Assembly: GCA_963677595.1 (NCBI GenBank) | Contig: OY782041.1 | Coordinates: 2,272,001 to 2,336,000 of the forward strand | Direction of reading: 5' to 3' | Source of the DNA: Spirochaetia bacterium | GTDB taxonomy: Bacteria > Spirochaetota > Spirochaetia > CAKZLE01 | DNA: 64,000 nucleotides | Part shown: positions 1 to 64,000 of the stretch, piece by piece | Numbering within the stretch: the first letter of the stretch is position 1 | How the letters are laid out: every line of letters starts with the position of its first letter | Translations under genes and position numbers: made by a program | Notes under the pieces: generated by a model | What the model was told of the DNA's origin: nothing | The model's database searches: none | Seen by the model: the letters and a program-made list of their open reading frames with translations, nothing else

Positions 1-2
1 TC

Positions 3-893
3 AATGGTATCAGTTTTACATTGAAGCCGGGGGAAACAATAGGGCTTGTTGGCGAGACCGGTGCGGGGAAGACTACGACTGCATTGGGTATCTTGGGACT
101 GGTCCCGGATCCCCCTGGAAGGGTAGTAGGAGGAGAGATCCTCCTGAAAGGTGAGAATCTGCTGCATAAAAGTGCTAAGGATATGCAGAAGATCAGAGGG
201 AAAGAAATCTCAATGATCTTCCAGGATCCAATGACTTCTTTGAATCCATTGCAGACTGTTGGTGATCAGATCATGGAAGTTGTTAGACTACATAATAAAT
301 GTTCACGGGAAGAAGCTAGTAACCGAGCGAAGGAGATGCTTGAGCTTGTAGGGATTTCTGGTGACCGGTTCCTTGATTTTCCGCACCAGTTCTCCGGCGG
401 TATGAAACAACGTGCTATGATCGCTATCGCATTGAGCTGTAATCCGGGTCTCTTGATAGCGGATGAACCTACAACCGCCCTAGATGTTACGATTCAAGCC
501 CAGGTATTGGAACTCCTGAACGATCTTCGGGAAAAATATAATACATCTGTCCTGATGATAACTCACGATCTTGGTGTTGTTGCGGAGGTATGTGACAAAG
601 TCATGATCATGTATGCCGGGTACATAATGGAGATAGGCACGGTCAAGGATGTTTACACGAATCCATTGCATCCCTATACCATTGGGTTGTTTGGGTCTCT
701 ACCAGACCTGGAAAACGAGACTGATAGGCTCAAAGCAATTAAAGGCCTTATGCCTGACCCTACTGACCTTCCTTGCGGATGTAAATTCAATCCTCGATGT
801 ACCTGCGGTCGAGAAGCGTGCAAGACAGAGGAGCGACAGCTCATAGAAGTCACCCCCGGTCATTTCGTGCGTTGCGGGCAGTATCTATCTTAA
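3..893 (+). CDS. oppD: Oligopeptide/dipeptide ABC transporter ATP-binding subunit (OppD/DppD family), 5'-partial
   Basis: Walker A GETGAGKT, FQDPMTSLNP, FSGGMKQR, ADEPTTALD and C-terminal oligo_HPY motif (HPYT...CKFNPRC). The frame is open back to the window edge (NGISFTL). Confidence 0.93.
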   Translation, partial: NGISFTLKPGETIGLVGETGAGKTTTALGILGLVPDPPGRVVGGEILLKGENLLHKSAKDMQKIRGKEISMIFQDPMTSLNPLQTVGDQIMEVVRLHNKCSREEASNRAKEMLELVGISGDRFLDFPHQFSGGMKQRAMIAIALSCNPGLLIADEPTTALDVTIQAQVLELLNDLREKYNTSVLMITHDLGVVAEVCDKVMIMYAGYIMEIGTVKDVYTNPLHPYTIGLFGSLPDLENETDRLKAIKGLMPDPTDLPCGCKFNPRCTCGREACKTEERQLIEVTPGHFVRCGQYLS

Positions 894-906
894 GAGGAGA
901 ATCAGC

Positions 907-1914
907 ATGGGTACAATACTATCAGTAAAGGGACTTAAGAAATATTTTGACACGAAGCACGGCCTACTCCATGCAGTTGACGGAGTCACCTTTGATCTTG
1001 AAGAAGGAAAGACTCTCGGTGTTGTGGGTGAGTCAGGCTGTGGTAAATCCACGTTAGGGCGTGCTTTGATCCATCTGCTTACGCCAACTGATGGGCAGAT
1101 CATTTTCAAAGGGAAAGACATCTCTACCGTTTCAAAGAAACAGACCAAAGAATTAAGAAAAGAGATGCCAATGATCTTCCAAGATCCTTTTTCGTCAATC
1201 AATCCTCGTAAGACGGTCAGTTCGACAATCGGAGAGCCTTTGAAGATTTATAAGAAGTGTAGGACGAAGGCAGAATTACAGGAAAAAGTAAAGGAATTGA
1301 TGGATACAGTAGGATTGGCAGAGCGTACGACCTATTCGTATCCTCATGAGCTAGACGGTGGTCGACGTCAGAGGATCGGTATTGCCAGAGCTCTTGCCCT
1401 GGACCCGAAACTGATCGTGTGTGACGAGCCTGTATCAGCGTTGGATGTGTCTATTCAGGCACAGATCCTGAATCTTATGATGGACCTGCAGGAGAAGAAT
1501 GGGATTACGTATATCTTCATCACTCATGACTTGAGTGTGGTAAAGCATATATCTGATGACATTCTTGTGATGTACTTGGGAATGATGGCAGAGAAGAGCC
1601 CGACGAATGACCTGTTCAGGAACCCGTTACATCCATATACCAAGGCTCTTTTATCTGCGATTCCAGTTGCTAAATATCGCGAGAATAAGCATGAGCGTAT
1701 TATCCTGAAAGGAGAGATCACCTCCCCGATCAATCCTGACGAAGGATGCCGTTTTGCCCCTCGCTGTCAGTATGCAAAGGACATCTGTTCCAGCAAGACC
1801 CCTCATATGGAAGAGGTCCTGCCCGGGCACCATGTTTCTTGTCACCTTGTAAGGGAAATCAACCAACTGGATGATGATAATCAAGTTAAACCAATGAAGA
1901 ATGCAGCAATCTAA
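907..1914 (+). CDS. oppF: Oligopeptide/dipeptide ABC transporter ATP-binding subunit (OppF/DppF family)
   Basis: GESGCGKS, FQDPFSSINP, LDGGRRQR, CDEPVSALDVS, HPYT and CRFAPRC motifs. RBS GAGGAG upstream. Confidence 0.93.
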   Translation: MGTILSVKGLKKYFDTKHGLLHAVDGVTFDLEEGKTLGVVGESGCGKSTLGRALIHLLTPTDGQIIFKGKDISTVSKKQTKELRKEMPMIFQDPFSSINPRKTVSSTIGEPLKIYKKCRTKAELQEKVKELMDTVGLAERTTYSYPHELDGGRRQRIGIARALALDPKLIVCDEPVSALDVSIQAQILNLMMDLQEKNGITYIFITHDLSVVKHISDDILVMYLGMMAEKSPTNDLFRNPLHPYTKALLSAIPVAKYRENKHERIILKGEITSPINPDEGCRFAPRCQYAKDICSSKTPHMEEVLPGHHVSCHLVREINQLDDDNQVKPMKNAAI

Positions 1915-1943
1915 CAATGTTGTATCTAATGTAGGAGATAGTT

Positions 1944-3077
1944 ATGGAATTTAGGGGTTATTTAAATGCAGATGGCAGTGTTGGCTGCCGAAATCATGTA
2001 GTGGTACTTGCTCCGGTACAGCAGGCCAGTATTGCAGCTGCTAAGGTAGCGAGCCTTGTTGATGTCGTACCGGTTACCATGACTAATACGTATGGTATGG
2101 GTGAAGATCGAGCCCAACTCGAAAGGACGCTATTAAACTTCGCCGAGAATCCAAATATAGCGAGTATCCTCATACTGGATTGGAAACGGGATGTAGGACG
2201 ACGTATGGCTGAGAAAATAACAAATAAGCCTGTAGAGTTCGTTGATTTGCCTGATTTCGGCGGAACAATCGGTGGTGTTGCACGTAGTGTTGAACTCGCT
2301 CAGAAATTAGTAGATAAAGCTTCAATGAGACAGCGTCAATCAGTTCCACTCAGTAAGTTGATTACAGGTACCCATTGTTCCGGTACCGATGCTTCTACAA
2401 GTCTTTGTGCAAATCCTGTCGTGGGGGTCGTGTCTGATAAAGTGATTGCAGATGGCGGGACATCTCTTCAGGGAGAACCCAGCGGGCTGTTCGGAGTATT
2501 ATGTTTAGATAAAACTTCTAACAAAGTCAAGAATAAAGTCAATCAGATCATAGACCGTATGGAGAAAGATGCTCAACGTATTGGGTCATCGATAGAGAAG
2601 GGTAATCCCACAAAGACAAATATTCTTGGTGGTATCACAACTATGATCGAGAAGAGTCTGGGATCTATCAGTAAGGGAGGAACATCTCCTCTCCTGGGGG
2701 CATTGAATTACGGGGAGAAGGTTCCCGGACCAGGCAACTGGATCATGGAGACGCCGGGTTTGGATGGAGCTGCACATCACACAGGACTTCTTGCAGGTGG
2801 TGCTCAGGTGATCCTCTTTACCACCGGGGCAGGGCACCCAATCGGCAGTCCCATTGCTCCTACGATTAAGATAACGGGGAACCCTAAAACCTGGGCTGAT
2901 TTCAGGAGTCATACGGATTTCGAATGCTTCAGTGTCATTGAGGGAAAGGAGTCAAAAGAAGAGGCTGGACAGAGACTGTTTGATTTTATGATCGAAGTCT
3001 TGAATGGGAAACTTACCTGTGCGGAAATACTTGGCCATCGAGAGTTCAGCCTGGCACGAATTGGCAGTACGTTATAA
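1944..3077 (+). CDS. UxaA/GarD/SuyB-family dehydratase/lyase, large (beta) subunit
   Basis: N-terminal FRGY..DGSVGCRN, GNPT..NILGG, TMIEKSLG and GAQVILFTTGAGHPIGSPIAPTIKI motifs of the altronate/galactarate dehydratase C-terminal family. Confidence 0.85.
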   Translation: MEFRGYLNADGSVGCRNHVVVLAPVQQASIAAAKVASLVDVVPVTMTNTYGMGEDRAQLERTLLNFAENPNIASILILDWKRDVGRRMAEKITNKPVEFVDLPDFGGTIGGVARSVELAQKLVDKASMRQRQSVPLSKLITGTHCSGTDASTSLCANPVVGVVSDKVIADGGTSLQGEPSGLFGVLCLDKTSNKVKNKVNQIIDRMEKDAQRIGSSIEKGNPTKTNILGGITTMIEKSLGSISKGGTSPLLGALNYGEKVPGPGNWIMETPGLDGAAHHTGLLAGGAQVILFTTGAGHPIGSPIAPTIKITGNPKTWADFRSHTDFECFSVIEGKESKEEAGQRLFDFMIEVLNGKLTCAEILGHREFSLARIGSTL

Positions 3078-3094
3078 TTTTTAGGAGTAAAGAG

Positions 3095-3388
3095 ATGGGA
3101 TCCAAAGAAAAACTAGTGATTTATTTACGGGATGAAGATACTGTTGCGACAGCTATGGAAGAATTGCAGCCGGGTGATGTTGTGGAGATTGGAGACGAGT
3201 CTATAACAATAGAAGATCCGATTCCGTATGGACATAAGTTTGCAACCTCAGAGATGAAGCCAGAGGAATTTGTTATCAAATACGGTGCACCTATCGGGAA
3301 GGTAACAAGCCCAATCAGCCGTGGAAAGCATGTAGATATCCATAATATTGCTGACATTGTACAGGAAGTACGTGCAAAAGTATTTTAG
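3095..3388 (+). CDS. SAF-domain small (alpha) subunit of UxaA-family lyase
   Basis: DTVATA, IPYGHKFA, VIKYGAPIG and GKHVDIHN match the SAF/UxaA N-terminal pattern. Confidence 0.88.
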   Translation: MGSKEKLVIYLRDEDTVATAMEELQPGDVVEIGDESITIEDPIPYGHKFATSEMKPEEFVIKYGAPIGKVTSPISRGKHVDIHNIADIVQEVRAKVF

Positions 3389-3451
3389 AGAATCTCTCAA
3401 TACCTGCTGATGAATTTCAATTGAATCTGAATGAAGGGGGAAGTTAGGAAT

Positions 3452-3913
3452 ATGAATCATGAAAAGAGACTGGCAGAACTTGGTATCACGTTACCAGTAC
3501 CACCTGTGCCGAAAGCCAATTATGTACCTGCACGCAAGAGCGGATCACAGGTGTATATTTCCGGGCAGGTTCCTACAGCGCATGGAAAGGACGTGTACGT
3601 CGGGAAGGTAGGGCAGGATCTGACGCTTGAGGAAGCGCAGAAAGCAGCTGAACTATGTGGAATTAATATCATCGCTCAATTACGCAGTTTCCTTGGCGGG
3701 AGCCTTGATTCTGTGAAAGGGTGTATACGTCTTGGAGGGTTCGTGAACGCCGCCCCTGGTTTCTTTGATCTGCCGAAGGTGATCAACGGTGCTTCTGATC
3801 TTATGGGGGCTGTATTTGGCGAGGGTGGACAGCATGCACGAGTTGCTGTCGGTGCTTTTGCCTTGCCCAGGAATGTGCCTGTAGAGATTGAAGCTATTTT
3901 TGAAATAGAATAA
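3452..3913 (+). CDS. RidA/YjgF family protein (Rid1-like)
   Basis: LAELGITLP..P.ANYVP, ISGQVP, VINGASDL, HARVAVG and VEIE motifs. ATG 3452 preferred; 3431 is possible. Confidence 0.9.
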   Translation: MNHEKRLAELGITLPVPPVPKANYVPARKSGSQVYISGQVPTAHGKDVYVGKVGQDLTLEEAQKAAELCGINIIAQLRSFLGGSLDSVKGCIRLGGFVNAAPGFFDLPKVINGASDLMGAVFGEGGQHARVAVGAFALPRNVPVEIEAIFEIE

Positions 3914-4090
3914 CACGCAATAAATAATCTGGGGAATATTCTCCGTACTTGGTAGAGAGTAGAATATATTACGTCGGAGAATTTACCCGGAGTACTGATA
4001 CAAAGCAAGTTACGTTTTTTATACTAAGCTAAATGAGTAGTTCTGATAATTCGGGATCGAATTTTGGTTTGTTGTTGACGAGGAGAATGT

Positions 4091-4882
4091 ATGGGTTTGG
4101 GTGAGAAAGGACTCTCTGTGAGTGTTATCCAGCTGGGACCAGAATTTGGATGTAAGCAGAAAAATCTTGAAAAATCATCTCACTTGATCCGAAGCGCGGC
4201 TGCTGAAGGTGCAAAATTGATGGTGTTGCCAGAATTATGCAGCACTGGTTATGTATTCCAGAATAAGACTGAGTTGTATGATCTTGCTGAACCTGTACCC
4301 AATGGTCCATCGGTACTATTTTGGGAGAATCTATCATCTGAATTGGATTGTTACATAATTGCCGGAATCGCCGAATTGGATGCTGATGGTATTCGAGTAT
4401 TCAACAGTGTTGTGCTAATTGGCCCAAACGGTTACATCGGGCGGTATAGGAAACTGCATCTATGGGGGGAAGAGAAGCTTTATTTTGAGCCGGGAAATGA
4501 AGGACTGCCTGTATTTTATACTCCCTATTGCAGAATTGGCATGCTGATCTGTTATGATATGTGGTTCCCGGAAGCGTTCCGACTTCTTGCACTTCAGGGT
4601 GTGGACGTTATTTGCTGCTCCTCCAATTGGATTGATCATAGTCCTGCTGAGCCAAGCACTATGGGAGTTGTCCATGCAATGGCAGGCGCAAGTTCCAACA
4701 AAGTATTTGTTGCCGTTTCAAATCGTGTCGGGGCAGAGCGTGGCGCTTTGTTTGCCGGTAATTCCCTAGTGACAGGAACTAATGGAAGGATGTTGGCTGG
4801 CCCAATGAACAATTCCGTAGAAGGCTTTATCACCCAGGAACTTGATATAAAACAATCCCGTGAAATCAAACCTGGTATGTAA
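4091..4882 (+). pseudogene. Carbon-nitrogen hydrolase (nitrilase superfamily amidohydrolase), C-terminally truncated by IS66 insertion
   Basis: Catalytic triad motifs LPE, YRKLHL and ICYD. The reading frame runs into the IS end at 4879, which creates a stop. The missing tail is in frame at 9313-9432. Confidence 0.85.
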
Positions 4883-5026
4883 CTACTCAGGTCCTCGGCT
4901 CTAATAGGTCTGAGCAGGCCTGATTCAGCTACCCCAAAGTTGCAATATTTCTTGTATATATAACGAATTACTGTTGTAATTAAACGCCCAAAATGCCTAT
5001 GACCACAAATAACAGTTGGATTCAGG

Positions 5027-6748
5027 TCAAGCAGACTTTCGAAAGAGCTTGAGGAGCCGTTTTGGCAACCCAGGGTCCTTCACCAATTTCTTGATCTTGG
5101 GATGCACGGTCTGAACCGATTCAGATTCAACCGCCAGCATCTTCCTGATCTTTGCTACATCAATCTGTGCGAACCGCTCTTCCAAACTGGACGCTCCACC
5201 ACATATCAGGTTCAGGTAATCCTGACTGCCAAGATTCCGAACCAATGGTGTTGCTGAGAGCATTGCGGACAGTGTTTTCGTCATGCCGGCATGCCCGCTT
5301 GTTCGGCAATACCCATGCTTTAAGCCTCTAAAAAATTGTTCACAGGAATTATTCGTACGCTGGGGGTAGATCATATAAGTCTCTCCCTGTCGAGTGATGG
5401 GTATCGGAGCCGTGAAGAGCTTCTCCCAATACTTCTCTAACTGCAGCCTCATCTTCAACAACCTGTTCCCCTGCAGACTGTCATCCTTGCACAGTTGCAC
5501 CAGAAACTGTTCCACCTGCTCTTTGATGGTATCGATCTCCCCACTTCCGGGATCATTCAATCCCAACTTGCCGCCGGGTTCCGCAATCCTCATAGCACAT
5601 CGGAGTCGGTCAAAGACCACTACCTTCTTCTGTAGGGATTCATACGCAGTACTAATCTCCCCATCGTACCATACCGGTCTCAATACCGCCAGCACGTCTC
5701 CAGCAAATGAGGACCGTGTATCCAGCTTCATCAGGCGCAGGGTCCTTCTCAGCTCATACAGCCGATTCAGGAAGGATAGGTAGGCCTGGTCAAAGGGGAA
5801 CCCGTACCCATCTCCTACGTTCTTACCGGCGAGTGCCCATTCGATGAGGGTGTACAGGTATGTTTCCTCGGAGTAGGGACTGCCTCCTTTCGGTACCGAT
5901 CTCACATCTGTACTGAAGGCTTCCATGTCCACCAAAGCTCCTGCCTGCGTGGTACGAATCTTTCTCAAGATCGCTCTCAGCTTTGTCTGAATGCCATGAC
6001 AGCGGAATCTACGCCGCAGCCGGTCATGCTCACTCGACAACAGGTCTTTTCCGATGTCCCGGAGGAAGTGAAAATGACAGATATAATCAGGGACATCGGG
6101 AAAAACCTGTGCCACCGCACTGAGTATGCCTGCTCCCATGTCATGTACCAGGGCTGCCGGTTCTCCATAGGCTCGCTTCAACCCATTCAGGAAGGGGATG
6201 ATAGCATCACGCTTTTCGGAGGGGATCTTTACCGAGTTCAGGACGATTGATGAGATCTCATCAAGCCCTACGAACAGATGGGGGCTCTCCCCATCACACG
6301 TCCCGTCAAGATGAAGGATGTATCCTCCTTGATCTTCCAGATGCAGTCGCAGCACCTCACTGCTCTCCCGGTGTGCTACAGCAAGATACCCGATGTATTT
6401 CTTTGTGAGCAGCGCGATCTCACTGGTACTGATGCGGATCCCTCGTGCTTCCAGATGCTCCTGTATCTCTGCCTGACTCCGGCATGCCCGAAAGACGGCT
6501 TCACCGATATAGGTGATCACATCATAGGCAAAGCGGTGCCGTGGCGGGACAAGGGTGCCCAGTTCCGCTGATCCACTGGTATGTCCGCAGTTCGGACAAA
6601 TCAGGATCGTCTCACAAGCCGAGATCGGTCCGATAGCATACAGGACGACGGTTCGCTTTCGTGTCTTCTGCACCTGCATCGTATGCTGACAGCAGGGACA
6701 GGCAGCATCATCCTGCCGGAAGACTACCACCGGAGGTTCTCTGAACAC
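5027..6748 (-). CDS. DDE transposase OrfB of nested IS (Zn-ribbon plus MULE-like DDE); frame open upstream to the A9 run at 6830
   Basis: CPCC and CPNC Zn-finger pairs, then HLDGT (D1), VHDMG (D2), ICHFH (CxxH) and RTNNSCEQFF (E). Lies between the IRs. Confidence 0.88.
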   Translation of the reverse strand: MFREPPVVVFRQDDAACPCCQHTMQVQKTRKRTVVLYAIGPISACETILICPNCGHTSGSAELGTLVPPRHRFAYDVITYIGEAVFRACRSQAEIQEHLEARGIRISTSEIALLTKKYIGYLAVAHRESSEVLRLHLEDQGGYILHLDGTCDGESPHLFVGLDEISSIVLNSVKIPSEKRDAIIPFLNGLKRAYGEPAALVHDMGAGILSAVAQVFPDVPDYICHFHFLRDIGKDLLSSEHDRLRRRFRCHGIQTKLRAILRKIRTTQAGALVDMEAFSTDVRSVPKGGSPYSEETYLYTLIEWALAGKNVGDGYGFPFDQAYLSFLNRLYELRRTLRLMKLDTRSSFAGDVLAVLRPVWYDGEISTAYESLQKKVVVFDRLRCAMRIAEPGGKLGLNDPGSGEIDTIKEQVEQFLVQLCKDDSLQGNRLLKMRLQLEKYWEKLFTAPIPITRQGETYMIYPQRTNNSCEQFFRGLKHGYCRTSGHAGMTKTLSAMLSATPLVRNLGSQDYLNLICGGASSLEERFAQIDVAKIRKMLAVESESVQTVHPKIKKLVKDPGLPKRLLKLFRKSA

Positions 6749-6801
6749 CTGTCGATTCTCAAGCGCATGCTGAACACGCTTCCGGTGATAGATAAACGCC
6801 T

Positions 6802-7464
6802 TTAGGAATCCAGCTGATCCGTTTTTTTTTCCAACAGCCCATGGAACTGCAGTAAGGCCGTGATCTTCCCGGTATCAACCGAGATGCCCTGCCGCTGCAG
6901 ACGGTTCACCCGGTTCTCTAATGCGGTCTCCGGATGCTTGATGAAGTCTGCGAACACCAGGACCGCATCATGATCAGAGATCTTCTGCAATGATGCCTGC
7001 GCTGCTGATGCTTCCCGATTCTCCTGCTGCCTTGCACCGATCTGCTCATCATCACTCAGATACACATACCGGCCGTCAAGTTTCTTTCTTTTCAGCTCGG
7101 GAAGCGCTTTATAATGACTCATGAACGATCGCGGCTCCAAGCCAAGCAGCGTCCCAAGCTCTGCAGAGCTCAACCCTTGCGGAGCATCATTGACCAGGTG
7201 AACGACCGTCTCTTTCAACGTGCCAAACCGGGAAAACCGTATCCCCTTATACTCCCAGAGTCCGTGTTCATCGAACGTCGGGACATCCGGCAGGACATAA
7301 TAGCGCCCGTTGTTATTGTAACTTGTCACGGCACCCCACTGCTTCAGGTACTTCCGGACTGCCGGAACCGAACACTGCAGCAAGGATCTCAACTGTTCGA
7401 TGGTCATCGTCTTCCGTCTGCGAAATGTCTGCATGACCTCATGTTTCAATTCCTGCGGGATCAT
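6802..7464 (-). CDS. OrfA of nested IS, putative HTH DNA-binding protein (220 aa)
   Basis: ATG at 7464 with AGGAGG RBS. HTH-like segments MTIEQLRSLLQCSVPAVRKYL and LSSAELGTLLG. Lies inside the IRs and ends just after the A9 run. Confidence 0.75.
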   Translation of the reverse strand: MIPQELKHEVMQTFRRRKTMTIEQLRSLLQCSVPAVRKYLKQWGAVTSYNNNGRYYVLPDVPTFDEHGLWEYKGIRFSRFGTLKETVVHLVNDAPQGLSSAELGTLLGLEPRSFMSHYKALPELKRKKLDGRYVYLSDDEQIGARQQENREASAAQASLQKISDHDAVLVFADFIKHPETALENRVNRLQRQGISVDTGKITALLQFHGLLEKKTDQLDS

Positions 7465-7475
7465 ACCAGCCTCCT

Positions 7476-7522
7476 GTATTAAGTATATGTTTATAGAATA
7501 CATTATAGCATATACTTAATAC
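7476..7522 (-). promoter_or_regulatory. orfA promoter: extended -10 (TGCTATAAT) enclosed by a 14-bp inverted repeat (putative operator)
   Basis: GTATTAAGTATATG (7476-7489) and CATATACTTAATAC (7509-7522). Minus-strand TATAAT at 7502-7507. Confidence 0.65.
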
Positions 7523-7734
7523 TTTAACCAACCGTTTCTACGGCGTAGTTTCATACTACCCTGCATTTACGGTGCTGTGAAGGAGGTTTTCTTCGATGTC
7601 ATGATTTCATATACTTGATATTTCTGTCTCGCTAAGTCGGTATGTTCTTTTCGCTTCGGTAGTTGCTCTGTTCCAACTGTTATTTGTGGTCATAGCAAAA
7701 TGCTATACTAATTCCTATAAGAGAAAGGAATTAT

Positions 7735-9285
7735 ATGGCATCGAAAGGCTCCAGGAAACAGACTCAAGACACGAAGCAGGTTCCTCAACAAGGGGGTCCT
7801 TCTACGTCTTTGGAGCAGTTGGTTTCCAAGCTTTCAGATCAGATTACTGATCAGGGATCTCTTATCAAGGAACTCACTGCTACAATCAAAGACCTCAAGC
7901 AGATCATTGTTTCCAAAGATGAACGGCTCGCTCAACAGGATGCTGAGATTGCCGCGTTGAAAGAGAAACTGAACAAGAACAGCGGCAACAGTAACAAGCC
8001 GCCAAGTTCTGACTTTTTCACCAAGCCCAAGCCTTCATCGATCAATCGGGGGAAGAAACGGAAGAAGTCTTCTGGTGGTCAGCAGGGGCATACTGGATCT
8101 ACCATGAAGCTCAAGGAAACGCCTGATGTCATCCATCAGTGTCTTCCTGTTGCCTGTAGCGGCTGTGAATACTCTCATACCTGCGAAAGCTCCGTAGTGG
8201 AATCACGCCAGGTGGTGGACATCGTCATCAGGAGCGAACAGAGCCGGTACGATCGGGTTCAACGAAACTGCCCGAAAAGCGGGACCACCCTGACCGGAGC
8301 ATTCCCGGAGGGCGTGCATGCTCCCCAGCAATATGGGAGTAACCTGAAGGCGATGGTAGTCTCCCTCTCCTCATTCGGGATGGTCAGTGCATCACGTATC
8401 AGCGAGATCGTGCATGGACTCACCGGACTGCACATCAGTGATGGGACGGTATGCAACATCATCGCTGACTGTGCCAAACGCTGCACTGAATTACTCCCGG
8501 AATTGCGGGAGCGGGTGAGACGCTCTGCGGTTGCGCATTTCGATGAAACAGGGATTAGGTTCAATTCCAAGATGTATTGGGCGCATACCGCATCCACTGA
8601 GCTGATCACCCTGATACATGCACACCCAAAACGAGGTGTTGAAGGGGTCCTGGCTGGAGGAGTGCTCGAGGAGTTTCCCGGCGTGGCCGTCCATGACTGC
8701 TGGGGATCCTATCTCAAGAAGACGTTTGACGGGGTCACCCATGCTCTATGTGGAGCGCATATTGATCGGGAACTTGAAGGTATCATCCAGAACACGCGAC
8801 AACGCTGGGCGAAATCGTTCAAACGGTTACTTCGTGACATGTATGAGGAGAAGCAACGATTATTGGCTCAAGGTTGTGATCGTGCATCACCTGAGGTGAT
8901 TGCTTCATTCATCAAGAGGTATGAGGAGATTCTTGCAAGAGGATTCTCACGGAACCCCTACCCGAAAGCGAAAAAGAATAAACGGGGAAGACCGAAGAAA
9001 GGGAAGGTCCTGAGTTTTTTGGAACGACTGGGGGCCCTAGTAGACAGTGTCTTGAGATTCTTCACCGACTTCCGAGTGCCGTTCTCCAACAACATCGGTG
9101 AGCGCAGCTTCAGGTTAAGCAAATTGAAGATGAAAGTAGCAGGGACCTTCCGGTCTGAATCTGGTGGCTCTAATTTCTGTACGATCTTCTCGATCATTGA
9201 TACGGTCAGGAAGAATGGCGGAAACCCTTATGAAGCCCTCTCTGCGATATTCACCAACTCATTCTCTCTGTCATTTCTCGACTAA
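7735..9285 (+). CDS. tnpC: IS66-family transposase TnpC
   Basis: N-terminal coiled coil, NSGNSNKPPSSD, GGQQGH, Cys-rich Zn region, HFDETG, VHDCW, HALCGAH and FSNNIGERSFR motifs. Confidence 0.95.
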   Translation: MASKGSRKQTQDTKQVPQQGGPSTSLEQLVSKLSDQITDQGSLIKELTATIKDLKQIIVSKDERLAQQDAEIAALKEKLNKNSGNSNKPPSSDFFTKPKPSSINRGKKRKKSSGGQQGHTGSTMKLKETPDVIHQCLPVACSGCEYSHTCESSVVESRQVVDIVIRSEQSRYDRVQRNCPKSGTTLTGAFPEGVHAPQQYGSNLKAMVVSLSSFGMVSASRISEIVHGLTGLHISDGTVCNIIADCAKRCTELLPELRERVRRSAVAHFDETGIRFNSKMYWAHTASTELITLIHAHPKRGVEGVLAGGVLEEFPGVAVHDCWGSYLKKTFDGVTHALCGAHIDRELEGIIQNTRQRWAKSFKRLLRDMYEEKQRLLAQGCDRASPEVIASFIKRYEEILARGFSRNPYPKAKKNKRGRPKKGKVLSFLERLGALVDSVLRFFTDFRVPFSNNIGERSFRLSKLKMKVAGTFRSESGGSNFCTIFSIIDTVRKNGGNPYEALSAIFTNSFSLSFLD

Positions 9286-9312
9286 TTCTGGGTTGAGGAC
9301 CTGAGTAGTTAC

Positions 9313-9432
9313 CCTGGTATATATAACTCAAGATCAGGAGATAAACGCAGGGACGTTTATGCCGACATGATGAGCATCTATAATCGCAAAGATCCCGATC
9401 GAGAGGCACGCGATCCATGGGACTGTTACTGA
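9313..9432 (+). pseudogene. Detached C-terminal tail of the amidohydrolase at 4091
   Basis: Translates PGIYNSRSGDKRRDVYADMM...* in the frame of 4091 once the IS and one TSD copy are removed. DKRRDVY resembles the DRRxxxY terminal motif of the family. Confidence 0.85.
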
Positions 9433-9615
9433 CCATCCAACTGAAATCAATAGAATTCTAACACATGACTACATCCCATTTGCTTATTCAGGGGGGCTTT
9501 GTTTGAAGTGAAGGCTGATTCGGTCTAGAATAATTATATCCTTTCTAATCCATGAAACACTTATTTCAAAAATCAGACGCCTTGTATTCTTCACATGATC
9601 ATGGTATAAGTAATC

Positions 9616-9626
9616 TGGTCATACCA
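9616..9626. promoter_or_regulatory. FadR/GntR-type operator TGGTCATACCA
   Basis: Palindromic TGGT-N3-ACCA just after a -10-like TATAAG. An identical core lies at 12123-12133. Confidence 0.7.
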
Positions 9627-9757
9627 AAGCAAGGGTCAAGTGGAACTTAATATCGTTCAAAACCTGTAATATGCTATAATGCTTCAAGGTGTGTTTATGT
9701 ATTGGGATGCCTTTAGGCGCTCAGACATTGATATGTGGTTATGTAAGGGGTACATAC

Positions 9758-10483
9758 ATGAAGGTAATTGGAGGCAGAACTAATTATGGCGAAAATATAG
9801 GGATCCTGATGTTGGATACAGTTTTTCCACGTTTGTTGGGGGATATAGGGAATGCTGCGACCTATCCGTTCCCAGTCCGCTATAAAATCGTGAAAAATGC
9901 CTCCTTGAGCAAGGTGATGGGTAAAATTCCTGCCAATGAACTATTGGAGCCATTTATCGAGGCGGCAATTGAAATGGAAAGAGAAGGTGTAAAAGCAATT
10001 ACAACAAGCTGTGGTTTTCTGGCCCCATTCCAGCAGGAACTGGCAGATTCGGTACGTATACCCGTTTTTACTTCTTCGCTGATGATGGCTCCATGGATTT
10101 CCCAAATGTTGGGCAAGGGCAGGAAAGTGGCTATTTTTACTGAACGAGCCAAAAATATGACCGAGGATCATTTTAATAAAGTGGGATGGTCTTCGAAAGA
10201 TATCCCCGTCATTGTGAAGGGGATGCCGGTGGATGCATATTTCCCAAAGATCTATTGTGATGATGGGCTTGAGGCAGAAACTGAACTCTTACTTCATGAT
10301 ATGGAACAAATGACCCGAGAGCATATGATAGATCATCCTGATACTGGGGCGATCTTGTTTGAGTGTACAAATATGGGACCATTCACACGGGCGGTTCAGG
10401 AAATTGCCGGTGTCCCGGTATTTGGGATAAACCAGCTTATCACATTTGTCCATGCGGCAGTCAGTATGAATACCTATCACTAA
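9758..10483 (+). CDS. Aspartate/glutamate/hydantoin racemase-family protein
   Basis: IGILMLDT.FPR..GDIGN, AITTSCGFL and ILFECTNM motifs (two catalytic Cys). ATG 9758 preferred over 9689. Confidence 0.85.
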   Translation: MKVIGGRTNYGENIGILMLDTVFPRLLGDIGNAATYPFPVRYKIVKNASLSKVMGKIPANELLEPFIEAAIEMEREGVKAITTSCGFLAPFQQELADSVRIPVFTSSLMMAPWISQMLGKGRKVAIFTERAKNMTEDHFNKVGWSSKDIPVIVKGMPVDAYFPKIYCDDGLEAETELLLHDMEQMTREHMIDHPDTGAILFECTNMGPFTRAVQEIAGVPVFGINQLITFVHAAVSMNTYH

Positions 10484-10528
10484 CGGGATTTTTCATACTA
10501 TAATAATGAAAGAACAGGGGGGCACACT

Positions 10529-12031
10529 ATGGTCAATACAAGAGAACGGTTGACAGAGCAGGAGTCTGAAACGATGCTCAAATATATATCAAGGCCAGCC
10601 CTTACAGCAGAAAGCATACGACATATTTTCTCTGATATGATCGAAGTCGATATCGCTCATGCGATCATGCTTGGTAAAACAGGTATAATTGCTGAGAAGA
10701 AGGCTAAGGCTATAGTGGGGGGATTGATCCGCCTCAAGGAGGCTGGTGCAGATAACTTTCATGCTGATACAGCTCTTGGGGACATTCATTACAATATCGA
10801 GGTCGTTCTTATAAACGAGTTGGGAATGGATGTCGGTGGCAGGATGCATACCGCACGTAGCAGAAATGACCTGAAAGGCACCTGTTCGAGGATGCGAATC
10901 CGTAAGCTTTGCTTGGAGAACATGAAGCAGCTGCTTGAGTTCAGAAAGATAGTCATTGAAGTTTCCCGGAAACATGTTGATACCATCATGCCTGCATTCA
11001 CACATTCACAGCCGGCACAGCCGATTACTCTTGGCCATTATTTTGCTTCAATGGCTAAAGCATTGGAACGAGATTTTGAACGTCTTTTAGGCTCCTATAA
11101 ACATATCAACTACTCTCCCTTGGGTGCTGGATCTGCTGCAGGAACCGGGTTCCCTATTGATCGAGAATACACAGCTGATCTACTGGGTTTCGCTGGGCTG
11201 GTTGAAAGCTCTATCGATGCAATCGCTGCTCGTGACTACCTGATTGAATATCTGGCTTCGATCTCAAATTTCCTAACGTTAGTCAGCCGAATTGCGCAGG
11301 ACCTGTATACCTGGAACTCTTTTGAGTTTGGGTTTGTTGAGGTCGCTGACGGTCTTGCCGGTACAAGCAGTATCATGCCGCAGAAGAAGAACCCGTTGAC
11401 GTTAGAGAATGCGAAATCACAAGCGGCTAGATCCTATGGTGAATTGATGGCAGTATTAAGCTGTTTGAAGGGTGCTCCCTATTCCCATACCAGCGATGTG
11501 AGCATCACAGATAAAGGAAGCTTCGCTGACAATGCTGCGAAAGCTGCTGAAGTTACCATGGCGTTGTTTGGAGAAACACTTGAGACCCTTATTGTGAAAC
11601 CGGAACGCATGTTAGAGGATACTCGAGTCAATTATTGTGTGGCAACAGAATTAGCGGATGAACTTACCCTTAACTATAATTTGGCTTTCAGGGAAGCGCA
11701 CCAGGTAGTAGGCAGTCTTATCTCATCGGCTATTGATAAAGAAGTCCCTGCAGATCATATTACTCCAGGAATGGTAGCCGAAGCGTCTGAACGAATAACT
11801 GGGAAAGCTATTATCATCGAAAAAGATGAGCTGCAGAGAATTCTTGATCCAATTCAAAACATGAAGACGAAAACACAGATAGGCAGCCCAGCACCGTCTG
11901 AAGTGACCCGAATGCTTGATAGCTGTGGTAAGATTCTTGCTGCAGATTCTTTGATTTGTGAAGATCTTCAGCGAAATTTGGATTCAGCAGTTGAGAAACT
12001 GGCAAAAGAAGCAGCTGACTATATTGCTTAA
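10529..12031 (+). CDS. Argininosuccinate-lyase-like C-N lyase (fumarase/aspartase superfamily), probably not the housekeeping ArgH
   Basis: HTARSRND, THSQPAQPITLGH, SSIMPQKKNP signature and FREAH. Lacks the KLWGGRF start typical of ArgH, and no arg genes are nearby. Confidence 0.85.
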   Translation: MVNTRERLTEQESETMLKYISRPALTAESIRHIFSDMIEVDIAHAIMLGKTGIIAEKKAKAIVGGLIRLKEAGADNFHADTALGDIHYNIEVVLINELGMDVGGRMHTARSRNDLKGTCSRMRIRKLCLENMKQLLEFRKIVIEVSRKHVDTIMPAFTHSQPAQPITLGHYFASMAKALERDFERLLGSYKHINYSPLGAGSAAGTGFPIDREYTADLLGFAGLVESSIDAIAARDYLIEYLASISNFLTLVSRIAQDLYTWNSFEFGFVEVADGLAGTSSIMPQKKNPLTLENAKSQAARSYGELMAVLSCLKGAPYSHTSDVSITDKGSFADNAAKAAEVTMALFGETLETLIVKPERMLEDTRVNYCVATELADELTLNYNLAFREAHQVVGSLISSAIDKEVPADHITPGMVAEASERITGKAIIIEKDELQRILDPIQNMKTKTQIGSPAPSEVTRMLDSCGKILAADSLICEDLQRNLDSAVEKLAKEAADYIA

Positions 12032-12052
12032 ACTATATTTACCTGAGATAGC

Positions 12053-12075
12053 AGGGGTTATAGGTAATAACTCCT
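12053..12075 (+). terminator. Probable terminator hairpin after the lyase gene
   Basis: AGGGGTTAT-aggta-ATAACTCCT stem-loop. Confidence 0.5.
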
Positions 12076-12121
12076 CGAATCTTTCTTGCATTATTACCAT
12101 ATCTGTGATATAAAATAATAA

Positions 12122-12134
12122 TTGGTCATACCAA
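12122..12134. promoter_or_regulatory. FadR/GntR-type operator TTGGTCATACCAA
   Basis: Palindrome downstream of a TTGCAT...TATAAAAT promoter-like sequence and upstream of the GntR gene. Confidence 0.72.
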
Positions 12135-12307
12135 AATAGAAATTACTAGATAATTTCGTTGGTTTTTTCACAATTGGTATGGAGACAATCATTCCAGTTA
12201 TGGAGCAACCGATGCCAGGATACTCCATAAACTGTGCATAACCCCTACAAACGAAGATGTAGTGAGTTAAGTAGAGTGGATAGATTGATTACATAGAGGA
12301 GAGTGTT

Positions 12308-13009
12308 TTGGATCTGTATAATGGTAATCTTTTAAAAGAAAACAAGAACCTGAAAACAATACTTGAATTCATAGATTCGAGAAACCTCTCAATAGACGAG
12401 AGACTTCCTTCTGAGCGAGAATTGGCCTCGGAGATTGGGATCAGTCGCAGTTCTTTGAGGGAAGCTTTAAAGATTCTGCAGACCTTGGGTATTGTTGAGA
12501 TCAAGAGTAACAGTGGTGTGTACCTGCGTAAGAAAGATTTCAATCCTAAAAAAGAGAATGCCGTATTCTGGCTAATCGTGAATAAGAAACAAGTAATAAA
12601 TATGTTGACTGTCAGAGAGACTTTAGACTTGCGCGCAATCGAACTTATTCCTGAACATATGTATCCACAGATGCGAGAGGAGTTAAAAGCAGCTATAGAA
12701 AAAGTGAAAGCATCTCCCAAGACTCATGAGGATATGATGGCGCATGATTTGGCGTTTCATAATATCATCAGAAAGGCTTCTGACAATGAAATTCTCTATA
12801 ATATCTGTAATGCACTAACGGGTAATATGTATGACGAGCGGAAAGCATTGTACTTGAAAAGTACCCGTATAGAGAAATCCATCCAAGAACATAATCGTAT
12901 TGCAAATGCATTTGGATCAGGAAATGTGAACGAGGTTAAACTAGCATATACGGAACATCTTACCAGTACAAGGTTCAGTATTGAGAGTCTTGAGGAGTCA
13001 GAATCTTAG
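12308..13009 (+). CDS. GntR/FadR-family transcriptional regulator
   Basis: RLPSERELASEIGISRSSLREAL wHTH and an FCD domain (DLAFH...NEIL...EH). TTG start with GAGGAG RBS. Confidence 0.93.
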   Translation: MDLYNGNLLKENKNLKTILEFIDSRNLSIDERLPSERELASEIGISRSSLREALKILQTLGIVEIKSNSGVYLRKKDFNPKKENAVFWLIVNKKQVINMLTVRETLDLRAIELIPEHMYPQMREELKAAIEKVKASPKTHEDMMAHDLAFHNIIRKASDNEILYNICNALTGNMYDERKALYLKSTRIEKSIQEHNRIANAFGSGNVNEVKLAYTEHLTSTRFSIESLEESES

Positions 13010-13079
13010 AGTCGTTTCAATTGTTTTCTCATGGTTCAAAGTTTACAGAATAAGAGGCATATATCTATTGGGGGACAAT

Positions 13080-14204
13080 GTGAAAGAGATCACTACATTA
13101 CTGAGAGACAAGTTGGAAGAACATGGTCTCGATGCCATGGTAACCATGACTCCGGAAAATATAACCTTTGTTACCGGGACACAGATCCCAAGCCAGCTTA
13201 CCGTGCGACATAGACAAGTCATCCATATTATTACAAGAACAAACGATCCTGAGGTAATAGTTGTTAACATCGAAGAACCTATCATGAGAGCCCAAAGTTG
13301 GATTGCCCAGGATAAGATAATCAGTTATAACGAATTTACCCAGAGTCCTATACTGATAGCTGTTGAGAAGATAAAAGCATGCAATGTCAGCGAGAAAAGA
13401 ATAGGATTCGAGTTGTCATATCTTCCTGCAACAGATATGGCAATTCTGAGTCGGGAACTTCCACGAGCTGAGATTGTGAATTCTGATCCTATCTATGAAG
13501 AGATGAGAACCATTAAGCTTGGATTCGAGTTGGATATCATCACCAGCTTTGGAGCTCAGATTGAAGATGTCATGTATGAATCCTTGAAGTCTGTAAAAGC
13601 AGGTATGACAGAAAAAGATATATACCGACGGATGCAGAATGGGTTTAATTCAATTGGTGGAGATAAGCTCACTATGCCGGTTGTAGCTTCCGGGGAACGT
13701 AGTTGTCTGCTAAACGGTGCACCGAGTGATCGAGTCCTTAAGAAAGGAGATATCGTTCGTATTGATATCATAGGTACTAAACAAAACTATTACTGTGACT
13801 GCTGCCGAACTGCGATAGTTGGGAAGCCTGATACAAAGCATAAGAATAACTGGCGTGAAATGGTAAAGGCACATGATGAAGCGGTTGCAATGATGAAGCC
13901 CGGTGTGGATACAAAAGATATCTATAACAGCTTTGTCAGCCAATTCTTGAGTTGCGGATTTGAACCACTAGCATTTTTAGGTCATGGGTTGGGGCTGACC
14001 CTGCATGAAGAGCCCTATATAAACAGCTATAAGAGTACAATGATGAAAGAGAATATGGTTCTTTGTGTAGAACCCATTTATGTGATTGACGGAGTCTGCG
14101 GGTACCAGCTTGAGAATGAAGTGGTGATCACTGCGGATGGGTATAAGTTGATTACTGGCACAAAGTACCCCTACGATCGGCTCATAGAGATCAAAGCGGA
14201 TTAG
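13080..14204 (+). CDS. M24 (Xaa-Pro aminopeptidase/creatinase-like) metallohydrolase
   Basis: Creatinase N-domain and pita-bread ligands RID, YCD, GHGLGLTLHEEP, VEP and LEN. GTG start at 13080. Confidence 0.9.
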   Translation: MKEITTLLRDKLEEHGLDAMVTMTPENITFVTGTQIPSQLTVRHRQVIHIITRTNDPEVIVVNIEEPIMRAQSWIAQDKIISYNEFTQSPILIAVEKIKACNVSEKRIGFELSYLPATDMAILSRELPRAEIVNSDPIYEEMRTIKLGFELDIITSFGAQIEDVMYESLKSVKAGMTEKDIYRRMQNGFNSIGGDKLTMPVVASGERSCLLNGAPSDRVLKKGDIVRIDIIGTKQNYYCDCCRTAIVGKPDTKHKNNWREMVKAHDEAVAMMKPGVDTKDIYNSFVSQFLSCGFEPLAFLGHGLGLTLHEEPYINSYKSTMMKENMVLCVEPIYVIDGVCGYQLENEVVITADGYKLITGTKYPYDRLIEIKAD

Positions 14205-14253
14205 GTATCTAGGGAAGAGCACGAAAAGGGATAGGGTTTCTTGGGAGAAGAAT

Positions 14254-15423
14254 ATGAAGATAGAGAGTTATGAACTGTACAAGATCAGTATCCCTACTAG
14301 GAGAAAACACACCTGGGCAAGTAGTACGGCTGATGTCGGCCAAGGCTATGCAATCATAAAAATCAGGACCGATTGCGGAATTGAGGGGTTTGGTGAAGCA
14401 ACGACCATGCCCGAGTGGGGCGGGGATAACGGCAGATACTATGGAGAGTCTGCCGATACGACCAAAGTGGTCGTGGAGAATCACCTGTTTCCAAGTATCG
14501 TTGGAATGGATCCTCTTGATATTGACTGTATACACCAGACAATGGATCTGGCTATCCGAGGATATAATTATGCGAAAGCTGCTATTGATGAGGCATTGTA
14601 CGATATCGTGGGAAAAGCTTTTGATGTCCCTGTTTATAAGTTATTAGGTGGACAGTCAAGAAGGGCTGTCCCTATTGTGCATAGCCTGGGTGTCGTTATG
14701 GACATAGATAATGCGGTTGAAGAGGCTATCCAAGCGGTTTATGAGGGAATAAGACATATTAAGATTAAGGGTGGATTGAATGTAAAACGTGATCTTATCC
14801 TGATGGAGAAGCTGAGGAAAGAGCTTGGTCCTGAAATACAGATCTTAGTCGATGCTAATCAAAGTTACCCCTCAGCTAAAGAAGCGATAAAATGGGGCAA
14901 TCTCATGAATAAGTACAATCTTGAGTACATGGAACAGCCTGTTGAGGGGATCGCGAATTTGAAAAAGGTCACAGATGGGTTGGAATGTCCCGTATGTGCT
15001 GATGAGAGTTGTTGGACAATAACAGATGCAATCGATATAGTTACCCACCGGGCAGCAGATTATATTTCAATCTACACAACCAAATCGGGAGGGTTATATC
15101 CTGCACGCACGATTGCAAAGATCGCTGAGCATGCAGGGATTCGATGTAATGTGAATGGGTCAGGAGAGTTCGGTGTAGGGAATGCGGCAAACCTGCATGT
15201 AGCCTGCAGCGGAAGGAATATCGATCTTGCTTCAGTTATCCCTGTAACTCATATTGATGGTATGGTACAGACAACGGTAGCCGGGCATTGGTATATAGAC
15301 GATATCATCACAAAACCCTTCGTATATGATGACGGTTGTCTGGTCGTTCCTGATGACCCGGGACTAGGTATCGAAGTAGATATGAAAAAAATGAAAAAAT
15401 ATTCTGTTCCTTTTTCTTCCTGA
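14254..15423 (+). CDS. Enolase-superfamily enzyme (muconate lactonizing enzyme / dipeptide epimerase subgroup)
   Basis: G..GFGE, AKAAID.ALYD..GK, KIK, VDAN, EQP, ADES, K.GG and PGLG motifs. Confidence 0.9.
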   Translation: MKIESYELYKISIPTRRKHTWASSTADVGQGYAIIKIRTDCGIEGFGEATTMPEWGGDNGRYYGESADTTKVVVENHLFPSIVGMDPLDIDCIHQTMDLAIRGYNYAKAAIDEALYDIVGKAFDVPVYKLLGGQSRRAVPIVHSLGVVMDIDNAVEEAIQAVYEGIRHIKIKGGLNVKRDLILMEKLRKELGPEIQILVDANQSYPSAKEAIKWGNLMNKYNLEYMEQPVEGIANLKKVTDGLECPVCADESCWTITDAIDIVTHRAADYISIYTTKSGGLYPARTIAKIAEHAGIRCNVNGSGEFGVGNAANLHVACSGRNIDLASVIPVTHIDGMVQTTVAGHWYIDDIITKPFVYDDGCLVVPDDPGLGIEVDMKKMKKYSVPFSS

Positions 15424-15427
15424 TGGC

Positions 15428-16645
15428 ATGATGGTTAATTGGCGTAAAAACCTCTGGATTATTTGGATTGCACAAATTCTCAGTGTGGCGGGGATTAACT
15501 TTGCAAGTCCATTTCTCCCCTATTTTATTCAAGAGATAGGTATAACAGAGCAGTCAGAACTAAAACTCTGGGCTGGAATCATTGCCAGCGCACCTGCCCT
15601 GACTATGGCGATCATGGCTCCAATCTGGGGCCTTCTCTCCGACCGGATCGGGAAAAAGATCATGCTTCTCAGGGCTATGTTCTTCGGCAGCCTTATTCTT
15701 ATCGGAATAGGGTTATCTCACTCAATTACAGCAGTTATAGTTCTCCGTCTGCTGCAGGGATTATTAGCAGAGACCATGACAGCATCAGCAATCCTGGTTT
15801 CTGCTCATACGCCTAAGGATAAACTGAGTTATGCTCTGGGAATGATATCGGCATCTAGTTTCATCGGGATGTCCGCCGGACCTTTATTTGGCGGATTTTC
15901 CGCTGATTTGCTCGGTTATCGTTTTACGTTTTTCATCGGAGCATGCATACTTGCCATAGGTTTCTTTCTCGTTCTGTTTGCGGTTAAAGAAGATAGATCT
16001 GCTTCGCTCTCACAGAGAGAAGAGGGTGAGAGCCCTAAAGAGAATAACAATCCTGGAACAATAGTAAGTATATCCATTTTAGGAGCTTTCGTTATCATTT
16101 TCATTCTTAGGTTTTCCCGAATGCTTCCATTGGCTTTTATACCGCTTCATGTGCAGAATATCTTAGAGACAATTGAAGGGGCTCCATCTATCACTGGATT
16201 GATTTCCTTTGGCAGAGGTGCTGCGACTGCTTTGGCTTCAATCACCATCGTTCGTCTTGGCGATCGATATCCTCGGATGGGAATAATAACTTTGCTTTTA
16301 GGCCTCTCTGCATGTATGACTTTCCCTGTTTTATTCACAGGAAATCTGATAGGGTTCTCAGCCTTCTTCATTTTGGCTACTTTCTTCCTTGGAGGGATAG
16401 AACCCCTGTTACAGTCAGAGATCATAAGTAATGTGCCTAATGGTAAACAGGGGTTGGTGTTCGGGATTCAAACCACTGTCAGCAATCTGGGCTGGTGTAT
16501 AGCACCCATTGTAGGATCACTTATCACTATCCGCTGGGGAATATCCTCCATATTTCTTATTGTGGTAATTTCTCTCGCAGTTGCTATGGTATTCTCTCTA
16601 TTAGTCATATCTTTGTTGAAAGATAAGAATTATGGTACAAGCTGA
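15428..16645 (+). CDS. MFS transporter (DHA1/MdtG-like)
   Basis: NWRKNL..IW.AQ start, WG.LSDRIGKK motif A, about 12 hydrophobic segments. Confidence 0.9.
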   Translation: MMVNWRKNLWIIWIAQILSVAGINFASPFLPYFIQEIGITEQSELKLWAGIIASAPALTMAIMAPIWGLLSDRIGKKIMLLRAMFFGSLILIGIGLSHSITAVIVLRLLQGLLAETMTASAILVSAHTPKDKLSYALGMISASSFIGMSAGPLFGGFSADLLGYRFTFFIGACILAIGFFLVLFAVKEDRSASLSQREEGESPKENNNPGTIVSISILGAFVIIFILRFSRMLPLAFIPLHVQNILETIEGAPSITGLISFGRGAATALASITIVRLGDRYPRMGIITLLLGLSACMTFPVLFTGNLIGFSAFFILATFFLGGIEPLLQSEIISNVPNGKQGLVFGIQTTVSNLGWCIAPIVGSLITIRWGISSIFLIVVISLAVAMVFSLLVISLLKDKNYGTS

Positions 16646-16698
16646 GTGATTACATGTCCCAATCATCATTCGCTGTTTCTATGATAAACAACATCTGT

Positions 16699-16756
16699 GA
16701 TGTGGAATATCATGATAATCAACATAACAGATGTGGGATATCATGAAAATCCACAT
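16699..16756. repeat. Two tandem near-palindromic 27-bp units (period 31)
   Basis: GATGTGGAATATCATGATAATCAACAT (16699-16725) and GATGTGGGATATCATGAAAATCCACAT (16730-16756). Confidence 0.8.
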
Positions 16757-16787
16757 GATGTAGGATTGGTCCTGCACCACCACTCTT

Positions 16788-18182
16788 TCAGGATCTGACG
16801 ATATCCTCTGCGGTCACGATGAAGCACCCGTCTACCTGATCAGGTACGTCCTGTGCTTTTACGGGGACGAAGATGACATGCAGGATCTCCCGATACCTGC
16901 CTTCGAGGGAACGGGGCAGTCCTTTCGCCTTCAACCCGAAGATGATGGACCTGATCTCCTCCAGGGAATATGGTTTCTCACTCCACTTGGCTTCCCCAAG
17001 GAGCAGCCTCTGCTTGTCCAGTGAGGCCGCTACCACATCGAATTCCGGTGAGTTCCCCTGCCAGAATCGTGAAGCCCCCAGCCAGGGTCCCCCCGGCCTG
17101 AAGACCGGGACGTATGCACGGCACAGTCCTTCCCAGCGATCTGCGAAGAGTGAGTCCCGGTACCTGGCCCAGACAGCCCGTCGGGAGCTTTCCGGCAGGC
17201 TCCGGAGGCCAGACCGGTTCGGTGCGACGACCTTTGACCAGCATGCCAGGAAGGGATCATCGATTTTGTACAGACTCCGCTTTGTCTTTGCTTCTGATTC
17301 CCCGAAGGGGACCTCCCTCTTCAGGTATCCCAGTTCGCATAGGAGCTTCAGGGGGCGGGTGAGGGACGTGGCCGGGATGCCTAACGGCCCCCCGATCTCC
17401 GAGACCCGGTGACAGCCGTTACCTACCACATCCAGGATCGGCCGGAGCAGCTGGATGTTGAGTTCATCTTCCCTGAGCAGCCGTTCACACTCATCATGCA
17501 GGGGTCCCAGCGGATCCAGTACCAGGTCATGGACCGCGGTGTCGAGGTCGTTCCCATAGGGAACTGCCAGTTCCCAGTATCTCGGGATCCCGCCCCAGCA
17601 GGTATACGCCTTCACGGTATCGAGCGGGCTCGATACCGAAAGAGCCTCGGGCATGAACCCTATCGGGATGGGATCGATCTTTAGGATCTCTGAGGCCCTG
17701 CCGTAGAGCGGTGCCGCATGATCCAGGACCAGACCCTGCATCATTCTCTGGCTCGACCCTGAAAGAACCAGGTGTATCCCGGTCTTAGGCAGTTGGGAAT
17801 CGACCCAATTCTGCAGCACACTTTCCAGTGACCGGTCAGCTTCGATGAGATATGGGAACTCATCCAGCACCAGGGTGCCTTGCCACTGCTGGTGCACAGC
17901 CTCTGCCAGGAGTCGGGCCAGGAGGGATCTCCAATCTGGATACTCGACATCCGAGAAGCCCGGGAACACCTCTGCCGCAGTCTGTGCAAGATACCTCCTC
18001 TGCAGCGGGGGAGGGGACTGGTCTGCGGAAAAGTAGATACCCTGTCCCTTGTGCAGCCACTCCAAGAGCAGTCTGGTCTTCCCGACCCTCCTTCGCCCCC
18101 AGAGTATGGTGAGTGACCCATTCCCGGATGCCCTGCCAGTATCAAGGCGGGATAGTTCCTTCTTCCTGTCTGTGAATATCAT
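16788..18182 (-). CDS. Archaeal-type AAA ATPase with HTH and C-terminal DUF234 (PD-(D/E)XK-like) domain
   Basis: FTDRKKEL, GRRRVGKT, LDEFPYL, LSGSS, LYGR, GGIPRY, Y.IDDPFL and EFDVV...GEAKWS motifs. Confidence 0.88.
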   Translation of the reverse strand: MIFTDRKKELSRLDTGRASGNGSLTILWGRRRVGKTRLLLEWLHKGQGIYFSADQSPPPLQRRYLAQTAAEVFPGFSDVEYPDWRSLLARLLAEAVHQQWQGTLVLDEFPYLIEADRSLESVLQNWVDSQLPKTGIHLVLSGSSQRMMQGLVLDHAAPLYGRASEILKIDPIPIGFMPEALSVSSPLDTVKAYTCWGGIPRYWELAVPYGNDLDTAVHDLVLDPLGPLHDECERLLREDELNIQLLRPILDVVGNGCHRVSEIGGPLGIPATSLTRPLKLLCELGYLKREVPFGESEAKTKRSLYKIDDPFLACWSKVVAPNRSGLRSLPESSRRAVWARYRDSLFADRWEGLCRAYVPVFRPGGPWLGASRFWQGNSPEFDVVAASLDKQRLLLGEAKWSEKPYSLEEIRSIIFGLKAKGLPRSLEGRYREILHVIFVPVKAQDVPDQVDGCFIVTAEDIVRS

Positions 18183-18393
18183 ACTATGATTATACACCAA
18201 AATATTATGCAATGCAACATTATGTTGTGATGTATAATGTTGGTTATGACAAAAATATTGAAACTCATGGGTATTACTGTGTCTGTTTCATCTTCATGCC
18301 TATAATTTTATCACTGTATAAAATTAGTTTTCTGTTGCATCTTCAGATCCGTGGTACAATAGATGTAATAACTGTAAGTGGGGAATACAGTCT

Positions 18394-21300
18394 ATGAAGC
18401 TCAGGACCAAGCTCTATCTGCTGATACTTATCACCATACTCGTGATCGTGGCGATCCTTGCCATCGATAACCACAACAACATCGTTGCAAACAACGAGCG
18501 GCTCATCGAGTCCAAGCTGCTCGCAGTCTCACGGTCCAAGACCTACAGCATCGACCACTATTTCAAGACGCTCGAGGATGAACTTGGCCTGGTCTCCAGC
18601 AGGTCCCTGCTGCTCGCACACCTGGAGGATTATCTTGCTACCGGGGACCGGGGTGTCCTTGCAGAGATCAGGGAAAGTCTCTCCCATGCAGTCGGTGCAT
18701 CCCACCTGCTCGATCAGATCACCTTGACTGACCCCGAGGGTAACGTCCTGGTCTCGACTATGGATGCAGGGGAGAGCATTTCTCCCGAGCAGGAAGAACT
18801 GGGGGAGCCGGAAGTGATCCTGGGCTTCGTGGAGGCTGACGGGAGGGAATTCGTTCATTCAAGGGTGCCGATCTATGATGAGGGGGAGACTCTTGATACC
18901 CTGATGTATGTCCTGTCTGATTTCACTGACCTGACCAGCAGTATTACCGATGTCGGCCGGATCGGCTTTGACACGGATGACACGCAGTTCGCTTGGTTCC
19001 AGGAGAACGGGGAAGCCCTCTACCTGACCCCCATGCGGTATGACCCTGACAGTGCCCTTACCAGGACCGTCAGTACTGCAGAAACATCAGTCTCTGTCAT
19101 TCAGTCATTGGACTACCCTGACGGAGGCTTCATCGAGGCTGTTGATTACCGGGGAGCCCCGGTGTTCGCCTATGTCGCCTATCTGGATGCGTATGATGTG
19201 GGGCTGTCCGTGGAGCTGGATGTTGCCGAGATCCAGGGTATGGTCAGATCTGATACGGTAAGGAGTTTCTTCCTCTTCATCCTGATCCTTGTCGGAGTCT
19301 CCATCGTGGTCCTCGTGGCCATGAACAGGCTGTTCGCCCCCCTGAAGACCTTGGCCGACTCCATGTCACAGGCCTCTGAGGATGAGTACCATGAAGTGAC
19401 GGTACCAGGGAAGGATGAGATCGGGCTGCTTGCCAGGACCTACAACGAGATGCAGCGCAGGCAGCAGACCTACATCGCTGCCGTGAGGACTGAGCAGCAG
19501 CGGTATCAATCGATCATGCAGCTTGCCACTGATGCGATCTTCCTGATCAGGCCTGAGGATGGGAGGATGGTCGAGTGCAATGCACGCACGAAGGAACTGC
19601 TTGGATACGATGATAGTGATGGGATGGAGAGCCTGACAGTCATGGACTGGGACCGGGGTATCAAGGACCTGGCGATGTTTCATGGGATCATCGATGGGAT
19701 CGGGGATGAGCCGGTCTTCTTCGAGCGAGTCCATACCTGCAAGGATGGGTCCACCTATATCGCTGCGGTGGCAGCGGCACGGATCATGCTCGACGGCACC
19801 GAATACATCTACTCGTCGGCACGGGATATCACGAGCCAGAAGGCACAGGAAGCTCTAATCCAGGCGCAGAACGAGAACCTGGAGATCGCCCAGCGGACGG
19901 CGAAGCTCGGGTTCTGGGATTATGCCATCCCTGAGGACCGGCTCACCTGGAGTGATGAGATCTACCATATCTTCGGCATCCCGCCCCAGAGCTTCAGCGA
20001 GACCTTCGAGAGCTTCCTGAGTTTCGTCCATCCTGAGGACCGGGACAGGGTCGCCGTGACCTATACCGGTTCCCTGGAGCAGAAGTCTGCAGGCTACCAG
20101 CTGCAGCACCGGGTCGTACAGGCAGACGGCACGGTGGTGTATGTGATTGAGATCGTGAAGACCGAGTATGATGGAGAGGGGAATCCCCTACGGTCCTTCG
20201 GGACGGTCCAGGACATCACGCAGTTAGCTGCGTATGAGCGGGAGATCATCGAGAAGAATGCCATGCTTGAGGAGACCCAGCATATCGCCAGGCTCGGGTT
20301 CTGGGATGCTGACATGGTGCAGGGGACGGTCACCTGCAGCAGCGAGATCTATACGATACTCGGCACTGACCCTGAGAGCTTCGATGGGTCCCTCAGTTCG
20401 TTCGGGAAGTACATCCACCCCGATGATGTCCAGGATTTCCATACCCTGCATGTCGAGTCGGTCGCGAAGCGCTCGGGTTACCAGTTCACCTACCGGATCG
20501 TACGTGACGACTGGACTGCCGTGGATGTGCAGATCCATGTCCGGTTTGAGTTCGATGAGGAGGGGAAGCCTGTCAGATCCCTTGGCGTGATGCAGGATAT
20601 TACCGAGCAGGTGGCAAACGAGAACCGGCTGCTCACCATCACCAACACGAGCCCGGATGCTATCATCATGATGGACCCGAAAGGTTTGGTCGCATTCTGG
20701 AATCCTGCTGCCCAGAAGTTGTTCGGGTATACCGCAGAGGAGGTCATGGGGAAACATCTTCATAACCTGCTGGCCCCTGAACGCTTCCATGCTGCGCACA
20801 ATGCTGCATACCCGGAATTCCTGAAGACGGGGAAGGGTGGTGCGATCGGCAAGACCTTGGATCTCCAGGCCCTGCGCAAGGATGGCAGTGAGATCGATAT
20901 CGCGCTCTCACTCGGTGCGGTTCAGCGGGATAACCAGTGGCATGCCGTGGCGGTCCTCAGGGATATCACGGAGCAGAAGCGGGTTGAGGAGTTGATCAAG
21001 AGCCAGAAGGAGGAACTCGAGACCATCTTCCAGACCTCTCTGGAAGGCATATCCCTGCTGACGGCAGACCGGAAGATGACCTATGTCAATAAGCGGTTCG
21101 CGGAGATCTTCGGCTACGAGCAGGAGGAGATGCTCTCGAAGTCTTGCCATGACCTGACTGATCCCGACTACTATGAGGAGCTTGAACGTGTCTTTGCCCA
21201 GGTGATCGAGACGGGTTCCTATGAGGGGTTCGAACGGTACTGCTACACGAAGGACGGGATAAAGAAGAGGATCAAGTCATCCATCGCCATGATGCCGGAC

Positions 21301-21852
21301 AGGGAGCATGTCCTCATGACCTCCGAGGATATCACGGAGCTCTATGATGCCATGGAGCTGATCAAGAAGCAGGCGATCACTGATGAACTGACCCAGCTGT
21401 GGAACCGCAAGGCCTATAACACGCGGGTCGGCAACGCAGTGGCCCGCTACCAGCGGTACCACGTGGTGTTCTCCCTGCTCCTCTTCGACATCGACCATTT
21501 CAAATTCATCAATGATTCCTACGGGCACCTCGTTGGAGACGATGTCCTGGTCAATGTGAGCCATATCGTCTCCTCCCTGCTGAGGAAGAATGACTATTTC
21601 TTCAGGCTCGGCGGGGATGAGTTCGTGCTGATCCTCTCGAACACCAACCTTGAGGGAGCCGCGGTATTCGCTGACCGGGTCCGTATGGCCATACAGCAAA
21701 AGGTGATCATCGTCCAGGACAGGTCTATCACCGTCAGCATGGGGGTGAGTGAAGTGGGGACTGAGGATGATCCCGATACCCTGTTCAAGCGTACCGATGA
21801 CAACCTCTACAAGGCCAAGGGCTCGGGGCGGAACTGCGTGGTCGCAAGGTAG
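18394..21852 (+). CDS. Membrane-bound diguanylate cyclase (Cache-like sensor, HAMP, multiple PAS, GGDEF)
   Basis: Two TM segments, DEIGLLA HAMP motif, repeated PAS/PAC (RDIT/QDIT), DIDHFK.IND.YGH, RKND I-site and GGDEF. Confidence 0.93.
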   Translation: MKLRTKLYLLILITILVIVAILAIDNHNNIVANNERLIESKLLAVSRSKTYSIDHYFKTLEDELGLVSSRSLLLAHLEDYLATGDRGVLAEIRESLSHAVGASHLLDQITLTDPEGNVLVSTMDAGESISPEQEELGEPEVILGFVEADGREFVHSRVPIYDEGETLDTLMYVLSDFTDLTSSITDVGRIGFDTDDTQFAWFQENGEALYLTPMRYDPDSALTRTVSTAETSVSVIQSLDYPDGGFIEAVDYRGAPVFAYVAYLDAYDVGLSVELDVAEIQGMVRSDTVRSFFLFILILVGVSIVVLVAMNRLFAPLKTLADSMSQASEDEYHEVTVPGKDEIGLLARTYNEMQRRQQTYIAAVRTEQQRYQSIMQLATDAIFLIRPEDGRMVECNARTKELLGYDDSDGMESLTVMDWDRGIKDLAMFHGIIDGIGDEPVFFERVHTCKDGSTYIAAVAAARIMLDGTEYIYSSARDITSQKAQEALIQAQNENLEIAQRTAKLGFWDYAIPEDRLTWSDEIYHIFGIPPQSFSETFESFLSFVHPEDRDRVAVTYTGSLEQKSAGYQLQHRVVQADGTVVYVIEIVKTEYDGEGNPLRSFGTVQDITQLAAYEREIIEKNAMLEETQHIARLGFWDADMVQGTVTCSSEIYTILGTDPESFDGSLSSFGKYIHPDDVQDFHTLHVESVAKRSGYQFTYRIVRDDWTAVDVQIHVRFEFDEEGKPVRSLGVMQDITEQVANENRLLTITNTSPDAIIMMDPKGLVAFWNPAAQKLFGYTAEEVMGKHLHNLLAPERFHAAHNAAYPEFLKTGKGGAIGKTLDLQALRKDGSEIDIALSLGAVQRDNQWHAVAVLRDITEQKRVEELIKSQKEELETIFQTSLEGISLLTADRKMTYVNKRFAEIFGYEQEEMLSKSCHDLTDPDYYEELERVFAQVIETGSYEGFERYCYTKDGIKKRIKSSIAMMPDREHVLMTSEDITELYDAMELIKKQAITDELTQLWNRKAYNTRVGNAVARYQRYHVVFSLLLFDIDHFKFINDSYGHLVGDDVLVNVSHIVSSLLRKNDYFFRLGGDEFVLILSNTNLEGAAVFADRVRMAIQQKVIIVQDRSITVSMGVSEVGTEDDPDTLFKRTDDNLYKAKGSGRNCVVAR

Positions 21853-21876
21853 CCCGCCCCAGGCACCCAGGATGAA

Positions 21877-23175
21877 TCAGTTCCGGTAGTCCTCAGCCGT
21901 CCGCGAGGCGACCCGTGCCCATTCCCATAACCTCTGCGGTTCGTACTCCACCGTGGAGATGTCCTTCATGATCAGCTCTACCGGGCAGCCCCTGGCAGGG
22001 TCCAGGTATTCACGTATCTCGCGTTCAGCCTTATCGGTTGACCATTCCGACACGAACACTGCCGGGTTCGGCTTCCTGCTGTGCACATACCCGTCCCCGA
22101 TGTTCCTGACAGCCGCCTCCGTGTCGTTCCACGGGCTCACCGAGATCTTTCGCAGGTTCGGTATCTTATGCAGGATGTCCATCTTCTTGCCCAGCGGTTC
22201 GCAGCAGCCGTAGTAGGTCATGCCCCAGCGCTCGAGCCACCGCAGGTCATGCTCAATGGCGAACTCCCAGTGCATCTCGGGTGACACCTCGCTGAAGATC
22301 TGGGCATTCGAGCAGCCCCACATGTCCTGCGGCCTGACCCGGTCCGGGTCGAACCCGTCACCGGGAAGCTCTGAGGTATAGCCATAACCGCCGGACCCGA
22401 TCCTGGTATTGTTGCAGTCGAGGGAGAGCAGGTTCTGCTCCTCGAACTGGTCCAGTTCTGCCATCCAGGCATCGACCATCCTCGAGACAGCAGCATGTAC
22501 CATCTCAGGCCGGAGGACCAGGTCCATCATGGCCTCCTGGATACCCCACCAACGGATGAGGAAGTCCCAGGGGGTGAACCAGATATGGGTCTGGCCCTCC
22601 TTTCTGACCGGGATGATATCCTTATAGAGGCCCTGCATCGTGGCGAATGCTATGTCAGTGGCCTGCCGGTTATGCTCGACTTTGGGCATCCTGATCTTCG
22701 CGATATCCTCAGGCTCCTTGATCTGGATGTTGAAATGGCGGGAATAGATGTCGTTATCCCCATCGGTCATGACGACATCGACATCCTCCGTGATCCCGAA
22801 GTCCGAGCTGTAGATCGACAGCGGGCAGCTGATAAAGGGGTTGATGACCATGTCGCCGGGCATGTGCTCCCACTGGTAGATCGTTCTGCGCAGCTCCCGC
22901 TCATGTTCCCGTGCCCAGGGATGCTCGGTCTGCAGGGTGAGCTCATCCTCAAAGTTCATCTCATGCCAGGGGATCTCGTTGATCCAGACCATCGGGCGTT
23001 CCGGTTCGAGGTCGTTCATCTTCTGCCAGAGGCGTGAGCGCTCCTGGTTTACCGGGTCCTGTGCATACTTCGCGATCTTCTCTCCCAGGACGCGCAGGAC
23101 AGCCTTGTCCTCATCTCGTAACCTGATCTCCTCGGCTATAGGGTATACCGGCTTATGGCTTGGATCATGCAGCAT
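21877..23175 (-). CDS. URO-D/cobalamin methyltransferase-like TIM-barrel protein of unknown function
   Basis: VSPEMHWEF, YYGCCEP, KISVSPW, SRKPNP and KDIST motifs, as recalled for this uncharacterised family in anaerobes. Confidence 0.65.
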   Translation of the reverse strand: MLHDPSHKPVYPIAEEIRLRDEDKAVLRVLGEKIAKYAQDPVNQERSRLWQKMNDLEPERPMVWINEIPWHEMNFEDELTLQTEHPWAREHERELRRTIYQWEHMPGDMVINPFISCPLSIYSSDFGITEDVDVVMTDGDNDIYSRHFNIQIKEPEDIAKIRMPKVEHNRQATDIAFATMQGLYKDIIPVRKEGQTHIWFTPWDFLIRWWGIQEAMMDLVLRPEMVHAAVSRMVDAWMAELDQFEEQNLLSLDCNNTRIGSGGYGYTSELPGDGFDPDRVRPQDMWGCSNAQIFSEVSPEMHWEFAIEHDLRWLERWGMTYYGCCEPLGKKMDILHKIPNLRKISVSPWNDTEAAVRNIGDGYVHSRKPNPAVFVSEWSTDKAEREIREYLDPARGCPVELIMKDISTVEYEPQRLWEWARVASRTAEDYRN

Positions 23176-23198
23176 CGTTTCCTCTCCTTCTTGTTTTC

Positions 23199-24248
23199 TT
23201 AGTACTGGCCGAACTCGTCCACTGTATCGAACATGGCCAGCACGTTCTCCACCGGGGTCTCGTCGAGGATGTAGTCATGACTTGCGGCACAGATATACCC
23301 CCCGCCCGGCTTCATGACCTCCAGGATCTTCCGTGTCTCCTCCCGGACGAACTGTGTTGAAGCTCCGTCGATGAGGACCCGGTGGGAGTCCACCGCACCG
23401 TTGAGCACGATATCCTTCCCGAAATCCCGCTTCAGCCCGGCAGGCTCCATCCCCGTGCAGTCGGGCTGCAGCGCATGAAGCCCGTCAAGTCCCGCATCGA
23501 TCATCGTGGGGATCAGCTGCCTGAACCCGCCGCAGCTGTGCATCATGACCTTCTTGTCATAGAAGTGTCCCAGGTTGATCAGGCGCTTCAGGGAGGGGAG
23601 GATGAAGGTCCTGAACCACTCGAGGCCGATCAGCGGTCCGGTCTGGCTGCCGAAGTCGTTCCCGATGAAGAAGATGTCGATCGACTCTCCGGCGGCCTCG
23701 AAGGTCCGTCGCGTGACTTCCCAGTAGTAGTCGGTGATCTTCTCGAAGAGTGCCTCGACGGCAGCGGGGTAGTCGCACATCATGTAATAGAGGTTCTCGT
23801 GCCCTACGAGGTCGATGGCATCATGCCAGAAGGGTGACCATTCGCCGCCGAGGATCGCATACGATCCCTTGTGCGGTGCGGCCTGTTCCCTGATCGTGGA
23901 GATATCGGCCCAGTCAGGGTCCGGCCAGCTGTATGCCTCTATATCTGCCGGTGTCCGTGCATCAGCGAGTGGGTGGGATGTCGGCTGGCCGTACCCGATC
24001 CCGATCCGCTCGACCCCGAAGGGACTGCACCAGGTAGCACCGGCCGAAAGCTGGTGCTCCGGCCCGCGGTAGACAGAATAGACCCGCCTGAAGTCATCTC
24101 CGAAGCGGAGGTTCAGCTCCTCATCCTGTGCTGTGCCGATATGCTGTTTTGCCTTTTCCCAGAACTCGGGACTGGCCCCGCACCACCGGGGGACTTTATC
24201 AGGTTCCTTATGCGCGAATACGGCTGCTACCCGCTCTTTCGAAGTCAT
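23199..24248 (-). CDS. Uroporphyrinogen decarboxylase-family (MtaA/CmuA-like) protein
   Basis: MTSKERV...H.EPDKVP, GNDFGSQTG, HSCG, LKRDFG...LNG.VD, GGGYI and ETPVENV motifs. Confidence 0.88.
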   Translation of the reverse strand: MTSKERVAAVFAHKEPDKVPRWCGASPEFWEKAKQHIGTAQDEELNLRFGDDFRRVYSVYRGPEHQLSAGATWCSPFGVERIGIGYGQPTSHPLADARTPADIEAYSWPDPDWADISTIREQAAPHKGSYAILGGEWSPFWHDAIDLVGHENLYYMMCDYPAAVEALFEKITDYYWEVTRRTFEAAGESIDIFFIGNDFGSQTGPLIGLEWFRTFILPSLKRLINLGHFYDKKVMMHSCGGFRQLIPTMIDAGLDGLHALQPDCTGMEPAGLKRDFGKDIVLNGAVDSHRVLIDGASTQFVREETRKILEVMKPGGGYICAASHDYILDETPVENVLAMFDTVDEFGQY

Positions 24249-24520
24249 ACGTCGCTCCTCCTGTACACTGGGGTTGAGATCATACGGGAGATTATAGGGG
24301 GAGTACCTACGTGCAATAAAGGTTAAAGATCTTCATAAGGACTGTAAAAATTTACATAGGAACATAAGAAATTACAATATATCAGTCAAAAACAGGAGGG
24401 GAGTATGGAGAATTTTGCTGTCCGTTTCAAAATTTTTCACGTTGTTGTCTCGTGCCTCACATACTACGATGAGCCATCAATCATTTGCGATCGGCAGGAG
24501 ACTGCCAAAAGGAGAAGAAA

Positions 24521-25699
24521 ATGAGAAAGTTGTTACTGGTCACTGCCTGCCTCATCCTGGCTGCAGGGATGCTGTGTGCGAACGGCAGTTCAGAGGAGAG
24601 TTCCGCGATGAGCGCTGAAGCCGCTGAGGCGAACCTTGCTGCCTCCCGGGCTATCGATATCTCGGATGTCAAGGGCAGTGATGGCCAGCTGCTGCTCATG
24701 TATGGTGTGACACGGCCGGTGCCTGCCAAGCCGGCGGACCCGGAGATGCTCGACATGTGGAAGATCGAGTATGCCGGGAGGCAGACTGACAAGCTCCCGA
24801 TGATCGAGTCCCCCGGGGACGGGATCATCGGCAAGAAGGTCATCATGATCCAGCAGTCGGAGCATCCGTACTGGACGGCGGTAAGCAATGGTGCCAGGAT
24901 GGCCTGTGAAGCATACCAGGCAGATTATCAGATGTGGAACCCGAACGGGGACTTGAACCAGCAGAACCAGTTCGTCGACCGTGCCATCGCCGAGAAAGCC
25001 GATATGGTCCTCCTTGCACCGCTCGACGCCAAGGCTGGTGTACAGCAGTTCAAGAAGCTCTATGATGCCGGGATCCCCACTATCGCGTACAATATGATAC
25101 CGTCAGATGATGCTATGCGCTATGTTCTGGCTATCACGGCACCGGATGACTTCGGGCAGTTCAAGATGCTCGCAGAGCATCTTGCTGAATCTGTGGACGG
25201 GAAGGCCGGTGTCGGGTACATCACCCACATCCCCGGAGGATCACCCTATTTCGCACGTACGACCAATGTGATCACGTACTACGAGGAGAACTATCCTGAC
25301 ATGAAGACCCTCGATATCCAGTCACCGGGTTTCGATGCCCCGAAGACCAAGCAGGTCGTGGCAGACTGGATCACCCGGTTCGGGGATGACCTGACCTGTA
25401 TCGTAGTCTCCGATGACTCATCACAGGGACTGGGTGTTACCCAGGCTTGTGAGGAAGCTGGCAGGTCCGATATCAAGGTGATCGCGGCAGGGAACTCGAA
25501 GGTCGGCATGGACCTCGTGGCTGCCGGGAAGCTCTTCGCCATCACCTACCAGTCAGCTGAGGCAGACGGTGCTATCCCCATCAAGGTAGCTGCAGACTAC
25601 TTCAACGGGGTGGAGCTCGACACGAATGCGGCGTTCTACCTGCCCCAGGCAGTGATCACGAAGGATAACGTGGCGAACTACATGCCGGCACAGTGGTAA
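24521..25699 (+). CDS. Monosaccharide ABC transporter substrate-binding protein (RbsB-like)
   Basis: Signal peptide MRKLLLVTACLILAAG with AGGAG RBS; HPYW..V..G, A.IP, D...LG and TYQS motifs. Confidence 0.9.
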   Translation: MRKLLLVTACLILAAGMLCANGSSEESSAMSAEAAEANLAASRAIDISDVKGSDGQLLLMYGVTRPVPAKPADPEMLDMWKIEYAGRQTDKLPMIESPGDGIIGKKVIMIQQSEHPYWTAVSNGARMACEAYQADYQMWNPNGDLNQQNQFVDRAIAEKADMVLLAPLDAKAGVQQFKKLYDAGIPTIAYNMIPSDDAMRYVLAITAPDDFGQFKMLAEHLAESVDGKAGVGYITHIPGGSPYFARTTNVITYYEENYPDMKTLDIQSPGFDAPKTKQVVADWITRFGDDLTCIVVSDDSSQGLGVTQACEEAGRSDIKVIAAGNSKVGMDLVAAGKLFAITYQSAEADGAIPIKVAADYFNGVELDTNAAFYLPQAVITKDNVANYMPAQW

Positions 25700-25728
25700 C
25701 GGAGTAACAGGTAATAATCGAAGTATGG

Positions 25729-25756
25729 GGACGGGTGCCTGTTGAGGTACCCGTCC
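25729..25756 (+). terminator. Stem-loop after the binding-protein gene (mRNA stabiliser or attenuator)
   Basis: GGACGGGTGCCT-gttg-AGGTACCCGTCC. Confidence 0.55.
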
Positions 25757-25783
25757 GTCAGACGATGGTATTGGGAGAGATAC

Positions 25784-27322
25784 GTGGGAGATACAGAATT
25801 TGCCCTGGAGATGAAGCAGGTCAGCAAGCGATTCCCGGGAACCCTGGCCGTGAATCATGTGGATTTCAGCGTCAGGCAGGGTGAGGTCCATGCGCTCATG
25901 GGCGAGAATGGGGCGGGCAAGTCCACCCTGATGAAGATCCTTGCCGGGTCATACAGCGACTACACCGGGGAGATCACGATACACGGCAAGAAGGTCAGCC
26001 TGCACAGCCCCGGCATGGCGAAGCAGGAGGCGGTGGGGATGATGTACCAGGAACTGAGCATCGCCTACAACCGCAGCGTCCAGGAGAATATGTTCGCCGG
26101 GGTCATCCCCGGGAAGGGCATATTCATCGATAAGGTGGAGTTGAGGAAGCGGACGATCGAATCACTGGCCCGGGTCGGGCTCGAGAGGCGTATCGACCCG
26201 GAAGTACCCATGAAGGATATCAGCCAGCATGAGTCACAGCTCATCGAGCTGGCCAAGGTACTGAACAGCAGCCCGAAGATCCTCGTGATGGATGAGCCCA
26301 CCTCGGCCCTCTCCAGTGCCGAGGTCAACATGCTCTTCGACATCATACGGGAGATCAAGAAGCACGGCGTGGCCGTGGTCTATATCTCGCACCACCTCCA
26401 TGAGGTCTTCCAGATCGCCGACCGGGTGACCGTCCTCCGTGACGGCAGGAAGATCGAGACGAAAGATATCTCGGATGTGACCAAGGAACGGCTGGTGGAG
26501 ATGATGATCGGGGAGAAGGTCTCCGATTTCTATAAGGACTCGGTCTCCCATATCGGGGAGAAGGTCCTCGAGGTGGAGGGGCTGTCCCACTACGGGTTCG
26601 TCCATGATATCTCCTTCTCCCTGAACAGGGGGGAGATCCTCGGGATCACCGGACTTGCCGGTTCGGGACGTACGGAACTCGGGCGCTGCCTGGGAGGGAT
26701 CGACCGGGTAGACAGCGGGCGCTACCGCCTTGAGGGGGAGGAGATCATCGTGCGGTCAGTGAACCAGATGCTCGGTAGGGGGGTCGCCTACCTGACCGAG
26801 AACCGGAAGACCGAAGGGCTCGCCCTGCGGCTCTCGAACCGGGTCAACCTGCTCTCCGCGATCATCCCGCGGCTCTCCCGCTGGGGGATCCACTTCCCTC
26901 ATAAGGGGGACGGCATCGTGGAGGACCTCTACCGGAAACTCTCCATCTATCCACCCGACCCCGATAAGACGACTTCCAACCTCTCAGGCGGGAACCAGCA
27001 GAAGGTCCTGCTGGCCAAGTGGCTCTCGACGAAGCCGAAGGTGCTGATCTTAGATGAGCCGACGAGAGGGGTAGACGTAGGGGCGAAGAAGCTGATCCAT
27101 GAGACGATCGTCGGCCTTGCCGAGGAAGGGGTATCTGTCCTGCTGCTCTCCTCAGACCTCCCTGAGCTTGTTGCGCTCTCGGACAGGATCTGTGTGCTGA
27201 AGCAGGGGCACATGATCGGGGAACTGCAGAAGACTGACGGGTTCGATGAGAACAAGGTCCTGTTGGCGGCGAATGGAGAAAGGAGTGTCTTCAGTGTTGA
27301 ATACCATGACAGTGCAGAATAA
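25784..27322 (+). CDS. Monosaccharide ABC transporter ATP-binding protein (RbsA-like)
   Basis: GENGAGKST, DEPTS, LSGGNQQKV and DEPTRGVDVGAK; two NBD halves. Confidence 0.93.
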   Translation: MGDTEFALEMKQVSKRFPGTLAVNHVDFSVRQGEVHALMGENGAGKSTLMKILAGSYSDYTGEITIHGKKVSLHSPGMAKQEAVGMMYQELSIAYNRSVQENMFAGVIPGKGIFIDKVELRKRTIESLARVGLERRIDPEVPMKDISQHESQLIELAKVLNSSPKILVMDEPTSALSSAEVNMLFDIIREIKKHGVAVVYISHHLHEVFQIADRVTVLRDGRKIETKDISDVTKERLVEMMIGEKVSDFYKDSVSHIGEKVLEVEGLSHYGFVHDISFSLNRGEILGITGLAGSGRTELGRCLGGIDRVDSGRYRLEGEEIIVRSVNQMLGRGVAYLTENRKTEGLALRLSNRVNLLSAIIPRLSRWGIHFPHKGDGIVEDLYRKLSIYPPDPDKTTSNLSGGNQQKVLLAKWLSTKPKVLILDEPTRGVDVGAKKLIHETIVGLAEEGVSVLLLSSDLPELVALSDRICVLKQGHMIGELQKTDGFDENKVLLAANGERSVFSVEYHDSAE

Positions 27323-28382
27323 TGACGTACGGAAGACCAGGCACAACTCGCTTGTGGTGGTGATTAACAGGTTCGGGGTGTTCTTCATGATCATCCTGCT
27401 GGCACTGGCCGGCATGATCGTCTCCCCGAACTTCCTCAGCCCCAACAACCTGCTGAATATACTGAATGCGGTCTCATACCTCGGGATCGTGGCCGCAGGG
27501 ATCTCGTTCGTGATCTACTGCGGCCAGTTCGGGGACCTGTCCGCGCCGATGACCATGGCTACCACCGGGGTCATCTGTGTGGAGTTCATGCGGTACGGGC
27601 TCTTCTGGGGAATACTCGGGGCGGTCCTCTCTGGGGTCGTCATCGGGCTCATCAACGGCTGGGTCGTCGGCAAGCTGCGGGCGAATGCGATCATCTGGAC
27701 CCTCGCGATGAACTTCATCCTCGAGGGGCTGGTCCGCTGGTCCTACAAGGGGACCCAGATCTATCCGGACATGGCTACCGAGAAGACCTACCAGACGGGC
27801 TTCTTCCTGCCGCTGCTGGCAAAGCTCGATCCCCATATCATGGAACTCGACCTGACCTCCCGGGCACAGGCCTTCAACGGCCTGGCGACCACCTATCCCC
27901 TGGGGATACCGCTGGTCCTCTATGTGATGTTCGCCGTGATGGTTATGGGCTATATCGTCATGTCCAGGTCGGAGTTCGGGAACCAGCTGAAGGTCGTGGG
28001 ATCCAATTATGAGGTCGGGAAGATGTCCGGCATCAATGCCACGAGGACGGTCATGCTGGCATTCACGATGTCCTCGGTCTGTGCCGCGATCGCGGGTATC
28101 TTCATGACCTCGCTGAACCAGGTAGGGGCTTTCTACATCGGGCAGGGGTATGACTTCCAGGCCGTGACAGCCATCATCCTCGGCGGCATGAGCCTCGCCG
28201 GCGGCCGCGGGAGCATGGTAGGCGTCTTCGGGGGTGTCTTCACCCTGGGGCTGATCAGCAACATCCTCACCCTGCTGGGGATCGGTACCTTCACGCAGAA
28301 GATGATCACCGGGGCAATTTTCATCATCGTAGTGGCGGTCAATGCAAGGTCGCTGCGGAAACTGGGACGGGATTATGCATAG
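27306..28382 (+). CDS. Monosaccharide ABC transporter permease
   Basis: DLS, G.N....MSGIN and AIILGG.SL.GGRGS motifs; hydrophobic. Confidence 0.92.
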   Translation: MTVQNNDVRKTRHNSLVVVINRFGVFFMIILLALAGMIVSPNFLSPNNLLNILNAVSYLGIVAAGISFVIYCGQFGDLSAPMTMATTGVICVEFMRYGLFWGILGAVLSGVVIGLINGWVVGKLRANAIIWTLAMNFILEGLVRWSYKGTQIYPDMATEKTYQTGFFLPLLAKLDPHIMELDLTSRAQAFNGLATTYPLGIPLVLYVMFAVMVMGYIVMSRSEFGNQLKVVGSNYEVGKMSGINATRTVMLAFTMSSVCAAIAGIFMTSLNQVGAFYIGQGYDFQAVTAIILGGMSLAGGRGSMVGVFGGVFTLGLISNILTLLGIGTFTQKMITGAIFIIVVAVNARSLRKLGRDYA

Positions 28383-29478
28383 TAGAACAATGAGAAGAAT
28401 AGACAGGCATACATTGATCTCGACGATCAACACGAACAGGATCTACGTGTTCTTAGGCCTCGTGGTGGTCATCATGTCGATAGCGGCTCCAGGATACCTA
28501 AGAGCCGGGAACATCGTGCCGATGCTCAAGACCAGCCTCCTGCCGATTCTGGTCGGGATCGGCTTCACCTATGTGATGATCGGCGGCAACTTCGATCTCT
28601 CGATCGGCTCGGTCATCAACGTCGGGGCTGTCATGGTGATGGGGGAGTTCAACCGGTTCTTCCATCTCTTCGGGGGAGAGGCCGCGGGCACCGAGGCCGT
28701 GGTGTTCGGCTGGATCATCGCCGCGGTCATCGCGCTGGCCGCCGGTTCCCTGGTCGGCCTGGTGAACGGGCTGCTCGTCGCCAAGGGCGGCGTCCATTCG
28801 TTCATCGTCACGATCGGGATGCTGATCGCCATGTCGGGGTTCGTCTACACCTACTCGAAGGGGAACACCATCAGTGCCGACAGCTACCTCCTCGTCGATA
28901 TCATCGAGAAGCCGTTCACCAGGCTGCCCTACCTGAACGTCTTCACGATCCGCTTCGTCATCACGGCAGTCGTCCTGGCCTGCTTCGAGGTCGTGCTCAC
29001 CCTGACCAAATGGGGCCGTGAAGTATCGATGGTAGGCAGTAATCGTGAGGCAGCCTGGCATGCAGGCATCAATACCGATAGGAAGGTCATCTGGACCTTT
29101 GTCATTTCGGGCTTCACGGCAGCCTTCGGCGGGATCCTCTTCGCCGTCTCCATGAATGCCGCTGTACCGAACTACGGGGAGCGCGGGATCAACCCCCTCA
29201 TGCTGGTCCTGGCTTCCACGATCATCGGCGGGACCGTCATGTCGGGCGGGAGCGGGAGCGTGGTGAAGACCGCAGTCGCTGTCATCACCATCCAGGCAAT
29301 CTTCAATGGGCTTATCTGCCTGGGCCTCGGATTCGATACCCAGGTGCTTGCTGCAGGGGTACTTCTCGGGGTCGTGGTGATCTACGAGGCGTATGTCCTC
29401 TACCGGCAGAGCCTCAAGCGGGGAGAACGACCTGCCTTGCTCTCAGAGGCCGAGATGCTGAAGGCGAGGGGGAAATAA
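28375..29478 (+). CDS. Monosaccharide ABC transporter permease
   Basis: FDLSIGS, SFIVT, GSNREAA...GIN and IIGGT..SGGSG motifs. Confidence 0.92.
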   Translation: MHSRTMRRIDRHTLISTINTNRIYVFLGLVVVIMSIAAPGYLRAGNIVPMLKTSLLPILVGIGFTYVMIGGNFDLSIGSVINVGAVMVMGEFNRFFHLFGGEAAGTEAVVFGWIIAAVIALAAGSLVGLVNGLLVAKGGVHSFIVTIGMLIAMSGFVYTYSKGNTISADSYLLVDIIEKPFTRLPYLNVFTIRFVITAVVLACFEVVLTLTKWGREVSMVGSNREAAWHAGINTDRKVIWTFVISGFTAAFGGILFAVSMNAAVPNYGERGINPLMLVLASTIIGGTVMSGGSGSVVKTAVAVITIQAIFNGLICLGLGFDTQVLAAGVLLGVVVIYEAYVLYRQSLKRGERPALLSEAEMLKARGK

Positions 29479-29479
29479 C

Positions 29480-29818
29480 ATGGACCGGAACACCCCCAAA
29501 CGGTTCGGTCAGGTGATCAGGATCGACCCTGATATGATCGAGGTCTACAAGCAGTACCATGCGGCTCCCTGGCCGGAGATCAATGAGATGATCAGGGCCT
29601 GCCACATAGAGAACTACTCGATATTCCTCAAGGATGACCTGCTGTTCGCCTATTTCGAATATAGCGGGGAAGACCTCGCTGCGGACATGGCACGGATGGC
29701 GGAGGACGAGAGGACCCAGGCATGGTGGGCGATCATGAACCCCATGCAGCGACCGCTGGAGACCCGGGCTGAAGGGGAGTGGTGGGCCGGCATGCAGGAA
29801 GTGTATCACCTGGACTGA
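29480..29818 (+). CDS. rhaM: L-rhamnose mutarotase family protein
   Basis: Y...H...WPE, I.NYSIFL, LFAYFEY, TQ.WW and EVYHLD motifs. Confidence 0.88.
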   Translation: MDRNTPKRFGQVIRIDPDMIEVYKQYHAAPWPEINEMIRACHIENYSIFLKDDLLFAYFEYSGEDLAADMARMAEDERTQAWWAIMNPMQRPLETRAEGEWWAGMQEVYHLD

Positions 29819-29826
29819 ATCGCAGG

Positions 29827-30633
29827 ATGAAGCGTACTGAGAGCTGCCTGAAGAGACTGGCCCGCATGAACGACTGGCTGAACCATATCGAGGGAGACCG
29901 GGTCCCGGCGGGCGGCAGCTCACTTCCTGCATCCACCTCCCGCTGCCGCGGCCTGGACTGGGTCGTCCCACCGGTTAAGGTAGGTCGGCATCCTGAGCCC
30001 TGCGGGATCGACACGATCGAGAAGGCCTTGATGTGGCATGTTGATTCCTCTCAATTCAGCCGAAGCTTGGAATGTGCCGGTGAGATAGAGAATAAGGCCA
30101 TAAATATTTCCCTGACCGATGCTGCCTGGCTGGAGACCGTCAGGTCTCTATACCCGGAGATCCCCGTCTGCGGGGAGGTACAGGAAGCCTATGAGCTGGG
30201 ACGTGGGATCCTTGGCAGTAAGAACATGCTGATGTGGCTGGCGTTATACCCGGATGAGATGGGGCTATTCCTCGATCGTGTGACGACCTACAGCCTCGGG
30301 TTGTGCAAAGCGCAGATCGAGGCAGCCGGCGGGATGCTTGACGGGTTCGTGATCCGGGGGGCTGTCGCCTACGAGAACGGCCTGCTCTTCCCCCCGGAAA
30401 CATGGAGGCGTTACTTCCTCCCCTGCATCAAGGCTATCATAGACTACTGCCATATACACAGCCTGCCGGTCCTATACTACGGCGGGGGGAACGTCTCAGA
30501 GATACTTCCCGACCTCATCGATGCAGGCTTAGATACCTATGGCCCGGTCGGTGGGGACACTGGGATGGATCTGCTCGAGATACGACAAAAATACGGCCAG
30601 AGATTGTTACTCATAGATGAAATAAGACATTGA
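29827..30633 (+). CDS. Degenerate, short URO-D-family protein (possible pseudogene)
   Basis: Core E...Y...G...ML, GAVAYENGLLF.PE.WR.YF.P and DLLEIRQKYG is recognisable. The HSCG motif is replaced by YGGG and the C-terminal part is missing. Confidence 0.55.
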   Translation: MKRTESCLKRLARMNDWLNHIEGDRVPAGGSSLPASTSRCRGLDWVVPPVKVGRHPEPCGIDTIEKALMWHVDSSQFSRSLECAGEIENKAINISLTDAAWLETVRSLYPEIPVCGEVQEAYELGRGILGSKNMLMWLALYPDEMGLFLDRVTTYSLGLCKAQIEAAGGMLDGFVIRGAVAYENGLLFPPETWRRYFLPCIKAIIDYCHIHSLPVLYYGGGNVSEILPDLIDAGLDTYGPVGGDTGMDLLEIRQKYGQRLLLIDEIRH

Positions 30634-30718
30634 GTATGTATTAACGGCATTAATGAACGTACCCCTGCATTTGCCAGGGGAGCCCTGCCCGATATACCAA
30701 TGTGCGGGAAGTAGGGTT

Positions 30719-32428
30719 CTACGATGCCGGGATATGTTCCTCGCGGAACTCCGTCGTTGATAACCCGCAGTATTTCTTGAAGACCCGGTAGAAGTAGTTA
30801 TGGTCCGAGTAGCCGACGGCAAAGGCTATCTCCTTGGCCTTCATGTTCGTCTGCTCCAGCAGTTCTCTTGCCTTGTCCACCCGCACGGAGTTTATATAGT
30901 CACAGAAGGAGAGGTCTTTGACGGTCTTGATCTGCTGGCCGAGATACCCCGGCGTGATATCGAACTGGTCAGCGAGGGTCTTCAGCGAGAGTGGCTGGTC
31001 GAAGTGCTCATCGATGAAGCGGAGGACCCTGCTGAGCGTGTCCTGGCTGTTCTTCCTCGAATGGATGACGGCGATGATATCCTTCGCAGTACTCCTGATC
31101 CACAGGAGGGACTGCTCGATCGACCGCTGGTCGAAGAGGTACTTATAGACCCCTTCATAGTCATTGAAGAACTCATACATCTGTACGCCGTTCTCCTTGA
31201 GGACCTGGACGAGGATCGAGAAGATCTGGATGATGAATCCCCGGAGGAACTCCTCCTTGATGAACCTGACGTTGTGCAGGATGGAGAAGAGCTTCTCGAA
31301 ATAGGAGTCGACCCCATCGGAGTCCAGCCTGCTGAGCGCCCTGTAGAGATCGTCATCATTGAGGCTGGGGATGATATCCTTCTTCTCGATGAAGTCCTGG
31401 ACGTTGTCCCTGTTGACGATGAGGCTCGGGAGGTACCGCACAGTCTCTATCTTGAACCCGTTGAACCAGTCCGCGGCTGTCTGCATGGCCAGGGCCCCGT
31501 CCATCTCCCCCGACTGGTATGCCGCTGCATGGATGCTCCCTGACTTCACCATATGCAGGGCACGTTCCGAACTGCCCATACATACCCGGATGATATCTTT
31601 CCGGCCATAGGCCATGGCTACGTTGTTGATCGCCATCTGCAGCGGGGCGCAGCCCGAGTTCACGATCCCGGTCAGTTCCCTGCCGTAGGTTGCGATCCAG
31701 GAGGAGACCAGCTGCTCCGTCAGTTTGGGGTCGAGGTACGAAGTCTCGGCTTCCAGCAGCTTGATCTCAGGGGCGATCCGCTTCAGCTCGGCTGCGAAGC
31801 CCCAGGTGCGTGCGTTGAAGGCCGAACTGCCGGGGATATGCCTGACGATGACATAACTTCCGCGGTAGCCCATCAGTTCGGCGAACTCACGGGCCAGCAG
31901 CCGCTGCTGACCCCAGTCATCGGGGCCGGTCCACGCCAGGATGTGCCGGTACACCGACGGCTCGGGCAGGGAGTTGCAGCAGATGACGGGTATCTCCGAC
32001 TCGTTGATCCTCCGGTAATGGTCCTCACAGACATTGGTGTTCTCCGGTATCATGATGATCAGGTCGGGGTGCTTCCCGATCGCCTCATCGACGGCTTTCG
32101 TCTGTATCCGCATGTCCCAGCTGGTGGTGATGAAGGAGGTCTTGATGCTGTAGAACCTGGCGACCTTCTTCAACCCCTCCTTGAAGTCATCCATATAGGG
32201 GTGGTTCCCGGGGTAGATGCATACCACGCTCTTGCTGCGTGCGTTCATACCGGGATCAGGCCTGGGTATGTTGTTCTTCGGGGTGAGGAAGCCTGCATAT
32301 TCGCAGTCGTACCAGTGTCGCAGGTCATCTTCAGGATACTGGTGCTGGTTGTCCGGTCTCGGGGGTATCTCTCTCTGGTCCTTGATGCAGAACACATTGA
32401 AGTCCCTGCTGTCGTGCGCAAAGTCCAT
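30719..32428 (-). CDS. AraC-family regulator with N-terminal sugar-binding (periplasmic-binding-fold) domain
   Basis: C-terminal LSLKTLA...YL...F.DYIN.VR..KA..LL...IAFAVGYSD..YF.RVFKK..G. N-terminal domain resembles the SBP at 24521. Start is approximate (32428 or 32446). Confidence 0.88.
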   Translation of the reverse strand: MDFAHDSRDFNVFCIKDQREIPPRPDNQHQYPEDDLRHWYDCEYAGFLTPKNNIPRPDPGMNARSKSVVCIYPGNHPYMDDFKEGLKKVARFYSIKTSFITTSWDMRIQTKAVDEAIGKHPDLIIMIPENTNVCEDHYRRINESEIPVICCNSLPEPSVYRHILAWTGPDDWGQQRLLAREFAELMGYRGSYVIVRHIPGSSAFNARTWGFAAELKRIAPEIKLLEAETSYLDPKLTEQLVSSWIATYGRELTGIVNSGCAPLQMAINNVAMAYGRKDIIRVCMGSSERALHMVKSGSIHAAAYQSGEMDGALAMQTAADWFNGFKIETVRYLPSLIVNRDNVQDFIEKKDIIPSLNDDDLYRALSRLDSDGVDSYFEKLFSILHNVRFIKEEFLRGFIIQIFSILVQVLKENGVQMYEFFNDYEGVYKYLFDQRSIEQSLLWIRSTAKDIIAVIHSRKNSQDTLSRVLRFIDEHFDQPLSLKTLADQFDITPGYLGQQIKTVKDLSFCDYINSVRVDKARELLEQTNMKAKEIAFAVGYSDHNYFYRVFKKYCGLSTTEFREEHIPAS

Positions 32429-32808
32429 ATAGGAAGAGTATATCATCGATTTCGGTAACTGGGGAAAGAATTTATCCCGCGATATGACGCGTGTCCACCA
32501 GGGCCGGTTCGGTTCATGCAGGTGTCTGTATAGAAAAAAGATTCGGGTGTATAAGAAACTTTTTAGAAATATCAAAAAGATTCGGATGGAGGCGAATGTT
32601 TTTTGATTCCACTGCCTGGCTATCTTGAGGAAGGTATTCCTTACTTGGAAGAACTCTTCGTTACTTCTTCCTGCAGATCTCTCGCATGACTGGATCAAGC
32701 TGCCTGTGCAGCTGCTGTTCCTGTGATCCTGGCATGTCCCCCTGCTTGGGTACAATCCAGCAGTACCATCACGAACGTGAAGACAGGTAACTCAAACTTC
32801 GCACATAG

Positions 32809-33123
32809 CTAAGCCGCATTCTTGAGATAGATTCTGAGTCGTTGAGGCAGGCCCTTCAGGAATCTGTTCAGCGTATCATTCAGTTTGCCAAGAGGTAATG
32901 CATACTCATCAGCGATAACCTCGACAAACAGAGTTAACGTCAACTCTAGGGCTGCAAAGAGAGCGGCATCCTGTACTTCTTCTAATAGCTGGTAGTAGAG
33001 TTCACCGAAGCCGATCTCATCAGAGCTCTGACGGTTCAACCATGAGAGCATTGCATATTGGAACATGACAATAGCAGAACTTGCATAGGATAACGCATCC
33101 TCAACTTGACGACTATGGCCCAT
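32809..33123 (-). pseudogene. C-terminal remnant of an IS4-like transposase
   Basis: AIVMFQYAMLSWLNR....FGELYYQLLEE resembles C-termini of IS4-like transposases (recalled pattern). The N-terminus is absent. Confidence 0.45.
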
Positions 33124-33139
33124 GCTAATATACTATATA

Positions 33140-33167
33140 TGTAAACATATACTTGCATATGTTTACA
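33140..33167. promoter_or_regulatory. Inverted-repeat operator of the TA operon
   Basis: TGTAAACATAT-acttgc-ATATGTTTACA directly before the RBS. Confidence 0.7.
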
Positions 33168-33179
33168 AAGGAGCAGATT

Positions 33180-33482
33180 ATGGCAAATTCTCTGGTACAG
33201 TTTCGCGTAGAAGAGAACCTCAAATTGGAGGCCACAAGCATCTTCGAGAGATTAGGCATTGATCTTTCTACTGCTCTTCGCATGTTCCTCGCACGGGCAG
33301 TATTGGATCAGGGAATACCCTTCCCAATGAAGCTCGATGGAGATCCAAAAGCACGTAATGCTATGTATGCCCTGAAGGAAGCAAGTCGCATCGCCGGGGA
33401 GAACGGTATATCTGATATGACACTGGAAGAGATCAATTCAGAGATAGCCGAAGCAAGGAAGCGGTATGTTCTCAAAGAGTGA
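33180..33482 (+). CDS. RelB/DinJ-family antitoxin
   Basis: VQFRVEENLK.EA..IFE.LGIDLSTALRMFL......GIPF ribbon-helix-helix pattern. Confidence 0.9.
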   Translation: MANSLVQFRVEENLKLEATSIFERLGIDLSTALRMFLARAVLDQGIPFPMKLDGDPKARNAMYALKEASRIAGENGISDMTLEEINSEIAEARKRYVLKE

Positions 33483-33885
33483 TCGGTTTGTAGTAATCGA
33501 TAGGAATGTCCTGGTATCAGCCATACTCAAGTGGGATTCCAATCCTGGAAGGATCATGGAGAAGGTGTTTCTTGGTGAGATTATCCCTGTCTTCAATCAT
33601 GCTATTCTCAATGAGTACCATGAGGTTCTTTCACACCCGAAATTCCATCTCCCCCCAGATATACCTACCCATATTATCACCGGCATTGTAGACAAAGGAA
33701 TCCTGGTGGAGGCAGATAAACTCATTGTTGATATGCCTGATCCAGATGATATTATGTTCTTCGAGGTCACGATGGAAGCACGTAAGGATCATGATACATT
33801 TCTTGTAACGGGGAACTTGAAACACTTTCCCCAGAAACCCTTTATTGTCACTCCCAGACAAATGCTTGATATACTCAACTTGTAG
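33466..33885 (+). CDS. PIN-domain putative toxin
   Basis: VID.NVLVSA, EY.EVL..PKF, PDPDD.MF.E and LVTGNLKHFP motifs. Overlaps the antitoxin stop. Confidence 0.88.
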   Translation: MFSKSDRFVVIDRNVLVSAILKWDSNPGRIMEKVFLGEIIPVFNHAILNEYHEVLSHPKFHLPPDIPTHIITGIVDKGILVEADKLIVDMPDPDDIMFFEVTMEARKDHDTFLVTGNLKHFPQKPFIVTPRQMLDILNL

Positions 33886-33951
33886 TGTAGTCTAAACACG
33901 AAACAAGACTATACCTGCTGCTGTCCTGCTACGGAATCCATACAGGATCCT

Positions 33952-34182
33952 CTACTTCACTCCCCCGAAAGTCAGTCCGCTGATATAGTACTTCTGGAGC
34001 ATAAGCGAAAGCAGGATCACCGGCAGGATCGCCACGACCCCCATCGTCGCCATATAGGTCCAGCCCTGATGCAGGATCCCGAAGGTACTGAGCATTCCCA
34101 GCGGGAGCGTGCTCGTATCAGGGGAGGTCAACGTCAAAGCGAACAGGAAGTCATACCAGGAGAAGATGAACGCGAAGTACAT
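33952..34182 (-). pseudogene. C-terminal fragment of a CUT1 carbohydrate ABC permease
   Basis: FIFSW.DFLFAL.L....TLP.G...LQKYYISGLTFGGVK. The N-terminal part is absent. Confidence 0.8.
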
Positions 34183-34494
34183 GCAATACTATCAAGTCCC
34201 TGCCTCCAAACCGGCGAATACGACAAGACTCTGTGAAAGCTATACAGTTTTCATATGTTTACAAATTTAAACATAAGTTCTTCGTGTTGCTAATAGACAT
34301 CCCATAGTATTTAGAGTAAGAATATTCGTTCTTATGTCTATATATTATATATAATCAACTAGAAGCATTCAGGGCGAGTACTTGCCTGTTCTTGGCTGAA
34401 TTTCATGTGCGAAGTTTGAGAGGTAAACATCGGCAGAGAAATTCCTTCCCCAATCCTGTAGAACAGGGTACCATGTCTTGAGGAGTGTACGTCC

Positions 34495-35424
34495 ATGAGA
34501 GATTTGAAGAAGAGCTGTCGGATCGCAGTGGTCCAGGCAGCGCCTGTGCTGTTCGATGCCGGAGCCTGTACTGAGAAGGCGGTTTCCCTCATCGCTGAGT
34601 GTGCCGCAGCACAGGCCGAGCTGATCGTGTTCCCCGAGCTCTTCATCCCGGGCTATCCCTACGGGATGTCCTTCGGGTTCACCGTCGGGGCACGTACCGC
34701 GCAGGGGCGTCAGGACTGGCTGCGCTACTATGAGAACTCGATCCTCATCCCGGGGCCTGAGACCGAACTGCTGGGCAACGCAGCCCGGGACGCGAATGCA
34801 TGGCTCAGTATCGGGGTATCGGAGCGGGATGCCCGGACCGCCACCCTCTATAACAGCAATATCATCTTCTCACCCGAAGGGGCGTTGGTCTCACACCACC
34901 GGAAGCTCAAGCCCACCGGCTCTGAACGGGTCGTCTGGGGGGATGCTGACAGCCACTACTTCCCCGTGGCAGAGACCCCGTGGGGGCCAGTCGGGAGCCT
35001 CATCTGCTGGGAGAGCTATATGCCGCTTGCCCGGGTCGCGCTCTATGGGAAGGGGATCACCATCTACATCTCCCCGAACACCAATGACAACCAAGAGTGG
35101 CAGGCGACCATCCGGCACATCGCCCTGGAAGGGCACTGCTACTTCATCAACAGCAACCTGTTCTTCACGAAGGATACCTACCCGGAAACGCTTCACTGCC
35201 CTGAGGAGATCGACAGGCTCCCTTATGTCGTCTGCCGGGGCGGCAGCTGCATCGTCGATCCCTACGGTCACTATGAAACCGAACCCCTCTGGGACCGCGA
35301 GGGGATCATCTTCGCTGAGCTCGACATGGATAAGGTCCCAGCAAGCAGGATGGAATTCGATGCCTGCGGCCATTATGCACGGCCGGATATACTTGAACTG
35401 GTCGTTAAAGAGGAGAGAGAGTAG
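34495..35424 (+). CDS. Nitrilase (carbon-nitrogen hydrolase, nitrilase branch)
   Basis: FPELFIPGYP, HRKLKPT..ER.VWG, LICWESYMPLAR and FD..GHY.RPD motifs. Confidence 0.92.
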   Translation: MRDLKKSCRIAVVQAAPVLFDAGACTEKAVSLIAECAAAQAELIVFPELFIPGYPYGMSFGFTVGARTAQGRQDWLRYYENSILIPGPETELLGNAARDANAWLSIGVSERDARTATLYNSNIIFSPEGALVSHHRKLKPTGSERVVWGDADSHYFPVAETPWGPVGSLICWESYMPLARVALYGKGITIYISPNTNDNQEWQATIRHIALEGHCYFINSNLFFTKDTYPETLHCPEEIDRLPYVVCRGGSCIVDPYGHYETEPLWDREGIIFAELDMDKVPASRMEFDACGHYARPDILELVVKEERE

Positions 35425-36705
35425 ATGGGAATCAAACAGGAAGAGGCATTCAGGGTGTATCGGTACAGGTGGGTGGTGCTCGGGGCGTTCTTCCTCCTTA
35501 CGATGGTCTCGCAGATCCAGTGGCTTACCCATGCGCCGGTCTCCCGGGCAGCTGCAGTCTTCTATGAAGGCCAGATCCCAGACGGCTCCTTTTTCAATAT
35601 CGACTTCATCGCCATGTCCTATATGCTGGTCTTCCTCATCATGTGCATCCCCGCTTCTTATGTGTTAGATACCTACGGCATCAGGGTCGGGCTTGGGATC
35701 GGGGCGCTCGGTGCCGCGGTCTTCGGCTTTGCCAAGGGGCTCTTCGCAGACAGCTTCACCCTGGTCATCATCGCCCAGGTGGGGCTTGCCGCGGTACAGC
35801 CCTTCATCCTCAATGCCGTGACTGCCCTCACCGTCAGGTGGTTCCCGCTCCGGGAGCGTGCCACTGCTGCCGGCATCGGGGCCCTGGCCCAGTACCTCGG
35901 GATCATGGTCGCCATGGGGGTGACCCCCCTGATGGTCGACACCTCGCCGGAGTCGGTGACCTACGGGGCGGGGATTGATTCCATGCTCATGACCTACGGG
36001 ATCATCACTGCTGCCGCTGGGGTGATCTCCCTGGTCCTCATCAGGGAGAGACCCCCGACACCGCCGTCAGGGACCGAGCTGCACCATACGAGGTTCTTCG
36101 AGGGGTTCCGGATCATCTTCGGCAGGAAGGATATGGTGATCACCCTCATCCTCTTCTTCATCGGGCTCGGGCTCTTCAATGCGGTAAGCTCGATGGTCGA
36201 TGCGATCACGGGGTTCATCGGGGTCTCGGACTCAAACGGGATGATCGGGGTGCTGATGCTCCTCGGCGGGGTCATCGGAGCAGTCATCCTGCCGATCCTC
36301 TCCGACACCTTCAGGAAGCGGAGGCTCTTCCTCGTCATCTGCATTTCAGGGATGGTCCCCGGGGTCGCGGGCCTCACCTTCGCTGGGATGCTCGGCAGCA
36401 CCCCGGAAGCCGCCTATACCATCGCGCTCGTCTCCTCGTTTATCCTCGGGTTCTTCATCATGAGTGCGGGGCCGATCGGGTTCCAGTATGCCGCCGAGGT
36501 GAGCTACCCGGCACCGGAGTCTTCTTCACAGGGGATGCTGCTTTTCGCCGGGCAGATCACAGGGCTGGTCTTCACCTACCTCATGAGCATCGGTCATAAT
36601 AGGTATCTTGGTTCGGTCATGGTCAGTTTCGTGTTCCTTGCCCTGGTCACCGTGGTATTGGTGATGATGCTCAAGGAGTCGCCGATGATGGGAGAACGAG
36701 CATAG
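35425..36705 (+). CDS. MFS transporter (FLVCR/SLC49-like)
   Basis: Y.YRWVVL, WFP..ERATA and E.SYP.PE motifs; about 12 TM segments. Confidence 0.88.
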   Translation: MGIKQEEAFRVYRYRWVVLGAFFLLTMVSQIQWLTHAPVSRAAAVFYEGQIPDGSFFNIDFIAMSYMLVFLIMCIPASYVLDTYGIRVGLGIGALGAAVFGFAKGLFADSFTLVIIAQVGLAAVQPFILNAVTALTVRWFPLRERATAAGIGALAQYLGIMVAMGVTPLMVDTSPESVTYGAGIDSMLMTYGIITAAAGVISLVLIRERPPTPPSGTELHHTRFFEGFRIIFGRKDMVITLILFFIGLGLFNAVSSMVDAITGFIGVSDSNGMIGVLMLLGGVIGAVILPILSDTFRKRRLFLVICISGMVPGVAGLTFAGMLGSTPEAAYTIALVSSFILGFFIMSAGPIGFQYAAEVSYPAPESSSQGMLLFAGQITGLVFTYLMSIGHNRYLGSVMVSFVFLALVTVVLVMMLKESPMMGERA

Positions 36706-36844
36706 GTACGATCCAGTACTCATACCTGAGTGAAATAATCGAAAATATGCTAGGAGAATGACCAGGTTCTGATTGCTTCTTGGGAATACATCATATATAT
36801 TATAAGCATATGCTAAATATGAAGTATCCAAGGAGGGAACATGT

Positions 36845-38191
36845 ATGAGATATGATGTGGTAGTGATCGGAGGGAACCCGGCCGGTGGTGCTGCAGCGGT
36901 CGCTGCGAAGAAGCTCCACCCGGAGAAGTCGATACTGGTGATCAGGAAGGAACCGGATGCCCTGATCCCCTGCGGTATCCCCTATATCTTCGGCACGCTT
37001 CCCTCCATAGAGGCTGATATCAAAGGGATAGACCCCATGAAGGCAGCCGGGATCGAGTTCCTCATAGATGAAGTCATAGAAGTCAGGACTGAAGAGAAAG
37101 AGATCCTGACCCATGGCAGTAAGATGATCGAGTATGACCGTCTGATCTTTGCAACGGGATCTACCCCCTTCGTCCCCCCGATCGAGGGAAGGGACCTCGC
37201 TCATGTCGTCACGGCTGCGAAGGACCTGGAGAATGTCAGGAAGATATATCCCATCCTCACATCGGCGAAGCGGGTCGCAGTCGTGGGTGCCGGTTTCATC
37301 GGCGTGGAGATGAGTGACGAACTCGCGAAAGGAGGAGCTGAGGTGACCCTCATTGAGGCCATGGGTTCTATCCTGCCGCTGGCCTTTGATGAGGATATGA
37401 CAGTACCGGCTTTCGCGATGCTCCGAGCTCATGCCGTCGATATCAGGACCTCGACCATGGTCAGCCGCATCGTGGGAGAGAACGGCATCGCCACCGGCGT
37501 GGAGCTCAAAGGAGGTGAGGTCATCCCGGTCGATGCCGTAGTGCTTGCCATCGGGTACCGCCCCAATACGGAGCTGGCACGGAATACGGGGCTCGAGATT
37601 GGTATCTTCGGAGGTATCAGAACTGATGAATACCTGAGGACGAGTGTCCCCGATGTGTTTGCCGCCGGTGACTGTGTGGAGCACAAGGACTTCTTCACCA
37701 GGAAGCCGTCACGGCTCATGCTGGCCTCGACCGCAGCCTCTGAAGCGAGGATCGCGGGGATGAACCTCTTCGAACTCCGCATCATCCGCCAGACCAAGGG
37801 CAGCATCGCGGTCTTCTCTACCTCACTCGGGGATTCGGCATTGGGTGCCGCAGGACTCACCGAAGAGCAGGCAAGCCGGGAGAACTTCAAGTTCGTGATC
37901 GGCAGGAGCAAAGGGTTCGACCGGCATCCGAAGGGCGTGGGGGATGCGAACCCTCAGATCCTCAAGCTGGTGTTCTCCACGGGGAGCGGGGTGCTCCTCG
38001 GTGCGCAGGTCAGCGGCGGGAAGTCGACCGGGGAGATGATCAACATCCTGGGTCTGGCAATCCAGCAGGGTATGACTGCGGCGGACCTGGCAACCATGCA
38101 GTATGGTACCCAGCCGGGGCTCACTGCAGGGCCCGGGGTCTATCCCATAGCCATGGCTGCCATGGATGCCGTCAGCCAGATGTGCAGGTGA
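36845..38191 (+). CDS. FAD-dependent pyridine nucleotide-disulfide oxidoreductase (NADH oxidase/CoA-disulfide reductase-like)
   Basis: GGNPAG, PCGIPY redox Cys, ATGS, GAGFIG.E and T..PDVFAAGDC motifs; dimerisation domain. Confidence 0.9.
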   Translation: MRYDVVVIGGNPAGGAAAVAAKKLHPEKSILVIRKEPDALIPCGIPYIFGTLPSIEADIKGIDPMKAAGIEFLIDEVIEVRTEEKEILTHGSKMIEYDRLIFATGSTPFVPPIEGRDLAHVVTAAKDLENVRKIYPILTSAKRVAVVGAGFIGVEMSDELAKGGAEVTLIEAMGSILPLAFDEDMTVPAFAMLRAHAVDIRTSTMVSRIVGENGIATGVELKGGEVIPVDAVVLAIGYRPNTELARNTGLEIGIFGGIRTDEYLRTSVPDVFAAGDCVEHKDFFTRKPSRLMLASTAASEARIAGMNLFELRIIRQTKGSIAVFSTSLGDSALGAAGLTEEQASRENFKFVIGRSKGFDRHPKGVGDANPQILKLVFSTGSGVLLGAQVSGGKSTGEMINILGLAIQQGMTAADLATMQYGTQPGLTAGPGVYPIAMAAMDAVSQMCR

Positions 38192-38302
38192 GCCAGATAT
38201 AAGCCCGACGCCTTACTGAACTCATAACAAATCTCACCATAAAGCGCTTTTCCATGATAGAATTAGTGAGAAAAGGCAGTACAAAAAGTAAAGTGAGATC
38301 TT

Positions 38303-41300
38303 ATGAAGTTACGGACGAAACTGAATACCTTCATCATCTCAATCACGCTTATCATCTCCATCATACTTGCCGTCTTCAGCTTCATACAGGCTAAGCAGAA
38401 CATCAACGGACTGATTGCAGAGAAACTTGCCTCAGAATCACGGAGCGATACCCACTATATAGAGTTCTTCTTCGACACCCTCTCTGCTGAGATGAAACTG
38501 CTCACCAGCCGGACGATCCTCAAGTCGGTCCTCCTTGAATATGAGTCTACAGGGGATGAACAGCTCCTTGGACAGATCAGGGAGAGTCTCACCCAGGCCA
38601 TGACAGCGTTGGGACGGGTGGAGGTGCTCTCGCTGACAACGTCAGATGGGGACCTCATCCTCTCTACCAGTGAAGACAGCCGGATGTATCCGGTGGCAGC
38701 TTCCCCCGATGATATCACAGAAGAGCAGATCCCCATCTCCTACCATACCATAGACAACAGGGCATACATGCAGGTACGGGCCCCCCTCATCGAGCAGGGG
38801 GAGGTGATCGCGCTGCTCTATGCCTATGTAGATCTCTCCGAGCTTGCTGATGTGCTGCTTGGTTTCAGCGAACTGGAACTCTCAACAGCCGATACGGTAT
38901 TCGTCCAGTACCAGGGGAATGGTGATGCCCTTTTCCTGACCCCGGTACGGTTCGACCCGGACAGCGCCCTGTCGCGTACCCTGCGCAGCGACCAGACCGA
39001 TGTATCGGTCATGCAGGCGAAGGCATATCCTGAGGGGAGGTTCATCGAGGCTGTCGACTACCGGGGCGTCCCAGTCTTCTCCTATGTGCGCTACCTCGCT
39101 CCCTATGACATGGGGCTCTCGGTAGAGCTCGATACGGCTGAGATCTACGATATGGTCCGGGACCAGATCCTGCTCCAAGCGATCATCATCCTGGCACTGC
39201 TCGTGGCTATGGTCATCCTCTCCACGGTCTTGACACGGAAGCTCCTCCAGCCGGTCCAGCATATCGGGGAGTCGATCCATCAGCTGACGAACGGCAACTT
39301 CATCGAGGTGGAGAAGGTGCCGGATGATGAACTCGGGGAACTCTCTGCGAGGTTCAACCAGATGCTCCGCATCCGGAAGACCTTAGGCGAGGAGATCGAG
39401 CAAGAACGGAACCGGTACCGGACCCTGCTGAACCTCTCCACGGAAGCTATCTTCATCCTGGACCCGGAAGACGGCAGGCTGCTCGAGTACAGTGCCCTGA
39501 CACAGGAGAACCTCGGCTATAGTGATGAGGAGATGAAGGACCTTACCGTCCTTGACTGGGATAAGGGACTGCAGGGAATTGAGGACTACCAGGCTATTAT
39601 GAAGGGTGTCGGGACTGACCAGCTCATGCTGGAACGGGTGCATACCAGGAAGGACGGATCGACCTACATCGCGGAGATCCTGCTCGTGCGGATCTCCTGG
39701 GACAGCCATGATTACATCTTCTCCTCGGTACGCGATATCACAGAGAAGAAGGCACGGTATGAGAAGCTTAACCGTTTGAACACCCTCCTTAACCAGGCTT
39801 CCGAGATCGGGAAGGTAGGTTTCTGGGAGTATGATATGGTCTCCCGGAAGTTCACTCCCAGTGACGGGCTCTTCCCCATCTTCGGCTTTGAGCAGGGCCA
39901 GGAGAACATCGGCAAAAAGCTCCTGCTCGCCTGCTACCCGGAGGAGGAACGCAAGCGGTTCCTTGCCGAGCAGAAGGCTGTGAGCCGCGAGCAGCGGGAG
40001 GGTATGATAGTCAGCAGGATCATCACCCCGGCGGGTGAACAGAAGACCCTAGAGCAGCGGGTACAGCCGGTGTTCGATGGGGATGGCAGGATCCTTCGGT
40101 TCATCGGCAGCGTCCGCGATATCACGGAGCTCAAGGAGAAGGAGGAGGCGCTCGAGGAGAGCCAGTTCCGGCTGCGGATCGCGATCGAGGGGAGCATGGA
40201 GGGTCTGTGGGACTGGAACCTTGAGAGCGATGAGGTCTTCTTCTCTCCTCAGTGGAAGGCGATGCTGGGCTTCACCGACGATGAGATCACGGGGTCGCTC
40301 GAAGAGTGGGAACGGCGCCTCAATCCCGAGGACCGGGAGCAGGTTTACCAGGACCTGCAGGAACACTTCGACGGCAAGACTACAGTCTACTCCAATGAGC
40401 ACCGGCTCCTCTGCAAGGACGGCAGCTATAAGTGGATCCTCGACCGCGGACTCGTGGTCAGGAGGGACGATGAGGGGAAGCCTCTCAGGATGATCGGGAT
40501 CCATCTCGATATCTCGGAACAGAAGGCAGCTGCGCTGCTGATCGAGCAGCAGAAGCAGGAACTCGAGACCGTACTGCAGACCTCCCTCGAGGGGATTGCC
40601 CTGTTGGACCCTGAGCTGCAGTTCATCTTCGTGAACAGGCGGTATGCCGACCTCTTCGGGATGGAGGAGCAGGAACTGCTCAGTCGGCATATCTACGACC
40701 TGGTTGGGCAATCCGATGCATCGGAGGTTAAGGAAGTGCTGAGCGGGGTCATGAAGACCGGCTCGCTTGAGAATTATGAGCGTTTCTTCATCACGAAAAG
40801 TGGGCTGGAGATACGCATCAATTCCTCTATCGCCCTGATGCCCGGGGAGCAGCAGCTCCTCGTCACGGCAGCTGACACTACCGAGCGATACTATACCATG
40901 GAGCATATCAAGGAGCAGGCTGTCACTGATGACCTCACCGGCCTGGCGAACCGGAAAGCTTACCACGAGTGGCTAACGAGCATGATCGCCCAGTTCCATC
41001 GGTATGACATCCCGTTCTCTTTCCTGATGCTCGACCTCGACCATTTCAAGTTAGTGAATGATACCTATGGCCATCAAACTGGCGATGAGATCCTCGTGCG
41101 TTTCAGCCGCATCATGACCGCGATCGTCAGGAAGACCGATCACCTCTTCCGGGTCGGGGGTGAGGAGTTCGTCGTGCTTCTCAACTACACGACTCTCGAC
41201 CAGGCGGTGATCTTCGCTGAGCGGGTGAGAGCGATCATAGAAGAGCGTCTTATCATAGAGGACGGAAGCTCCGTGACGGTCAGTATCGGTGCCGCAGAGA

Positions 41301-41404
41301 TACGTAAGGATGATGACCAGGAGAGCATCCTGAGGCGTGCAGACAGCCGTCTCTATCGTGCGAAACAGGCAGGACGCAACCGCGTCATGGCTGTGGGTTC
41401 TTGA
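38303..41404 (+). CDS. Membrane-bound diguanylate cyclase (Cache-like, HAMP, PAS, GGEEF), paralog of 18394
   Basis: DLDHFK.VND.YGH, RKTD I-site and GGEEF. Sensor motifs are shared with the 18394 gene. Confidence 0.93.
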   Translation: MKLRTKLNTFIISITLIISIILAVFSFIQAKQNINGLIAEKLASESRSDTHYIEFFFDTLSAEMKLLTSRTILKSVLLEYESTGDEQLLGQIRESLTQAMTALGRVEVLSLTTSDGDLILSTSEDSRMYPVAASPDDITEEQIPISYHTIDNRAYMQVRAPLIEQGEVIALLYAYVDLSELADVLLGFSELELSTADTVFVQYQGNGDALFLTPVRFDPDSALSRTLRSDQTDVSVMQAKAYPEGRFIEAVDYRGVPVFSYVRYLAPYDMGLSVELDTAEIYDMVRDQILLQAIIILALLVAMVILSTVLTRKLLQPVQHIGESIHQLTNGNFIEVEKVPDDELGELSARFNQMLRIRKTLGEEIEQERNRYRTLLNLSTEAIFILDPEDGRLLEYSALTQENLGYSDEEMKDLTVLDWDKGLQGIEDYQAIMKGVGTDQLMLERVHTRKDGSTYIAEILLVRISWDSHDYIFSSVRDITEKKARYEKLNRLNTLLNQASEIGKVGFWEYDMVSRKFTPSDGLFPIFGFEQGQENIGKKLLLACYPEEERKRFLAEQKAVSREQREGMIVSRIITPAGEQKTLEQRVQPVFDGDGRILRFIGSVRDITELKEKEEALEESQFRLRIAIEGSMEGLWDWNLESDEVFFSPQWKAMLGFTDDEITGSLEEWERRLNPEDREQVYQDLQEHFDGKTTVYSNEHRLLCKDGSYKWILDRGLVVRRDDEGKPLRMIGIHLDISEQKAAALLIEQQKQELETVLQTSLEGIALLDPELQFIFVNRRYADLFGMEEQELLSRHIYDLVGQSDASEVKEVLSGVMKTGSLENYERFFITKSGLEIRINSSIALMPGEQQLLVTAADTTERYYTMEHIKEQAVTDDLTGLANRKAYHEWLTSMIAQFHRYDIPFSFLMLDLDHFKLVNDTYGHQTGDEILVRFSRIMTAIVRKTDHLFRVGGEEFVVLLNYTTLDQAVIFAERVRAIIEERLIIEDGSSVTVSIGAAEIRKDDDQESILRRADSRLYRAKQAGRNRVMAVGS

Positions 41405-41446
41405 AACACGATACTAAACCTTTTACACTGACTCAGGAGTGAATGT

Positions 41447-42256
41447 ATGGAAACAGGAGAACACAGTAACAGGGCCAGGGTTGTATATTTCTCTCACGGA
41501 GGGGGACCGCTGCCCATCCTCTGGGACCCCGGCCACCAGGCGATGATCGATTTCATGAGGGATTTGCCATCGAAGCTGCCGTTACCCGATGCCATCCTCG
41601 TGATCAGTGCCCATTGGGAAGAGGGCCAGGCGACCCTGTTGGGAACCCCGTCCCCGCCCATGCTCTATGACTATTATGGCTTCCCTGAAGAAGCCTATGA
41701 CGTAGAATACCCGGCACCGGGGAGCCCAAAGCTTGCCGGGGATATTGCTGGACTGCTCAGAGAGGCAGGAATACCATCAGTGGTTGATACACAGCGTGGG
41801 TTAGACCACGGGGTGTTCATCCCCCTGATGATGATGTACCCGCAAGCCGATATCCCAGTCACACAGCTCTCCCTTGTCAGGGGCTTGGACCCTGAGGCCC
41901 ACCTTGCCCTGGGAAGGGCCTTGAAGCCGCTTCTAGATAAGAACATCCTGGTAATCGGGTCAGGCTTCTCCTTCCATAACCTTAGGGAGTTCTTCAGCCA
42001 TAGAGGAGGCAACGATGACAGGAACGACGCCTTCCAGGACTGGCTGAAGGAGACCTGTACAGCTGACCTGGCACCGGAAGAACGAGAAGGCCGGCTCCGT
42101 TCCTGGGAGGATGCTCCCCATGCACGGTACTGTCACCCGAGGGAGGAGCACCTGCTACCATTGCACGTCTGCTGCGGGATGACCGGCGGGGAAGCGGGAA
42201 CGGTCATCTTCGATGATACCATCATGGGGAAACGGGCTGTCGCACTGCTCTGGTAG
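41447..42256 (+). CDS. Class III extradiol ring-cleavage dioxygenase (LigB/YgiD/DODA family)
   Basis: SHGGGP, ISAHW, YDYYGFP, RGLDHG, GSGFSFHNL and HPREEHLLPL motifs. Confidence 0.92.
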   Translation: METGEHSNRARVVYFSHGGGPLPILWDPGHQAMIDFMRDLPSKLPLPDAILVISAHWEEGQATLLGTPSPPMLYDYYGFPEEAYDVEYPAPGSPKLAGDIAGLLREAGIPSVVDTQRGLDHGVFIPLMMMYPQADIPVTQLSLVRGLDPEAHLALGRALKPLLDKNILVIGSGFSFHNLREFFSHRGGNDDRNDAFQDWLKETCTADLAPEEREGRLRSWEDAPHARYCHPREEHLLPLHVCCGMTGGEAGTVIFDDTIMGKRAVALLW

Positions 42257-42360
42257 GTAATCCTGTTTTCTTCCCCTGGGACTGGTTCTGTCCCTTTACT
42301 CTATTCAGGTCCTTCAATTAGAATGGGGAAGCTCAAAAACACAACTGGAGGGAATCAAAT

Positions 42361-42945
42361 ATGGTCAATGTCACCGAAGTAACAGATAAGACAGGCGATC
42401 CCGGGCCATTGGGGCTCATGGGGTTCGGTATGACCACCGTACTGCTGAACCTGCATAACGCGGGGCTCTTCGGCCTGGGGTCTATGATCCTTGCCATGGG
42501 GATCTTCTACGGCGGTATCGCGCAGGTCATCGCCGGGGTCATGGAATGGAAGAAGGGGAACACCTTCGGGACGACAGCATTCGTCTCCTATGGGTTCTTC
42601 TGGCTCTCGCTCGTGGGGCTGAAGGTCATGCCTGCGATGGGGCTCGTTGCCGAACCGGCACTCGGGGCGATGGTAGCCTACCTGATCATGTGGGGGATAT
42701 TCACCGGCGTGCTCTTCATTGGTACGCTGAAGCTCCACAGGGCCCTGCAGGTGGTCTTCGCATCGCTCACGATCCTCTTCTTCCTGCTCGCCCTCGGCGA
42801 TATCACAGGGAGTGCCGTGATCAAGACCATCACCGGTATAGAGGGAGTCTTCTGCGGTCTCTCAGCCATGTATACCGGTCTGGGACAGGTCCTCAACGAG
42901 GTCTACGGGAAGGTCGTCTGGCCGCTCCACCCGAAAGAGAAATAG
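42361..42945 (+). CDS. satP: Acetate/succinate uptake transporter, GPR1/FUN34/YaaH family
   Basis: [25 protein letters not shown] and NTFG.TAF.SYG.FW motifs. Confidence 0.93.
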
Positions 42946-42958
42946 GACTCTGCACCAT

Positions 42959-42984
42959 CATGTCCCCGGGATCCCGGGGACATG
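42959..42984. terminator. Perfect 26-bp palindrome between convergent genes (probable bidirectional terminator)
   Basis: CATGTCCCCGGGATCCCGGGGACATG is its own reverse complement. Confidence 0.65.
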
Positions 42985-42988
42985 CTCA

Positions 42989-44272
42989 TCAGAAACTGAA
43001 CGCCTCGAAGTAGATCTGCTTCTTGTGTACTCCCAATGAGGCGAGTGCATCGCAGACGATGGTGCGCACCCCGGGTGAGGAGCAGATGAAGTAGCTCGCG
43101 CCTGCCGGGTTCGCGATATGCTCATCAAAGAGATCCTTGTGGTAGAGGATCCCGTCCTCGCTGAAGATGAACAGCTTTATATCCAGGGGATCGATCTCCT
43201 CATGGAGCTGCTTAAGTTCCTCCTCGATCAGCAGTTCATCCCGCTGGTTGACTGCGAGGAATGCCGTGACCTGCCCCTTTGGGTGCCCATGCCCCATATC
43301 TCTCAGGAGACTGAGCAGGGGGACGATCCCGATCCCGGAACCGATGAGGACCGTGTCCCCTTTTGCGTAGTCGGGGATGAAATCCCCAAACCCGCCGTTG
43401 ATGCGGATCGTGGTTCCCTCCTCGATCTGGCCGACGCGCTTCGTATAGTCCCCTACCATCTTGATCCCGACCTGGATCTCCTCCTCGTGCGGGGTGGAGA
43501 GGAAGGAGAAGGGGTGCTCCTCTTCGAAGAACCGGTTACCCAGGATCCTGAGATACCCGAACTGCCCGGCACGGTATGCTATTCGGCCCTTCTGCAGGGG
43601 TACGAGGGTCAGCACGACGGTATCCCCGATGATCCGCTTCTTCGTCACCCGAAGCTTCGGCAGCAGCAGGCTGCGTATCCGTGCATAGATGACGATCGCC
43701 ATCACGGCAAGGGGGTAGTAGGAGGCATAGCCTGAGATGAAGGAGCTCGAACTGTACATGAGGTCCGCTTCACTCACATGGGTGTAGGTCATGATCCCGA
43801 AGAGGATGAAGAGGTAGCCGTGTACCCGCTTCATCAGGTCATAGGGGATCTTCCCGAAGAACGGGACCCTTGCCACCAGCACCTTGCGGAGCTTCCGGGA
43901 CAGCGGAGTCTCGATCCAGAGGATCGCGGCGAAGAGCAGGACGGTCCAGAGGGCCAGCAGGAGCCAGGTCGACAGGTCGATATACTTCCCTGAGATGATC
44001 TTGAAGGCTCCATGGAAATAGATCGTTACCGTAAGGATGACCCCTGAGATCGCATGGAACTTCACCATCCGGTCATAGGGGAAGAACCGCTGCAGCCTCG
44101 GGATCTTGACCGAGATCAGCAGGTGGTTGAACACCGCGTAGAAGGAGATGATTGAGCTGATATAGTTCAGGGCCTCCGGGAAGCTGATAAATGGCAACTC
44201 CCTGATATACCCCACCACCTGGGCTCCCGGGATAAGCAGGTAGAGAACGAGCAGGGTCGCGAGCTTCATCAT
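42989..44272 (-). CDS. Ferric-reductase-like transmembrane flavocytochrome (NOX/FRE-like)
   Basis: TM His pairs (FHAISG/FHG, VHG/THV), GQF, EEHPFS, GDYT, GSGIGIVP and terminal EAFSF. ATGA overlap with the upstream gene. Confidence 0.87.
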   Translation of the reverse strand: MMKLATLLVLYLLIPGAQVVGYIRELPFISFPEALNYISSIISFYAVFNHLLISVKIPRLQRFFPYDRMVKFHAISGVILTVTIYFHGAFKIISGKYIDLSTWLLLALWTVLLFAAILWIETPLSRKLRKVLVARVPFFGKIPYDLMKRVHGYLFILFGIMTYTHVSEADLMYSSSSFISGYASYYPLAVMAIVIYARIRSLLLPKLRVTKKRIIGDTVVLTLVPLQKGRIAYRAGQFGYLRILGNRFFEEEHPFSFLSTPHEEEIQVGIKMVGDYTKRVGQIEEGTTIRINGGFGDFIPDYAKGDTVLIGSGIGIVPLLSLLRDMGHGHPKGQVTAFLAVNQRDELLIEEELKQLHEEIDPLDIKLFIFSEDGILYHKDLFDEHIANPAGASYFICSSPGVRTIVCDALASLGVHKKQIYFEAFSF

Positions 44273-44745
44273 TTGGCCATATCCCCGATGAGCTCGAAGA
44301 GCTTGGCAGTCCACTGCTTGTGCATGGTGTCAGTCCTTCCTTCCTTGTAGTAGGATGCCGCAGAGACCGCATCAACCCCGAGCAGGGAGTCTGAAGCTGG
44401 GATGACCTCATAGAAGGTTTGTTTTCCCATCGAGTAGAGGTTAACGAGGATGTAGTTGCTCTTGTCCGCGACGGTGTTCAGGTAGGTGGTGATGCGGCTG
44501 TCGACCTGCCCCTGTGATGACCCCGTATTGAGGATGACCACCGGGTTCGTGGTGTCCTTCAGCTTCGCGAAGCCTGCTGCATAGGAGGGCTTCAGGGAGA
44601 GCTTGCTCTTCTTGATCTGCTTCCCAATATACTTGGTCGCCTCCATGTTGACCTCAGTCCGCCCGAAATAGACGATGCTGAAATTCTGAGCGAAGAGGTT
44701 CGCTCCCGCTATAATAAGTATCAAGATAAGTAGTATCCGTTTCAT
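44269..44745 (-). CDS. Exported hypothetical protein
   Basis: Signal peptide MKRILLILILIIAGANLFA with AGGAG RBS; translationally coupled to the reductase. Confidence 0.75.
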   Translation of the reverse strand: MKRILLILILIIAGANLFAQNFSIVYFGRTEVNMEATKYIGKQIKKSKLSLKPSYAAGFAKLKDTTNPVVILNTGSSQGQVDSRITTYLNTVADKSNYILVNLYSMGKQTFYEVIPASDSLLGVDAVSAASYYKEGRTDTMHKQWTAKLFELIGDMAK

Positions 44746-44766
44746 ACGATTGTTCTCCTTGGTTGG

Positions 44767-45243
44767 TCAGAGTAATTCGATGATGATCGACGCGGACATG
44801 AGCCCGGCACCGATTCCGCCGAGCCATGGGTGGGCATCGGAGTCCTCGCTCGCTGCAGCGACGATCATCAGTACACTGCCGGTGATGCCCATGGCAGCAT
44901 GGATGGTGTCTGCAGAGAGCCAGCCGTCGGATGACTCATCCGAGAAGATCCTGTCCCCGTAGTTCAGCAGTCCCACCCCGATGTTCACCGCAGAGGTGAC
45001 TGCAGCGGCTGTACCCAGGGCACCGTGGAGGTCATCCTCCACCAGGCCGGGGTTGAATACACAGGCCGCAAGCCCGAGGGCAGCCGAGGTGTAGCCCGCG
45101 ACCGTATGGGTGTCGGAGAGGATGGAGTACATCTCCGGGCCTTTGAGGTAGTCATTGATCTCTTCGAGGAGGTTTGCATCCCCGGCAGAGAGTGGGGCTG
45201 CTGCCAGCAGCAGGATGCATAACAGATAGATCACTCGTTTCAT
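44767..45243 (-). CDS. Small membrane protein with four His-led helices (cytochrome b561-like, putative)
   Basis: Signal peptide, then HTVAG, HGALG, HAAMG and HPWLG, each opening a hydrophobic segment. Confidence 0.55.
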   Translation of the reverse strand: MKRVIYLLCILLLAAAPLSAGDANLLEEINDYLKGPEMYSILSDTHTVAGYTSAALGLAACVFNPGLVEDDLHGALGTAAAVTSAVNIGVGLLNYGDRIFSDESSDGWLSADTIHAAMGITGSVLMIVAAASEDSDAHPWLGGIGAGLMSASIIIELL

Positions 45244-45413
45244 GTCGCCTTCCGTCCCTGCGTATCTCATGACGCAGTATGTTTGGTCTTACTTTTTCAT
45301 GTGATGGAGTAATCATAGCATTGTTGACAAGAATTGTCATCATTACAAGGTTGAATTAATTCAATAAATTATGAAATGTCGTTATGATGATCAAGGGGAA
45401 GAGGATGGACAGG

Positions 45414-45441
45414 GAGAAAGGGGAGAGAACTCCCCTTTCTC
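45414..45441 (-). terminator. Terminator hairpin after the ABC exporter operon
   Basis: 12-bp perfect stem GAGAAAGGGGAG-agaa-CTCCCCTTTCTC. Confidence 0.7.
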
Positions 45442-45452
45442 ACGTCTTGTCG

Positions 45453-47345
45453 TCAGATAGCCTCGCCGGCGAACTGGCTGTTGTAGAGGTCTGCGTAGAA
45501 GCCGTCAGCATCGAGCAGCTGGTGGTGGTTGCCCTGCTCGACGATGGAGCCCTCGTTCATGACGAGGATCGTGTCGGCATCCCGGATCGTGGAGAGCCGG
45601 TGGGCGATGATGAAGTTGGTCCTGCCCTTCATGAGGGCGGCCATGGCCTTCTGGATGATCAGCTCGGTACGCGTGTCGACGTTGCTCGTCGCCTCATCGA
45701 GGATGAGGATCGCCGGGTCAGCGAGGAATGCCCGGGCTATGGTGATCAGCTGCTTCTGGCCAGACGAGATGTTCGAGGCCTCCTCGTTGAGGATGGTGTC
45801 ATAGCCTTCAGGCAGGGTCCTGATGAAGTGGTCGGCATGGGCGGCCTTGGCCACTGCATGGATCTCCTCATCCGTCGCCCCATCACGGCCGTAGGCGATG
45901 TTCTCCCGGATCGTACCCTTGAAGAGCCAGCTGTCCTGCAGGACCATGCCGAAGTGGTTACGCAGCTCCCCGCGGCGAAGGCTGCGGGTATCGACCTCGT
46001 CGATCGAGATCGAGCCGGCCTGGATCTCATAGAAGCGCATCAGGAGGTTCACCAGGGTGGTCTTCCCAGCCCCGGTGGGACCTACGATGGCGATCGAGGC
46101 CCCGGGGGCGACGCTGATGTTGAGTCCCTCGATCAGCGGCTTGTCAGGCAGGTAGCTGAAGTCCACGTCCTTGAGCTCGATAGCTCCCTTGACTGATCCC
46201 AATTCCACAGGCTGCTCGGGGTCGGTGATCTCCTCCTCCTCGTCGAGGATCTCGAAGACACGCTCTGCCGCTGCTACGGTGGACTGGAGGAGGTTGGCGA
46301 TGGTAGCAGTCTGCTGGATCGGCTGGGTGAACTGGCGCGCATACTGGATGAATGCCTGGATGTCGCCGATCTCGATGAGCCTCTTCGTCACGAAGATGCC
46401 GCCGGCGACACTGATGATCACGTAGCCGAGGCTGCTGATAGCCGTCATCAGCGGCATGATGATGCTGGATACGAACTGGGCCTTCCAGCCCACCTCATAG
46501 AGTTCCTCGTTTTTCCCTTCGAAGAGCCTGATCGACTCCTTCTCATGGTTGAACGCCTTCACCTCACGATGCCCGGTGAACATCTCCTCGACATGCCCGT
46601 TGAGCTCCCCGATGATCTTCTGCTGCTTGGCGAAGTATAACTGAGACTTCTTGATGATGCTCTTGACCACGATGAAGCTCAAGGGGAGGGTGACGATCGT
46701 CACCAGCGTGAGGATCGGCGAGATGGTGAGCATCATGATGATGATCCCGATGAGGGTGACGAAGGCCGTGATCACCTGGGTCAGGCTCTGCTGGAGCGAT
46801 GTACTGATCAGGTCGATGTCATTGGTGATGCGGGAGAGTACGTCCCCATGGCTGTGCATGTCGAAGTACTTGAGCGGGAGCTTCGTAGTCTTCTCCTTCA
46901 CCTCCTTGCGCAGGTTGTAGACAGTCTTCTGGGCCACCCCGGCCATGAGGTACTGCATGAGGAAGTTGAACAGCGATGCCGCCCCGTAGAGGCCTGCCAG
47001 GATGATGAGGATCCTCAAGATATAGGGGAAATCGATGGCTGCCCCGGGCACCCCCTGCATCTTCATCATGAACCCCTCGAAGAGGCGGGTGATCGCCTTG
47101 CCGAGGATCTTCGGGCTGAGGATGTTGAATACCGTACTTGCTGCCGCGAAGATGAGGACGATGAACAGCCTCAGCCTGAAAGGTCTCAGGTAGGCGACAA
47201 GCTTCTTGAAGGTTCCCTTGAAGTCCTTGGGTTTCTCCACCGCCCTGGACATGGCTCCGTGCATGCCGCCGTGGCCGCCGCCCCGAGCCATTTGTCCGGG
47301 TCTCATCTGTTTCATGTCGGGTTGTCTGTTCTTCTCGCTGCTCAT
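45453..47345 (-). CDS. Heterodimeric multidrug ABC exporter subunit (TM288/YfiC-like)
   Basis: TMD plus GPTGAGKT, ISSGQKQ, LDEATS and AHRLST motifs. Confidence 0.93.
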   Translation of the reverse strand: MSSEKNRQPDMKQMRPGQMARGGGHGGMHGAMSRAVEKPKDFKGTFKKLVAYLRPFRLRLFIVLIFAAASTVFNILSPKILGKAITRLFEGFMMKMQGVPGAAIDFPYILRILIILAGLYGAASLFNFLMQYLMAGVAQKTVYNLRKEVKEKTTKLPLKYFDMHSHGDVLSRITNDIDLISTSLQQSLTQVITAFVTLIGIIIMMLTISPILTLVTIVTLPLSFIVVKSIIKKSQLYFAKQQKIIGELNGHVEEMFTGHREVKAFNHEKESIRLFEGKNEELYEVGWKAQFVSSIIMPLMTAISSLGYVIISVAGGIFVTKRLIEIGDIQAFIQYARQFTQPIQQTATIANLLQSTVAAAERVFEILDEEEEITDPEQPVELGSVKGAIELKDVDFSYLPDKPLIEGLNISVAPGASIAIVGPTGAGKTTLVNLLMRFYEIQAGSISIDEVDTRSLRRGELRNHFGMVLQDSWLFKGTIRENIAYGRDGATDEEIHAVAKAAHADHFIRTLPEGYDTILNEEASNISSGQKQLITIARAFLADPAILILDEATSNVDTRTELIIQKAMAALMKGRTNFIIAHRLSTIRDADTILVMNEGSIVEQGNHHQLLDADGFYADLYNSQFAGEAI

Positions 47346-49072
47346 GCCGGCACCTCCCCTGAGAACTGGGAGTCTGAGATCTCCCGGTAGATCGGGCAGG
47401 ACTCGAGGAGTTCCTCATGGGTCCCCTTCCCGACGATCCTTCCTTCATCCATGACCAGTATCTGGTCAGCGGTCATGACCGTGCTCACCCGCTGGGAGAC
47501 GAGGATCACCGCTGACTCCTTCGTCTCTTCAAGCAGCGCCTTCCTCAAGGCCGCATCAGTCTTGAAGTCGAGGGCTGAGAAGCTGTCATCGAAGAGGTAG
47601 ATGTCCCTCTTGGCAGCGAGGGCCCTGGCGATCGCCAGGCGCTGCTTCTGGCCGCCTGAGACATTCACGCCCCCCTGGGCGATCTCGGTGTCATACCCTT
47701 CGTCCATCTTCCCGATGAAGTCCGCTGCCTGGGCGATCTCCGCTGCATGGATCACTTCCCCATCGCTTGCAGATTTCGCTGCGAACCTGATGTTCTCGGA
47801 GACTGTCCCGGAGAAGAGGATGGACTTCTGTGAGACATAGCCGATCCGTGAACGGAGCTCCTCCTGGCTCATCTTCCTGATATCCACGCCCCCGAGCTTG
47901 ATTGCCCCACTCAGGACATCATAGAAGCGGGGGATGAGGTTGATGACCGTGGACTTCCCCGACCCGGTCCCGCCGATGATAGCGGTCACCGTTCCCGGTT
48001 CGGTGGTGAATGATATGCCGGACAGGGCGGGTTCCTCAGCCCCATGGTAGCGGAAGGACACGTTCTCGAAGGTGATCTTGCCCGGTGCTTCCTTGCCGAC
48101 ATGTTCGAGGTCATCGGGATCCTTGATGGAGGGTTCGAGATCGAGGACCTCGTTGATACGCCCTGCCGATACCGAGGCTCTCGGGATCATGATCAGCATC
48201 ATCGTCATCATGATCAGGGAGAACATGATCCGCATGATGTACTGGATATAGGCCATGAGGTCACCGATCGCCATGTTCCCGCCGTCGATGCGTATCCCGC
48301 CGAACCAGACGACCGCCAGGGTCGTGAGGTTGAACAGCAGCATGATCACCGGCATGGTGACTGCCATGAGCCTGTTGACCCGTATCGATACGTCCATCAG
48401 GCTGCGGTTCGCCTCGTCGAACCGTTCGACCTCGTGTTTCTTCTTATTGAAGGCCCTGATGACCCGCACCCCGGTGAGGCTCTCCCGCAGGACCAGGTTT
48501 ATATGGTCGACCCGATTCTGGATCGCCTTGAACATCGGGAGCCCCTTGGTAGCGACGAAGGCCACGAAGGTGGCGATGACCGGTACGACCACGACGAGGA
48601 TCAGCGAGAGCGGCCCGTCCTTGGAGATCGCCATGATGACCCCGCCGATGGCCATCATCGGTGCGAAGAGCATCATGCGCAGGACCATGAAGGTCGCCTG
48701 CTGTACCTGCGTGATATCATTGGTGGTCCTGACGATCATTGAGGCGGTCCCGATCCGGTCGAACTCATCGAGTGAGTAGGACTCGATCCGGTTGAATACC
48801 TTCCCCCTGATGTTCCTGCTGAACCCTACTGCCGTCCTGGAAGCGAGGAAGCCGGCAAGTATCGTACAGATTGCCCCCCCGATGGTGACGAGGAGCATGA
48901 TGCCCCCCGTCTTCCAGATATAGGGGACATCGCCGTTGACGATGCCCACATCCACGATATCGGCCATGAGTGTCGGCAGGTAGAGTTCCGACATCGCCTG
49001 CCCGAAGACAAGCACGAAGACGGCTATCACCGAGAGGGTGAAGGGCCGCAGCTGTTTCATTAATCTAAGCAT
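47342..49072 (-). CDS. Heterodimeric multidrug ABC exporter subunit (TM287/YfiB-like, degenerate site)
   Basis: GGTGSGKS, VSGGQKQR, FDDSFSALD and SQR motifs. Confidence 0.93.
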   Translation of the reverse strand: MLRLMKQLRPFTLSVIAVFVLVFGQAMSELYLPTLMADIVDVGIVNGDVPYIWKTGGIMLLVTIGGAICTILAGFLASRTAVGFSRNIRGKVFNRIESYSLDEFDRIGTASMIVRTTNDITQVQQATFMVLRMMLFAPMMAIGGVIMAISKDGPLSLILVVVVPVIATFVAFVATKGLPMFKAIQNRVDHINLVLRESLTGVRVIRAFNKKKHEVERFDEANRSLMDVSIRVNRLMAVTMPVIMLLFNLTTLAVVWFGGIRIDGGNMAIGDLMAYIQYIMRIMFSLIMMTMMLIMIPRASVSAGRINEVLDLEPSIKDPDDLEHVGKEAPGKITFENVSFRYHGAEEPALSGISFTTEPGTVTAIIGGTGSGKSTVINLIPRFYDVLSGAIKLGGVDIRKMSQEELRSRIGYVSQKSILFSGTVSENIRFAAKSASDGEVIHAAEIAQAADFIGKMDEGYDTEIAQGGVNVSGGQKQRLAIARALAAKRDIYLFDDSFSALDFKTDAALRKALLEETKESAVILVSQRVSTVMTADQILVMDEGRIVGKGTHEELLESCPIYREISDSQFSGEVPA

Positions 49073-49090
49073 GTAGTATTCCTCATATTC

Positions 49091-49579
49091 TCATTTCAAG
49101 GTCTTGGTGAAATAATCGGTGCTCTCATCGATGAGACGGATCATCTCCCGGCTCTGCTCTTCACCCAGGTGGTCCACCAGGGAGGTGAACCCGCCCAAGG
49201 TCGAGGCGAAGGTCTTCTGGACCGTCTCCCAGCCTGCCTCTGTCATGGCTACCCGGATGACCCTCCGGTCATTCCGGTCGATCTCACGGGAGATGAAGCC
49301 CTTCTCCTCGAGCCGGTTGATGTGACCGGTCACCGTGGAGGAGTTGATCTCCAGCCGCTCCCCGATCTGCGAGGGGGTGATGAACTCCGACGGGTCCCCG
49401 CACCCCCCGGTATGGTGCGAGATCGTCCTCAGCACCATCGATTCCACCGGGCTCAGGTCCCCGAAATGGTGGAGCTTCTCGAACCATCCCGACTTCCTGA
49501 ACCGGTAGAGGGACCTGAGCAGTGCCTGGGCTGTAGCCTGGGCCCCTGTCAGTTCCTTGCTGTGCATTACATGAATCAT
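49091..49579 (-). CDS. MarR-family regulator
   Basis: TPSQI...L....STVT..INRLEEKGFI.R......DRR....TEAG. True start is ATG 49579 with AGGAG. Confidence 0.9.
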   Translation of the reverse strand: MIHVMHSKELTGAQATAQALLRSLYRFRKSGWFEKLHHFGDLSPVESMVLRTISHHTGGCGDPSEFITPSQIGERLEINSSTVTGHINRLEEKGFISREIDRNDRRVIRVAMTEAGWETVQKTFASTLGGFTSLVDHLGEEQSREMIRLIDESTDYFTKTLK

Positions 49580-49603
49580 GATTACTCCTGAAGTTCTGGT
49601 ATC

Positions 49604-49628
49604 AAATAGTTCGGATACCAAACTATTT
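49604..49628. promoter_or_regulatory. Probable MarR operator
   Basis: AAATAGTT-cggatacca-AACTATTT palindrome just upstream of marR. Confidence 0.7.
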
Positions 49629-49739
49629 AGAAGGTAAACTTCCCGGGAAGAAAAGTCAAGCTTGGAGCACATAAAAAGGCCCCTCACAGGGAAGCTGCAA
49701 GCTTCCATGCAAGGGACCTGAAATGCTACAAGTAGTTCT

Positions 49740-52364
49740 CTACAGGGAGATGCCTCCCCATACCTTGGCGCCCCAGGAGATCTCATCGTCGTCATTATCG
49801 ACTTTGTTGTCGATGTAGCCGCCGCTAATCTCGATCCCGGAGGTGAATGCCCCGATGGACTTCTTGAGCTTGAGGGTACTGTCGATGGAGAGTTCTTCCA
49901 TGGATGTCGAGCCGAAGGGGTAGGTCTCCTCCCAGCCCCCGCCGATACTGATCGTATCGAACCAGAGGTCCTTGAAGGAGAGGGTAGCCTTGATCTCCTG
50001 TACGGTGTCGATGCTTGCGTCCGTTCCCCAGTCGCGGCTGTAGCCTCCTGCCAGGCCGATCTTGTCATAGCCGATCTTGGCAGCTCCCTCTGCGCTGAAG
50101 TCCCAGTAGGTAGAAGTATCTTCTACTCCATCCACATACCGGTTCATGACATAGGAGTCATCGGTCTTGGCACTCAGCCCGAAGGAGAACTTGCCGAGCT
50201 TGAGGGTCTTGCTCTTCCAGGAACCGGTCCCGCCGATGATGAAGGCATCCTGGTAGTCGGTTGAGGTAGTATCCCCGCCGGTATCGGTGAGCTCCCAGGC
50301 GAAGGTCCCGCCCAGCTTGAAGCGGCCGAGGAGGCCGAAGCTCGGGGTGTTGATCGTGAGGCCGCCCTCATGGGTGATCTCGGGGATGATGGAGGTCGTT
50401 GCCAGCCCGTCGAGGATGTCGGTGACCATTGTCGGTATCACGTCGGGAACGATGCTCTCGACCAGCGGTACGAGGTCGTTGAGCAGGATGTCAGGTATGT
50501 TGGCCGTATCCCAGTTATACCCGAGCTCGATGCCCCAGTCCCCGAGGCTGATGTCCCAGAGTCCGCCGACCTGCTGCATGCCGGTCGTGATCGATGCCCC
50601 GAGGCTCTTGTAGCTGCCGTCGGTCTTCCGGTACCAGCCTGAGAGGCCCAGCGGGGCGATCGTCAGGTCTGCACCGTAGGTGATGCCCCAGAGACTCAGG
50701 TCCAGTGCGTCGGTAGCGATCCCCATGGAGATGGGGAAGTAGTCCAGGACGGGGAAATAGCCCTGGATCATGTTGATGTAGGTATCAATCGGGTCGAGGG
50801 CTGAGGTGTCGTCCATGAAGTCTCCAGCCAGTGACACGATGTCAGCGACATCCCCGGCGTCGCTGACGTGGAGGGTGAGTCCCGCCTCTCCTTTCAGCTC
50901 GAACCAGGGGGTGTTGAACCCGGTACCGAGACCGAGGACGAGGTTCTGTTCCGGGTCCACGATGTAGTCAGTCCCATCGATCAGCCCGTAGAGGGCTGCG
51001 ATCGCATTACTACTCTTCGCCTGCCCCCTAATAACCTCATAGGAGCCCTGGTAGTCGGCGATCAGCGACACGTTGGTCTGGAAGTACCAGAAGTCGAAGA
51101 TGTCTACCCCGACCTGGACACCGGCATACTGCCGCGGCCAGGCAGCCTCGGTCAGCCCGAGGTCGATGAGGCCGTTGGCGGCCCGTACGGAGATCAGCGG
51201 GATGTCAAGCTGGAAGAAGGAACCGCGCAGCGGCATGTTCTGTACTGTCTGGTCCTGGAAGCTTACCGTCTGGTCACCGAAGCGGTAGACGAGGACCTCG
51301 TCGAAGATCGAGAAGTCGACGAGGAACTGGTTGTTTGAGTCGAAGGTCCTGGCATGGGTCCACATGCCGTCAGTGTAGTTGTAGGCATAGGGGTTCCACA
51401 GTCTCAGGACCTCATAATAGTCTGACATGGTTGCTGAGAGGTAGGGGTAGTCGTACCAGGTAGCATAATTATCGGTGTAGGTGGTATCGATGTACTCCAT
51501 CAGGTCCCGGGTATCGCCGAGGTCTACCGAGACGGCGAGCTCTATCGGACCTGCCCCGACCATGCCGGAGGCACCAAGCCCGAAGTCGACCTCGACCTCA
51601 TGGGTGAGGCCTGCGAAGAGGTCATCCATGGCAGGCATGGTCAGGCTCGCTTCGGAACCGGTGACCTCATAGGTGATCTCAGCGTCTGCATAGTAATCAC
51701 CCTCAGCTTTGAAGAAGGGGCCGCGCTGCTTGCCGATTACCTGGAAGGAGAGTTCTTCGCTCGACTCATTCCCCGAGGCATCGGCTACGCTCAGGCTCAA
51801 GGTCGCAGTCTCGTTGGTCTGTGGGGTATAGATCCCCTGGATGAACGGCCCGAAGGAGACGACACCCTCAATCGGCTGCCCGTTTATCGAGAATTCATTG
51901 ACGGTGAGGGAGGCTTCCCCCTCAGCCGTCAGCATGATGACCTGGGGCTGCCCGATCTGGAGGATGAGTTCCTCAGGGGCGAGCAGGGTCAGTTCAGGCG
52001 GTGCTGTGTCAGCCGTGAGCGGCAGCATGGCCGATCCCTTATCAGGGATCCTCCTGATATACCCGTCGGTGCCCTTCACCTCAGTGAAGTACTGGAGGGC
52101 TTCCCCGGTAATGTAGATGCCGGGGATCGTGCCGGACCAGGTCCCGTCGGTCTGCTCGAGGTCCAGGAAGAGGGGGTCAGCCCCCTCCTGCATCAGGTAG
52201 AACCTGGCAGACTCGACGGCAGCATCCCCATCCTCCTGCATGAGCAGGACATCAAGGGACTTATTGACCGGAGCTTCTTCAGGGAGTCCTATCGTGTACC
52301 CAAAGAGGAGGGAACTCGAAACAGTTATCAGAACGATGATCAGGAACAGTCTACTTGCTTTCAT
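49740..52364 (-). CDS. Exported 874-aa protein: N-terminal Ig-like domains plus putative outer-membrane beta-barrel
   Basis: Signal peptide, DTAPPELTL and SVADASGN Ig-like motifs, many amphipathic Gly/aromatic strands, ends WGAKVWGGISL. Confidence 0.6.
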   Translation of the reverse strand: MKASRLFLIIVLITVSSSLLFGYTIGLPEEAPVNKSLDVLLMQEDGDAAVESARFYLMQEGADPLFLDLEQTDGTWSGTIPGIYITGEALQYFTEVKGTDGYIRRIPDKGSAMLPLTADTAPPELTLLAPEELILQIGQPQVIMLTAEGEASLTVNEFSINGQPIEGVVSFGPFIQGIYTPQTNETATLSLSVADASGNESSEELSFQVIGKQRGPFFKAEGDYYADAEITYEVTGSEASLTMPAMDDLFAGLTHEVEVDFGLGASGMVGAGPIELAVSVDLGDTRDLMEYIDTTYTDNYATWYDYPYLSATMSDYYEVLRLWNPYAYNYTDGMWTHARTFDSNNQFLVDFSIFDEVLVYRFGDQTVSFQDQTVQNMPLRGSFFQLDIPLISVRAANGLIDLGLTEAAWPRQYAGVQVGVDIFDFWYFQTNVSLIADYQGSYEVIRGQAKSSNAIAALYGLIDGTDYIVDPEQNLVLGLGTGFNTPWFELKGEAGLTLHVSDAGDVADIVSLAGDFMDDTSALDPIDTYINMIQGYFPVLDYFPISMGIATDALDLSLWGITYGADLTIAPLGLSGWYRKTDGSYKSLGASITTGMQQVGGLWDISLGDWGIELGYNWDTANIPDILLNDLVPLVESIVPDVIPTMVTDILDGLATTSIIPEITHEGGLTINTPSFGLLGRFKLGGTFAWELTDTGGDTTSTDYQDAFIIGGTGSWKSKTLKLGKFSFGLSAKTDDSYVMNRYVDGVEDTSTYWDFSAEGAAKIGYDKIGLAGGYSRDWGTDASIDTVQEIKATLSFKDLWFDTISIGGGWEETYPFGSTSMEELSIDSTLKLKKSIGAFTSGIEISGGYIDNKVDNDDDEISWGAKVWGGISL

Positions 52365-52378
52365 AACGGTCCTCCTCC

Positions 52379-55300
52379 TTACTCTGCAACCCAGGCTGAG
52401 CTGGTTGCATCCCAGTGATAGGTGCCTCTCGTCAGTGTGACGGAGCGGAAGGACCCAACGGACCCAGAGGTCACGATCACCGTGAGCTTGTTATTGTTTG
52501 CCCTTACCTCGATGATATCATCGGCGAACAGTGTGAGTCCCTGTGTGACCTTCTCAGCCTTGTCATCACCACGTGTGTGCCATATATTGCCGTTCACGAT
52601 TATGGCAGTCGATACTGGCTGCGAAACTGATGACGTCATCGGTACGGCGCTGGTGAACACTGTCTGCAATGGAGCCGGTGCTACTATTGGGGCTCCTCCC
52701 TGGCTTCCTGTCTGTTCAGGTGGTGGTCCTTCCTCCTCCCTGACGATCAGCTGCAGCACGTACTGTGCCTGTTCACCGGTCTTCCCGGTCGCTGTCACCG
52801 TCAGGATGTGGTCCCCGGTCGTGAGGTTCGGCAGGGATCCCGGTATGAACTGTGCCCCGGTCCCGAGGGTGCCGTCCAGCTGTGAATTCCAGCTGATTGC
52901 CTCGCCGCTGAGTTCCGTTCCGTCGGTATCAGAAGCGGTTGCCTGGAGGACGAAGTCAGCACCTGGTGTCACGGTCAGCATCGTCTCTGGCGGGTTCACT
53001 GCCAGGGTCACCGGCCCGGTGACTGCCAGCGGTACGGAGGTCTGAGCCAGGACGTTCCCGCTGCCGTCAACGGCGGCTGCGGTAATCTGCTCCTGACCAG
53101 GTGTGAGGCTGAGTGCTGCGAGGTCGAGGGTCGTTCCCGTCCCGACCGGCTCTGCGGCGGCTGCGGTATACCAGTCGACTGAGGCCCCTTCGAGGGCGAA
53201 CAGGTCGGCCGTGAGTTCGACAGAGGTGCCTGACCGCAGGTCGTAGGATGCCGGTGCCCCGGAGATCGTGATACCCGGCTGCCGTTCGAAGATGTTCATG
53301 TCATAGGTAACCGTTCTCGTTGTCTGGCCGTCTGATACGTCGAATGCCAGTTTGTAGACGCCTTCTGCCAGTGAGGCGGTAGAGACATCCACGACTACCT
53401 CAAGGATCTTGCCGTCGTCACTCTGGGTCATGGATTGGAGCGTGGAGTCAGCCCCGTCCCCATTGATCTCGGCAGTGATGGTATTTGCCGTGATCCCGAT
53501 GATGTTGAGGGTGAACTGCTGGGTGTCTGCAGCCCAGAGTATCTCATTCGGTACAGGTGTCACGATGGCTGCGGAAGCTTCGGTGATCAGCTGGATCGGG
53601 AATGACCTGGTCGTCTGTACCGTGCCGGCATCAGTGACACTGAGTTCGATAGTTGCTGGGCCGGCACTGAACCCGGAGGGGTTCAGGCTCGATGTTGTTC
53701 CAGCTGCTCTGGCAGTGGTGCTTCCCTGCTTCAGGGTCCAGCTGACTGACGGGGCTATACCTCCCGAGACCGCTGCGGTCACCAGTATGGTGTTCCCGTT
53801 CTCCACGAGGAAGGTCTTGTACCCGTTGTTCACCGTACCTGATGTGATCGCTGCCGGCTGTATGATGTTCAGGGTGACAGAGGCACTCCCCTCGAGGCCG
53901 TACTGGTCAGCTGCCGTTGCCGTGAAGGTATAGGCTGCCGGATTCGTCAGGTTGGAGAGCGTGAGGACGTTCCTACTTCCCAGGACGGTACCTGCCGCAT
54001 TGGTCCAGGTGATCTGTGGAGAAGACTGGTCGTCTGAAGCAGCTGCCGTCAGGACGATCGGGGATCCGGCAAGGTACTGTGTACCGCCGTCCGCTGATGA
54101 GATCGTCACCTCCGGTGCCGCATTCACCTCGAATGTAATCATGTCGAACTCTTCGCCTGCTGAACGTATGGCCAGCGTATGGGTACCTGCAGTTTCCGGT
54201 GCGATGAAGGTAGAGTTCGGCAGGTCTGACTCATCCAGGTACCAGGTCACGACGACTCCGGCAGGGGGTGTCCCTACCAGTTCCGGGTTCAGCTCGGCAC
54301 CGGCGTTGACCAGTTCCCCGTGCGGCCAGTAGATGCTCAGGTTCACCGGTTCGGGGATCACTGATACGGTCACATCCTCTGACCACTCGGTACCCGTGAC
54401 AGAGTCAAGGTACCTGAAGGCAACTGTGTAGTCACCCTCAGCAGTCGGCGTAAAGGATGTATCGAAGCCCTGGACTGTCTCGCCGGACCCGTCCGGCTTT
54501 GTGATGTTCCATCGAGGCAGGTCTGACGGTGCAAGCGAGAAGTCCCCTTCAAGGGCTGCGAACAGCCTGAAGGATTTCCCCGGGTACACCTCGGTATTAT
54601 CTTTCGGTGCGAGCAGGTTCACCCCGGTGATGCCTGACTTCACGGTGAAGGAGACCTGCTTCTGGGAGGTCAGCCCCATGGAGTCGGAGGCAGTGACCCG
54701 AAGGGTGTGCAGCCCGACCTGGGCTGAGGTCAGAGTCTGGCCGGAAGATACCTGTCTACCGTCGAGGTAGGTGGTATAGGAGAGGGTACCGTCATGGTCA
54801 TCGACAGCCCCGGCAGTGAAGCTCAACCGCGTCCCGACATACTGGGCAGGTTCAGCCGTGAGGGTGACCTCCGGCGGGTTGTTCGGTCTCAGGCTGATCG
54901 TCCTGCTGGTCTCCCGCTCCTCGCCAAGGTAGCTTGCGGTGAGGGTAAGGGTATAGCTGCCGTCCTTTCCTGCAGGATCGTACTGGAAGGCTTTCCTTCG
55001 CCCGATGATGGTGCTGTCAAGCTTCCAGGTGAAGGTAGCCTGGTCGGCGCCTTCCCCGGTGAACTGAAGCTTCCCGCCCGGGTTGTAGTAGATCGTATCC
55101 GCAGCAGGTGCGGTGATCGTTGGGGCATCGAATGCTATGACGTTAACCGTTACTGAGTTACTCTCGATCTCCTGTCCGTCAATGGCATAGACTGCCATGA
55201 TCTCATAGGAATCAGCAGAACTCTCCGAGAACTGGTAACTGAGGCCTGAAGAGCCGCTGTCTGACCCGTTGACATACCAGTAGATCTCATCCACGAGGCG

Positions 55301-58300
55301 CGATACCGGGACGACCGTGCTGAGCGTTCGTGCCGATACCCTGCAGGTGATCTCCTGCCCCTCGATGATGGTCACCTGATCCGCAGGTGCCATGAGGGAG
55401 AGGATCAGGTCACTCTGGACCCTTACGCCCACCGTGTCAGAGGAATAAGTCCTGCCGTTGATAGCGACAGCTGACAGGCCTATCTCATGCTCGCCGGGAG
55501 CCATTGGTGGCAGTGTTGCAGAGAGGCTGTCGATACCATCGACCTCTTCCCCGTCGACTTCCCAGTAGTAGCGGTATACGATACTCCCGGAAGCGGTATT
55601 GGCGAGTGCCCCGGACAGTGAGATGCGGTCGGTCGGTCCATAGGAAGCCCCGTCGTTCGGTGAGGCGATGGATAGAGCCGGTTCCGGGTAGGAGGTGAAG
55701 GTGACAGCCGTCGAAGCTGGCTGGACACCCAAATCCTCCCCATACGGTACAGCCGTGACGGTGACCACATGTGAGCCGGATGTCCGGGCTGTGAATTCCC
55801 TACTGTCAGTCGGTGACGCACCGCTTTCAATGGTATTCCCGTCTAGTTTCCATGTGAGGGTATCCACATAGCTGATATTCTCTATAGCCAGGCTAACGGT
55901 CACCGGCATGCCGTTCATCACGGAGGAATCTGATATCGAGGCATCGATTTGTATTACAATAGGGGTCTCATCATACGTGTTTGCCTCACCAAGGTCGAAT
56001 TGAGTTGTGGGATGAAAAGCAGCATATTGCACCGCCTCTTGAGCTTTTTTAAAAGCATCCTCAGCATAACTTGCAGCATGATCGGCAGCCTGTGAAGCAG
56101 TATGTACAGCAGACTGAGCTGTAATTTGAGACGTTGCCTGTGCAGCGTTCTCAGCGGCAGCCTGGGCAGTAGCAGCCTCAGCGGCAGCTTCCGTGGCATA
56201 CCCAGCGGCATCTTCTGCGTAGGTGCTGTCAGGCAATGCAGCCTGTGCCTCTGCGGCAGACTGTGCTGCAGCGGCAGCAGACTGGGCTGCAGCGGCAGCA
56301 AATCCAGCTGCTTCTTCAGCGATCTGCTTGAATTGGGCTGCAGCCGTATTCACCATATTCTGCAGCTCAATGGCTATCTGGGCAACAATCGCAGCCTGGG
56401 CTGCAGCCTCCTGGGCTGCGGCCTGGGCCACAGCAGCATCATGGTTTGCCGCAGCACCCTGAGCAGCCTCAGCAGCCCTTTGGGCAGTACCTTTTGCATC
56501 GGCTGCATCACTATACTTCTGTTGTGCTTCTACAAGAATACTCGTATAGCCCTGTGCTGTAGCTGATTCTAGAGCCTGAAAGGCAGTCCGCAACGACTGA
56601 GCAGCCGCATCTGCGGAAGCCTGTGCTGCAGCAGCAGCTGCATCCGCTGCTGCCCAATCGGGGTTCGCTGTCACGGTTATCCGTGCGGTCTTCTCTATGA
56701 TAGTCTCGTTGTCGAAGGAATCAGTGAACACGGCTGTTGCCGTGATGGTATAGGTACCTGTAGTATCATTGAAGGAGGGACTGAATGTGGTTCCTGAACC
56801 GGAGTCACTACTTGGCCCTGTTACTGCCCAGGTAATACTGTCGGGCTCGATTGGTAAGCCGGTCGCCTCGGCGGTGTAAGTATTCCCGATCTCGACCGGG
56901 CTTCCTGCGCTGATGCTGAAATTCGGGGTGATGACCCGTGCCGTCTGGGAAGCGGAGGTCGTCGAGACGCCCGCGGAATCAGAGGCCCTGCAGTTGATGG
57001 CCAGCGAGCTGTAGTCCCTCGTCGGGGTGTATTCGACAGAATCCCCGTTCAGGGTCGTGCTGCCGATCGTCCACCTGTATACCGTGATTTCCTCATCATC
57101 GAAGGCCTCAGCGGAAGCCTCGAAGGTATAGGTCTCATTCTTGAACATGACCGCTCCGTCCAGGTCCGTGTCGACGGACACCTCCGGGGCCTGGTGGGTT
57201 TGTGTCGTGAAGGCTCCCTCTCCCGAGAGGGAGAATGCTGACCGGTCCGAGGCATAGCGGGGGACGACATGCCATGCATAGCGTGTGCCGTAGTTCAGCT
57301 TATCTGATATCGTATAGGAGGTATCCTCCGTATTCCCGAGTTTGGTGCTCCCGAGATAGACGTCATAGGACTCTACCCAGTCATCGTTCTCGTAATCACC
57401 GAAGCTCCAGGAGAGTTCGGGCGACCAGGTATCATCCAGGTCAGGAGCATCATAGGAGACTGAAGCTGTCGGGAAGGAGAAGGTCCTGGTCTTCTCCTGG
57501 GCGATCTCTGCACCGTTCCAGTCCGTGTACCGGATCGTGAGGGTGTAGCTTGCACCTGCACGGAAATTCAGGCTGTCCGCTGAGAGGTCATAGGTAGCCA
57601 GGCCTTCATCGGTACCGCCGGGATACCCCTTGAGTCCTGTGCCGGAGGGTGAGCCGTGGGGGATAGCCTTGGAGAAGTTGACACCCGAGCCTGTGATCGA
57701 GAGAGTCGATGTGGTCTTCCTGGTGTCCTGGTAGTTCGGCACCTCTGGAAGGCTCCACTCGATCGCATATCGGTCACCGATGGTGGGGTAGGTATCAATG
57801 CTCATACCGCCGATGTTCACGACCTTGAAGGTCACATCTTCTTCGCCCCTGTCAACATCGTAGTTGTTCGGGTCGTCAGTATTATCATAATCCCGCTCGT
57901 AGATATGGAAGGCGATGGTGTAATCACCTTCCGGGAGGTTCAGGACTTCCCCGATGAAGGTACTCAGTTCGGCGGTGTCGGAAATATCGAAATTCGAGAA
58001 GTCCATGCTTCCCGGGGAGGTGCTGTGGCTTGTGCCGAAATCACCGGTGAAGCCGTCGAACCCGAAGTTCATGTAGCTTTCAAGGTTGTTCATGATCGTC
58101 GTGTTGTCGATGGTCATCGAATCCCCACTGGGGATGGTGGGGTAGAGGTTGATCGTCATCGTCCCGTCCCATTCCTGGTCTGCCGCAGAGGCATCAGCGG
58201 GGACATCTATGGTGATGCTGAAAGCGACTTTGAGTTCTGCATCTCCCGTCTGGTCATTGAGGATGGTGATGCGCAGGATCGAGTTCGCCAGCAGGGATGC

Positions 58301-58462
58301 CGGGCTGATCTTCGCATACTGCGTTGTCACGATCTCCGGGTCATTCAGGAGCTCTCTCGACCTAATGCTCCGCACCTTGGCGAACGGTGTCGCCATGGCG
58401 AATATCAGCAGGATGATTGCGACTAACTTGATTTTCAATGAGATTTTTGTACTGGTAAACAC
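52379..58462 (-). CDS. Giant exported/surface protein (2027 aa) with Fn3/PKD/Ig-like repeats and a central Ala-rich helical segment
   Basis: GTG start with GAGGGG RBS, signal peptide, repeated Y.W..DG, G.Y.(L/I)T.TA.D..G and N..P.VT motifs. Confidence 0.8.
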   Translation of the reverse strand: MFTSTKISLKIKLVAIILLIFAMATPFAKVRSIRSRELLNDPEIVTTQYAKISPASLLANSILRITILNDQTGDAELKVAFSITIDVPADASAADQEWDGTMTINLYPTIPSGDSMTIDNTTIMNNLESYMNFGFDGFTGDFGTSHSTSPGSMDFSNFDISDTAELSTFIGEVLNLPEGDYTIAFHIYERDYDNTDDPNNYDVDRGEEDVTFKVVNIGGMSIDTYPTIGDRYAIEWSLPEVPNYQDTRKTTSTLSITGSGVNFSKAIPHGSPSGTGLKGYPGGTDEGLATYDLSADSLNFRAGASYTLTIRYTDWNGAEIAQEKTRTFSFPTASVSYDAPDLDDTWSPELSWSFGDYENDDWVESYDVYLGSTKLGNTEDTSYTISDKLNYGTRYAWHVVPRYASDRSAFSLSGEGAFTTQTHQAPEVSVDTDLDGAVMFKNETYTFEASAEAFDDEEITVYRWTIGSTTLNGDSVEYTPTRDYSSLAINCRASDSAGVSTTSASQTARVITPNFSISAGSPVEIGNTYTAEATGLPIEPDSITWAVTGPSSDSGSGTTFSPSFNDTTGTYTITATAVFTDSFDNETIIEKTARITVTANPDWAAADAAAAAAQASADAAAQSLRTAFQALESATAQGYTSILVEAQQKYSDAADAKGTAQRAAEAAQGAAANHDAAVAQAAAQEAAAQAAIVAQIAIELQNMVNTAAAQFKQIAEEAAGFAAAAAQSAAAAAQSAAEAQAALPDSTYAEDAAGYATEAAAEAATAQAAAENAAQATSQITAQSAVHTASQAADHAASYAEDAFKKAQEAVQYAAFHPTTQFDLGEANTYDETPIVIQIDASISDSSVMNGMPVTVSLAIENISYVDTLTWKLDGNTIESGASPTDSREFTARTSGSHVVTVTAVPYGEDLGVQPASTAVTFTSYPEPALSIASPNDGASYGPTDRISLSGALANTASGSIVYRYYWEVDGEEVDGIDSLSATLPPMAPGEHEIGLSAVAINGRTYSSDTVGVRVQSDLILSLMAPADQVTIIEGQEITCRVSARTLSTVVPVSRLVDEIYWYVNGSDSGSSGLSYQFSESSADSYEIMAVYAIDGQEIESNSVTVNVIAFDAPTITAPAADTIYYNPGGKLQFTGEGADQATFTWKLDSTIIGRRKAFQYDPAGKDGSYTLTLTASYLGEERETSRTISLRPNNPPEVTLTAEPAQYVGTRLSFTAGAVDDHDGTLSYTTYLDGRQVSSGQTLTSAQVGLHTLRVTASDSMGLTSQKQVSFTVKSGITGVNLLAPKDNTEVYPGKSFRLFAALEGDFSLAPSDLPRWNITKPDGSGETVQGFDTSFTPTAEGDYTVAFRYLDSVTGTEWSEDVTVSVIPEPVNLSIYWPHGELVNAGAELNPELVGTPPAGVVVTWYLDESDLPNSTFIAPETAGTHTLAIRSAGEEFDMITFEVNAAPEVTISSADGGTQYLAGSPIVLTAAASDDQSSPQITWTNAAGTVLGSRNVLTLSNLTNPAAYTFTATAADQYGLEGSASVTLNIIQPAAITSGTVNNGYKTFLVENGNTILVTAAVSGGIAPSVSWTLKQGSTTARAAGTTSSLNPSGFSAGPATIELSVTDAGTVQTTRSFPIQLITEASAAIVTPVPNEILWAADTQQFTLNIIGITANTITAEINGDGADSTLQSMTQSDDGKILEVVVDVSTASLAEGVYKLAFDVSDGQTTRTVTYDMNIFERQPGITISGAPASYDLRSGTSVELTADLFALEGASVDWYTAAAAEPVGTGTTLDLAALSLTPGQEQITAAAVDGSGNVLAQTSVPLAVTGPVTLAVNPPETMLTVTPGADFVLQATASDTDGTELSGEAISWNSQLDGTLGTGAQFIPGSLPNLTTGDHILTVTATGKTGEQAQYVLQLIVREEEGPPPEQTGSQGGAPIVAPAPLQTVFTSAVPMTSSVSQPVSTAIIVNGNIWHTRGDDKAEKVTQGLTLFADDIIEVRANNNKLTVIVTSGSVGSFRSVTLTRGTYHWDATSSAWVAE

Positions 58463-58552
58463 AGTGTCCCCCTCTGTCAGCCAGTTGGGAAGAACAGGGA
58501 TGTATTAATGTATGAGATCAACTTGTTGTGCAAAGCAGGTTGACTACCTACC

Positions 58553-58581
58553 ATCATAGCTTGTAGACAGGGGGGGTGCAA
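58553..58581 (-). promoter_or_regulatory. Sigma70-like promoter for the surface-protein operon
   Basis: Minus-strand TTGCAC-17 nt-TATGAT. Confidence 0.55.
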
Positions 58582-58647
58582 GAAAAGTTGGGAGTTTTTT
58601 TGTTCTTAATGGGTATGTAACACAAGTATATATAGTATTGCAGAGTG

Positions 58648-58839
58648 CTAGCTTATATGCTGCACCCGTCCCACATTGCCGTCGGTGAGCCGGACCTTGA
58701 TGCCGTGCGGATGGAAGCTCGATTTCGTGAGGATGTCCTTCACCACACCGTGGGTGAGCTTCCCTGTCCGCTGGTCCTGCTTCAGGACGATGTCCACCTC
58801 GAGCCCGGGGTGTATGCTGCTGCGTTCTTTACCATTCAT
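58648..58839 (-). CDS. YwbE family protein (DUF2196)
   Basis: V.IVLKQDQRTGKLT.GVVKDILT.S..HPHGIKVRL.DG.VGRV. Confidence 0.92.
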   Translation of the reverse strand: MNGKERSSIHPGLEVDIVLKQDQRTGKLTHGVVKDILTKSSFHPHGIKVRLTDGNVGRVQHIS

Positions 58840-58980
58840 GGAGGCAGTATAGGACAGTGAGCGTGATTATCCAAGCTGGATGAGGCGGAAAATTCATAAG
58901 AAAGCATTTATGAAACTGGTAAGGTAGTGTAAGATGAGGAGAAAAGCGAACGACAGCCTGTTCTGTTTAAGAGGTGTAGC

Positions 58981-60099
58981 ATGATCACAGTACGAGAAGC
59001 GACGACGAAGAGGGACATCAACCGGTTCTTCACCTTCCCGATCGAATTATATAAGGATAACCCCTATTACGTACCCGGGCTCATCTACGATGAGAAGGGG
59101 ACCTTCAATAAGAAGAAGAACCCGGTCTACGAGCATGCCGAGAGCATCCTCTTCCTGGCGGAGCGAGACGGCGAGGTCGTCGGGCGTGCCGCGGGGATCA
59201 TCAACCACAAACTCAACGAGCACCAGGGGATCAAGGATGTCAGGCTCTCCCGCTATGACATCATCGATGACCTCGAGGTATCCCGTGCCCTGATCGACAA
59301 GGTCACCGAGTGGGGGAAGTCAAAGGGGATGACCCGTATGATCGGGCCCATGGGGTTCTCGGACCTCGACAAGCAGGGGCTGCTCATCGAGGGGTTCGAC
59401 CAGCTCGGGATGTTCATCACCTTATACAACCATCCCTATTACAAGGACCATCTCGAGGCACTGGGCTTCGAGAAGGAGGTCGACTGGGTCGAGTTCAAGA
59501 TCTTCACCCCGGAATATCTCGACCCCAAGATCGAGCGGGTCACCGAGATCGCCATGAAGCGAAACGGCTATAAGCTGCTTACCTTCGAGAAGAAGAAGGA
59601 TGCCATCCCCTATGCCCGCAGGGCCTTCTATATGTACAACGAGGCCTTCGCCAAGATCTACGGCTTCTATCCCCAGACCGATGCCCAGATCGAGGCACTG
59701 ATCGATGAGTTCATCATGATCGTCACGGCTGAGTACTTCTTCATCGTGACCGACAAGGATGATGAGGTCATCGGCTTCGGCCTCATGGTACCCTCCCTCT
59801 CGGAGGCCGTGCAGAAGTCGAAGGGAAGGCTATTCCCCACCGGCCTGCTGAGGATCAAGAAGGCGCTCAAGCAGCACTCCATCCTCGACATGTATCTCAT
59901 CGCCGTGAAGCCCGAGTACCTCGGGCGCGGGGTCAATGCCCTGATCCTCAACGCGGGGATCAAGAAGGCGATGGAGAGCGGGGCCTCATTCGCCGAGACC
60001 GGGCCGGAGCTGGAGGACAACATGAACGTCCAGACCCAGTGGAAGACCTTCAAGACCGAACAGCACAAACGAAGACGGTGCTACAAGAAAGATATCTAG
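58981..60099 (+). CDS. YghO-like GNAT-fold protein
   Basis: F..FP..LYKDNPYYVP, VGR.AGI, GPM, GLLIEGF, YN.PYY, AVKPEY.GRG and ELEDN motifs. Confidence 0.85.
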   Translation: MITVREATTKRDINRFFTFPIELYKDNPYYVPGLIYDEKGTFNKKKNPVYEHAESILFLAERDGEVVGRAAGIINHKLNEHQGIKDVRLSRYDIIDDLEVSRALIDKVTEWGKSKGMTRMIGPMGFSDLDKQGLLIEGFDQLGMFITLYNHPYYKDHLEALGFEKEVDWVEFKIFTPEYLDPKIERVTEIAMKRNGYKLLTFEKKKDAIPYARRAFYMYNEAFAKIYGFYPQTDAQIEALIDEFIMIVTAEYFFIVTDKDDEVIGFGLMVPSLSEAVQKSKGRLFPTGLLRIKKALKQHSILDMYLIAVKPEYLGRGVNALILNAGIKKAMESGASFAETGPELEDNMNVQTQWKTFKTEQHKRRRCYKKDI

Positions 60100-60121
60100 T
60101 CATAACATCAAGGAGGAGACG

Positions 60122-60487
60122 ATGGACAGGGACAGGATGATCAATGAGGCGATCGTGAAGCTGGCGCTGATCAGGGATGCCGACAGGCAGCGGATCGAAC
60201 GGGTGGCCGCAGACCTCGAGCGGTACACCTATGAGCCGATCTTCCTCTTCCCCGTTCCCGGCTTCCTCAGGATGGACAAGCTCTCAGTAGTCGGGTATAT
60301 CAAGGGCCTCGAGAACATGGGCGAGGAGGAGATCCGCTCCTTCGGCATCCTCGGGGACGAGAGTCCCGATGAGCTCGTCGGCAGGCAGCTGAAGATGGTC
60401 ATCCGGAACTTCTCCCTGCTCTCCCGCCTGCGGGAGGATGAACCCGAGGCCTGGGACGAGATCCATGAGCTCTATGAGGATGACTAG
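60122..60487 (+). CDS. Hypothetical protein
   Basis: Strong AGGAGG RBS, host-like codon usage, follows the GNAT gene. Confidence 0.7.
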   Translation: MDRDRMINEAIVKLALIRDADRQRIERVAADLERYTYEPIFLFPVPGFLRMDKLSVVGYIKGLENMGEEEIRSFGILGDESPDELVGRQLKMVIRNFSLLSRLREDEPEAWDEIHELYEDD

Positions 60488-60551
60488 GGCTTGAACGGGT
60501 ATCCTGCCGTACCTTATCCGAGGAAGCTTCTTTCCACGATCTAACAATCAC

Positions 60552-60932
60552 TTACTTCATGATGACCTCTATCAGCTTGTATAGCACTGCGGCTGCCAGG
60601 GTAGCCCAGATGAGGATGAAGACTACCGCGAAGAGCCAGTTCTCCTTGAGCCTGAGCGGCTCCCCGGCTGCCCGTGCCCTGGCAGCTGCCATCACCTCTC
60701 CGGGGATCAGCCGCAGCGAGAGGGCGATGAGTGCAGGGAGGATGATGAGGTCGTCGAGGTAGCCGAGCACGGGGATGAAGTCGGGTATGAGGTCGATCGG
60801 GCTCAGCGCATAGGCGAGGGTGATGAAGAGGATGACCTTCGGCAGCCGTTTCAGCTGCGGGTCCCGGTAGGCATAGTATACTGCCGTGAGTTCTTCCTTG
60901 AGCTTCGCTGCCCGTTGTTTCAGTGTTCCCAT
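60552..60932 (-). CDS. YkvA/DUF1232 family membrane protein
   Basis: YALSPIDLIPDFIPVLGYLDD motif. Confidence 0.93.
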   Translation of the reverse strand: MGTLKQRAAKLKEELTAVYYAYRDPQLKRLPKVILFITLAYALSPIDLIPDFIPVLGYLDDLIILPALIALSLRLIPGEVMAAARARAAGEPLRLKENWLFAVVFILIWATLAAAVLYKLIEVIMK

Positions 60933-61080
60933 AGGTACAGGAGACAACGCAGCGTCAATTGAGTCAAGTGGCTGCCTGATGTTTTGTCAGCGGTTTACAT
61001 GCTGTATCAAGAGATGCTAAGCTTACCCCATACCACCGAGCTGCAGCTGATTACGAGTTAAAAAAGTACAAGGAATCTCT

Positions 61081-62268
61081 ATGAACCTAACTCCCATCCG
61101 GGGACGGGCAGTCCATAACCTCAGGGTACTGCTCCTCATCCTGCTCATCGTCTATGTGATCATCACCATCCCGGTGGTGCTGATCTCCAGGAATATAAAC
61201 CGCTACAGCACCTCGAACATCCAGCATGACGGCCTGGTCATCGCGAAGAGCCTCACCTCAGTCCTGAATGCCAGGATCGATTCCTACCGCACGCTGGTAG
61301 AATCTCCTGGGTACAGCCCAGGTTCCTATGATGAAGCCTATTACCGGGAAGCCTGCAGGACCCTGGGTGAGATCCTGGAATACACGGAAGCAGATTTCAT
61401 CTTCACCGAAAAGCAGGTCGATGATACGACCGCGATGTATATCCTTGACGGTGAGGATCCGTCGAGTGAATCCTTCTCTCCTGTCGGGACGGAGGATTCC
61501 ATCTCTGCGGTAGAACTGGAAGCGTTCCGTACACAGGAACCTCAGGTCACGGATCTGATAGATGATCCCGTCTGGGGTGAGTATATCACCGCATTCGCTC
61601 CCATAATCGACAAGCGGGACGGGACCTTCCTCGGCCTGGTCGGGGTAGACTACTCGAAGGAGTCCATCGAGGATGTCAAAGTCACCCTCTTCTGGTCGCT
61701 GGGGATCGGGATGACCCTGCTGATCATCATCCTCACAGCCCTCTCCTATGTGATCTACCTGATCCTGCAGGCCCGGCATGTACAGGACCATCTGACCCGT
61801 CTCTATAATCGGGCGTTCCTCACGAAGTCCCTGCATCGGCAGGTCCGGAAGTCCCGACGGCGGGAGGCTGAGCTGGGTCTCCTGATGATCGATATCGACT
61901 GGTTCAAGCAGGTCAACGACCGTGAAGGCCATGCAGCCGGTGATGAGGTGCTCGTGCAGGTCGGCAGGATGCTCCAGCACAGCACCCGCCCCCATGATAT
62001 CTGCTCACGGTACGGGGGGGATGAGTTCGTCATCCTCCTCCCTGCCTGCCGGGAGGAGGAGTGCAGGGCGGTCGCTGTACGGATCCTGGAGCATGCGAGA
62101 ACCCTGCATACCCCAGGGGGCCGGGCGGTGACCCTCAGCATCGGTCTCACCCGAGCCCTGGGGGGAACAACAGCCGAAGAGCTCCTGGAACAGGCTGACC
62201 TTGCGCTCTACCGGGCCAAGGAGCTGGGGAGGGACCGGGTCGCCGTCTTCGAGCATGGGATAGGATAG
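61081..62268 (+). CDS. Membrane-bound diguanylate cyclase (sensor plus GGDEF)
   Basis: Two TM segments, D..WG.Y.TAF.PI...G.VGVD sensor, DIDWFKQVND..GH, RPHD I-site and GGDEF. Confidence 0.92.
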   Translation: MNLTPIRGRAVHNLRVLLLILLIVYVIITIPVVLISRNINRYSTSNIQHDGLVIAKSLTSVLNARIDSYRTLVESPGYSPGSYDEAYYREACRTLGEILEYTEADFIFTEKQVDDTTAMYILDGEDPSSESFSPVGTEDSISAVELEAFRTQEPQVTDLIDDPVWGEYITAFAPIIDKRDGTFLGLVGVDYSKESIEDVKVTLFWSLGIGMTLLIIILTALSYVIYLILQARHVQDHLTRLYNRAFLTKSLHRQVRKSRRREAELGLLMIDIDWFKQVNDREGHAAGDEVLVQVGRMLQHSTRPHDICSRYGGDEFVILLPACREEECRAVAVRILEHARTLHTPGGRAVTLSIGLTRALGGTTAEELLEQADLALYRAKELGRDRVAVFEHGIG

Positions 62269-62396
62269 AGGATCCTTCAGGATACAGGACAAACGCATGA
62301 AACAAAACTAATTGATTAACAGCAAAGATCTAACCATCGGAAAAACTGCAGAAAATGAGAAATTTTCTGGTAATTCTGATGGTTTTCTTGTATAAT

Positions 62397-62417
62397 GTAT
62401 TACATAGTATGTAATAC
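62397..62417. promoter_or_regulatory. Palindromic operator immediately after TATAAT
   Basis: TATAAT at 62391-62396, then GTATTACATA-g-TATGTAATAC, then a GGAGG RBS. Confidence 0.7.
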
Positions 62418-62429
62418 TTCGGAGGTTGT

Positions 62430-63047
62430 ATGCCCTATCCACCGTGGGTCATGAAACATAAACAGAAAGGCATGTATGTCAACAAGGTCAATGATTCGAC
62501 CTATCGTATCTATCGCGGTCATTCAGAACGGGTGAAAGGCACCAAGAAAGTCAAACGTATCGTTGATGAATACATCGGTACCATCACCGAGAAAGATGGT
62601 CTGATCCCCACAAAACCCAAGATCAAGGGCGAGGTGCGTACCCTTCGTAGTGGAGGATATGCGATCCTCTGGCGATTCTGTCGAGCCAACCTGCAGCGCA
62701 TACCTCAGCTCATGGGAGATGATGCGGGTGCTGCCGTACTTGCTTCTGCGATACTTCAGGTGATCTATGGGGAGGCTTCTTCTTTTCTGTATAGCTGTGA
62801 TTGGGTGAGTATGGCCTATCCTGATGTCACCTTCCCCCTGACACCTGTGCTGGAGGCAGAAGCGAGGCGAGTGGCAACGGCCTTGCGATCCACACTCACG
62901 GCGGTTTTCGGGGAACAGGCTTCACTGGTGATGCATGCTGCTGCCTTCATCACCAGGGTCTGGGTAAATGGGCAATGGGTCAATGCCGTCGTGCCGCAAG
63001 CATGTAGGGAGCTGGCAAAGACCTATGATTTTCGTTGGGAGGTGTAA
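62430..63047 (+). CDS. IS-associated protein resembling the N-terminal region of IS1634-like transposases
   Basis: YP.WV.KHK.KG......Y..Y...S.RV.G.K......YIG.IT..DG.IP pattern (recalled). No DDE domain seen. Confidence 0.6.
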   Translation: MPYPPWVMKHKQKGMYVNKVNDSTYRIYRGHSERVKGTKKVKRIVDEYIGTITEKDGLIPTKPKIKGEVRTLRSGGYAILWRFCRANLQRIPQLMGDDAGAAVLASAILQVIYGEASSFLYSCDWVSMAYPDVTFPLTPVLEAEARRVATALRSTLTAVFGEQASLVMHAAAFITRVWVNGQWVNAVVPQACRELAKTYDFRWEV

Positions 63048-63048
63048 C

Positions 63049-64000
63049 ATGGCACAAGAGACTACAAGAGGAATGGATCTCTTCATGGAGATACAGGATG
63101 CGATGGGGACGATCGGCCCTTGGCAGGCTGAGCGGAAGGCTACTCGCAAGGTCATCAAGCGATTAGTGAGTATCCTTGATACGAACGTTGATGATCCGAG
63201 GATGCAAGGGAAGGTCGCCTATCCTCTTTCGGAGATCATCGTATTGTCATTCTTCGCTGTCTTGGGGGGCGCAGTCACCTTTCAGGACATGGAAGCCATG
63301 TGCACATACAAAGAGAAGTATTTTCGTAAGTTCCTTCCCCTGAAGTCAGGGATTCCGTCACATGATACCTTCTGCAGGGTCTTCTCCCTCATCGATATGG
63401 GACAACTCAATGATGCCTTGGTGCTGTTCGTCATGCAGGCCATGGAAGACCTGCGAAAGGCTTTGAAGATACCGGAACCTCTGCTGAAGCAGATATGTGT
63501 GGATGGGAAGGAGGCTCGAGGATCTGGTCGGATGACGAATGCAGAAGGAACAACGATCCGGAATATTCAGACGTTGCATGTCTACTCCTCCTATAACGGA
63601 ATCTGTCTGAAGTCGGTGCAGATAGATCAGAAATCCAATGAGATCCCCAAAGCACAGGAGGTCTTGTCCACGATGGACTTACGAGGGACTCTGGTCTCAT
63701 TCGATGCCTTGAATACGCAGAAAGGGACGATCGATGTCATCATCGAAGGGAAAGGGCACTATCTTGGTGGATTGAAAGGGAATCAGAAGACACTCCTGGA
63801 GGAGAGCGCTGCCTATTTCACCCCTGAATACCTCCAACAGGCGGAGAATGATCCTGATAGATATTACCGGACGATGGAGAAAGCTCATGGGCAGATGGAA
63901 GAGTGCGTCTATACGGTAGCAAACGTGAAAGCGAAAGATCGCTGTTTCTTCTCTGACTGGGCAGGGATCAAAGCGGTGATACGGTTTGATAAGCGTACCG
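63049..64000 (+). CDS. ISAs1-family (H-repeat) transposase, 3'-partial; absent from the supplied ORF track
   Basis: Manual translation gives DPRMQGKVAYPLSEII, GIPSHDTFCRVF, VDGK..RGS, KSNEIP, DALNTQK, LKGNQ and EKAHG. GGAGG RBS. Confidence 0.93.
   Translation, partial: MAQETTRGMDLFMEIQDAMGTIGPWQAERKATRKVIKRLVSILDTNVDDPRMQGKVAYPLSEIIVLSFFAVLGGAVTFQDMEAMCTYKEKYFRKFLPLKSGIPSHDTFCRVFSLIDMGQLNDALVLFVMQAMEDLRKALKIPEPLLKQICVDGKEARGSGRMTNAEGTTIRNIQTLHVYSSYNGICLKSVQIDQKSNEIPKAQEVLSTMDLRGTLVSFDALNTQKGTIDVIIEGKGHYLGGLKGNQKTLLEESAAYFTPEYLQQAENDPDRYYRTMEKAHGQMEECVYTVANVKAKDRCFFSDWAGIKAVIRFDKRT

Follow-up and report, generated by a model that had tools for sequence, protein, structure and literature searches.

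An insertion sequence with two overlapping genes

The window, a stretch of 64,000 nucleotides from a Spirochaetia bacterium, carries an insertion sequence (IS) whose features are collected in Table 1. Its two 24-bp inverted ends are 100% complementary. A second copy in the same genome (G000:C1:2181089-2185863) is flanked by a different 8-bp duplication and shows no differences from the window IS over element positions 1-1720, A9 run included. Given these ends, the target duplications and the second copy, the IS is genuine, as an earlier sequence-only reading had proposed, and has moved recently. No terminator was called in the scan of the element, and no relatives were found in viral contigs.

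Table 1. Coordinates of the insertion sequence and its features in the window.
Feature	Position	Strand	Remarks
Whole IS	4997..7695	-	2,699 bp
Left terminal inverted repeat	7672..7695	-	24 bp, begins CTAT
Right terminal inverted repeat	4997..5020	-	24 bp
8-bp target duplication, left copy	7696..7703		
8-bp target duplication, right copy	4989..4996		
Third operator half-site, upstream (predicted)	7606..7619	-	3 mismatches of 14
Predicted operator, left arm	7509..7522	-	ends in the TG of the extended -10 box
Predicted extended -10 box TG-n-TATAAT	7502..7510	-	
Predicted operator, right arm	7476..7489	-	ends directly before the ribosome-binding site
Ribosome-binding site of orfA, AGGAGG	7470..7475	-	
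orfA	6802..7464	-	220 aa; predicted tandem winged-helix protein with helical C-terminal part
A9 run (putative slippage site)	6822..6830	-	G AAA AAA AA.., read GAA AAA AAA ACG
orfB, -1 frame	5027..6826	-	599 codons counted from the run
Zinc-ribbon cysteines	6587..6700	-	C43, C46 and C77 invariant; C80 nearly invariant
Predicted catalytic residues	5339..6307	-	D174 (6307), D229 (6142), E496 (5341)
CxxH motif, residues 250-253	6079-6068	-	C250 and H253 invariant

The A9 run is the sole A/T run of at least seven nucleotides within the whole IS, and orfA stops six sense codons past its final lysine codon. Past A9, the -1 frame is open into orfB, with NGSAGFLKAFIYHRKRVQHALENRQ followed by VFREPP. 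All of this was reproduced from the sequence-only reading, including its predicted OrfA-OrfB fusion of about 812 amino acids, which comes to 812 when counted from the ATG at 7464. Logan contigs of sequencing run X1 contain zero indels across A9; since X1 may be the source sample, these contigs are not independent evidence.

OrfB comprises a linker helix, a zinc ribbon, an HTH-like region and an RNase H-like DDE core with a large helical insert. D174, D229, the CxxH motif and E496 are invariant in 22 aligned homologues; CxxH begins 21 residues past the second D, and the second D and the E span 267 amino acids. In a Foldseek search, the top match of the OrfB model was ISCth4 (E 1e-6) at low TM-scores (0.22/0.30). 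As modelled, the OrfB core is thus of the Mutator DDE type, as had been suggested. In line with the earlier remark that orfB has no convincing ribosome-binding site, no conserved orfB start exists in 28 homologues, and the candidate starts lie at varied places and pair weakly with the ribosome.

For the window OrfA, no Pfam family was found at E < 0.045. Its structure model (pLDDT 89.8) contains two winged-helix units, bearing out the proposed HTH-type protein; its matches to known folds are unspecific, the best reaching Z 7.4. Upstream of orfA, a perfect 14-bp inverted repeat, the predicted operator, surrounds TG-n-TATAAT. Operator symmetry with at least 12 of 18 pairs occurs in 71 of 84 homologues as compared to 0 of 84 coding controls, and TGnTAnnnT lies within the repeat span in 48 of 84 homologues versus 8.6 expected from shuffling. 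The ribosome-binding site and the operator-wrapped promoter described before therefore hold up, the repeat being conserved while its arm sequences vary from lineage to lineage. A sigma-70 consensus scan gave a single match, at 7581-7553, and not the orfA promoter. A same-strand copy of the half-site 145-161 nt upstream of the start was present in 6 of the 20 homologues examined and is exact in L005. Among 324 pairs in the repeat arms, G-T mismatches exceed A-C mismatches (10 versus 5), so that a role of the repeat in RNA is weakly allowed.

Relationship to known IS families

The nearest named relatives are IS892-type ISNCY elements from plasmid alpha of Nostoc PCC 7120 (L068), Rhodovastum (L069) and Deinococcus (L071). 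The annotation of L069 reads 'ISNCY family transposase', and L068 we take to be IS892. These elements likewise have CTA(G/T) ends with similar first 13 bases (L071 begins CTATGAC), and L068 has 24-bp repeats and an 8-bp duplication. Their proteins also contain the zinc ribbon, D..D, the CxxH motif 21 residues past the second D, and RTNNxxE. The OrfB profile scored 75-104 bits on all nine short IS892-type loci, and the neighbouring IS66 protein gave no match to it at domain E 0.01. As in the window group, A-run length differs among copies: of eight copies that the short relative has on Nostoc plasmids, six have A10 and two A9 at position 852, and one copy has A7 at position 136. IS892 is placed in Nostoc PCC 7120 by PMC4369082. 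Contrary to the sequence-only reading, the IS is not wholly unassigned, being connected with the IS892-type elements through its ends, 8-bp duplication and catalytic motifs. However, these are 1.66-1.68 kb long as compared to 2.68-2.90 kb in the orfA-bearing group, orfA is present at 0 of 9 short loci, and frame breaks, if any, lie within the catalytic gene. Identity is just 27% over 255 amino acids, the two groups fall on separate long branches, and the distance from the second D to E is about 220 residues versus 267 here. What is distinctive in the window IS is the extra 1-kb module of orfA plus operator.

The window protein reached none of the NCBIfam cut-offs for IS256, ISH6 and IS1249; for NF033543 it scored 16.9 bits against a cut-off of 150, the best member giving E 2.3e-10. 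Membership in IS66, IS256, ISH6, ISL3 or IS6 was rejected, every score being far under the cut-off. IS66 elements end in GTAA. With its CTAT ends, 19 bits against 180 for NF033517 and no match to PF03050, the window IS does not belong to IS66 (DDE_Tnp_IS66). The prokaryotic Mutator-like families p-MULT1-5 correspond to IS256, ISH6, ISLre2 and ISKra4/ISAzba1/ISMich2 (PMC3942029). Common to them and the window IS are a DDE core with helical insert, C/DxxH and a terminal C, and the 24-bp repeats and 8-bp duplication fit the 18-39 bp and 8-9 bp described (PMC3942029). They differ from the window IS in the position of CxxH (11-19 versus 21 residues after the second D) and in their inserts of 99-138 residues as compared to the 267-residue span here (PMC3942029, section 13); the winged-helix OrfA is extra in the window IS. 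In ISMich2, a -1 shift is predicted to connect two ORFs (PMC3942029, section 11). As a Mutator core with a frameshift has thus been described, the recoding principle is already known. The proposal of a poorly described group combining such a core with recoding therefore stands as far as poor annotation is concerned, but the combination is not new, given ISMich2 (PMC3942029) and IS892-type kin that vary at A-runs or are split. No description of the OrfA-bearing long group was found in the literature searched, which excluded most subscription papers, ISfinder and TnPedia.

The OrfB profile matches 4,116 of 7,996 scored protein clusters, distant kin included, and its 120 best clusters are unnamed, 'hypothetical' or plain 'transposase'. 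Hosts belong to Spirochaetota, Thermodesulfobacteriota, Pseudomonadota, Bacteroidota, Verrucomicrobiota, Nitrospirota and other phyla. Both ends could be located in 51 homologues (2,678-2,899 bp long), and all 102 of these ends start with CTAT; the search required CTA and left the fourth base free. A target duplication is present in 9 of 43 homologues with flanks, its size being 8 bp every time; the remaining 34 are probably collapsed metagenome copies. In L102, alone among 188 loci, the right end is followed by 8 bp and then by the left end, the operator and the start of orfA. This 8-bp spacer falls within the 6-10 bp of p-MULT circles (PMC3942029); the abutted ends could stem from a tandem dimer instead of a circle junction.

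The gene junction among homologues

Junctions were surveyed at 160 loci, of which 23 had no orfA end and 2 no adjacent orfB start; 11 loci (short relatives, own-genome duplicates and two weak hits) had been left out before. The homologue set leans to close kin, since the metagenome loci are the best 80 of 559 matches. A run of at least eight A residues is present at 132 of the 135 homologous junctions (95 of 98 non-redundant ones), against a background of 12 such runs in 146.5 kb of orfB of the same elements; the junction A-run is commoner than chance. The shift is -1 at 121 of the 135 junctions (86 of the 98 non-redundant ones), +1 at 11 and 3 are in frame. Conservation of the A-run, as expected in the sequence-only reading, is therefore borne out, but a constant -1 phase is not. 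One assembly holds six copies (L017, L021-L023, L025, L037), all of them A8/-1 and flanked by separate 8-bp duplications; out-of-frame copies spread as such. L026, L047 and L055, which had been candidates for in-frame or +1 junctions, are actually -1 junctions broken further on.

On a quick tree (without L039, L055 and L168), the +1 label requires at least seven changes on well-supported branches; because of the quick method, no order of events is claimed. Two +1 pairs with shared junctions gave orfB dN/dS values of 0.165 (L114/L148, dS 0.72) and 0.176 (L138/L140, dS 0.57); the saturated orfA value of L138/L140 was excluded. In four of the ten non-redundant +1 loci (L049, L078, L112, L154) the frame is interrupted or short, and no 8-bp duplication was seen around any of the ten. 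Dead copies, or assembly errors in homopolymers, may account for some of the +1 cases.

Natural in-frame joins occur in L165, which lacks the run, and in L159/L162 and P0067, where the join sits at the run position. The linker from the orfA stop to codon 26 of the shifted frame has a pooled dN/dS of 0.29 (369 codons, 20 pairs). Substitution patterns thus indicate that purifying selection acts on orfB and the linker. The fusion is taken as the relevant product because in-frame joins exist, the orfB start is unconserved and the linker has this low dN/dS. Searches for long OrfA-containing proteins were weak and miss fusions found otherwise: a single query returned none and a profile two (P0121, P0122), which look like broken distant relatives.

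Polymerase slippage or ribosomal frameshifting

OrfA/OrfAB frameshift control is established for IS1 and IS3, and the IS3-type ribosomal -1 site consists of A_AAA_AAG with an upstream Shine-Dalgarno sequence and/or a downstream stem-loop. In these elements an upstream DNA-binding OrfA is made in excess and the fusion arises through a frame change, as would be the case here. The catalytic families of IS1, IS3 and IS1447 are unrelated to that of the window IS, and OrfA is here a predicted tandem winged helix. A_AAA_AAG occurs at just 5 of 86 -1 junctions. Shine-Dalgarno-like pairing upstream of the run is no better than in control windows (p 0.87, n=82), and folding downstream has a mean z of about 0 (n=86), without a family-wide signal. 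In the window, the 60 nt following the run fold at -12.5 kcal/mol, a single-sequence value without z-score. As the ribosomal stimulators were not found, the sequences make transcriptional slippage likelier. Of 82 non-redundant -1 members, 81 have an eighth A after A_AAA_AAA, as compared to 40 of 110 cases of AAA_AAA elsewhere in orfB; protein constraint could play a part, with Asn after the lysines in most fusions.

The mixed phases favour RNA polymerase slippage over the IS1/IS3-type ribosomal -1 control suggested earlier, the shift not being tied to -1. A mixed shift direction is the criterion for transcriptional realignment (PMC3711429, section 10), and both a conserved run of at least eight A residues and mixed directions among orthologues were found here. 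In the IS630 family, whose transposase differs, -1 and +1 members likewise coexist by transcriptional realignment (PMC3711429, section 10); the part of its description consulted holds no operator-bearing winged-helix OrfA. Transcriptional slippage on an A-run is described for IS1447 (PMC6211511). A8 is among the shortest of the known slippage runs; PMC1088944 places selection on such runs mostly at nine.

A ribosomal -1 shift on A_AAA_AAA in the manner of IS1/IS3, with +1 members dead or using another route, appears unlikely. Such a shift agrees with the 86 of 98 non-redundant -1 junctions with an in-frame A_AAA_AAA, listed as a ribosomal motif in PMC3711429, with the five A_AAA_AAG sites and with the fold in the window, whereas the near-invariant eighth A, the scarcity of AAG, the family-wide absence of stimulators and the purifying selection in +1 pairs argue against it. 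Because -1 dominates and every A8+ run holds an in-frame A_AAA_AAA, the ribosome may have a share in the shift of -1 members, the window IS included.

A switch at the DNA level, in which replication slippage yields an occasional in-frame copy providing transposase for itself and in trans, is improbable. L155 (A7, -1) and L159/L162 (A8, in frame) are indeed 98-99% identical in OrfB, and run length varies among the Nostoc plasmid copies, but both copies in the window genome are A9, the six separately duplicated copies of one assembly are uniformly A8/-1, and merely 3 of 135 junctions are in frame. Still less credible is a pair of separate genes with a self-starting OrfB, the run merely encoding lysines conserved at the end of OrfA. 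An OrfB-like protein does suffice for transposition of the short relatives, and most members have candidate start codons in the linker (GTG33 in the window, anti-Shine-Dalgarno score -8.5), yet these are scattered with weak pairing, GTG33 would omit the conserved F28 and P32, Lys-Lys elsewhere is AAA_AAA in only 110 of 313 cases, the linker is under purifying selection, and natural fusions exist. An assembly error masking a single ORF, as the sequence-only reading had considered, is practically ruled out by the A9 run in the second copy, the indel-free contigs and 132 of 135 out-of-frame homologues, with nothing in its favour beyond the general weakness of homopolymers.

Proposed function and significance

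Overall, we consider it probable that the window holds a long orfA-bearing IS, kin to IS892-type ISNCY elements, whose DDE gene is split at an A8-A10 run where RNA polymerase slips to give a minority of OrfA-OrfB transcripts. Unslipped transcripts would encode the 220-aa winged-helix OrfA, which likely binds the operator at the -10 box and thereby keeps its own promoter in check. In the window copy, one extra A in the transcript (A10) would give the 812-aa fusion, the predicted active transposase; in +1 relatives, it would take the loss of one A or the gain of two. The fusion would move the element via a circle with abutted ends and leave 8-bp duplications.

More tentatively, and with somewhat less than even confidence, the group may be a widespread and so far undescribed IS family of mostly uncultured anaerobes in which an IS892-like Mutator-type transposase captured a tandem winged-helix autorepressor with a co-evolving operator, coupled by a phase-free slip site. 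In that capture reading, lineages would have flipped the slip site among -1, +1 and in-frame many times. Recoded transposases are an old principle, which limits the surprise. As the group is large, widespread and nameless, annotation pipelines overlook it and miscall the orfB start. The group provides, at one and the same run, a natural series of -1, +1 and fused joins for separating polymerase from ribosome slippage, and its lineage-specific operators are a test bed for the co-evolution of an autorepressor and its site.

The element and its second copy

The insertion sequence lies in the leader of an IS66-family element, and the latter in turn truncates a nitrilase-like ORF (see the table). 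The 3' end of orfA reads GAA AAA AAA ACG, followed by six more codons. From the A-run, the -1 frame favoured by the sequence-only reading is open for 599 codons, giving a predicted fusion of 812 aa. The source genome (4.33 Mb, one contig) contains a second copy, flanked by a different 8-bp duplication, which is identical including the A9 and whose orfB is broken by a 2,060-bp IS. This IS, with a 587-aa ORF, is found within the second copy (contig G000:C1:2182819-2184878) and at 3303245-3305304; a GCTGAG-like sequence adjoins both, hinting at a possible target preference. Zero indels were found in contigs of the sole public sequencing run containing the element, which possibly represents the source sample. 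On a quick tree, the nearest relatives originate from Spirochaetota.

Features of the window around the studied insertion sequence
Feature	Position	Strand	Remarks
Insertion sequence, 2,699 bp	7695 to 4997	minus	perfect 24-bp inverted ends and 8-bp duplication
orfA, 220 aa	ATG 7464 to stop 6802	minus	
One-ORF IS66-family element	4879-9312		ORF 7735-9285, NF033517 248 bits; own 8-bp duplication
Nitrilase-like ORF	4091-4882		3' end cut by the IS66-family element, whose left end provides the truncating stop

The A-run across the family

Homologous loci were collected from GTDB contigs (67), metagenomes (best 80 of 559) and genome searches. The junction between orfA and orfB is present in 135 of 160 loci examined (98 non-redundant at 85%), with A8 in 96, A9 in 29, A10 in 7, A7 in 2 and no run in one case. 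After an open-frame check, orfB was in the -1 phase relative to orfA at 121 of the 135 junctions, in the +1 phase at 11 and in frame at 3. Elsewhere, only 12 runs of A8 or longer occur in 146.5 kb of orfB. Among 28 homologues, no conserved orfB start was found, and the distance from the run to the zinc ribbon is steady at 41-46 codons where intact. The linker beyond the orfA stop has a pooled dN/dS of 0.29. In-frame fusions exist in L165, which lacks any run, in L159 and L162 and in protein P0067; L155, a 98-99% sibling of L159 and L162, has A7 and the -1 phase. Furthermore, all six copies in one assembly are out of frame, each with a separate duplication. Taken together, these observations show that selection acts for the A-run and suggest that the fusion is the functional transposase.

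Two distant OrfA relatives (P0121, P0122) have GKK at the C-terminus, and the OrfB-like region behind it is divergent, which hints at further subgroups. One member (L028) lies on a contig attributed to a MAG of Woesearchaeota; this contig barely exceeds the element, and the host is unsure.

Polymerase or ribosome slippage

The +1 members are dispersed on a quick tree, with nine changes, at least seven of them forced. Frames are intact in 6 of the 10 non-redundant +1 loci (L090, L114, L123, L138, L140, L163) and not in the other four. In two sister pairs the +1 junction was kept over a dS of 0.57-0.72, with an orfB dN/dS of about 0.17. A mixed shift direction has been described as a mark of transcriptional realignment (PMC3711429), the A-run of an IS is reported to slip in both directions (PMC6211511), and realignment is common among IS clusters (PMC4066793). 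Judged from the aligned junctions, polymerase slippage is probably the mechanism at the A-run.

Ribosomal shifting at this run is less likely. The heptamer A_AAA_AAA is followed by an eighth A in 81 of 82 junctions (control 40/110), A_AAA_AAG occurs at 5 of 86, and family-wide neither Shine-Dalgarno-like pairing upstream of the run nor folding downstream exceeded controls. In the -1 members, both polymerase slippage and ribosomal shifting may act.

OrfA and its predicted operator

The OrfA model (pLDDT 89.8) shows a pair of winged-helix units with a helical tail. It matches multi-winged-helix proteins and ArsR/MarR-type repressors with generic scores, and an Atlas search returned unnamed clusters only. 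In 71 of 84 homologues, as compared to 0 of 84 coding controls, the stretch directly upstream of the orfA ribosome-binding site contains an inverted repeat with a span of about 44-52 bp; its arm sequences vary between lineages and by eye bear no likeness to the terminal repeats. An extended -10 motif lies within the repeat in 48 of the 84 (8.6 expected), and some members have a third half-site upstream. This half-site, and the fact that the -10 lies between the arms, make a putative DNA operator more likely than an RNA hairpin, and we infer that OrfA binds it. In L030, an operator-like arm copy is also present, inverted, near the right end of the element.

The catalytic gene and the transposition route

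OrfB of the window matched zero Pfam and NCBIfam families at cut-off. All members of a 22-member OrfB alignment weakly match MULE and NF033543 (IS256), and C43/C46/C77, D174, D229, C250xxH253 and RTNNxxE496 are invariant. The AlphaFold model (pLDDT 78.9) matched ISCth4 first (E 1e-6) and Hermes second, with low TM-scores. Because of the invariant catalytic residues, the weak family matches and the ISCth4 fold match, OrfB would work like a Mutator transposase, with distances to CxxH (21 aa) and to E (267 aa) outside the ranges given for the prokaryotic Mutator-like families p-MULT1-5 (PMC3942029). In a single case, contig L102, the right end is followed by 8 bp and then by the left end, the operator and the orfA start, an order resembling that at the reported circle junctions of Mutator-type elements.

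Relation to short IS892-type elements

Recoded transposases as such are well known, and ISMich2 has already been described as combining a Mutator core and a -1 shift that is predicted (PMC3942029). No description of a group of long IS892-like elements bearing a winged-helix OrfA was found in the main texts searched, nor any mention in the parts of PMC10132070 covered; a curated ISfinder entry may exist.

A plasmid search gave 30 records, all partial and below 60% identity, led by Microvirga, Rhodovastum (annotated 'ISNCY family transposase'), Deinococcus and Nostoc PCC 7120. These leading relatives measure 1.66-1.68 kb and have CTA(G/T) ends; that of Nostoc has perfect 24-bp repeats and an 8-bp duplication, in agreement with IS892. 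IS892 has been located in this strain (PMC4369082).

On the Nostoc plasmid NC_003276.1, the IS892-type copies (L176-L183) have A10 inside the gene in 6 of 8 cases and A9 in 2; one copy has A7 instead of A8 near the start, and each of the seven whose flanks were seen has a separate 8-bp duplication. Nostoc IS copies differing solely in A8-A10 have been reported and transcriptional slippage proposed, identity with the IS892-type element not being stated there (PMC1088944). An A4-6 G5-7 motif is found in the insertion domain of other short IS892-type elements (L069:2411, L071:2455, L173:1577, L174:1552), with a frame change at the motif in L069 and L071. The OrfB profile also matches L171 and L175, which belong to a more distant subgroup from cyanobacteria; their gene is in two pieces, and the annotation gives these as hypothetical proteins.

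The OrfB profile matched nine of nine short loci (75-104 bits), and the OrfA profile none of them. The entire short transposase is the counterpart of OrfB, so that orfA with its promoter is an additional module, roughly 1 kb long, in the group of the window.

Follow-up and report, generated by a model that had tools for sequence, protein, structure and literature searches.

A giant Ig/PKD-repeat protein and its partner barrel in Spirochaetia: a candidate exporter and anchor for a surface stalk

Introduction

In a 64,000-nucleotide window of a Spirochaetia genome (contig OY782041.1), a gene for a giant secreted protein built of Ig-like repeats is followed by a gene for a predicted outer-membrane barrel; the question raised by this arrangement is whether the two products work together, and whether the barrel is the device by which the giant is exported and held at the cell surface. 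A word search of open-access text found no paper on the pair or on the barrel family.

The Locus and the Architecture of the Giant Protein

Both genes lie on the reverse strand. The giant, P0001 (52379..58462; GTG start), is an Ig/Fn3/PKD-repeat secreted protein of 2027 aa, preceded by the purine-rich, ribosome-binding-site-like GAGGGGG (58468-58474); the partner, P0002 (49740..52364; ATG start), is an 874-aa protein consisting of a signal peptide, two Ig domains and a modelled outer-membrane barrel. The two-gene operon proposed by the first-pass annotation, with its 14-nt gap and its signal peptides on both products, is confirmed by the open reading frames, by the gap itself (52365..52378), which carries the ribosome-binding site GGAGGAGG, and by the sequence and hydropathy of both N-termini, which are hydrophobic and devoid of a lipobox Cys (the cleavage sites were placed by eye and from the alignment). 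A terminator-like hairpin just 3' of the barrel-gene stop (49679..49701) is a consensus match only, nine such sites being found against 4.7 expected and shuffled sequence yielding them too.

The giant begins with a predicted Sec signal peptide, without lipobox (residues 1-28; 58379..58462; cleavage site inferred from the alignment), followed at the mature N-terminus by a basic peptide (residues 29-42; 58337..58378), a candidate barrel-docking signal, whose net charge is +1 to +4 and whose Arg36 is present in all 18 homologs; taken alone, the peptide is predicted to be unstructured (pLDDT 40 over its first 10 residues). Domain 1 (57815..58336), modelled as a seven-strand sandwich with a helical insert and an LPEG motif, includes the motif LPEGDYTIAFHIYE at residues 176-189, and is followed by two Fn3-like domains (57191..57814; alignment, model and fold search), the one named domain 2 showing conserved PxxPxY, KGYP and FRxG motifs; the best fold match to these domains is an Fn3 tandem (Z 10.4, rmsd 5.0, 169 aligned). 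Two PKD/Ig-like domains, recognised by sequence pattern and by BLAST matches in homologs (56663..57190), lead into an Ala-rich, likely helical segment (56018..56662; Ala at 93 of the 216 residues in the segment ~600-815), unmatched in the other giants examined; then come a stalk of about 12 Ig/PKD-like domains (52727..56017), a Pro-rich linker (52631..52726) and a small C-terminal beta domain of 83 aa (52382..52630). This layout agrees with the one drawn in the first-pass annotation, and is borne out by composition, by Trp spacing and by Pfam matches to BiPBP_C, PKD_3, Big_7 and PKD-type Ig units; a search of solved structures by sequence gave weak Ig/Fn3 matches only, and the neighbours of the N-terminal module in a protein-language-model atlas, which are leads only, all scored <0.9.

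Across homologs the giant ranges from 1,030 to 5,524 aa, with a constant N-terminal module and a variable C-terminus; the small C-terminal domain is found in four of 14 other full-length giants, while in the remaining ten the tip is gone or swapped for Gly/Pro-rich tails. On this comparison of sequences, the conserved, partner-specific part would be the N-terminal module, and the C-terminal domain appears dispensable. Neither LPxTG nor an internal hydrophobic helix occurs in any of 15 giants, and Pfam detects no peptidoglycan-binding domain in P0001.

The Partner Barrel

The structure prediction of P0002 (pLDDT 83.7, pTM 0.62) comprises two Ig-like domains (residues 23-212; 51729..52298), predicted to be periplasmic from the pattern of loops and turns, and a 26-strand beta-barrel (49743..51728) without a plug, assigned from the model, fold searches and conservation; the expectation that the 874-aa partner consists of Ig-like domains followed by a membrane barrel is therefore upheld by the model and by the fold matches. 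Hydropathy alternates in most strands, short turns alternate with long loops, and in the model the long, helix-bearing loops come after odd strands. Conservation is focused on strands 5-13, with some conserved residues in long loops predicted to face outward; the barrel is acidic (net charge -64), and in 29 of the 36 aligned rows its sequence ends with L or F. P0002 exceeds no Pfam or NCBIfam cut-off. The top matches of the fold search are all outer-membrane barrels, the longest alignment being that with MtrB (Z 16.9, rmsd 7.3, 429 aligned); the Z-scores are tied among many unrelated barrels, porins and TonB receptors ranking level with MtrB, and LptD is not among the best 50 rows, which does not tell against a relationship.

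That the host possesses an outer-membrane assembly machinery, as presupposed, proved correct: BamA (Omp85) exceeds the cut-off in the source genome and in all five other pair-carrying genomes. Given the bamA gene and an amphipathic last strand, P0002 is predicted to be a BAM-inserted outer-membrane barrel. A complex prediction limited to barrel residues 213-874 and giant residues 29-331 scored 0.00, a value that speaks neither for nor against contact.

Conservation and Distribution of the Pair

A single-protein search of 400 genomes of the phylum found no relative, so that profiles were needed. A profile search of 401 Spirochaetia genomes detected the barrel in 12, the N-terminal module of the giant in 12 and both in 11, the two genomes with one of them alone being cases of contig breaks; a further genome-level peculiarity is one genome with two copies of each gene. 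The anticipated co-occurrence thus holds one to one, in a pair that is rare (carried by about 3% of the Spirochaetia sampled) and whose named genome records are metagenome-assembled. The giant is directly upstream of the barrel in all assessable copies (12/12 in genomes, 14/14 in metagenome loci), and since this order is kept down to ~25% identity, the pairing is not a matter of chance; the surrounding neighbourhoods, indeed, change from genome to genome while the order of the pair stays fixed. The trees of giant and barrel are similar (13 pairs); adjacent genes share their history anyway, so that this likeness speaks for co-inheritance and not for binding. No paralogs of the basic peptide, domain 1, domain 2 or the barrel were found elsewhere in the genome, which at the level of sequence appears to offer just one candidate partner for the giant.

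MarR and ABC-exporter genes lie downstream, but were rejected as parts of the system, since they are not conserved beside the pair; near it there are no conserved signalling, catabolic or transport genes, nor a linked chaperone or energiser. Viral contigs and plasmids yielded nothing relevant. In a language-model search the barrel has as neighbour DUF6029 (PF19494; score 0.93), a family absent at E<=10 from five pair-carrying genomes (0/5), together with similar, unnamed barrels from Fibrobacterota, Bacteroidota and Acidobacteriota.

Relatives in FecR/CHASE2 Operons

Distant homologs occur in another class of the phylum, in a family (f20) where they form part of a four-gene operon encoding, in this order, an N-domain/Fn3-like protein, a FecR protein, an Ig-barrel and a CHASE2 adenylate/guanylate cyclase. 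Domain 1 of the giant matches the f20 N-domain (hhalign 69%); since the f20 homologs lack both the basic peptide and domain 2, these two elements cannot be the ancestral contact with the barrel. The FecR-type character attributed to the C-terminus in the first-pass annotation survives only in part: the FecR HMM (PF04773) does not match the giant, and what is left is a weak profile match (hhalign 14%, E 0.002) between its C-terminal domain and the stretch preceding PF04773 in the f20 FecR proteins, the N-terminal part of true FecR proteins whose genes adjoin those of homologous barrels. DUF7354 scores weakly in both, and the match covers only some 60 residues of a FecR-like protein, a stretch without counterpart in most giants; on sequence grounds the C-terminus of the giant would be at most a weak relative of that N-terminal part. 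FecR-type domains are normally periplasmic, and by this token the C-terminus of the giant would lie inside, a point against its display at the surface.

Neither a FecR-family protein nor CHASE2 is found in five pair-carrying genomes (0/5 for each; the controls were positive for CHASE2), and a BLAST match to CHASE2 is likewise absent from the pair loci and from the source genome. CHASE2 cyclases have been described as clustering with FecR-domain outer-membrane proteins (PMC9239204) and as acting through the barrel NsrA in Sinorhizobium (PMC13001267). The f20 barrel, which sits between FecR and CHASE2 genes, resembles in gene context NsrA-CyaK and the Campylobacterota cluster of CHASE2, FecR and barrel genes; the lineage of the pair differs, since the genomes tested contain neither CHASE2 nor a complete FecR protein.

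Comparison with Known Systems

The statement that the pair carries no TPS, POTRA, autotransporter, sortase or T9SS-CTD signature stands: the corresponding Pfam and NCBIfam models match neither protein, and the sortase signal LPxTG is missing as noted above. Two-partner secretion (type Vb) and ZirT/ZirS of Salmonella (PMC2270342) also couple the gene of a Sec-exported substrate to that of a dedicated barrel; however, P0002 is predicted to be a 26-strand barrel with Ig domains rather than a 16-strand Omp85 with POTRA domains, is not intimin-like and does not match the 12-strand autotransporter/inverse autotransporter family, while the N-terminal module of the giant, unlike TpsA, models as a sandwich plus Fn3, without a TPS domain or beta-helix. 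Export, moreover, is demonstrated in those systems and inferred for the giant.

The porin of MtrAB (PDB 6r2q chain B) has 26 strands and no plug of its own, as predicted for P0002, and likewise a partner gene directly upstream; yet P0002 shares 10% identity with MtrB, has additional Ig domains, gives Z-scores tied with many 18-22-strand barrels and lacks a match to MtrB-family Pfam models, and no CxxCH motif, as expected of the multiheme cytochrome partner of MtrB/PioB, is present in the giant (none in 7/7 giants). LptD also has 26 strands (PMC13721041), but bears an N-terminal beta-jellyroll in place of the two Ig domains of P0002, which has no Pfam match and is restricted to 12 of 401 genomes.

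The ushers FimD and PapC combine a large barrel, periplasmic domains and an Ig-fold cargo, as the pair is proposed to do, and they share with P0002 a GD...RG motif whose place among the strands is similar (FimD 264, P0002 363). Usher barrels of the chaperone-usher type have 24 strands, whereas P0002 is predicted to have 26 and no plug, has no chaperone or pilin neighbours and would handle a cargo made of one polypeptide; homology on the strength of the motif was rejected, hhalign against four E. coli ushers giving <=1.9%. Finally, the TANFOR proteins of Bacteroidota (TIGR02542) are large and Sec-exported, with an N-domain, then Fn3, and a C-terminus that varies, like the giant; they are proposed T9SS substrates (PMC7073777), in contrast with the pair, which has an attached barrel gene and no recognised toxin domain or immunity gene. 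The suggested TANFOR resemblance of the N-terminal motif is not supported by the HMM, the position of an N-domain before Fn3 being alike with no match to TIGR02542 itself: none in six pair-carrying genomes at E<=10, none among ten N-terminal modules in NCBIfam, and, among 351 genomes of the phylum, none above the cut-off, the four weak matches there lying in unrelated proteins. A search for the T9SS translocon SprA gave no match, with control genomes silent as well, and so says nothing for or against a T9SS.

Proposed Function and Alternatives

The reading that we favour, and to which we give about an even chance, is that the pair is a device dedicated to exporting and anchoring a surface stalk, and that it derives from a trans-envelope signalling module. 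Sequence comparison establishes the two genes as one conserved unit; judging from the signal peptides, the last strand and the bamA gene, Sec would carry both products over the inner membrane, and BamA would insert the barrel. The N-terminal module of the giant, its basic peptide and invariant Arg leading, may then dock on that half of the barrel which is acidic and conserved (strands 5-13 with their loops), as matching conservation and charge suggest, and some 17 sandwich domains with an exchangeable tip would project outward as adhesin or spacer, consistently with the variation in length and the lack of another anchor. As to origin, moderate homology points to possible descent from the four-gene barrel-FecR-CHASE2 module, in which, in the direction we infer, the N-domain and FecR-like genes would have been fused around an Ig stalk and the cyclase lost. 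No secretin was found in five pair-carrying genomes (0/5), so that type II export is unavailable there.

A fairly unlikely alternative is that nothing is exported, the N-terminal module serving as a plug on the inner side of the barrel, with the Ig chain spanning an enlarged periplasm until its tip touches the inner membrane or the cell wall. It would suit the periplasm-side Ig domains of P0002, its want of a plug, the precedent of the 26-strand MtrB and LptD, plugged by their partners MtrA and LptE, and the weak FecR likeness of the C-terminal domain; however, an Ig domain measures ~4 nm and the periplasm tens of nm, and a five-fold range in length is more readily understood in a stalk on the surface than in one that bridges a periplasm of fixed width. 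The missing or Gly/Pro-rich tip in 10/14 giants, the lack of a wall-binding domain or membrane anchor and the conserved long-loop positions predicted to face outward argue in the same sense. That the f20 barrel gene has those of a CHASE2 cyclase and of a FecR protein as its neighbours points instead to signalling, and so against the exporter: barrel and giant could sense a signal outside the cell and pass it on to an inner-membrane receptor that is not linked to them, after the manner of the f20 operon and of NsrA/CHASE2. For such a sensor, somewhat less probable again, speak the homologs of all three modules, arranged alike in an operon whose last gene encodes a CHASE2 cyclase, and the reported FecR clusters (PMC9239204) and NsrA-dependent action (PMC13001267); against it are the absence of CHASE2 and of the FecR Pfam domain from the five genomes, the lack of a conserved signalling gene beside the pair and the brevity of the FecR-like match, missing in most giants. 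Very unlikely, in our estimate, is an uptake pore of SusC/SusD-like type, in which the giant, exported otherwise, would bind polymers and feed them to a large porin; porins and TonB receptors equal MtrB in the fold searches and the barrel is acidic, but it has neither plug nor TonB-type domain, catabolic and transport genes are not conserved nearby, the giant is not a lipoprotein and a secretin was not found.

Returning to the exporter and anchor, a broader version, which we regard as doubtful, is that the pair represents a new two-gene secretion class, in which a plug-less 26-strand barrel would recognise a basic N-terminal peptide, thread and anchor single polypeptide chains as long as 5,500 residues, and have arisen by conversion of a barrel-FecR-CHASE2 module, the look-alikes of Fibrobacterota, Bacteroidota and Acidobacteriota belonging to the same superfamily. 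Since both the N-terminal peptide and one half of the barrel are conserved, the mechanism is directly testable. The link with CHASE2 and FecR would provide a concrete case of one uncharacterised barrel family common to two kinds of module, the one for signalling and the other presumably for export. Known surface proteins of spirochaetes are mostly lipoproteins or small barrels; if the giant is displayed by its own large barrel, these bacteria would have a non-lipidated route to the surface beyond the catalogued secretion types.

The gene pair and its genomic setting

The pair consists of two adjacent minus-strand open reading frames, the giant, a 2027-aa protein of Ig/Fn3/PKD repeats with a GTG start (52379-58462), and, downstream of it, its 874-aa partner (49740-52364); the two-gene arrangement proposed in the first-pass annotation is confirmed, with a gap of 14 nt, a ribosome-binding-like site at each gene and a terminator-like hairpin 40-60 nt past the stop of the partner gene. 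A Pfam scan assigned only generic Ig/PKD families to the giant and none to the partner; the pair gave nothing over the NCBIfam cut-off, and no paralog of either protein was found in the 4.33-Mb genome.

Upstream of the giant lie a small DUF2196 gene (58648-58839, minus) and a divergent GNAT gene (58981-60099, plus), a homolog of which is likewise divergent in the comparison genome G002 (locus L010); downstream of the pair, on the same strand, a MarR regulator and two ABC-exporter half genes (45453-49600, minus) are not kept beside it at other loci. A 205-aa ORF without Pfam match (62430-63047, plus) lies towards the end of the window that is lower in GC, and several very large ORFs of the same genome (1,150-1,970 aa; C1, 3199854-3242873 and 2880443-2885032), with lipoprotein-like N-termini, are unlike the giant by tblastn.

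Distribution and conserved order

The barrel profile, built on the partner, matched in 25 of the 401 genomes searched from this class, near full length in 12 (13 copies) and weakly, over the Ig domains only, in 13; the profile of the N-module, that is, the constant N-terminal part of the giant (basic peptide, domain 1 and Fn3-like domains), matched in 13, strongly in 12 and weakly in one. The expected co-occurrence is borne out by 11 genomes carrying both, the exceptions lying at contig ends: G005, with a barrel and the C-terminal half of a giant, and G498 (55% complete), whose giant runs off its contig. G480 has two giants and two barrels, and the carriers are patchily distributed over three families plus G498 (for example, 3 of the 38 genomes of family f12).

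The giant is directly upstream of the barrel in 12/12 assessable genome copies, a count that excludes one copy truncated where its contig stops, and in 14/14 assessable metagenome loci, out of 15 of which several duplicate one another or a genome, two are frameshifted and one has only 120 bases upstream; the genes flanking the pair differ between loci. For 13 pairs the N-module and the barrel give concordant distances and trees (r 0.90, one barrel row being a same-cluster stand-in), which shows co-inheritance only. At L028 and L029 both genes, and neighbouring genes too, are split into many frames, most likely by assembly errors. In G005 only, the barrel gene is immediately followed by that of a 400-aa secreted strand-rich protein without Pfam match (L012:4451-5653), which we take to resemble a FadL/PorV/TraF-type barrel.

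Anatomy of the giant

Common to the giants are a signal peptide that lacks a lipobox, a basic peptide, an LPEG-containing domain 1 and two Fn3-like domains. Their total length varies, from 1,030 to 5,524 aa; the longest (L071:1670-18241, G480) has 18 Cys, and the shortest, of about 1,030 aa (L070:3711-6800, G730), stands next to an intact barrel. In 18/18 sequences the first ten mature residues carry a net charge of +1 to +4 within an acidic surrounding region. The model leaves this peptide, which includes an invariant Arg36, without structure; together this is a pattern expected of a motif that may fold on a partner.

The Ala-rich segment of the window's giant has no match in the other giants examined; Ala-rich or helical segments (window 56018-56662; L002:2493-3000; C-termini of the L013 and L019 giants) are found mid-protein in the window's giant but C-terminally in some relatives, which suggests module shuffling. 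Of the 14 further giants available at full length, four have the small C-terminal beta domain too (two of these belonged to the training set of the search profile) and the others end in Gly/Pro-rich or helical tails, so that this domain cannot be a required sorting signal; neither a second hydrophobic helix nor LPxTG was found in 15/15 giants.

The predicted barrel

A search of the partner against 1.84 billion representatives returned 25 matches at E<=0.001, the few named ones being Spirochaetota hypothetical proteins. Its AlphaFold2 model (31-row alignment; mean pLDDT 83.7, pTM 0.62) comprises a signal helix, two Ig domains (23-212) and, from residue 218 to the C-terminal end, 26 strands, counted by hand from the DSSP list, so that the beta-barrel reading of the first-pass annotation is upheld as a prediction. 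Hydrophobic and polar residues alternate in most strands, and the strands are joined by short turns and long loops in alternation, some of the loops bearing helices, which by the usual rule would place both termini and the Ig domains in the periplasm; no plug domain is visible. Structure searches return outer-membrane barrels, the longest alignment being to MtrB (Z 16.9, rmsd 7.3, 429 residues), and since smaller porins equal it in Z the match fixes the class of the protein, not its family. An Omp85/BamA gene, on whose presence a barrel depends in the original reading, occurs in the window's own genome and in 5/5 other pair-carrying genomes tested; no secretin was detected in the 5/5 searched, with matches in control genomes. 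A search for the T9SS translocon protein SprA gave no match, in these genomes or in the controls.

Columns conserved to at least 90% (36-row alignment) number 46/382 in residues 218-621 versus 6/212 in 662-874; one side of the barrel, with its loops, would thus carry the conserved function. The barrel family is uncatalogued in the libraries scanned; the neighbours given by a language-model search (0.95-0.96) are clusters without a name from Fibrobacterota, Bacteroidota and Acidobacteriota, a likeness to be regarded as a lead only.

A related four-gene operon

Profiles run across the whole phylum revealed barrel homologs of ~640 aa in 8/17 genomes of f20, a family of another class. Behind their signal peptide these proteins have a single Ig domain and then a C-terminal part rich in strands. 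They align with the partner over 402 columns (hhalign 97.4%, pairwise E 1.3e-11) and, for the barrel part alone, over 244 collinear columns at about strands 4-15 (41.8%, pairwise E 2.7e-4); a reversed control gave 0.4% and an usher control 1.9%. In 6/6 fetched loci a gene of ~694 aa follows, the one product scanned combining CHASE2, adenylate/guanylate cyclase and TPR; in 5/6 a FecR-type gene precedes (two scanned, both above the PF04773 cut-off), and upstream of it is encoded a secreted protein of 355-386 aa (complete in three), whose N-terminal domain matches domain 1 of the giant (69%, pairwise E 4e-5; controls at most 0.4%). The C-terminal domain of the giant matches weakly the first part of the FecR proteins (14%, pairwise E 0.002). 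Three genes of this operon therefore have their counterparts, in the same order, in the two ends of the giant and the barrel; the f20 proteins have neither the basic peptide nor domain 2.

The conserved, uncharacterised arrangement, N-domain/Fn3-like secreted protein, FecR protein, Ig-barrel and CHASE2 cyclase with TPR, is seen at L103:1542-7624 (G114), also at L104-L108 and L093, and may by itself be a trans-envelope signalling system. Clustering of CHASE2 cyclases with outer-membrane proteins that carry FecR domains has been published (PMC9239204), as has signalling by way of the barrel NsrA (PMC13001267). CHASE2 was found in 0/5 pair-carrying genomes and PF04773 in 0/5, G114 giving five FecR matches.

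Relation to known systems and proposed function

The resemblances suggested in the first-pass annotation held in part: the giant gives no match to the TANFOR family HMM (TIGR02542) but has the layout of TANFOR proteins (PMC7073777), and its C-terminus gives no PF04773 match, its FecR likeness being confined to the weak f20 match. Tests for membership likewise failed for the pair with ushers, MtrB and LptD, and for the giant with FecR proteins and, as judged by the lack of a match to any C-terminal sorting-domain model, with T9SS cargo. The pair would work like two-partner secretion and like ZirT/ZirS (PMC2270342), but fails the tests for membership of either.

We propose, with about an even chance of being right, that the barrel is a dedicated exporter and anchor, which would export the giant and anchor it. 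This is favoured because no second anchor and no obvious alternative route are seen for the giant, because the genome encodes no further client for the barrel, which also has no plug, because stalk length varies five-fold, and because the signalling output of the relatives is missing from the pair-carrying genomes searched. It is unlikely that the pair is a periplasmic spacer, slightly less likely still that it is a sensor with an unlinked receptor, and very improbable that the barrel is an uptake pore. Beyond the export-and-anchor proposal, the pair, undescribed in the open-access literature searched by words, is a real and conserved two-gene envelope module with a putative function.
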